Shown here: piece after piece, positions 1-64,000 of the stretch
Numbering within the stretch: the stretch's first letter is position 1
Layout: each line of letters begins with the position of its first letter
DNA from: Saccostrea echinata
Lineage: Eukaryota
Length of the DNA: 64,000 bases
Direction of reading: 5' to 3'
Assembly (NCBI RefSeq): GCF_033153115.1
Contig: NW_026889761.1
Coordinates: forward strand, 20,212,001 to 20,276,000
Made by a program: the position numbers and the translations under genes
The notes under the pieces: generated by a model
Told to the model about the DNA's origin: nothing
Database searches by the model: none
Seen by the model: the letters and a program-made list of their open reading frames with translations, nothing else

Positions 1-12524: not shown

Positions 12525-14410
12525 TTTTCAAACAGGTGACTCAACCACTAACCAGTTGGTGAAAATCTATAATTATACTATTATATCCAATCTTGATAAA
12601 GGCCGGGATGCAAGATTTGTGATATTTCTAAAGCCTTTGATAGGGTCTGACATGAAGGAATCATATTTAAATTGAGGGAAATTTGAATATCAGATCAAAT
12701 TTTAATCTGGGTTAAAAATTACTTAGTGAACAGGAAACAAAAGGTGGTCCTTGATGGTTATGCATCAACTCTTGGATCAACTAGTTCAGGTGTCCCTCAA
12801 GGATCTGTTCTAGGACCTTTCTTATTCTTATTATATATTAATGATATTTCTCCAAATTTAAGAAATAATGTTCGACTATTTGCTGATGATACTTCACTCT
12901 ACATTATTGTTGACAATAATATAGTCAGTCATTGACAAATGACTTAGAGAAGTTGGATCAGTGGTCAAAACAATGGATTGTTGACTTTAAGCCCAAGAAA
13001 ACAATGAATGTAAATTTTTCCAGAAAAAATATTTCTCATCCCAATGTTAAATTTGGCATAAATGACCCAATGATTGAACCATCTAACAATCACACACATT
13101 TAGGACTAAATTTTCAGTATGATGCCAACTGGAAATCTTACATACAAATTACGTATGAAAAAGCATGTAAACGTTTAAATCTTCTACGAATGTTAAATCA
13201 TTCTCTTTGTCGAGACGCGTCAATAAAAATATATATGTCATTTATTACACCAGTCTTAGAATATGGTGATGTTGTTTGGGATAATGTGTAATGAAAGGGA
13301 ATCATCTTTATTGGAAGAAGTTCAAATTACTGCAGCAAGAATTATTACAGGAATGAGAGTGAACTCATCAAGAACACTTTTATATGATGAACTGGGGTGG
13401 AATACATTATCTGACAGAAGGAAAGTACATAAATTATTTTACAAGAGAGTGCATGGGATAGCACCAGAATACCTTCAAGATCTACTAAAACCTTGTATTC
13501 CATCCCACACTCCATATTCCTTAAGAAACAATGATGGTCTTACTTTTCTTATTCCTCAAACTAGGACCACATCATATATGAATAGTCATTTCCCATCTAC
13601 AATTAAAACTATGGAATAATTTACCATATCATATTAGAAATTTACCAACTCTATCTTCATTCATTAATGCCATTAAAAAGGCTCATTACAGAACTCCCAA
13701 TAAGCTTTTTAATCATGGAAATCGTAGTCAAAATATTATTCATTGTCAATTAAGAAATAATGCTAGTAGTTTAAATGCTCATTTACAGAAAGATTATATA
13801 AATGAAAGTTCTAAATGTGAAAACTGTGGTTTTCATACTGAAAATGCATATCATTTTTTCTTAGAGTGTCCATGTTATGTCGAGCAAAGAAATACTCTTT
13901 TTAATTGTATATCTAGTATAGACCTGCAACATCCTGTATCTCTAAATCTATTGTTATTTGGTGATAGTAATATTCTTTATGCAAAATATATGAAATTGGT
14001 TAATTGTGTTCATAAATATATATTTCACAAACCAAGAGGTTTCATAAATGATGTGAAATTATGAAATATTTGTTTCTCGTTTAAATCAAATACACATTCA
14101 TTGTATTTTATATAAATTGTTGTATTTCCCATTTTTCAGTTTTTTTCTCTCATTTCCACATAAAACGGTATTCATTTGATTTTTTCCTACTCTTATTTTT
14201 TTCTAATCTTTTTTTTATTTTCTCCTAAATTCCATTCAATTTTATGTTACTTAACTATAACTTATTCGTGATATGAACCTGTATTTATATGTAGTAATAT
14301 GTATATTTTAATTAATCTTGTACCTGTGAAGAGGGCTTATATAGGCTATGCCTGCTGCCCAATCCAGTTATTTATTTATTACATGATAAAATATGTTCAA
14401 AACAAAAATA
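12525..14410 (+). mobile_element. 5'-truncated, degenerate CR1/L2-group LINE (RT, C-terminal region and 3' UTR)
   Basis: GDSTTNQL, DISKAFDRV*H, GVPQGSVLGPFLFLLYIND, LFADDT, HLGL, LEYGDVVWD and a CENCG..ENAYHFFLEC zinc motif across several frameshifts and stops; A-rich 3' end. Confidence 0.9.
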
Positions 14411-16484
14411 TCAGACTGGTAATGAATCTGGTATATGGCCACATGTTCACCTGAGCATTTTATGTTTGATTTAAATTATAGAATTATTGTGGATTCTTCC
14501 CTGGTTACCCAATTATGAAGGAGAGTGGATTTAGAGGCAAACACCTAAGTGCGGGTATTACTGTCTTATGAAAGCATCTAGTTAAATACTAGTTTTTCTG
14601 CATCCTGTTAGTGATATAATTGCCTCATGAAAGCAATGGTATTTTGCTGAAATAATTTTTTGATAAAGGCAAGCGAATATGTAGTGAGTATATCAATGAT
14701 AAAAATCTAAATCGCAGACTAATAAGTTGATGTTACATGGACCGCTGAATTTTGATAATCAAACTGGGTCCAAGTTAAAACAGCATAAAAACAAATATAA
14801 AAATGAATTGACGTTCACAATGAATTTATTCATTTAAATATTCTATTCATTTGAATAAATATTTCAACAGGCCAGTAGGAACACGGTGAGGGGAGTGCGG
14901 GCGGGGAGGGGGGGGGGATGTGGTGGCTGATTCCCCTTTTATATGCCGTCAGTCAATACATGTCATATATACTATACAATGGAAACAAAGGTAACGGTGT
15001 CCCTTATAAAGAACTTTTTTTTCGTTTAACTTATTTATGAACTTCTATTTGCCCCCCCCCCACCCTCCCTAAAAAATCTTTCTACGGAGCTGTGTATTTA
15101 ATTTATCTTTATTCTTTAGATTTTTATGAAAGATGTTCAATTCCAAGTGGACAATTTTCACCATGAAGCGTTCTGTAAAGGAAGGTCTCTAATTTGCTTA
15201 AAATCCTACACATTATCTTATTCCTTTTTTAAACTGTGCGAAGAACCCTTAGTATACTATTTTGGTTCTAGTTGCAATTTCTATATAGTTAACGTTTCGA
15301 ATATTACATGATCGCCACAGGCAATACAAGTATTTTTTATTTCCAGCGATAGAGAGCCATTGAAACGCTCTCTATGCCCAACCCACCAAAAAATCGTAAG
15401 GATCGATGTCTCAGCGCCTCTCTCGGCGCAATATATCCATTTGTTCACGAATTTGAAAAATTAATGTATATCAGGCCACCTCTAGAGATTTATTTTATTT
15501 GCCCTCTACCCGCCTAACATTTTATATAGAGGTCCGTGCATTTTACAATGAGTGTGTGAGCAAATTCTAAACGTTATATTTTCGATATGTTCCACATACT
15601 TTTTTGTGAGTATTTGCCAAAATCAAAAACAAAATAATACAAGAAACACTGCTCTTGCAAGCCGTAGCATAAGTATGTCCCCTTGACCCTAGCGGTGTAA
15701 TAGTGGATTTGAAAGCAGAGCGCAAATACACTCTCAAAGGTTTGCAATATTTCAAATTTTAAGAAATTGTCACATTTTTATTTCCATAGCAGTGGCAGCT
15801 ATTTTGGATATATAAACCCCAGAAACACACATCAGTATTTTGTATGTGTTTTTTGAAATACATTTCAAATGAAATTTCTAATTTTCCCCATGGGAATAAC
15901 TGAAAAATTGTCAATATTATTTCTTAGTAAAAAGATGAAAAGATAAGACTTTTAATCAGTGCTTCATTAGAATTGGTTTTGCAACTAGTTACTGTGAAAA
16001 ATACGATTTAAAATTTTCAATTCTTAAACTTCGTATATTTCAATGGAACTGGTGGCCATTTTGAAAAATTTAAATGTTGAATCCACAAGTAGACTGTTTG
16101 GCTATAATTTAAAAAAATGTTCAGGTTGTCTACTGCGAGATGGGTTGCCCCCCTCCTAATATATAAGAACAGGCATGATATTTCATTGCGAAAATTGGCT
16201 TTTGAAGATATCGAACACTATAATTATTACACAGAGCAGGACCCCCCCCCCCCCCCCCGGGAAAATTTTATCTGGTATGGATTCTGGTGTTAGGGGAAAT
16301 CCTACTGTAGAGTCTTTTTTCTGTCAGAGCAAGCTTTCCGGGGGAAAAGATTTTACAGAAAAAACCTACTCTACAAGACCGGTTTTCGTGATTTTCAACC
16401 AAAATGAAAAAGATGAAGATAACAAAAAGTGATCGATTCAAAAGATCTTTAAAATTATAGAAATTTAATAGGGAATGAACATGA

Positions 16485-16895
16485 ACCCTGGAAACGCCGG
16501 AAGTGGGATCAGCTGCCTATGAGGAGTAAGCATGCCCTGTCGACCGGTCACAACCGCCGTGTGCCTTATACGTAGTGACCAGGTAGATGTAGTAGTGTTC
16601 TGTAAATCATAAAAACAATAACAATAGGTATGCAACATATCAGTCAAAATGCGACCAAGTGTTAGATTATATTTGCAAACGAGGTTTATACCGATTATAT
16701 AAATTTGCTTGTCATACAGCTTAATTTTTATTGATCATTATCGTCTATAGTCAGTAAAACAACAAAATATTGAAACAGATGTGGCAGACTCTGTGATGTC
16801 TTTAATATCGAATTCACTACATATATATCGAGTTTATATACACGTATGAATGAAGTAATTATTGTTAATTGATAAACTGTCGTCGATATTTCTAT
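16485..16895 (-). mobile_element. Old, internally deleted Penelope-like (Naiad-type) fragment
   Basis: Family 3' motif at 16500-16562 and a degenerate YIDD..SINN..ELDIKD remnant at 16775-16893. Confidence 0.6.
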
Positions 16896-16896
16896 A

Positions 16897-19090
16897 TGAA
16901 ATATAAGGAGATAACGAACAGTATTCAAGCTCAAAAGTCCATTAAACATTACAAAATAGGAGCAGAGCAAACACGGACCTCCAAACATCAGAGGTGGGAT
17001 CAGGTGCCATGGAGGAGTGAGGATCCCCTGCCGACCCGTCACACCCGCCATGTGCTCCTTGTCATGATCGGGAAATAACGGAAAAATCTGTCGACAATTC
17101 AGTGTGTAAATAATGGCCTAACAATTAGTATGAAAAACGTCTGTCAGCATTTGACTCAATGATCATAAATTGTATTTGCTGACAAGGTCATTGTATCGAC
17201 CATAGAACTTACGAAATGATGACTTTAAACGAGACAGCTGATATTCTTGTTTCATCAACTTGTTTGTCAATAATTTACCTCTTTTTTTTAGAAATAATAC
17301 ATACGTAGAACATGCTCTTGCATATCGAATCGACTGAGAGATATATACCCCGTATGCAGGTGATGAAGGTATATTGCTGCATAAGTAAGGGAAGTTGATG
17401 ATTGAAAAGTTAGTCATCACGTTTACCATAAAGCTTTATTGTTAGATTACCATTAACGTCTTTTTCAAGTAAAATATCCAAATATGAAACAGATGTGTCA
17501 GACTCCGTGGTATCTTTTATCTCAAACTCAACGGGATATATCGTATCGACATAAGAATAGAAATAGCCATTGTAAAATGACAATACGTCGTCGATATATA
17601 TAAATGTTGAGTTGAAGGCCGCAGCAAGTATTTTCTTCTTATGCAGAAGTTTTTTTAAAAAAATAAACTCTGCTTCATAGGAATTAAAAAAAAATACAGG
17701 TCGGCTAATAATGGCGTATAACTAGTATTCATCGAAATACCAACAGATTGTTGGAAGACCTAGTCTTCAAAGACTACATAGTTGTCAATCAGGAACTTAA
17801 TTTTGCAACCTCATGTAAACAATTTACCATTACCTAAAATAAATATTAAAATTTTCGATATGATCTTATTAATTGCAGTAAAGATGGTATTCCATGAGTG
17901 TTTGTATACGAGAGTTGTCCGGTAAAAGTTTGTACATAGCGTTTTTATCGAAAAATAATGCACGCACTGAGCTGAAATTTTCAGTAAATGTTTATTTATC
18001 ATATCTAAGTACATATTAATATTTTTTGTTGTAAATAATAAGCAAAAATAAGGATTTTATTACAGTCCTATGAATATGTATAGGATGTGGTCCTACGGCA
18101 CACGACAAAAAAATTGGGGTTTTGTTAGGGAAAAAGCGAGTAGTATTTTGAAATATAAATATAAAATAAGTAAGGTTGAATAAAAACTATCATGTTTTAA
18201 ATCACTGTGTATGCGTCATTTGAAGAAATTTAAGGAATTTGCTTAATTTTTGGCAGTTTTCCGAGACGTTAAAATGGGAAAGTGGTGAACGCAACAGATG
18301 AAAAATGGCGACGATTGCTTACGTTACGGCGCACTGGAGAGCAATTCAGTAATATGTTGATTGAATAATGACTTTCAGCTTTATGTTGATTGAATAATGA
18401 GGCCTAAAGAGACTATAAAATGAAACCAGACGATGATAAAATATAAAAAATATCACTAATATATAGAATTTAAGTGGAATGGACATTTTTCTAAGCGGAA
18501 TCGTTTTGATCGAGTAACCCGGTAGATCGAAATATAAAGGCAATCATCTATTCGCAATAACTTCCATTGCAAACTGTCGAAAAAAGACTACCTATTTAGT
18601 TCAGTGAAAGTGAGAGTACCTTCAATAACTTACCAACAAGTTTTCATAAGGATTTATATATGTGTGAGATTGGTCCTACGACTGTTTATGGAGGAATGAA
18701 GGGGAACTCAAGTTTATGCGTCATTAAAATTCCCGGACTTTAAATCAAACTTTTTTTTAGCAAAGATGAAACGTGACGTTGCTATAGACATCTTTACGTT
18801 ATCATCCATGTGCCGTAAGGCATAACATAAACATAACATAAAACCCCATATTTTGTTTATTTAAGCATGCTACTCTGAAATTTGATATATACATTGATAA
18901 AAAATGTACTGCAGAGTAGGGCAAATTTTAGAAAGCAGTCTCCATTATTTTTTTCACTCTAGTCTACGATTTTACCGGACAACCCTCGTATAGTGTTGAA
19001 AAATCATACGTTTTGAAGTTACTGACTTGGAAAAATGTTGTACATAATCACATTTGAGTTACACCACTTCTTGAATACTAGTATGTTGTA
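16897..19090 (-). mobile_element. Penelope-like (Naiad-type, C-terminal RT) fragment interrupted by a mariner MITE
   Basis: Minus strand encodes YDFST|LY (split by the MITE), YIDDVL, YPVEFEIKDTT, SYLDI, NFSIINFPYLCSNIPSSPAYGVYISQSIRYARACS, followed by the conserved 3' motif. Naiad assignment is inferred from RT ending with no downstream GIY-YIG. Confidence 0.75.
17909..18988. mobile_element. Tc1/mariner-type MITE
   Basis: TA TSD; TIRs CGAGAGTTGTCCGGTAAAA / TTTTACCGGACAACCCTCG. A possible nested element lies at about 18090-18820 (CCTACGGCACA / TGTGCCGTAAGG). Confidence 0.85.
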
Positions 19091-19574
19091 GAATAGTACG
19101 TCTGAAATGAAAATTCTCCTTCACAGCAGTTAATATTCTTGGGAGGAGTAAATATATATAAAACATGTATAACAACGTCCAAATCAAACAAGGGGTAAAA
19201 TATTGTACTTGGGGTCAATATTCAACAGGGTCAATTTTCAACGCGTAATTGACCCAAGTTAAAAATGTCTGCATTATTGTGTTGGTCACTGTGGACAATA
19301 CGTGCCAACTCGATTAAAACGTTAAATTAAATAGATATTTGTTTTGATATATTGCATATATTTATGTCTTTGTTAACAAGAGGCATTAAGAGGAGTAGTC
19401 CATAAATTGTTAATTGTTCCAGTAGTGAACTTAAAAAAAAGCTGATCATGAAATTTAAATATTAATTGGCAACGGATAGATTTCTCACTGACACGAATTG
19501 AACTTCCTGCTGTCTAACGTTACGTAATTTAAGGTGTGCCAAAAATAATATTCATATAATGTACAAGTAAAAAA

Positions 19575-22365
19575 ATGATTAGGATACTTGTTAGCCTTCT
19601 ATTTGAAACAGATAATGTACTATTTGAAAAAAAAAATTATTTAAGCAAAGATATCCCTGTATTGTGTATAGTTTATTTCATTTCATCGGTAATGTATTTA
19701 TTTCAGGCATTATGCAATTGCTGTACAAGTATTTGTTTTGAATCCTCTTTAAAAACTTGTTTTAGGTCATAAGTATAGAAATTGGGTTTTTTTTTTCCCG
19801 AAGAGACTTAGAAAGCAGTCTTCATTTGTCAACTATACACTGAGAAGAAGGAACTTCAATAAGAATAGTTGCTTTGGGTACAAAAACAAACGCTTGCAAA
19901 ATGTGGAACTTTGGTGTTGTCAATTATTAACAAATGGCTACATATTTTATAGGACTGAATGAAAGAATATCTCTTAAGTAATGATTGTCATATTCATTGT
20001 ATTTAAAATTAAATGAAATTTTCATTTGATTCGAGAAGACAATATCATTAAGTGATTGTATAAGGGTTATTATATTTTAGGAATACCTCTCATTTCAATC
20101 TCAAAGCCAATAACAGTAATTGAAATGATTTATTTTCCATATGAACGAGGTTTTCCCTTTGATCGTCAGGTTTCTAGTTTTCCAGAAATGACAACTTAAG
20201 TATTTTTTTCTTCTTCATTTTTTTCCATCCATATCGCTTGAGTATTCATTCCAAATCGATGATATACTCCGAAAGTTTTATGCAGGTCTTGGTTTTCATT
20301 AGGAATTAAGAAACCCTTTATCTGTGGATTTTGTGTGATTGCAAATGTCATATATATGGGCTCTGTTTGAATATCTCCAAGCAAAGATAATTCTTCCCTT
20401 AATAAATCTTTTTTTTGACCTGAATAAAATAATTTTGGCAGTACAACTTTTAACCCCTAAGACAATATTTTAGCAATGATTGTGTAATCATGTTGAGCAT
20501 TGTTAATGGTTCCCCAATTTTTAAAAAATCTTCCCTTTATGTATTAATAAATTGACTCCATTTGTTTCTGAGTGATAGAATACAGCCTTATCAAAATATG
20601 TTTAACGCCTTTAAAAAATCAGTTTCAACTTTATCTCAGTATTTCTGATAAAATTTCAAATTTCCCAGGTGATTTATTCGGTTTTAAGTAAATAACTGCT
20701 TTAAAGATCTCGTTATCATTGATATAGCAATCGACATCATCCCGTCTAATTTACATTGTACTTTATTTAATAAGAATTTTCCAATTTCACTATCTCAACC
20801 CTCCGTATTTTGTCATTTCTGTCGGATTTTCGACAAACAATAAAACACAAGGTCAGTTCATATCACACATATTCTGGACACATTTAAAATTGTATTATTA
20901 ATACAAAAAGAGTTGGATGGGTCACGAAGATATTTCTCAAACTTTGTAAAAAGGAAGGGGGCACAAGAGTACTATTACTCCTAAGCAAAAAAGTTTGAGT
21001 GGGTTACAAAGATATTTCTTGGACTTGGAGGGGGGAAGGGCATGAATACCCCTTGGAAAATGTACCATATAAGTACCTTGTTAAGTACATTCTGTCTGCA
21101 TTTGAAACTACTAGTTATTATGTGTTTTATTGTTTTCATTTTCAAGTCTTTTTTTTCTCATAGCTATGTCTCAATACCTTCACTATAACTGCTATGGCTC
21201 TGGTCTGATGACCGCCAACTGTTCAGACACACAGCAGATATATCCTGTGGGGGTCAAGGTAGGGACAAAGGAGGCCTCGCTGAATTGCTCAAAGGAATAC
21301 ACACAAGACCTAAACTGGACCATGGCTCAGTTTGATCAATGTTGTAAGCCAGATCCTGGTGATTTGTGTATTGGAGATTATGTTAATGTTGGTAACCCTA
21401 CGAATTCATCCATCTTTTATAAATACTGCATTGGAAGGAACTCATGCCAGATTCATCAAGTACAAGGGGTAGATACTTTACTCTTATCTTGTGACCAAAC
21501 GTTATATTATCCACAAACAACATTTATGGCCTTCGAATACGACTGCATAGACGGTGAGTTTCTAAAAACAAATTTTCTCAATTATTCTACGATAAATGTT
21601 TCATGAAGGATTCATATAAACAAATATTGAATGAAAATCGTTGTTCAGTAAAAATAATTGAATAAAATTTGTCGTTTCCTTAAATCTAAACTCTTTACAA
21701 AGAGTTGTTAGGAATATAATTTAAAGAAATCTTTAAATCTAGTTTTGTGTACATTTATGTACTTTGCAATGTCCAAATATATTTTATTTCATTTCAGTAT
21801 CAAAAGTTCTTATATTAAACGCAAATAAGAGCATTTCATCAGCACTCGGTGATAGTGTTTATATGCAGGGACATGACTATAATTTGGTTCCTAGTATATC
21901 ATCAGCCATGACCACGTCATCTTGTTCAATCGAGGCTCCTTTCTGTGACAGCACTATTTCCATAGAAGTCCTAGACCTGCGTTTGGCCACTGATGGTCCT
22001 GACTGCAAACAAACAATAACAATTATTGACGAACATCGATACGCATACTTAACTTGTGTAAACAATGTTAACTTTCAAAGATTCAATTTGTCGTCCGAAT
22101 ACAATTATCTGAAAGTATTTTTTTTTCAATTCCATGACTTCCAATGGCGGCCATTTTTGGTTTTGATTTAGAGGTATCAATCTTTTAGAAAGCACACAAT
22201 GTACACAGTTTACTTAGTAAAAACTTTCTTTATGAAGGCTGCAGCTAATGTAGACATTTTCAGCCTTTGTAAAGGAAATTGTTTTTGGCTTGAAATAGAC
22301 ATTTAAGTCATTGCAGTGATACTCTATCAAAAACAAAATAAGATCAACTTTTTTACCTAATTTTA

Positions 22366-22402
<37 letters not shown>

Positions 22403-24214
22403 ACAAAAATTATAAATCCTGATATTTATCTCCATTTTGATCTAGAAAAATTTATCTTTTTTCAAAAAAAGTTTACTAGGATGCTTTCAAATTTTAAATC
22501 CATGTTTCCATACATATTTTGACATGAAAAAATATCGAACATATTACATGTGTTCTATCCTCAGGTACACACTCAGATGTTATACGGATAGACTGTCCGG
22601 CTAAACCTCCCGTAACCGATTGTAATTTTACAACAACAACTGAGCTGACGCCAACTTCTAAGTTCGATACAAAAGCAGAGCCAATTATAACAAGTAATTT
22701 TTCTTTACTCTGATTTTAATTTTTTGTAGAAGTGTCTAAATATCTATCGTTTTCATCATTTTCATCTAGAAACTATTAATAATATATGATTTATGTAAAT
22801 TCTAGTAAGCTTTAAAGATCTGATTACAGATCTTGTCTGCATAATCTTGGGTATTGCTTCGGCTGGCTTGGCAACTTATCTGATGATATTGATAGTGTGT
22901 TATTGGTTTTCAAAAAAGGTAAAGTACATTTCGGTGCAAGAGGACTGTTAAAGTATAAGCTTACTTGCCTGTTCTTTGTGATTGAAAGAAAGCATTGAGA
23001 CACAGTTAACGCTTCAGGAGTTCCATTTTCGATAGTTAAATCCTGTAAATTATCCGTTAAAAAAGATAGTTTTAAAGTTTATTTTCACAGTGAAAAATTG
23101 CTGTAATTTTTAAGTTGGTGACGACAACTCTCCTTTTAACTTTAATGGGGCAAAATTAAAACTAAAGAAGTTGTGAGAAATAAAAAAATAAATATGTTGT
23201 ATGTAGATAGAATATTAATTACTTGTGAGACAGTTTATTAAAAAAAATATTCACTTATGCTTTAAAATCGTGAAAACACTAAAAAATTCCGGTCCCACAC
23301 AATTAATTCAACAACCAACTTTCAAACATTGAATATCCTCTATATATTTAGTCGCTTTTTATCATGATTTTTTGTTCATGTTCATTCAGAAAACCCGCAA
23401 AATTAGTCCGCAGAATAAAACTGAAATCAAGAAAAGCAATTGGCCAGAGAAAGAAAAGTGCACACTCGAGAAAATCGATGAAAATCAAAATCGTTTTGAG
23501 ACTGAGGCGAAATGTAGAAAAGGAGAAACACTGAATGGCGGTGATAGGCAAGAGGAACTATCAAAAGACACCAACAATGATGACGTGTACACAAGTGTTA
23601 CTCCACGCCAAAATGGTGTATTTTATATAGAAAACGAGTCTGGATCTCGACACAAGAAGAAAAAGAAGCATGCTAGACGAAATAAAAGAAAACAGCATCA
23701 ATCAGACAATTTGGAAGGAAATAAAAAGATATCAAAAAACATATCACAAACACAAGATGCTGACACAGGGGTATACGGATCAATATCGACTGACTTACTA
23801 AATCAAGATAGTCAGAATCTTACAAATATGGACCCCGTCGACCACATTAAAACCAAACAAAAGAAGAAAAATAAAAAGCGAAAACATTCCAAATATGACG
23901 ATGATATTGCTTACAAAGATATCAGAGAGACACTTACGCCTTACAAAGATATCAATCAGAAGCTTGAAATGTCCCAAACTGATGATGCAGTAGGTTATGA
24001 ATATAAGCAGTCATCGGGGAATTATTTGTTTAAAGTCATCAAGTCCAATCCATGTGATATGAAAGAGGTGAAAAAGGAGAGATCGGATATTGACGACAAA
24101 AATATGGCTGAGGAAAACCAAAGAAAAATTAAAAAGAAAAAGAAAAAGCATGCACGTAAGATGGCTGAAAATGATCACGAATGTAGCCTCTCTCAGAGCG
24201 ATATTTTGATGTAA
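19575..24214 (+). pseudogene. Disabled tandem paralog of the 917-5096 membrane-protein gene
   Basis: Homologous exons 19575-19611, 21164-21553, 21798-22173, 22565-22693, 22830-22918, 23390-24214. Lesions: exon-1 donor GT>AT (19612), +1 frameshift in the T-run near 22118-22126, GGA>TGA at 22164-22166. Confidence 0.8.
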
Positions 24215-25282
24215 ATATCAAGGTATACAAAAACAATTAGAATCACAAACACAAATATATTATTTATACATAGCCGGATTTTGAATCTCGCACAGCTATT
24301 TTACTAGAATGTTCAATCGTAAATAATTTCAACAGAATGTTTGTAAACTTTAACTTTAATAAATTATGTCAATAAATTGGAGATTTTACATAACATGCTA
24401 TATTTATTCCAAAATTATTGGTAGAGATATAGTTAAAAAACCCTTTCTCATATTAATATTTTGTTCAATCTCTTATTTGCGTGACATAACTCAATCCACA
24501 AATTGAAATTGAAATAAACTTCTTCATATGCAATCTAGACGCGGGAGCTTCATCTTTAGGGAAAAATTTGTCTGGAGCAGAATTTACATTTATATCTACC
24601 GGACATAAAACGTACGTCTCAGAAATCAGGATGTGACATTATTCCAGAAAATTTGCTCGGGAACTCAAGAGTCTTGATTTTAAGCGGGGCTGCTATATAG
24701 CATGCGACTAAGTGTAAAACATGGCTTGAAAATTTTAAAAGTTGTTGATTTTTTTTATTATCTGAATAATACTACTTTTGTACTATGCCCTGTATTAGTT
24801 TGACAGCAAATTAAGTTTTTTTTTTATCCGATGTATCTATATCTGTTATCTGTATCGTGTGCCGCATTTTTTTTTTACTTATGATGACTATACCATCTAA
24901 CTTATGTAAAGTTCTGAAGAAGGAAGACAAAAATAAAATAAGACTTATTAGGAAGTTTGGATTTTATCTCATTTTAAATTCTATTATTTTGATTTGTTAC
25001 TAAATAAAGCTTATGATGGACTGGTAGAAGAACTGATACTCTTCCATTTTCATAAATCCTATGTCAGTGTATGAAGTCTATCTTAAATGAATATTATTTT
25101 GCAAATCAAATTTTATTTACATAAGTTTTAAAAAGAATGTTTACGTTTAATAGTGATTGTAGTATGTGTATATAATTCTGATATATGACGTTTCAAAACT
25201 ATTAAAAACTTTATATTCACCACTACTTTTTTCTGATATATGATTTTATTCCTGATTTGGTTGATGTCCTCAACATATAAGA

Positions 25283-25461
25283 ATTGATTGATTGTATGTC
25301 TTTTTACGTCCCATTCGAGAATTTTTCACTCATATAGAGACGTCCTCATATACCGGTGAAGGGCTTTAAATTTGGATCTTTATTCGGCACTCACGGCCAT
25401 TGACCAGTGAGGGATCTTTATCGTGCCAACGCCTGCCGTGACACTGGGCCTCGGTTTTTGG
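25283..25461 (-). mobile_element. SINE 3' part with (CAAT)n tail
   Basis: GATTGATTGATTG tail followed by ACGTCCC..TCGAGAATTTTTCACTCATAT.GAGACGTC...GCCATTGA.CAGTGAGGG, a body typical of bivalve tRNA-derived SINEs; head missing. Confidence 0.65.
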
Positions 25462-25807
25462 TTTGAACAAAATTGAATCTACACTACCTGAGGATGCTTC
25501 CAAATAAAAACGATTAATTGTGGCATTTCTGTTCTTGAAAAGAGGAATTTTACAGATTGTTTCCCCCGAGGCTCATGATTAGAACAAATTCAAATCTACT
25601 CTTTGTTAGAAAGCTTTCACATAAGTTTCATTTTTTCCGGTCCAGTGGTTCTTGAGAATGAGATTTTCAAATAACCCAACCCAATTTTCACTATTTCTCA
25701 ATTTTCTCTCTTAGAAGAGAATGTGGTCCTTCATTTGAACAAACTTGAGAATCTCTTTTATCCAAGAATACTCTGTGCCAAGTTTCATTGAAATTAGCCA
25801 GTTGTTT

Positions 25808-25851
<44 letters not shown>

Positions 25852-25885
25852 GACAACAACGCGTTTGGCTCAGGTGAGCTAAAAA
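25462..25885 (+). mobile_element. 3' end of a HINE carrying Cg170-like satellite monomers
   Basis: GAACAAA.TTGAATCTACACTACCTGAGGATGCTTCC monomers, (GAC/AAC)n microsatellite, GGCTCAGGTGAGCTAAAAA end. Confidence 0.7.
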
Positions 25886-26059
25886 CCCTGTCTGCCGCTT
25901 TGAATTTTGAAATTCTTTGCCCGAGGAACTAAAGATTATTTTTTGGGAAGATATATTTTGAAATATTTTGTATAGATCTGTTTATTTTGTAAGGAGGCCT
26001 ACCTCTTATCCAAAATAAGCAAAAATTATAATTATTACATAACGAAATAGTTTTTTGGA

Positions 26060-26250
26060 ATGAAATATATGTAAATAACGAACAGAATTCAAGCTCAAAA
26101 GTCCATTTAACATTACAAAATAGGAACAGAGCAAACACGGACCTCCAAAACATCAGAGGTGGGGTCAGGTGCCATGGAGGAGTGAGCATCCCCAACCGAC
26201 CGGTCACACCCGCCGTGTGCTCCTTGTCATGATAGGGAAATAACGGAAAA
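26060..26250 (-). mobile_element. Penelope-like 3' terminal fragment (pLTR-like)
   Basis: Near-identical to 16897-17085. Confidence 0.75.
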
Positions 26251-26619
26251 TGGAACTATAAAACATGTTTTATTTTCTGGATCCAGGGTGGGCTATCATT
26301 TTGTTTTTCTTTGCTGAAGGTACTCAAAACATCCGTTTTCAGCAAAATTCAAGAACATTGCAATTTCACAAGCCAATTCATTTAATACCAGGTCATGGAG
26401 TCTACTTTATTTTCAAGTTCAATATTAAGAAAAAGTGTTTAATAATGACCAGAACTTTTTGGCCGCATGCGCTTGTGGTTATTCAATAATTAATAATGAA
26501 TACAGCATAAACACATTGCCAAAGGCAATAGGAAAGGTCATATTTGATAATATTGCTGCTTCAAAAATATTAATGTTTTTTGTTCTTCCAAGTTTTTGGA
26601 AATAAAACTAAAGTAATTG

Positions 26620-27700
26620 ATATGGAGGAGTGAGCATCTCCTGTCGATCGGTCACACCCGCCGTGTGCTCCTTGTCATGATCGAGAAAAACGAAAAACAC
26701 GTAAGAAATACAGTGTGTAAATAACAGCCTAACAATATGAAAAACGCTAGTCAGCATTTGACCTAATGATAGTTTGTATTTGCTGACAAGGTTATTATAT
26801 CGACCCCAAAACTTGCAAAAGGATGACTTTAATGGAGATTGTTGATATCCTTGTTTCATCAACTTGTCTGTTAAAAGCTTGCCTCGTTTTAGAAATTGTT
26901 CATACATAGAGTATGCTCTTGCGTATCGAATCAACTATGAGACAAAACCCCATATGCAGGTGATAAGTGTATACGAGACGTACATGACGATTGAAAAGTT
27001 GAAGTCATCACGATTATCATAAAGCTTTGTTGTTAGGTTTCAATTAAAGTCTTTTTCTGGTAAGATATCCAAATATGAAACAGATGTGTCAGAATCTATG
27101 GTATCTTTTATTTCAAGCTCACTGTGATATATCGAGTCGATATATGAATTGAATTAACTATTGTTAATTGATAATACGTCATCGATATATCTAAATGGCG
27201 AGTTGAAAACCACAGCAACTGTTTTCTTCTTCTCATGTAGAAGTTTTTGAATAAATTCTGTTTCATATTAAAACAAAAATATGTCTGCTATCAAGGGGCG
27301 CAATTAGTATCCATGAGAATTCCAACAGATTCTTGAAAGACCTGATCCCCAAAAACTTTATAGATATTGTCAGTCAGAAACTCAAGCATCTTTTTTAATG
27401 TCAACTTCAGAGTATTTGTGTGTACAATCACAATGCTTTTCACAAAATTATTTTGCAAATGAAGTAAGTATATTCACGAGTTTCATTTATATTGAAAAAG
27501 TAGCTCTCTATGATGTCAAAAAGCCCGGACTTTGATTTATCGTGGGGAATGGTTGTATAAACTGCTGAAAAGTCGTACGTTTTGATGTTATTGATTTTGT
27601 TAAAATTTGGTGATTTCGATTTTAAAAAAAATTTAAGGGTTTCTTGTAGTTTTTAGGTATCCACATCTGAATATACTTTTGTACAGAACTACTAAAGTTT
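26620..27700 (-). mobile_element. Penelope-like (Naiad-type) RT fragment
   Basis: YDFSAVYTTIPH, GILMDTNCAPLIAD, FRYIDDVLSINN, ELEIKDT, LYDNRDDFNFSI, LIRYARAYS, then the 3' motif; degenerate. Confidence 0.8.
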
Positions 27701-28157
27701 CTCCTTCTCTGTTGTAAATATTTTAGTAAGGAATAAAGAAAGAGGCTCTGGTAGAACATTTACTGGGACCCGGTACGTATCTTTGATTGTAAGGGTTTTT
27801 ATGGAGTTTTGGAATAGGAATTCAAATTTATTTTGAATGTTGAGAATATCAAAAATATTTAAAACTGACATATGGTTTTGAAGAATTCCCTCCTCAGAAA
27901 GAGAGCTATGGGTAGAAGTTGGATTACCACATAAATGTTATCCTATTTGCTTTTACTGTTCAAATTACGATTACAGTATTTTAATTGCTTTTTATTGTTC
28001 TTAGGCATAATTATTCACAACAATGAAACACGGATAAGGAATCAATATAAAGTTTCTACAATCCACTAATATAGAAAATTAAAATGATTTCAAAACTTTG
28101 TTCAATGAAACAATTAATTTATGAATTATGTAAGACAATGAATCTAAATACTAGGTA

Positions 28158-30071
28158 CTAAAATAATCTAAATCCAGAAAATGTAGTAATGCGAGCACTA
28201 TCACTATAGTATCCAGTTCCAGCTGCTCGTTTGACCCACACTCTGTCACCACTACGAAGAGGGAGAATGACAAGGTTTGTTCCAGTCTGATGAATTTTAA
28301 CGGCAAACCCGCTATTGTACCAAGCCAGAGCCCTGACCTTAGAAGATCCATTTAATACTATGTCAAAATAATTATACTTTTGATAAGCAGACTGAATAGA
28401 GATATAGAACACGTAGGTTCCCCCAGTGTTGGCAGTAAAGACTCCAGTGTTAGAGTTGTAGCCCCTTCCCTCGTTATAGATTACATCAGGGAAAATTAGC
28501 GTATCCCCTGTCCATCCATTATTGTTTGATGTTATTCCAGCGGAAAATGCTATCTTCGAAATCTTATCTGAAAAGATTAATTATAATTACACATGGTTTA
28601 TCAGATATATGTAGGTGCCGTATATGTACATACAAATTCTTTTAATTTGTGATGAGGTTTCATTTCTTTCAAAGGAATGGATTTTACGAATCAAATAATG
28701 CTTGAAATGCATTACAATTTACATTCATTATACTCCTGCAAACTAAGGTATTTCTAATAATTTTCAAACATTGTTCAAACAATTAGATGTATCAATTAGA
28801 TATAAAGAGAACGAGAGCAGGACAGTAATGTTCACTGACCATCTGCCATCCACCACTGGGCTTAATAAGTATTATTCCTTTTAAAAATTGTAATATTATA
28901 AGGCGACTTCTGTCAATTTTGCGACACTTTACGCTAAAATCATTTACATTTCAATTTATTTTGAAAAATCGTTAGCACTATAACAAACTTTATTTATTAA
29001 TGAGCGACCAGAGGAATGCTGAACCATAAGCAATATTGACTGAGTAAGCATTTGAAAAGTTGAATTTGGACTTACACCAAGAGCAATATGAGAGGTAAAA
29101 CACAAATTCTTACCACAGTTTGATTTTGAGACATTTATTCGGAACACCTCTAATGAGGATACAGCAGACGACAGTTTGAGTTGTTCATATTCTGTTTTCT
29201 TTGTCCGTTCTTCGAACATGAAAACTGTGTTGGTGAAGTTTTCTGCAATTGCATCAAGTGCATATATGTACTGAAATAATAAATTCATATTTATCTGAAT
29301 CCAATTGCGACTACTGATATATGCCTAAATAGATACTTAAATTTTACCCATTTGAGTTCTGCTGATTTCAGACTGAGAGTATTCTATGTCTTTTATTGAC
29401 GCAGAAAAGTTCCCGAGCAATCCTTCCGTTCTCCAAAATATAGCATTTACATAATCAAGTGTTGAATTCAGGTGACTTTTGATTTTTTGTATGTTCTCTT
29501 CTTCAATTTTATCATCCTTTTCAGTCTTTTCCTTGAAATCCAAAAGCGTCACAGATAGATATCTTACTTCAATTTTGATATCTTCCAGAACGTGAGTAGT
29601 TTGGTTGAATAAAGCCTGACGTTTCTCTTCATTCTTTATTTCCGTGACCTGTTGGTGTTCATAAATAACTGTTATGTTTTCGTCAACTTTTGTAAAATGT
29701 TCTTGAAATTCCTGAGTCTGTTTCCGAAGTTCCTTATTATCGTCGGCAAGCTTTTTGTTTTCCTGCTGTAAAGTGTACACCTGGGTTTTCAATGTTTCTA
29801 TCATCTGCTGTAAATTGGAGACGGTGGTGTCTGATGACGCAATGTTTCGTTTAATAGAATCAACATCATTCATTAAAACGTGAACATTTTTGACCAAGGC
29901 TAAGCGAATAACAGTTTCTTGATTAATCATCTGCCATAGTACATTTAGATTATTTAAATTTTCTCTCCCTGTTAATGTTGTAGAATTGCTGTCTTCGTTA
30001 TCGGTTAACAACGACAAAGCTCCCGAGTAAGTAAAGAAGAGAAAAACTACATAAAGTCTGAGAAACTTCAT
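28158..30071 (-). CDS. Secreted C1q-domain-containing protein (signal peptide, coiled coil, C-terminal globular C1q)
   Basis: Exons 30071-29348 ([20 protein letters not shown] then heptad-rich), 29242-29114, 28567-28158, joined in phase 1; last exon [53 protein letters not shown] is a canonical gC1q. Confidence 0.92.
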
Positions 30072-30529
30072 TCTGCCAGCTAAACCTGTCAAATAGAAAA
30101 GGAGATTTATATAGTCGTATGGAGATCATCTGACTGTACATCTAGTATTTTTTAAAAACATTGACACAGAAAAAGAACACAGTAACAATTGGCAACACTC
30201 AAATGCTCTCAAAATATTTGCATTAATAATATTTCTATGAGTTATCGACCAAAGTGTGCTGTTTACTTGAGAACTTAATTACGGTGTTCAAGTATTTTGA
30301 GAAAAAATATAAATCTTAACTAAGCAGCAAAACTAAAATAAGCTTCGAGTGCTCTCCTACGACTGAACACGTCATTTAAATAGTGATAATTGTCAATTTA
30401 AGTGAACACTTTTGAAGCACTTTCCTCGTTGGGATTCTTGAAAAATGAAAACAAAGAGCAAGGGCCACGAACTATCAAAAATGGCCCTATCTAAAAAATA
30501 AACGTGCTTTAGTTATTAATAGTATAGAC

Positions 30530-31335
30530 GTTTAGCTTTTCGATGGGCACAAATTGTGCTCCTTTATCAGCCGACCTGTTTTTATATTCCTTTGAAGCAG
30601 GATTTATTTAAAAACTTTTACATGAGAAGAAAATAAAAATAAAAAAAAAACACTTGCTGTAGCCTTTAACTCGACCTTCAGATATATCGACGACGTATCA
30701 TCAAATAACAATTATTACTTCCATTCATATGTCGACTCGATATATCCTAGTGAACTTGAAATAAAAGAGACTACACAGTCTGCCCTATCTGTTTCATATT
30801 TGGATGTTTATGTTTTACTGACGGTAATGGCCAACTAACAACTAAATTGTATGACAAACGAGATTCAGCTTTTCCATCGTCAACTTTCCTTATTTACGTA
30901 GTAATATCCTGCTATCACCTGCATGTGGTGTTTTCATTACCCAGCTTATCCGATGTTCAAGAGCATGCTCCGATAAGTTCATGTTATAGGGATGTCAAGA
31001 ACTTCGTTTACCGTCTAAATTATACATTATAGAAAATTATATGGTCGTTATAATAACTTTGTTAGCAAATATAACCTATCATTGGGTCTTATTTGGTCTG
31101 ACGTGTTTCATACCAACTGTTCGGTCTTTGTTTTTATACTGAATATGACTAATGAATGTCCCGCCTACCTGATCAATACATGGGCTCAAGGCGGGTGTGC
31201 CAAGGCAATATGGGATGCTTTCTCCTCCTATGCACCTGATCCAACCTCTGAAATTTCCAGGGGCCCGTGTTTTATGCCCTCTTTATTTGTATTGTTTATA
31301 TTTTTTTACTGCTGTTCGTTATCTTAGACTTTTTC
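30530..31335 (+). mobile_element. Penelope-like (Naiad-type) RT fragment
   Basis: MGTNCAPLSADLFLYSFEA, FRYIDDV, IYPSELEIKETT, SYLD, LYDKRD; degenerate 3' motif at 31190-31250. Confidence 0.8.
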
Positions 31336-32763
31336 ATTTAAATAGAAACTCACATATATAAAATATACAAACAGAGATACCTCTTCTTGTTTATGATATA
31401 AAACTATTGAATAAATATTTCTTGTATTAATACCTTTCCCCTCTTTTCTGTACATCAAGATTATTCCTTTAAAACTAGAATCAACTACATGTATAGTGAT
31501 TTACTTTCTTTGTATAACATTATCTTATAAAATTCAGTGAATAAAAATACGAAAGTACTATTTAAAATGTAAGTCACAGTTATGCATTGTAAATTGTAAT
31601 ACATTAATGCGTTGTTAATATGATTAAATAATTAATGACTGAATAACAAAATAAATGATGAGATTAGTTTTAAAAATTACCAACAGAAGAAAAATGTTTT
31701 AAGTGCAGAATAAGACTTTCTGAGTACCAAACACACAATTTAGAGGTCTGTCGATCTTTTTCGAAGTTTTCTTCTTTAATTTGAAAAATGGAAGCGATGA
31801 GTTCGAAAGCCTTTCTAAAGAGAACTAAATGACACTTTCCTATTTTTTTAGGTATCAATCAGACCTTCAGCATTACAAAATAATGAGTGTAATAAAATAA
31901 ATAGTACATGTTTTGAAAAGGAACGGCCGAAATTAACAACGATTGGAAAACCATTTTAAACTTATTTTTTCACGGGGTGTCAATTTTCATCTATTACCCT
32001 CCAAAATATGCACTATTCATATACGAGCTTTGTAAATATTTCAATATATGAATACATTTTATTTGTTCTGTTCATTAGAATTTGTAGTATTTTTTAATCA
32101 GGAATTTTTGCCAAGTATGGCGAAAATGATTTTATTTTCATGGTGGATGCCACCATGAAAGCGAACCTCCAAACTGCTATAGGCCTAGAAATATCTGGGG
32201 TCACTTCATATTCATTAATTCATGCAAGACAACGGGCGAATTCGGTAGCAGACAGTCACGGATTTCTGGAAATAAAATGGACACAAAAAGACTTTGCTTG
32301 CAATAATGATAAACAGCTGCATTGAAGCTTTATGCTAACTACACAAAGCCGAAATTTTGAGGATAAACACAGAATTTAATCTTTTATCCTTAATTTTTTT
32401 AGGTAGAATTTCATGGCTGATATGATATTGTCAAAATTGCGAAGTTCGGTTGTATTTGATTTGCATACATCCTTGCATTTTAAACATAATTCATCTATGA
32501 AATTGTAAGCACACACAAAATAATGCTTAGAATAATATTTGACGAGAGAATTTTTCGCAGAAAGATACAGTTGGTCAAAATTTCATACACATTGATTACT
32601 TGAACTTCGTACCAAGAAAACCGAAGTTCACAAACTGAATTTCATTTTTATAAATTTAAGGCCGTGGGCATTTCTCAATCCTTATTCACCCATGTTCTTC
32701 AAGGGTTATAAAACTTTGATGAAAGACGGACAATGTAAGGTTGTAGTTAAAAATATGTAAGTA

Positions 32764-33833
32764 CGAGGGGTTATCAAAATGTCTTAGACTGTTGTGATAA
32801 AATTAATACTTCGTAGTCTGTGCTTACAAAATTTATAAAGAGCATTAACCAACAAAAGTTTAAGAAGTGTTAAAAATTTTAGCTTGATACGTTGATAATT
32901 TACCAAATTGTTATTAAATAAAAAAGTCAATATATGATCACCCGGCGCTGTCGCCGTTTAGTTTTTTTTGACATTCGACAATGTCATTTTTTCTCAATGT
33001 CGGCTTCATCTATTTTTAAAAACACTTTTCTTTGATGAGATTCCCTGTAGTTAAATAAAGATTTGAACCGGTTTTGTTCATATGATTTCACAATGTCATC
33101 GACAGCTGATTTCAATGCATACGATAAAGTAAGTGAATCTATACATAAGGGACGCTCCTCACTTGATTTTGCCAGCATAATCTTCTGGTTGGAGTTTAAT
33201 ATCTACCACACATGATCAACGTAAAATTCAATGTGACTGACTTTGGACATCCTGACTACAAATAAGCATTAACTATGCATCTCTCCTCTCTCTGAATATT
33301 TTTTGGCATTTAGAAAGGAAGTACTCTGGATGTATTTTATTTCTCTGTAGTCCGTTTAACCATTTCTGTGGTCTCTGCTTTTTTTTCCAGGGGTGAAACT
33401 TTATAGAATGCTGGAAAAAGAAACCTTCCCCTTTCTGACGTCATTTTCAACCCCTAAATTGTTTGGACGTTCCATATAAATTTTACGATAAAATTTTAAA
33501 GAACTTACAGATTGAGGTAAAAATTGCACGTTACGAAACGAGTGTGTCCTACCACATAAATGAATTAACAGGATTTTTGGATGACAAATGCTCATATCTA
33601 AAGAGTTTTTCTCAGTAAAAGGTAGGAAAATACATTATGTTAGAGGTTGCACCGCATGAACATACCATTGCTTACAAAACCGTTGTCAATTTATTAAAAA
33701 ATAAAATTTATGATTTAAAGTTTATTAAATACAAAGGCAAGATTATACTAATTAATAGTTTAAAAATTCATTGATGTGCCTTAAGCGGTTTTAATTTTAT
33801 GACGCTGTCCACAAACTTTTTGATAACCCCACG
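32764..33833. mobile_element. Tc1/mariner-type MITE
   Basis: TA-CGAGGGGTTATCAAAA ... TTTTGATAACCCCACG (imperfect TIR). Confidence 0.7.
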
Positions 33834-33841
33834 CATTTAAG

Positions 33842-34402
33842 TACGGAAGCCGGTAGGTGCCAGGTAGAAAAATATTTTATCTGGCGGCCGCCAAATAATT
33901 ATCTGGCGGCCGCCAGAAACCTATCTGGCGGCCGCCAGAAACTTATCTGGCGGCCGCCATATAATTTTCTGGCGGCCGCCAGATAAAAAGATCTGGCGGC
34001 CGCCAGATAAGTTATCTGGCGGCCGCCAGAAACTTATCTGGCGGCCGCCAGAAATTATCTGGCGGCCGCCAAATAATTATCTGGCGGCCGCCAGATAAAT
34101 ATTTGGCGGCCGCCAGATAACTTTCTGGCGGCCGCCAGATAACTTATCTGGCGGCCGCCAGATAATTATTTGGCGGCCGCCAAATAACTTTCTGGCGGCC
34201 GCCAGATAAGTTATCTGGCGGCCGCCAGATCTTTTTATCTGGCGGCCGCCAGAAAATTATTTGGCGGCCGCCAGATAAGTTTCTGGCGGCCGCCAGTTAT
34301 TTATGTGGCGGCCGCCAGATAATTATTTGGCGGCCGCCAGAAAGTTATCTGGCGGCCGCCAGATAAAATATTTTTTCTACCTGGCACCAACCGGCTTCCG
34401 TA
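33842..34402. mobile_element. Fold-back MITE with 22 GGCGGCCGCC palindromic units; IS3EU-like
   Basis: ~37-bp TIRs (TACGGAAGCCGGT.GGTGCCAGGTAGAAAAA), exact 6-bp TSD TTTAAG (33836-33841 and 34403-34408), TAC..GTA termini, internal ~21-24-bp units. Confidence 0.88.
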
Positions 34403-34763
34403 TTTAAGTATGGCGAAAAGCAGTTTGTAAGACAATAGGTAATCTACAAGTAATGTCTTACAGAGATTTGTTTAAAGTAACATTTAAAAACAAAATTTAA
34501 CGAAGTGCAACTAAATCAGCAAAAATCTCTAAAGATATTCAAGAATCTGTTTCAAAGCAAGTAAATGTAAATATAGGTACTGTACATACGAAGAAAGGGA
34601 AAACGTAGCGTATTTAACAATATTCATTTAAAAAATAAGATTATCTTCAACGAAACTATCCTTCAACTCGGAAAATATTTCTTATATTGAAATCAAGTCA
34701 TGCTGTCTGTATGAATGCATGCTCCCTGTACCCAGGTGCTCCAAGATTTGAGGCACATGAAGC

Positions 34764-35619
34764 TATATAGTGGCATATTTCTGCCCCTTACATGCAAGAT
34801 AAATTATCTTAACATGCAACATAATTATGTAGACATGCGACTTATATTTATGTCAACATGCAAAATAATTATGTTAACATGCGAGTTAATTATGTCAACA
34901 TGCGAGATATCTATGTTGACATGCAACTTATTATCTTGCATGTTGACATAAATATCTTGCATGTTAAAATGTAAGTCGCATGTTGACATAAATAAGTCGC
35001 ATGTTGACATAAAAAAGTCGCATGTCAACATAATTCTGTTGCATCTTGCTAGTATGACGTCGTATAACGGCGTTAGTAAGTATATATTTACATCCTTTGA
35101 ATATTATTTCCTTTATTTCTTAAGAAACCCATTGCTGTTTATCAGTGAGTAAACAACACTAAGCAAGCCACCTGCATAGATTTCTTGAGCAACGGCTGTT
35201 CCATCAATTATACATACAATGACATACACATCTATAATACAATATTTAACATGTTTAATTTTACTTTGAATGTTTTTTATACAGATATAAATATAAACAA
35301 TAAAATGACTTTCTTTGTTTGTTAGTACGGGAATTAATGTCACAGCTATTGCAGAAAAAAATTTACATAACCCGCTTACGCGGGTTATGTATTTTTTCTG
35401 CAACAGCTGCGACATTAATTCCCGTACTAACAACCAAAGAAAGCATTTTATTGTTTATGTTTACCAACATTAAAAATTAGATTCTCTAAAAAGATTAGTA
35501 ATTTGCATGTCAACGTAATTATTATGCATGTAGACATAATTATCTTGCATGTTGACATACTTTTCTCGCATGTTAAAAAAAATTATCTTGCATGTAGGGA
35601 GCAGACAAAAGCCACCATA
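34764..35619. mobile_element. Second TAT..ATA-terminated MITE with a ~20-bp minisatellite (GCATGTTGACATAA), interrupted
   Basis: Imperfect TIRs TAT.GTGGC.T.T.TCTGC.CC.TACATGCAAGATAA; flanks TGAAGC/GGAAGC resemble a 6-bp TSD; unrelated insert at about 35050-35500. Confidence 0.7.
35288..35463. repeat. ~175-bp near-perfect palindrome (hairpin element)
   Basis: Arms ATAAACAATAAAATG..TTTCTTTG.TTGTTAGTACGGGAATTAATGTC..CAGCT.TTGCAGAAAAAA..TACATAACCCGC and its reverse complement around the loop TTAC. Confidence 0.9.
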
Positions 35620-38163
35620 GGAAGCGATACAACAACAGGGAAAAAAAAGAAATCAAAGTGAAGACGTCCTTAGAATATAAATGTAGGCTGAAACATTCAG
35701 ACTTAAAATAAAATCAGGATGCAGGATAAAAAGTCGATAATAGATAGTTTGGTAAAGTGTACCAAATCCTTTTTCTTCTTGTAGTCGTGAGTATTGTTGC
35801 TAAAATATTTGAGTAATTATTGCTAATTTTAGTATTTATAGATTCTTGGAGGCCACACATGCAGAGAAAACGACAACCTGTCGACAAATGTAGATCAATA
35901 CCTCAAGTAATACCAAGTTCTGGTATTACTTACAAGGACTTTTGACTATAACTAAGAGGAATGGATGGCAAGGACAAGGTTAAAGAATGATTTAAGATCT
36001 CGTGAAAAGAATATAATTAGCACAAATCAAAAAATCGGTTCAATACGCAAGTTTCGAGATTATCTCCCTTGGTGCGCTCTTTCGTTATGGAGGGGAGTTT
36101 TGTTTCTGCGTAAACCGGTAGGTGGGACAGTTATTTATACTGGATACGTTACATCATCGATATACCGGGATCCTGTCATCAACTCGAAAATAACCGAATT
36201 TTAGTATAATGGCATTAAATGTTTTTCTTCCCCCCCAAAAATCGGAAATAAAAAGAAAATATCAGTGCCGCGGGATAAGACATCAGAAGAGGGAAGAGAC
36301 ATGGATCCTATATAGGACCCGATCCACAATAAAAGGGTGAAGGTCAACCACCTTAAATAAAGTGCATGTAGGAAATTGACATGTCTCACTTTCATTGACT
36401 ACAAGAAGGACAAATGGCAAATAAATGAAATTTAATGAACATAGAATGGTTGTTTATTGATTTAAGTTTACAATGATATGCAATAACATGGTTTTAAAGG
36501 ATAAACTATGCACTTAGATGAGTATTGAATTGGGTAGTAATTTGGCTTGTTTACACTTCTTTTCATCGTGCATAGCTATTTAAAGAACATGACTTCACAA
36601 ATTTATTAATACAGAAGAAAAATGCCTATGAACACCCCCCTTTCTTATTATGTATGTGTAGTGGACAGATTGTTTAAGCACATGCCGTTTTTTATTGTAT
36701 ACTCCTTTATAAAAATATTACAAACAAAATAAAACATGTGTTTTTACTATATAAGTCTATATGTAAGCTAATAGTGGTCCTGGTCCATACACGCGCATCT
36801 GATCATTACATGTCGGCATTCTGAATGACAAACCGACTTTTTCCCTTATAATAATTTCAAAAGGTATATCGACATTTTAGAAAAGGTTTGTAATCAAGGA
36901 AGCGTCTCTTCACAAAAAATAGGAGTGTTCTTTTGATTTTAAATATCCTAATTAAAAGTAAAATTTTGTAAAACACGTAAAGTAAAGATCAATGTAATCA
37001 TCAAAATCATCACTGTTTGACATTATGTATTAATGTATAATCTTTCCATAACATTAAATACATTTTAAAAGCCCTAGCCAACCTCCATTTATTTATGCAC
37101 GTTTGTGTACGTCGGCAACCTGTCCCATTCCCATGCTGATATAGATACTTTTTGCGCCTCTATCATTGGAGAGCTACAATCTCAAAACTTGCGTATTGAA
37201 TCTGGTGCTAAATTATTGACTACTTTAATCAAGTTGAATACCAATTTAGAGTTTTAAGAAAATGAACGATTCAGTTTAGATGAAAACAAAGTGCAAATGT
37301 CATCATTATTTGGTGAAAGACTTGCATTTGATGTTGGGATACCTAAAAAAAACCCTGAATAAACTACTTTTCAAGCGGGGATGTATAATGATGGGGATGT
37401 CCGTCTGTCCGTTACACTTTGGAGTACCCATCTCTTATCCGCAACTCCTCATACCACTGAATGAAATTTACTGAGACTTTCACAGAATCTTTTTTACATA
37501 GTACCATTGTGCACCTCCTATTTTACTTTTTCGTCCGACACTTACTTCGAGTCTCTCATAGCAAAACATGGACTTTGCCATTATAATTCATATGAGAGGC
37601 AGGGGTGGGGTGTATCATTTTGTGAGCTCAGTGTTCAAAGCTTCTCTAGTTTGACATGTATTTTGAAGGTTTTACATATCACATTTGCGGTGTTATTACT
37701 TCGGTAGATAATGTAACATGTCAAAATACTTGACGATTTCTGTTGAAAGATAAGTGTAAGTCCCAATAGACAGCTCTCTTGTAAGTAGGACGAACTGATG
37801 GCTTTGTGAAAAAGCTTATCGAAGGACCTCTTTAAAAAGTGCAATTTTGTCATTGGTGGAAAACTGACCAATCGAAGAAACCAGGAAGTTCACAGCACTC
37901 TAAATCTTATCAGAGAGACCTTGTCATGTGCGTAAAGAAAATTAGGTTCATAAGACATTTACTAAAGTTGACAAGATTTAGGATTGATAACATTAATTTT
38001 ATTTAAATAATTTCATTAGTGTTTGATTTCCAGAAGTGAAAAAAAATTTAACAACGTTACCTTAAACTATTGTTCAATATACCTACTTTTCTTATCTTTA
38101 TTGTGCCTTTTTTTTTATCTGATAAGCCGAATAAAAGAATTATTTTAAAGAAGCAAATGCTGG

Positions 38164-39768
38164 CTATGCTGTACGGTTATATGGTGGAATGTTATGCAGT
38201 TCTTTATACTCGGGACATCTTGGGATGTATTCTTCTATGTAATGCTCTATCGTGTCATGAATTGTATCACAATGACCTTCAATTTTCATTGGAAATGCAT
38301 CACTAACACACGTGTCTCTCTTTTCTCTAAGCCATACGAGTGTCTCGCACATACAATCCACTTTGTTCTCATCAAGAAGTACTTTTTCTAAACATGGCCA
38401 GACTGTGTTGATTGCCTTAGGCACTGACGTCAGATGTGTAGATCTGAAATCCAAAGTCTTCAACCTTGGTACTCTGCCAAACGCATTCTCAGAAATGTAT
38501 TTTAAAGATGAATTCCGTATAATGAAGGCTTCTAAGTATCGAAGATCCTTCATGTCATTTGTGTCAATAGTTACAATTCCATTGAGGGATAAATCTAGGA
38601 CTTTCAAATACCGAATTTGAGAAAGTGCTGCAGGAACACGCAAAAGCGAACAGTTCCTAAGAGTTAAATTTGTTACAGTTCTTAAATCCCCGATATTCAG
38701 ATCACTAAGATATCTCAAGTTTTTATCATCCAGACTGAAATTTTTCAATGCTGGAAGGTATCTCAATACTCTGGGAAATTCTGTTAGAGAATCCCTATTT
38801 AATGACAAAGTCTGCAAGTAAGGGGAATTTAACGGGAAAGCCTGTATCAAAACCCCCCTGTCTGTCACGTAAGGGTTTTGGTCAAAGTGTAGCTCCTTCA
38901 AATTTTTTAGTTTGCTGATTGCAATAGGCACTGCTAGCAGATAAGTGTTTTTAATGTTTAAATATTGAAGCGTGGTTTCAAATCCATGAAAACTTTCAGC
39001 ACCAATGTCTCGAATAAAACGACTAAGACTGGCGACTGTAAGTCTGTTAAGTATCGGTAGATGGTGCAGTGAAGTTGGCCATGATGTAAGAGTTTCACTT
39101 CCGATTTTGAGGTCAGTAAGGGTATCTCCAAGCGCGCGCATCACGCTCTCTGTATAATCTGTACCACGTGTCAAAGGATTGTGGGTAATATCTAACGTTT
39201 CTAATGAATGTAAATCCGCTAATGATGGTGGCAAATTTCTGAGTTTGTTGTTGCTCAAATCAAGCAGCAAAAGAGTGTTTTCTACATCTTCAAAGGCCCC
39301 TAAAGAAATATTCTGCAAATTGTTGCCTTGAAGGTAAATTTCTTTGAAATGGGTACCTCTAAATTGGTAAGACTGGATATTCAAAATTCGATTATAGGAA
39401 AGGTCGAGGTAGTCATATGACATGGCAAAATTAATATCTGCAGGAAATGACGGAACAGACGAAAGATTCCGAAGGCTACAGTCCACATATCTATCCCGAC
39501 ATGAACATTGCAAAGCGAGGCCACCTGGACACTGCGCAGTTATTCCAGATATTCCAAATAGAATTGTCAATAAAACCACAGGAAACTGCAAAGATAGATA
39601 TTAAATTAAGAATTAATTTTAAATAATTTACGTTTATAAAAAAGAAATATATTTAGCTTCATTAGAGTTTCATATTATTACTCATGGGTATAAGTACGTA
39701 AAAATTGCCATTTAATCCAAATTGAAAATATATAACTAAGTGTATATTTCTACCTGATAAAGCGCCAT
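38164..39768 (-). CDS. Secreted LRR-only protein 1 (SP, LRRNT, about 12 LRRs, LRRCT)
   Basis: Exon 39768-39754 (MALYQ) spliced in phase 0 to 39585-38164; CP..CSC..VDC N-cap, LxxLDLSxN repeats, VDCMCETLVWL..CDTI..CP C-cap; no TM. Confidence 0.92.
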
Positions 39769-42003
39769 ATCCTTTCTTCCAGTGTGTGGATGATGACGCT
39801 CCAATAAATCCAATGAACAACAGAGATTTAAGAAACGTGATAAAGAAAACATACTTTGACAGGCATACCTGAATTGTTTTGCAACTAAAGAGGTCTAAAT
39901 TTAAAATGATATGGCCACTATCTTAATTTTTTTCAAACATTCCCATAACATTTAAGTTGATAAGTTCCTATTCAGTCTAGCTGTATTTCTAAGGATGACA
40001 AGATGTTCACTTACTGTTCTGCATTCCTTCTAAATTCTGAATCAATTTTAATCCATGAGTCGATATCTTTTGCTTGAAATGTATTTCACTATCTTCAATG
40101 CCAAATGATATTGACTATGAAATATGTCATTTAGTCAAATTCATTATATACCTTTAGGTCTTCTTTGAGGTTTTGACTTCGCTTTAAGACAAATGCGCAA
40201 CTTCATGTCATTGACAATTCAACATCAAAATCTGATTAATAAGTGTCGATGGAATTTGAGACCTACTTGAGGTGAGACCATGACACAAATGTACAGCTCA
40301 TGAATCTTTTAAACTTAACATGATTTTGTGAACTAATTTATAATTAACTGCACATTTTGGAAATAAATATATGGCTACTAAGCGAATCCGTAAAGAAAAT
40401 AAAAAAAATGAATTTGGCAATTTTCGTAAAGTTTCTTCTATCTTCGTGATTGATAATATGCATTGTAGTCTTAAATTTGTATATGCCCCCACCCCTTCGT
40501 CCTTTTTTGGTATGAATAACAACCTTGGTGCAATTAGGCACGTTATGAACTAAGTTTTCACAAAACGTCTTTTAATTGAATACCATTCTGCAGAAATATC
40601 TTAATTATGTCATTTTAGCCGTTTTTACCAAATTCCTCATATTTCACACCAAAATTCCAATGAATTTCACCAGACTGATTATCATTTAGCATTGTTACCC
40701 GGCCGTGTTAATGTAGAAAATACACTGCGTTTGAGAAACTCTTTTGTGTTCATTAGAAGAAACTGAAGGATGCTAGTACCATGTGTGTTTGTTTAGGATT
40801 CTCCACAAAAGTATTGTGAAATATAATACTGTATTATATAGTAGCAGGTCATAATTAAAAAAGAACAAGAGAGTTTCTGAAATAGAATCTAGTTTCTACA
40901 CTTTTGTCCTCGAAAGTGCTGATTCAAACCCAAATAAATCAAACAAAGGAGACCAGACCTTACTCAAACCATTCAAGAACAGTGCTCAATTCCAAAGAGA
41001 AATTCTTTGAAAACTTAGTTCATAACATTCTGAATTGCATTAAGATGGTTATTCGTGCCAAATGGGGAGCAAGTACTTCAAAGCAGATTACCAATCATGA
41101 ATATAAAAACTATCATAATTACGTAAAATTGATATCTTTTTTCATCGTTGTATAGAAACATTTCAGTTCTTTAAAAAAATAGTTTATAAAAGAATGTTAG
41201 ATTAAAAGGATTCTGCTGAGTTGTAGCTGTAGATAATCAGAATATGAAACAGCATAATGAAGTTTCAAGATATTCCAAACAACAGTTCTTGAGCCTTCGC
41301 CAGGACATGATTCCACCATCTCTTTCTGCAGTGTCCCTGTCATTGTAAATGTGATTCTGAGTCGAGTTCAAGAAATATCTTTTGGTCATCACAAAAATAT
41401 ACCTAATACTATAATAATAAAGATTCGAGATGCATGGCCCAGCTACAGAAATCACAAATGTAGTAAAATGCTATATTAATGGAAGCATTTCAACATGTTA
41501 AAATTTTATTCTTACATCTTTGTATTATAAATGATAACATAAATAATTTTTCATGATAATCCTGAAATGCCTCTGAAGAGCAGCAGTGCATAATTAAGAT
41601 AAAAACGCATCTCCATCTTGTGTAGAATGGAGCCAAAAACAATTGAAATTTGAAGTATAACATAAAAATATTTAAAGATAAAACTTAAATATTTTTTCAT
41701 CAAAGCAAACAGGGCTAAATAGTCAAATATATAATATTATCTAAAAGTATCGTAGATTAAAGAATATGGAAATCATGAACCCGGACTACAGTGAAGGAAT
41801 CAACTTTTTACAAAGGAATATATTTATAGTTTATCGATATTTTCCTTTACATCTGCAATGAAACTTACAACACAATTGATTAAAGCAGACATATTTATAA
41901 CAAAGAGTACAATTCACAATATAATTATTGTTTTATCTTGATAAAAGTTATATAGTTAACAAACTGATACAATTTTGTGTTACAGACCGATAGAAAAAAG
42001 AGT

Positions 42004-43974
42004 TTAATGTCCATTGTACGGTGCAATATGGTGTTCCTCCTTATACTGGGGACACTTGGGAATGTAATTGGTGACATAGTCATTGACCTTGGAATCAATC
42101 GTGTCACACTCTCCAGTAATTGTCATGGGCGATCCATTTATCCTACATTCATCTGTTTTATTGGCCAACCACACAAGGGTTTCACACATGCAGTCGATCT
42201 TATTACCATCCAGATGAAGTTGTGCAATACACGGATATAGCATATTAACTGCTTGTGGAACCTGGGTTAGTTTCGTATTTTCAAAATTCAAACTCACCAA
42301 GTTATGCAAATTCTCAAGAGCAGTGTTCGATATGTATTCCAACGACGCGTTTTGAATTTTCAAATGTTGAAGGTTTGGAAGATTTCGTAGATCATTTTGT
42401 TCAATAGTCCTAATGGCGTTTTTTGATAGATCAAGCGTTGTTAAGAAGTCTAAGTCTGCCAGAGCTCCAGGGATTCTATCTAAGCCACAGTCGATCAGAG
42501 TAAGGTTAACCACGGTTACATTTCCACTGATGGAGGCATCGCTGAGAAAATCAAGAACATTTCTATCCAAACTCAGACTAACCAGTCCTCTCAAATACTT
42601 CAATACAGGAGGAAATTTTGTCAGCCCATCAGCATTCAAAGTGACTGTTCTTAATTTATGACTGCTCAAGGGAAAAGACTGTATTAATACACCCCTATCA
42701 GTCACTTGAGGATTGTCATCAAAATGAAGTTCTTCGAGATTCCTTAATTTGCTTATTCCGATGGGTACAGCTACCAAATGCGTATGTTCTATTTTTAGGT
42801 AAAGAAGAGTTGTTTCAAAGCCATGGAAAGCCTCAGGGGGCAAGACTTTCATAAATCTTCCCATTTCATCAACATGCAGGCGTTGGAGTTGAACAAAATG
42901 GTTCAAAGTGCTTGGCCAGCCAAACAACTGATCACTTCCAAAAGTAAAACTAATAATAGTGTCCCCCATTGCCTTCATAACGTCATCTTTAAAGTCACCT
43001 GACGATCGCATAGGATTATGGGATACATCCAAGTCTTCAATTTTGTTTAACTGTTTCAAAGCCGTGGGAAGATGGCGAAGACTGTTATGGCTCAGATCAA
43101 GATACGTAACAGAATCTTTTAATCCTTGGAAAGCTCCAGTGGAAATGTGACTATCATTAAGCGCGTTATTTGAAAGATAAACAATCTTAAATGGCGCATT
43201 AGTAAAGCTTCCATTATTCAAACTCATTATGCTGTTTCGTCTCAGATCTAACACATCATATTCAGCAGCGACGTTGGAGGCGGAGAAAGACGGAATGTGG
43301 GTATGTCCTCTGGCAACACAGTCGACATAACGAACACGACAAGAACAACCGGAGGGACAAACGGCGTTAGTGAAGCAGAGGCAGATACTGAACACAACGA
43401 ACCAAATCTAGAAATATAGAATCGAATTATTTATAATCTATACATCACATTTAGATAAAAACAAAAAAGAGAAGACTGGGTAAATACCCACATTGTCTCC
43501 CCTTTTCAGGTTGAAAAGGGGGGGGGGGGGGTTAGAAAACATAATATTGCTAATTTTTAATATTACCGTTTTTGTTATGTAAGTTATAAATTTCAGATTA
43601 ACAAGCTATTAGAAATATATTCAAAAAGGAATATTGTATAAATTATTTCCTTCCTTTGATCTTTGTCTTATCAGTTGTGTAAGGTTAAAGTTTAGAATTC
43701 ACTTTAGTTTTTTTTTTTTTAAAATTGTTTTTAATCTCTTCGTGTCAGATTCTATACTTTTTGTCCTTGTATTCTAATAAAATTGTACAGAATGGCAAGA
43801 ACGTATAAAAAGACGATAAAAAATTTCAAATTATAAAAAAAATGAATTCCACATATATCTATTAAACTTATTATTGACTCTTTCATTGACTCGATCTAAT
43901 GAATTTGGCTTTAAAAATCAAACCGAGTACTTGTTTAACTGTGAACATTTTCTACAAGGAGAAAAACTTACCAT
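42004..43974 (-). CDS. Secreted LRR-only protein 2
   Basis: ATG|gtaag at 43974-43972 spliced to 43407-42004 (IWFVVFSICLCFTNA signal); same LRRNT/LRR/LRRCT layout; closest to protein 1. Confidence 0.92.
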
Positions 43975-45024
43975 CTTCAGTTTGGTTGACAAGGTATAAA
44001 AAATGAAACACCTGTCTTTGTTTAGAGGAGCCCTATACCCCGTCCCTGACGACGGTACTATCCTTATCAGACTTGAAGGCACCCGGCATAATTATCTTTA
44101 TACTTCCGTATAGAAAGAGCAGCTGATTTGTTAAAAAAAGGTCTTTACCTTAGAAACACATGCATCTGATGATATTAAACTATACATGTTAACTATAAGT
44201 GTTACTATTACTAGTCAAAGAAAAATATTCAAAAGGCATTAAACAAAATAGCAACATACTTTCTAACGGTTATAACTAATTCATTTTTTTTTAAATTTCA
44301 TTATCAAATGAATTTTTTGTGTCTTATTACTCCTGTGTCTATTTGTGTAAATATTTAACGCTCACTTATCATCACTTGTTAAAAAAGACATTTGACAAAT
44401 TATTCACATTTTTTAGCTCTGACCCAGACCTTAATTAAGTATTGAGTAATACGTATTTTATAGCATTTATTGGCACCGTTTATCGGTTTATTCTGTACAT
44501 TAGAAGACAACTGCACTATATTCCCATAAATAACCTTGTTTCTGTATTCCCCTTATATCGTTATCTTTCAGGTTTCAAATTCCAAATCGAAAGACTGCAA
44601 TTGGTAAACAGTACATTTAGATATGAAAGTAGGTATTTATACCATTTTAAAGCTACAATCTAAATTTAATTATATGGAATGATTTAAATGAATCCATTAG
44701 AAGTTTAAAAATACAGTGATACCTTTTTACATATTGTGCTGTGTACATTTTGTAAAAATAAAATTTTGATGATTAAAGTTAGAAAAAAGACTATTTTGAA
44801 AGTATTTTGCTTTATTTTTGGCGGGACGTTACATTGAAGAAGTTACATATGTTGGGTTTATTCGGGTTATTGCAAACAGTTGACTATTAATTATTGTAAA
44901 AAATCGCATTAATCCCTAAATTGAAAAACACTTATTTTCTATACTGACATTTTAAACTGTAAGAATTATTTCTACCACCAATATTGATAATGACATCATG
45001 CATTAATCGTCTCAGAGATGTTCG

Positions 45025-45036
45025 TGTGACGTCACA
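45025..45036. promoter_or_regulatory. CRE/ATF palindrome TGTGACGTCACA in the divergent promoter region
   Basis: Perfect TGACGTCA core about 165 nt upstream of the LRR3 ATG. Confidence 0.35.
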
Positions 45037-45196
45037 TGACAGGCATCAGCTTATTCACAGTTTCAGGGTTTTTTGTCCTTACATAAGTAAATGTAAATAT
45101 TAAGGTTTTCTCAAGGCAATCTTTATAATCAACATTTAATAACCACATTGTTAGTATTTGCATCCTATTTTAATTACATGTAACTTCAACAAAAGA

Positions 45197-47113
45197 ATGG
45201 TACTTTTCAGTATACACTAGAGAATAAATAGTTACAGTACTTATTCTTTGTTAAAGCAATATGAGCTGCATTTTTGAGAAATTTATTTTGCTGTTAAAAA
45301 TGTGATTTTATGATCAATCTATTATGTAACTTTAATCTTTATGATCAATTAGACTAAAATAAGGTATAAAATTGTTTCAGAAGAAAAAATTTTGTACAGT
45401 GGAATGTATTGCATAAGAAATCAATATTGTACAGGACGACAATAATGTAATAAATTACGGAATATAATGTAATGGTTCAATCAAAGATTAAAATTAGTTC
45501 TTCCATCGCAAATATAAAAAATAAAATTTTCTTAAGCTTCTTTTTTCTGTCATTGAAATAGTTAAATACAATATTGCAACAAAAATTTCCGACAACAGAG
45601 TTGCAGCTCATATTGCTTTAAATAAAGATGTTTTGATAACAAACTTTTTTTTTCAATTAATTGCACTATTATTACTCAGATACATTGTGCGTTTTTCTTT
45701 AAATTCCAGGTGTTACGATGGTTTTTTGTTTGTTGCCTCCACAGTGAGACCTTCGGACAGATCGATTATTCGTCATGTTGTAGTAATTTCCCCGACAGCA
45801 CTCTCTGTGGTTGTGAAAACGAAGTAATTCAATGCCATAACCTCATTTCCACACCAAGCTTGCGACAAGATCGTCGTTGTCGGGTTGTGGATATTAGAGA
45901 AAGTTATCTACCCATTACTCCCTTTGATTTCAACCACATACAAACTGACAGACTAATCCTGAGCAACAACCATCTCAACAACTCAAACATTGACCCCCTC
46001 GCGTTTAACAACTTGAAAGACACGCTGAAAGAACTTGTTTTGTCGAACAATTTGCTGACATCAGTTCCGCAGGCAATAAAGGAATTGAACCACTTGGAAC
46101 TTTTAGATCTATCTGGAAATCCAATATCTGCTAATAGTTTTGATGAAAATGTAATGAGGGGGATAGGCGATACGTTGACAGATTTACGCTTTGGTGGACC
46201 AGAGCTCACGTCCTGGCCATCTACACTTAATCATCTACAGGCGCTGCAGAAGTTGACTGTTACTGAATCAGTCTTTACATTAATGCCATTCGATGCCTTC
46301 CATGGATTCCAAGGAACATTAAAAGAATTAACAATACAACATAGCCAATTGTCATCTATCCCACTGGCTGTTGCAAGTTTGAGGTACTTAGAGGTGCTTC
46401 GTTTTGATGACAACCATAAAGTTGGTAATCAAGGCATGCAAGCTCCAATTGTCTCTGGTTTATTACCATATCTATATAATGTGTCCTTACAAGCGGACAA
46501 CATTACCGAATTTCCTCAAATTTTAGGAGTGTTCGAGAAACTTAAAAATGTTGTTTTAGACAGAAATAATCTGAAGTTTGTGAGTGACGAATCTGCAGCT
46601 TCTGTAAACCAGACGTCGTCTCTGAGCCTGCGTGATTCCGGCTTGACGAGAATTCCTGAAGCTTTCCAACGGATTGCTGCCCTAGAGTCATTAGATCTTT
46701 CCATCAACAATATCCACAGTATAGACACCAAAGACCTGCGTCAACTTGTCCACTTAAAGACACTCCTTTTGAACAGTAACCCCATTTTATACATGTCACC
46801 AAACGCACTTTCCAACAACAGGATGTTAGAAAGAGTAGAATTGAAATCAACAAACCTAACAAAAGTTCCATGTGCAGTAAAAGGGTTGATGCTGGCTCAT
46901 CTCCATGCCGGAAGTAGCCGTAACATTACGGTAGATTTACAGTTCAATCAAATACAGTGTACCTGCGAACTGCAGTGGCTTCATGTAGCCATTACGACCA
47001 TGCCTTCAATATCATTAAAGATCGAGGGACGGTGCGATACGATAGAGAAAGCCATCCAGGAATACATCAATGATGATTTACCCGCATGTCCTGGAGGAGC
47101 TAAGTGTTCTTAA
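45197..47113 (+). CDS. Secreted LRR-only protein 3
   Basis: Probable ATG|gtac at 45197-45199 spliced to 45710-47113 (acceptor ttccag); Cys N-cap, LRRs, IQCTCELQWL..CDTI..CP; no TM. First exon less certain. Confidence 0.9.
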
Positions 47114-47939
47114 ACCACTATTAAAGACTAAAATAAATTCAATGACAAATATTAGTATGAATCTTTCATGAAACGTAATCAGTTTGTAACATGTCCAAAC
47201 TATCTCTCTCTCTTCAAAGTGCATGTACAATGTAGTTCGGTTTATAGAATTTGTTAGTTTATAAAACGGTTTTCTTTCTTTTTTAAATTGTAATGTAGTT
47301 TTGTCTATTTGGGCATTATTCTGTGCATTCTCTTTATCAAACCTAACATTAATTTACAATTTGAAATAAAATAGAACTAATTAAGTTACAAACAAAATAC
47401 TCGCTAGTGACTACAAATATTTTTCTGTCGAAATATTTTCAGAAAAAATAAAACAATGTCATATTTAGCAATGATTTATCTCGAACTCTTTAAAAATACA
47501 AGAGTTTGGTATTTTTAGAATTCAAAAAAAAAAAAAAAAAAAAAAAACAAACAAAAAAAAAAAAAAACAAAAACAAAAACACTTTTTTTTCATAGATGAG
47601 TTAAATGATTCAATTTAAAATAATAAAAATAATTTATTTATAAAATAGGTAATTCTACTATGGATTGAAAGAAATTGCAATGCAGTATTTCGAATTTAAC
47701 AATATTCTAAGTGTAATTCTGTGAGAGCAAAAAAAATGGTAATTCCGTAATATGACAGACAGCACCTAAAGTCCAAGATAAGCCGATGTGTGACGTGTAG
47801 ATCAGATGTTACCTGCTGGGAGTGCAGGCCACTAACCAATATTTCCTGATAGAGGAGGGCTATATTGACCTGCTTTAAAAACTCTTAAATTCAAGCATTT
47901 GACTTTAATTTCTTTTTATGAGTTTTGTATTTTGTTGAG

Positions 47940-50032
47940 ATGCTGACGTCAATATTGGTATGTATATTAATTATTTATTTACTTGTTTAATCAAAATTTT
48001 TATTTAAGCAATTATATTAGTGATTTTAAGAGACAAAGATATCTAGTTTGAGATTTTTATAAAAATAATGCAACAAGACAACACTAAACTAATTATCTTT
48101 TTTTTCACTCTATTCCCTGAAACGGCACAAAGGTTACATACTTAACTCTTGCAGGAAAACTTCCGGTTTTCCTCCAGGTCTTATTCCTTATTTTTTATGA
48201 TGATTTACAAATGATACGGAGATAACAAAACGACATGCACACACACACCCTCTCTCTCACACACACCCCCACACGCAGAATATGAAAAAGAGAGTAAACT
48301 TGTATTGCAAGAAAACACGCTTTTTAAAGTTCGATTCTACACATAACTTTGCACTTCCCTAACAACATATCTACGATTCTTTGCTACATGGAAATTCTAG
48401 AGTGAAGCAGTAAGAACTGATACACAAATAACTGTCACTAAATGTGATATTAAACTATATTGTGGTGTTATTTTGGTTGCAGAGATTCATTCATCCGCAT
48501 GAGATTCTTTTTGTTACATTGTAAGATTTTAAAAGTTTTTAATTTTCAATTCCGCAATATTTCTAACATAATAATAGATGGTGACTATCATTCTCTGTGT
48601 AAGGGTAAATATTCCCATTTTGTAGATCTGCTTTGCTCTGATATGCAGAGCAGTAGAGCCTGGCGTAGTTCCTGGAAGAAGAGCATCGTGTACCCCACCC
48701 ATTTCATATGACGGCACTTGTAGCTGTGAAAATGATGTCGTGACCTGTACAGGACAATCGGCCGTGCCATCCTTCAGCACTATGTATCATTACAAAAAAG
48801 TTTCCATTGTCAACGGTAACTTCAGAAATGCAATCAGGACTGGGAATCCCTTTGCTAACCTGCGTACAGACGAATTGGTTCTACACAACATGACAATTTT
48901 AGCGATTGCTCCTCACGCTTTCCTACCTGTGAAATCTATGCTGAAGAAGTTGGATCTTTCCAACAATTTTCTTACTGTGCTTCCATCTGCTCTTCATGAC
49001 CTTGACGTACTAGAGTCCCTTGATGTTTCTGAGAATTCTATTGGTGATAGAAACTTTACTGAAGAGGTTTTGAGGAAAATTGGAGCAACCCTGAAGTCAT
49101 TCACCTTTGGTAGTTACGACATACAACAATGGCCTGTTACTCTCAAACACCTTCAGATGCTTCAAAATCTTAATGTAACAAAAGCAGCATTCCAGTTTAT
49201 GCCCCAGGATGCTTTTTACGGATTTTCTGGGACTTTGTTAACCTTAAGTCTAGGTACTACTGGTCTCACTTCGGTACCTCTAGCTGTTGCTCAATTGCGA
49301 TATTTGCAGACATTTAATTTCGATCACAATATCAATGTTGGAGATTATGGTATGAATGTTCCATTGATTCGTGGTAGGATGCCATATTTAACAAATATTT
49401 CTCTGCAACAAGACAGCTTAAAAACGTTCCCATCAGCCCTCTCTGCATTTGAAAACTTAAAATCTGTTAGCATGGATCTGAATACTCTGGACTTTGTCAG
49501 TGATCATGCCGCTAATTCTGTCAGACAAATTGAAAACCTGAGTATGCGCAATTCTAACATTTCCCGTATCCCACAGGCCCTGGCGGATATTACATCACTA
49601 AAATCTCTGGACTTATCAGACAACCGTATACATAGCATCGATGTGAAAGATGTCAAAATTTTGCATTCAGTGAAAGAAATCAAACTAAACAATAATCCCA
49701 TCCTCTATATTTCAAATCATGCTTTTGATAGTAATGGAAATTTGGAGCGATTAGAACTGAGGAATACGCATTTGAAGGAGGTACCATGCGCTCTAAAATA
49801 CGCCATTGAAAACTTGACACGCGTGAAACACAACTTTCCTCTCACTGTTGACATTTCTAACAACGCAATCGCGTGTACGTGCGAGTTAAAGTGGCTTGCT
49901 GATACACTCAGTACACATCGGGCCAACATATCATGGAATATAATCGGAAACTGCGAAACTATTGTTATGAGTATCAACGATTACCTGAATTCTGAAAGTC
50001 TCAGGGATTGCCCCACATCAAATATTTGTTAA
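47940..50032 (+). CDS. Secreted LRR-only protein 4
   Basis: Exon 47940-47957 (MLTSIL|gtatg) spliced in phase 0 to 48626-50032 (ICFALIC...CSCENDVVTC); LRRs; IACTCELKWL..CETI..CP; closest to protein 3. Confidence 0.92.
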
Positions 50033-50576
50033 TTAAACATCATTCTTTATTTAATCTCTCTTTCCTCTTGTTTCTTTCTTCTCAGACCCAGTTTCAGATA
50101 AATAAACACTTAAGTCACCGCTTCAGATACATTTTAGCTTTAAGCTTCAATCAAATGCATTTGAGTCAATACTACTCGTTAAAAGTGAACTTAAAAATCT
50201 ACGTTTATTGAAATCTGGTCAGCACTATATTTTAGCAGATATGATTTTATGATGATTAAGAGAAGTAAGAGAAGCAACAAAAATGTCAAAATTCATACCT
50301 TTTTGATGTAGAATTCAGACTCCAGCTTTGACGAATTTCTTTTGAAGTCTTCCATACAAATGGACAATCCAACGGGCAATCTTTAATTGATAGTAAGGTT
50401 GATGAGGTGAAAGCCCTAAACATGAGTCTAAAATTCAGTTCCAGATTAAGTTAATGTACCTTTACCTTATAAAGTTTAAATTCATCTTTTCGTCTATCAT
50501 TTATAGATATCAAGCTATATATATATATAACAATAACGACGTCATAACAACCAAGTTGTATTGTTTTTATAAACTT

Positions 50577-50621
50577 TGTTACACTCTGAAGAGCCTCACG
50601 GCGAAAGCGCTTAGTGTAATA
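50577..50621 (+). ncRNA. Minimal type-I hammerhead ribozyme
   Basis: Stem I UUACACU/AGUGUAA; CUGAAGA box at 50586-50592; stem II GCC-UCAC-GGC; GAAA; very short stem III within the palindrome AAGCGCUU; predicted CUU cleavage triplet ending at 50612. Confidence 0.8.
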
Positions 50622-50662
50622 ATTAAATGTGAACTTGTTTGTTTATCTTGGATTTTATTTTA

Positions 50663-50665
<3 letters not shown>

Positions 50666-50748
<83 letters not shown>
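50666..50748. repeat. (AT)n microsatellite
   Basis: Pure AT run of about 40 units. Confidence 0.95.
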
Positions 50749-50750
<2 letters not shown>

Positions 50751-51589
50751 CCAAAATATCAAAATTGTAAGGAGATAGCTTGTGAAATTGTGTCAAGAAC
50801 GTTGTTGTATGATAATAAGGTGACCGTCAGGGCTCATAAGCCTGAGCCTTGGACTACTTTTTACAAAATATATGTTCGTAAGTTATGTTCTTCATTTTAT
50901 TAGTTCGAAAAAATTAAATAAACATTATAGAAAATATTCTAAGAGAGCTCTTTAAATATCAAAAATGTTAAAAGAGCTAGAATAGTTGGGCTTTTTTAAT
51001 ACAGACCCAGGATCACAACGCAGATTTTGCACGAAATTGACCAATACTGGGGTGGGGGTGGGGGTCGTCCTTGACCACAATCAGAGTAATAGGACGGAAG
51101 CACGAGAAAACACACATTTTCACATCCTTCATTATCAAACTTAGTTAAAGCACACGTGTAATATATGTCCTCTTAATTTTAACATTTTACCATTTTTTCA
51201 AATGTTATTGGACTTATTGTCGGTTTGGCCAGAAGTATTGGAAATGCATTCGAGTCCTGTGCAAGAATTAGAACATCATTATAAAAACAAATGAGGAGTT
51301 TTGTTTTTCTTGTAATCTTTAATAAAAAATGAAAAATCTGTATTTCAATTAATAATCAGAAACACACTGCATTGTTCATTCCGAAAGAGTGATTATAAAG
51401 ACACACCGCATGATCCCACTCACAAATTACATACTGATTGCCATTATCATAAGTTCTAGTTTGCAAAGTATGTTTGGCAGACACGATTTTCATGTGCGTA
51501 CATTTGTCCATCATTAGGGTTTATATTTCACAAAAGAAAATTGACCAATTCAGTCAAAAGCATTGTAACGTTTACCAAGCTCGCATAGA

Positions 51590-52167
51590 ATGAAATATGA
51601 AGATAACGAACATTAGTCCAATAAAACGATACAAATTTGGAGCAGAGAAAACACGGACTTCTAAATTTAGAGGTGGGATCATAGAGGAGTGAGCATCCCC
51701 TGCCGACCGGTCATACCCGCCGTATGCTCCTTGTCATGATCGTGAAAGAAAAAAAAGAGGAAAAATCCGTAAACATTTCAGTGTATAAATAATGGCCTAG
51801 CAATTAATATGAAAAACGTCAGTAAGAGTTTGACTCAGTGATAGGTTGTATGTGCTGACAAGATCATTGTTTCGACCATAATACTTGGGAGATGTTGACT
51901 TCAAACGAGACTGTTGATATCAGTGTTTCATCAACCTGTTTGTCAATAGGTTGCCTCGTTTTAGAAATTGTTTATACGTAGTGCATGCTCTTGCGTATCG
52001 AATCAACTGAGAGACATAAACCCTTATGCAGGTGATAAGGGTATATTGCTACATAAGTAAGGGAAGTTGACGATTGAAAAGTTGAAGTTATCAAGTTTAT
52101 CATAAAGCTTTGTTGTTAAGTTACCATTAAAGTCTTTTTCTAGTAAAATATCTAAATATGAAACAGA
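51590..52167 (-). mobile_element. Penelope-like (Naiad-type) 3' fragment
   Basis: SYLDI, LYDKLDNFNFSIVNFPYLCSNIPLSPA*GVYVSQLIRYARACT plus the 3' motif. Confidence 0.8.
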
Positions 52168-52181
52168 AAACAGTTATATAA

Positions 52182-64000: not shown

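What the first reader, a model, noticed from the sequence alone, without database searches (positions are those of the whole stretch)
38164..50032. Four secreted LRR-only paralogs in a divergent 2+2 cluster: candidate soluble pattern-recognition family
Seen: four intact ~465-480-aa proteins, each with signal peptide, LRRNT, about 12 LRRs and LRRCT, with no TM, TIR or GPI-type tail. Each has a tiny first coding exon and one uninterrupted ~1.4-kb exon. All share unusual signatures (VxRx(I/L/M)GxTLxxxxxGxxxLxxWPxxLxH, F(H/Y)GFxxTL, GxCxTI..I..Y) yet are strongly diverged elsewhere. LRR1/2 (-) share VTDRGVLIQxFPL and a YKExHxIxPYN tail; LRR3/4 (+) share VGxxGMxxP..PYLxNxSLQ. This implies an ancestral head-to-head pair whose arms each duplicated. 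Inference: a co-regulated, possibly heteromeric secreted recognition system analogous in logic (not shown homologous) to mosquito LRIM1/APL1, next to a C1q-domain gene. A matrix or shell role is equally possible.
Basis: partly seen in the sequence, partly recalled or inferred. Interest (0 to 1): 0.7.

Follow-up and report, generated by a model that had tools for sequence, protein, structure and literature searches.

The report
Oyster secreted leucine-rich-repeat gene cluster
Four neighbouring, transcribed oyster genes encode likely secreted horseshoe-shaped proteins of an old bivalve family whose scallop relatives are filed as "LRR-only" immune proteins, so they likely bind microbes, and two of them are weakly predicted to pair up.

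Summary
The four open frames are real and transcribed. Transcript contigs confirm the short first introns of LRR1 and LRR2 and run through all four stop codons, so there is no membrane exon in them. The LRR2 model has 15 repeats, not about 12. The window's proteins match annotated Saccostrea echinata records. They are not a new oyster invention: they belong to a bivalve-wide family (oysters, pearl oyster, mussels, scallops, ark shell, clams, freshwater mussel) with at least nine members in this genome. LRR3 and LRR4 are co-orthologous to scallop 'leucine-rich repeat protein 4' (AIL02132), and a bay-scallop 'LRR only protein 6' is in the family. By name AIL02132 is probably CfLRRop-4, reported to bind LPS, peptidoglycan, glucan and poly I:C; I could not verify that link. 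All four lack the coiled coil that joins mosquito LRIM1/APL1C. A structure prediction of LRR2 with LRR4 passed only weakly (0.50 against 0.00). Best reading: soluble microbe-binding LRR-only proteins, new members of a known kind; a mucus, gut or matrix role remains open. The old 2+2 cluster and possible heterodimer were not found in print.

The parts
38164..39585 (-). LRR1 main coding exon (signal peptide core, LRRNT, LRRs, LRRCT, stop)
   Evidence: ORF; acceptor confirmed by joint 39585/39754 and contigs through the stop to 38072 and 37986
39754..39768 (-). LRR1 first coding exon (5 codons), intron 39586-39753
   Evidence: ATG..GT candidate; joint in run X1
42004..43407 (-). LRR2 main coding exon; 15-repeat horseshoe with N- and C-caps
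   Evidence: AlphaFold model pLDDT 90, pTM 0.86; contigs run through the stop to 41674 and 41574
43972..43974 (-). LRR2 start codon at the end of the first exon, intron 43408-43971
   Evidence: joint 43407/43972 in runs X1 and X2, two studies
43975..45709 (.). Region between the divergent genes LRR2 and LRR3; holds LRR3's unplaced first exon (candidates at 44623 or 45197) and a small inverted-repeat element
   Evidence: candidates; no joint seen; a shared promoter is untested
45710..47113 (+). LRR3 main coding exon from the phase-0 acceptor
   Evidence: contig pieces 45859-47174 in run X1 cross the stop
47940..47957 (+). Likely LRR4 first coding exon (6 codons)
   Evidence: ATG..GT candidate that matches the length and character of the N-termini of orthologues P0079 and P0081; inferred, no RNA joint
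48626..50032 (+). LRR4 main coding exon
   Evidence: 100% to annotated S. echinata protein P0077; contig 48656-50114 crosses the stop and ends past an AATAAA

Best explanation
These are four intact, transcribed genes for likely secreted LRR-only horseshoe proteins of an old bivalve family, which likely act as soluble binders of microbial surface molecules in body fluids or on gut and gill surfaces. Shown: gene structure, transcription, a single capped solenoid fold (model), family membership and co-orthology of LRR3/4 with scallop AIL02132. Inferred: export through the signal peptide, binding of ligands on the concave beta-sheet face, and hand-over to haemocytes or effectors through partner proteins, since the proteins have no signalling domain of their own. 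The two subfamilies (LRR1/2, LRR3/4) split early and each duplicated before oysters and pearl oysters separated.
For: Architecture. Reciprocal search: scallop AIL02132 hits LRR3 (E 2e-96) and LRR4 (2e-90) best in this genome, then LRR2, LRR1 and the C47 paralogue. Careful tree of 28 rows: LRR3, LRR4, mussel and scallop proteins form one clade, 97/93; a clade of oyster-side cluster genes without scallop and mussel is rejected, p-AU 2.8e-5 (group named after earlier trees were seen). Bay-scallop AVP74326 'leucine rich repeat only protein 6' is a family member whose five best hits in this genome are the four genes and the C47 paralogue. A review states that recombinant CfLRRop-1, -3, -4, -5, -6 bind LPS, PGN, glucan and poly I:C and that -4, -5, -6 respond to microbes (PMC5877582, passages). 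LRR2's concave face has diverged faster than the rest against the Pacific oyster orthologue (28 of 60 against 152 of 221, p 0.002).
Against: The identity of AIL02132 with CfLRRop-4 rests on name, number and species only: the primary paper is not held and accession searches found 0 papers. The review describes CfLRRops as having 1-4 'LRR domains', which does not plainly match 15 repeats. Binding of four unrelated polyanions or glycans by recombinant protein is weak evidence of specificity, and the concave faces are net acidic (-3 to -8), not ideal for LPS or RNA. The family is small and stable (at least 9 in this genome), 19 of 23 listed coding differences are silent, LRR4's concave face is conserved (48 of 60), and the LRR2 effect is not significant against the eastern oyster (36 of 60, p 0.12): more like a fixed ligand than an arms race. 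No tissue or challenge data were obtained.
Confidence: 0.5

Rival explanations
1. They are secreted mucus, gut-style or matrix proteins that bind a conserved host ligand (carrier, enzyme partner or inhibitor, or matrix organiser), like acid-labile subunit, carboxypeptidase N subunit 2 or the small LRR proteoglycans, and are not immune receptors.
For: Stable orthologue groups across oysters at 66-92% identity; mostly silent polymorphism and a conserved LRR4 face; nearest atlas clusters by features include luciferase non-catalytic subunit-like, acid-labile subunit and phospholipase A2 inhibitor-like LRR proteins as well as a coil-less LRIM (leads only). [quoted passage not shown]
Against: The shipworm entry is a name match only; its supplement lists only carbohydrate enzymes. 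The only family members with a non-automatic name are scallop LRR-only proteins.
Confidence: 0.3
2. One LRR1/2-type and one LRR3/4-type chain form an obligate heterodimer made from the divergent gene pair, with a conserved subunit (LRR4) and a more variable one (LRR2), working as a two-part recognition unit.
For: Predicted LRR4+LRR2 complex: score 0.50 (runs 0.50, 0.50, 0.54), best of 3 controls 0.00, runs agree in at least 94% of contacts, partner pLDDT at least 86; verdict weak support (mark reached by 51 of 78 solved and 2 of 108 mismatched pairs, but at 0.60 or under by only 5 solved and all 4 mismatches that passed; eukaryotes 71 of 105 solved, 2 of 126 unrelated). The Pacific oyster appears to have doubled both LRR2 and LRR4 types. 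Concave identity to Pacific oyster: LRR2 28 of 60, LRR4 48 of 60, p 0.0003, with no difference elsewhere (p 0.54).
Against: Controls were unrelated proteins, not other LRR horseshoes; solved LRR dimers are many, so the pass may be from memory or reflect a family homodimer surface. No coiled coil or tail after the C-cap. Tandem paralogues stay linked without binding. Co-expression is untested.
Confidence: 0.17
3. The frames are ectodomain exons of membrane receptors (TLR-like or LRIG-like) whose anchor exons lie downstream.
For: Automatic names such as LRIG3 and LRRC15; single large LRR exons occur in TLR genes (own knowledge).
Against: Contigs read through all four stops into 3' UTR; none of 76 family rows has a hydrophobic window above 1.07 near the C-terminus; no longer relative above 29% identity over more than a quarter of the query among 25 hits (weak by the tool's own caveat).
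Confidence: 0.03

Closest known systems
Scallop LRR-only proteins (CfLRRop series; GenBank AIL02132 'leucine-rich repeat protein 4', Azumapecten/Chlamys farreri; AVP74326 'leucine rich repeat only protein 6', Argopecten irradians)
   Same: Same length (463-479 aa), signal peptide, capped LRR solenoid without other domains, family motifs; 39-40% identity of AIL02132 to LRR3/4; same clade.
   Different: Two oyster co-orthologues for one scallop protein, plus the sister subfamily LRR1/2 for which no named scallop member was retrieved; no function measured for the oyster proteins; link of accession to the assayed protein unverified.
Mosquito LRIM family (LRIM1/APL1C)
   Same: Secreted, clustered LRR proteins of invertebrate body fluid; a coil-less subfamily exists (PMC3020904 abstract).
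   Different: No coiled coil, 15 repeats against 6-14, a different cysteine pattern (CxC...C...C cap, no C-CC motif in LRR1, 2, 4); no homology beyond generic LRR shown.
Vertebrate capped LRR ectodomains and secreted LRR proteins (LINGO-1, LRIG1, LGR4/5, TLR ectodomains, acid-labile subunit)
   Same: Same fold class; best structural matches TM 0.57-0.68; sequence matches cover only parts of the profile.
   Different: 15-23% identity, no Ig, TM, TIR or GPCR part; no solved structure of this family.

Membership tests
Bivalve LRR-only proteins (LRRop) | LRR motifs with caps and no other domain | tested here: met
   Only LRR families in Pfam; one solenoid in the model
Bivalve LRR-only proteins (LRRop) | Homology to a deposited scallop LRR-only protein | tested here: met
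   AIL02132 in the LRR3/4 clade, 97/93; AVP74326 in the wider family
Bivalve LRR-only proteins (LRRop) | AIL02132 is the assayed CfLRRop-4 | tested here: inconclusive
   Name match only; paper not held; 0 papers for the accession
Bivalve LRR-only proteins (LRRop) | Binds microbial molecules; induced by challenge | not testable with these tools
   Needs assay and labelled RNA-seq
Mosquito LRIM | Signal peptide | tested here: met
   Hydrophobic N-termini; first exon by RNA for LRR1/2, inferred for LRR4, unplaced for LRR3; no dedicated predictor was run
Mosquito LRIM | 6-14 LRRs | tested here: not met
   15 repeat strands in the LRR2 model against PMC3020904 abstract
Mosquito LRIM | C-terminal coiled coil (Long and Short LRIMs) | tested here: not met
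   7-16 residues from the last Cys-Pro to the stop
Mosquito LRIM | C-CC cysteine motif after the repeats | tested here: not met
   Cys positions give a CxC...C...C cap; motif described in PMC3020904 section 10
Mosquito LRIM | Disulphide-linked heterodimer that carries a complement-like protein | tested here: inconclusive
   Only a weak predicted LRR2-LRR4 pairing, no interface given
Toll-like receptors / LRIG | Membrane helix with TIR, or Ig domains | tested here: not met
   Stops read through in RNA contigs; no such Pfam hit

The most novel reading that the evidence does not exclude
An ancient head-to-head LRR cluster encodes a coil-free heterodimeric soluble recognition system of bivalves: an LRR3/4-type subunit with a conserved face pairs with an LRR1/2-type subunit whose ligand face evolves faster, and paired duplications give combinatorial receptors. 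This would be a molluscan parallel to LRIM1/APL1 that arose independently.
Probability: 0.17. Interest if true: 0.65.

Novelty: new member of a known kind. Interest (0 to 1): 0.33.

Why it matters
It ties scattered scallop 'LRR-only' proteins, known one clone at a time, to a definable bivalve family with conserved motifs, gene structure and an old gene cluster, and corrects gene models that lose the signal peptide. If they are soluble microbe binders they are candidates for disease-resistance work in farmed oysters; if they heterodimerise they would be a second invertebrate two-chain LRR recognition system. Without the heterodimer it is a routine extension of a known kind.

Tried and rejected
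Literature link by accession: 0 papers for 6 oyster accessions and 0 for 6 others including AIL02132; 'CfLRRop' occurs in 3 held papers, none giving accessions in the passages seen. Supplements of PMC13070813 (1 file), PMC7720132 (1 file) and PMC6005338 (7 files) hold none of the orthologue identifiers searched; those tables may use other identifiers, so this is no evidence about expression. PMC4892480 has no LRR mention in its main text. The shipworm style lead could not be tied to a sequence (12 of 14 supplements searched). One search listed 40 papers, none with the orthologue's name. Earlier scan findings: none. First exons of LRR3 and LRR4: no joint in 7 runs laid. Contig depth was not used to rank genes, as the tool forbids it. 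Promoter motif scan of the divergent gap found one CRE palindrome and GATA/TATA words, with no control, not used. C1q neighbour rejected as evidence. The careful tree of 76 rows did not finish; the quick tree was used and a careful tree was built on 28 chosen rows, which left out the pearl-oyster LRR2 rows and left LRR1's relation to P0006/P0134 unresolved (83/86). Only one of the possible pairs (LRR2+LRR4) was folded; homodimers and LRR2+LRR3 were not.
Full report
Observation. The four long frames are at the stated places and match only LRR families in Pfam. Pairwise identity is 49% for LRR1/2, 44% for LRR3/4 and 35-37% across the pairs. Each frame begins at a phase-0 splice acceptor. No membrane-like stretch follows the N-terminus and only 7-16 residues run from the last Cys-Pro to the stop.

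Transcription. Contigs of runs guessed to be RNA bridge 39586-39753 (LRR1, run X1) and 43408-43971 (LRR2, runs X1 and X2, two studies) with GT-AG ends, which shows that they are spliced transcripts. Contigs cross all four stop codons into 3' UTR, and stretches 44510-45043 and 47180-48247 have no cover in 4 of 4 runs. LRR4-like contigs occur in three further runs. No joint was seen for LRR3 or LRR4. LRR4's first exon is likely 47940-47957, as it reproduces the N-terminus of its Pacific-oyster orthologues; LRR3's is undecided. Tissues are not given, so presence of all four in run X1 is no evidence of co-regulation.

Family. LRR2 and LRR4 match annotated Saccostrea echinata proteins. Searches with LRR2 (22 hits), LRR4 (19 hits) and a profile give a set of 400-500-residue proteins, from which I chose 71 full-length or single-stretch rows for a tree; named ones come from Saccostrea, Ostrea, Crassostrea/Magallana, Pinctada, Mytilus, five scallops, Tegillarca, Mercenaria and Sinanodonta. 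Many rows are unnamed, so a range beyond bivalves is neither shown nor excluded. None of the 76 rows has a hydrophobic C-terminal window above 1.07, and no longer fused relative was found (weak). In this genome a fifth close member lies on C47 and four distant single-frame members on C29 and C5; counts are lower bounds.

History. LRR1/2 and LRR3/4 fall in two separate, well supported clades (97/94 and 97/93). Pinctada imbricata has an LRR2-type protein and a fused gene model whose N-part matches LRR3 best (51%, E 4e-27, against 30% to LRR4) and whose C-part groups with LRR4, so the LRR3-then-LRR4 order predates the split of oysters and pearl oysters. The Pacific oyster has two LRR2-type proteins 93% alike and a fused model of two LRR4-type genes; no named Crassostrea LRR1 or LRR3 was retrieved, but neither was used as a single query.

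Known relatives. Scallop AIL02132 'leucine-rich repeat protein 4' hits LRR3 and LRR4 best in this genome and sits in their clade; a clade without scallop and mussel rows is rejected. Bay-scallop AVP74326 'leucine rich repeat only protein 6' is a more distant member. A review (PMC5877582, passages) reports six CfLRRops, binding of LPS, peptidoglycan, glucan and poly I:C by five of them including -4, and induction of -4 to -6 by microbes; PMC10178686 and PMC12551460 (passages) add CfLRRop-7 as a secreted receptor that regulates antimicrobial peptides. That AIL02132 is CfLRRop-4 is my inference from name and species; the primary paper is not held, and supplements or papers I could not see may settle it. 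I found no paper on the oyster genes or the cluster.

Selection. Of the coding differences that one search listed (its table showed 40 rows and withheld 58), 15 of 17 in LRR2, 3 of 5 in LRR1 and 1 of 1 in LRR4 are silent: the genes are under purifying selection. At 60 concave-face positions LRR2 keeps 28 against the Pacific-oyster orthologue, fewer than elsewhere (152 of 221, p 0.002), while LRR4 keeps 48; against the eastern oyster the LRR2 contrast is not significant (p 0.12) but the LRR2-LRR4 difference holds (p 0.015). The 'elsewhere' class includes buried residues, these are uncorrected tests on protein identity, and they are hints only.

Mechanism. The likeliest reading is a soluble binder: exported, disulphide-capped, glycosylated (7-8 sequons per frame), binding through the concave sheet and acting through partners (confidence 0.5; binding and partners inferred). 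A host-ligand role in mucus, gut style or matrix is the main rival (0.3); the one pointer, a same-named entry in a shipworm style proteome (PMC8561940, section 7 and supplement 12), is a name match only. The LRIM comparison fails on coiled coil, cysteine pattern and repeat number (PMC3020904, abstract and section 10). A predicted LRR4+LRR2 complex scored 0.50 against a best control of 0.00, with at least 94% agreement between runs and partner pLDDT at least 86; the tool calls this weak, as only 5 of 78 solved complexes but all 4 passing mismatches scored 0.60 or under, the controls were not LRR proteins, and solved LRR dimers may be remembered. I put the heterodimer at 0.17.

Verdict. A real, well observed cluster; new oyster members of the bivalve LRR-only kind already proposed as pattern receptors in scallops. 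The family definition, the age of the cluster and the hint of pairing are modest additions. Interest 0.33.

Noticed in passing
window 45252-45620: A 370-bp element with a perfect 19-bp terminal inverted repeat, matched by many unrelated transcript contigs: likely a miniature inverted-repeat transposon just upstream of LRR3's main exon.
   Followed up: partly
window 1689-5096 and 21115-24214 (+): Two paralogous multi-exon genes 19 kb apart: cysteine-rich exons, in the first copy a threonine-rich stretch, and a long lysine/acid-rich last exon; no Pfam hit. They look like duplicated cell-surface proteins.
   Followed up: no
window 28158-30125 (-): C1q-domain gene with signal peptide and long coiled-coil-like region, 8 kb from LRR1.
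   Followed up: partly
window 57134-57622 (-): Acidic frame with several Tyr-x-x-hydrophobic motifs, like the cytoplasmic tail of a membrane receptor; no Pfam hit.
   Followed up: no
window 38164-50032, public gene models: Database models disagree with the evidence: LRR1 starts at an internal Met and lacks the signal peptide (P0009, 419 aa), LRR2 has a longer N-terminus than the RNA joint allows (P0023), LRR4 uses another first exon (P0077); neighbours are fused in Pacific-oyster (P0096) and pearl-oyster (P0084) models.
   Followed up: partly
L005 (G000:C47), L016-L018 (G000:C29), L019 (G000:C5): Five further single-frame secreted-type LRR genes of the same build; three on C29 form their own clade.
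   Followed up: partly
window 45027-45034: A perfect CRE palindrome in the gap between the divergent LRR2 and LRR3 genes; no control, may be chance.
   Followed up: no
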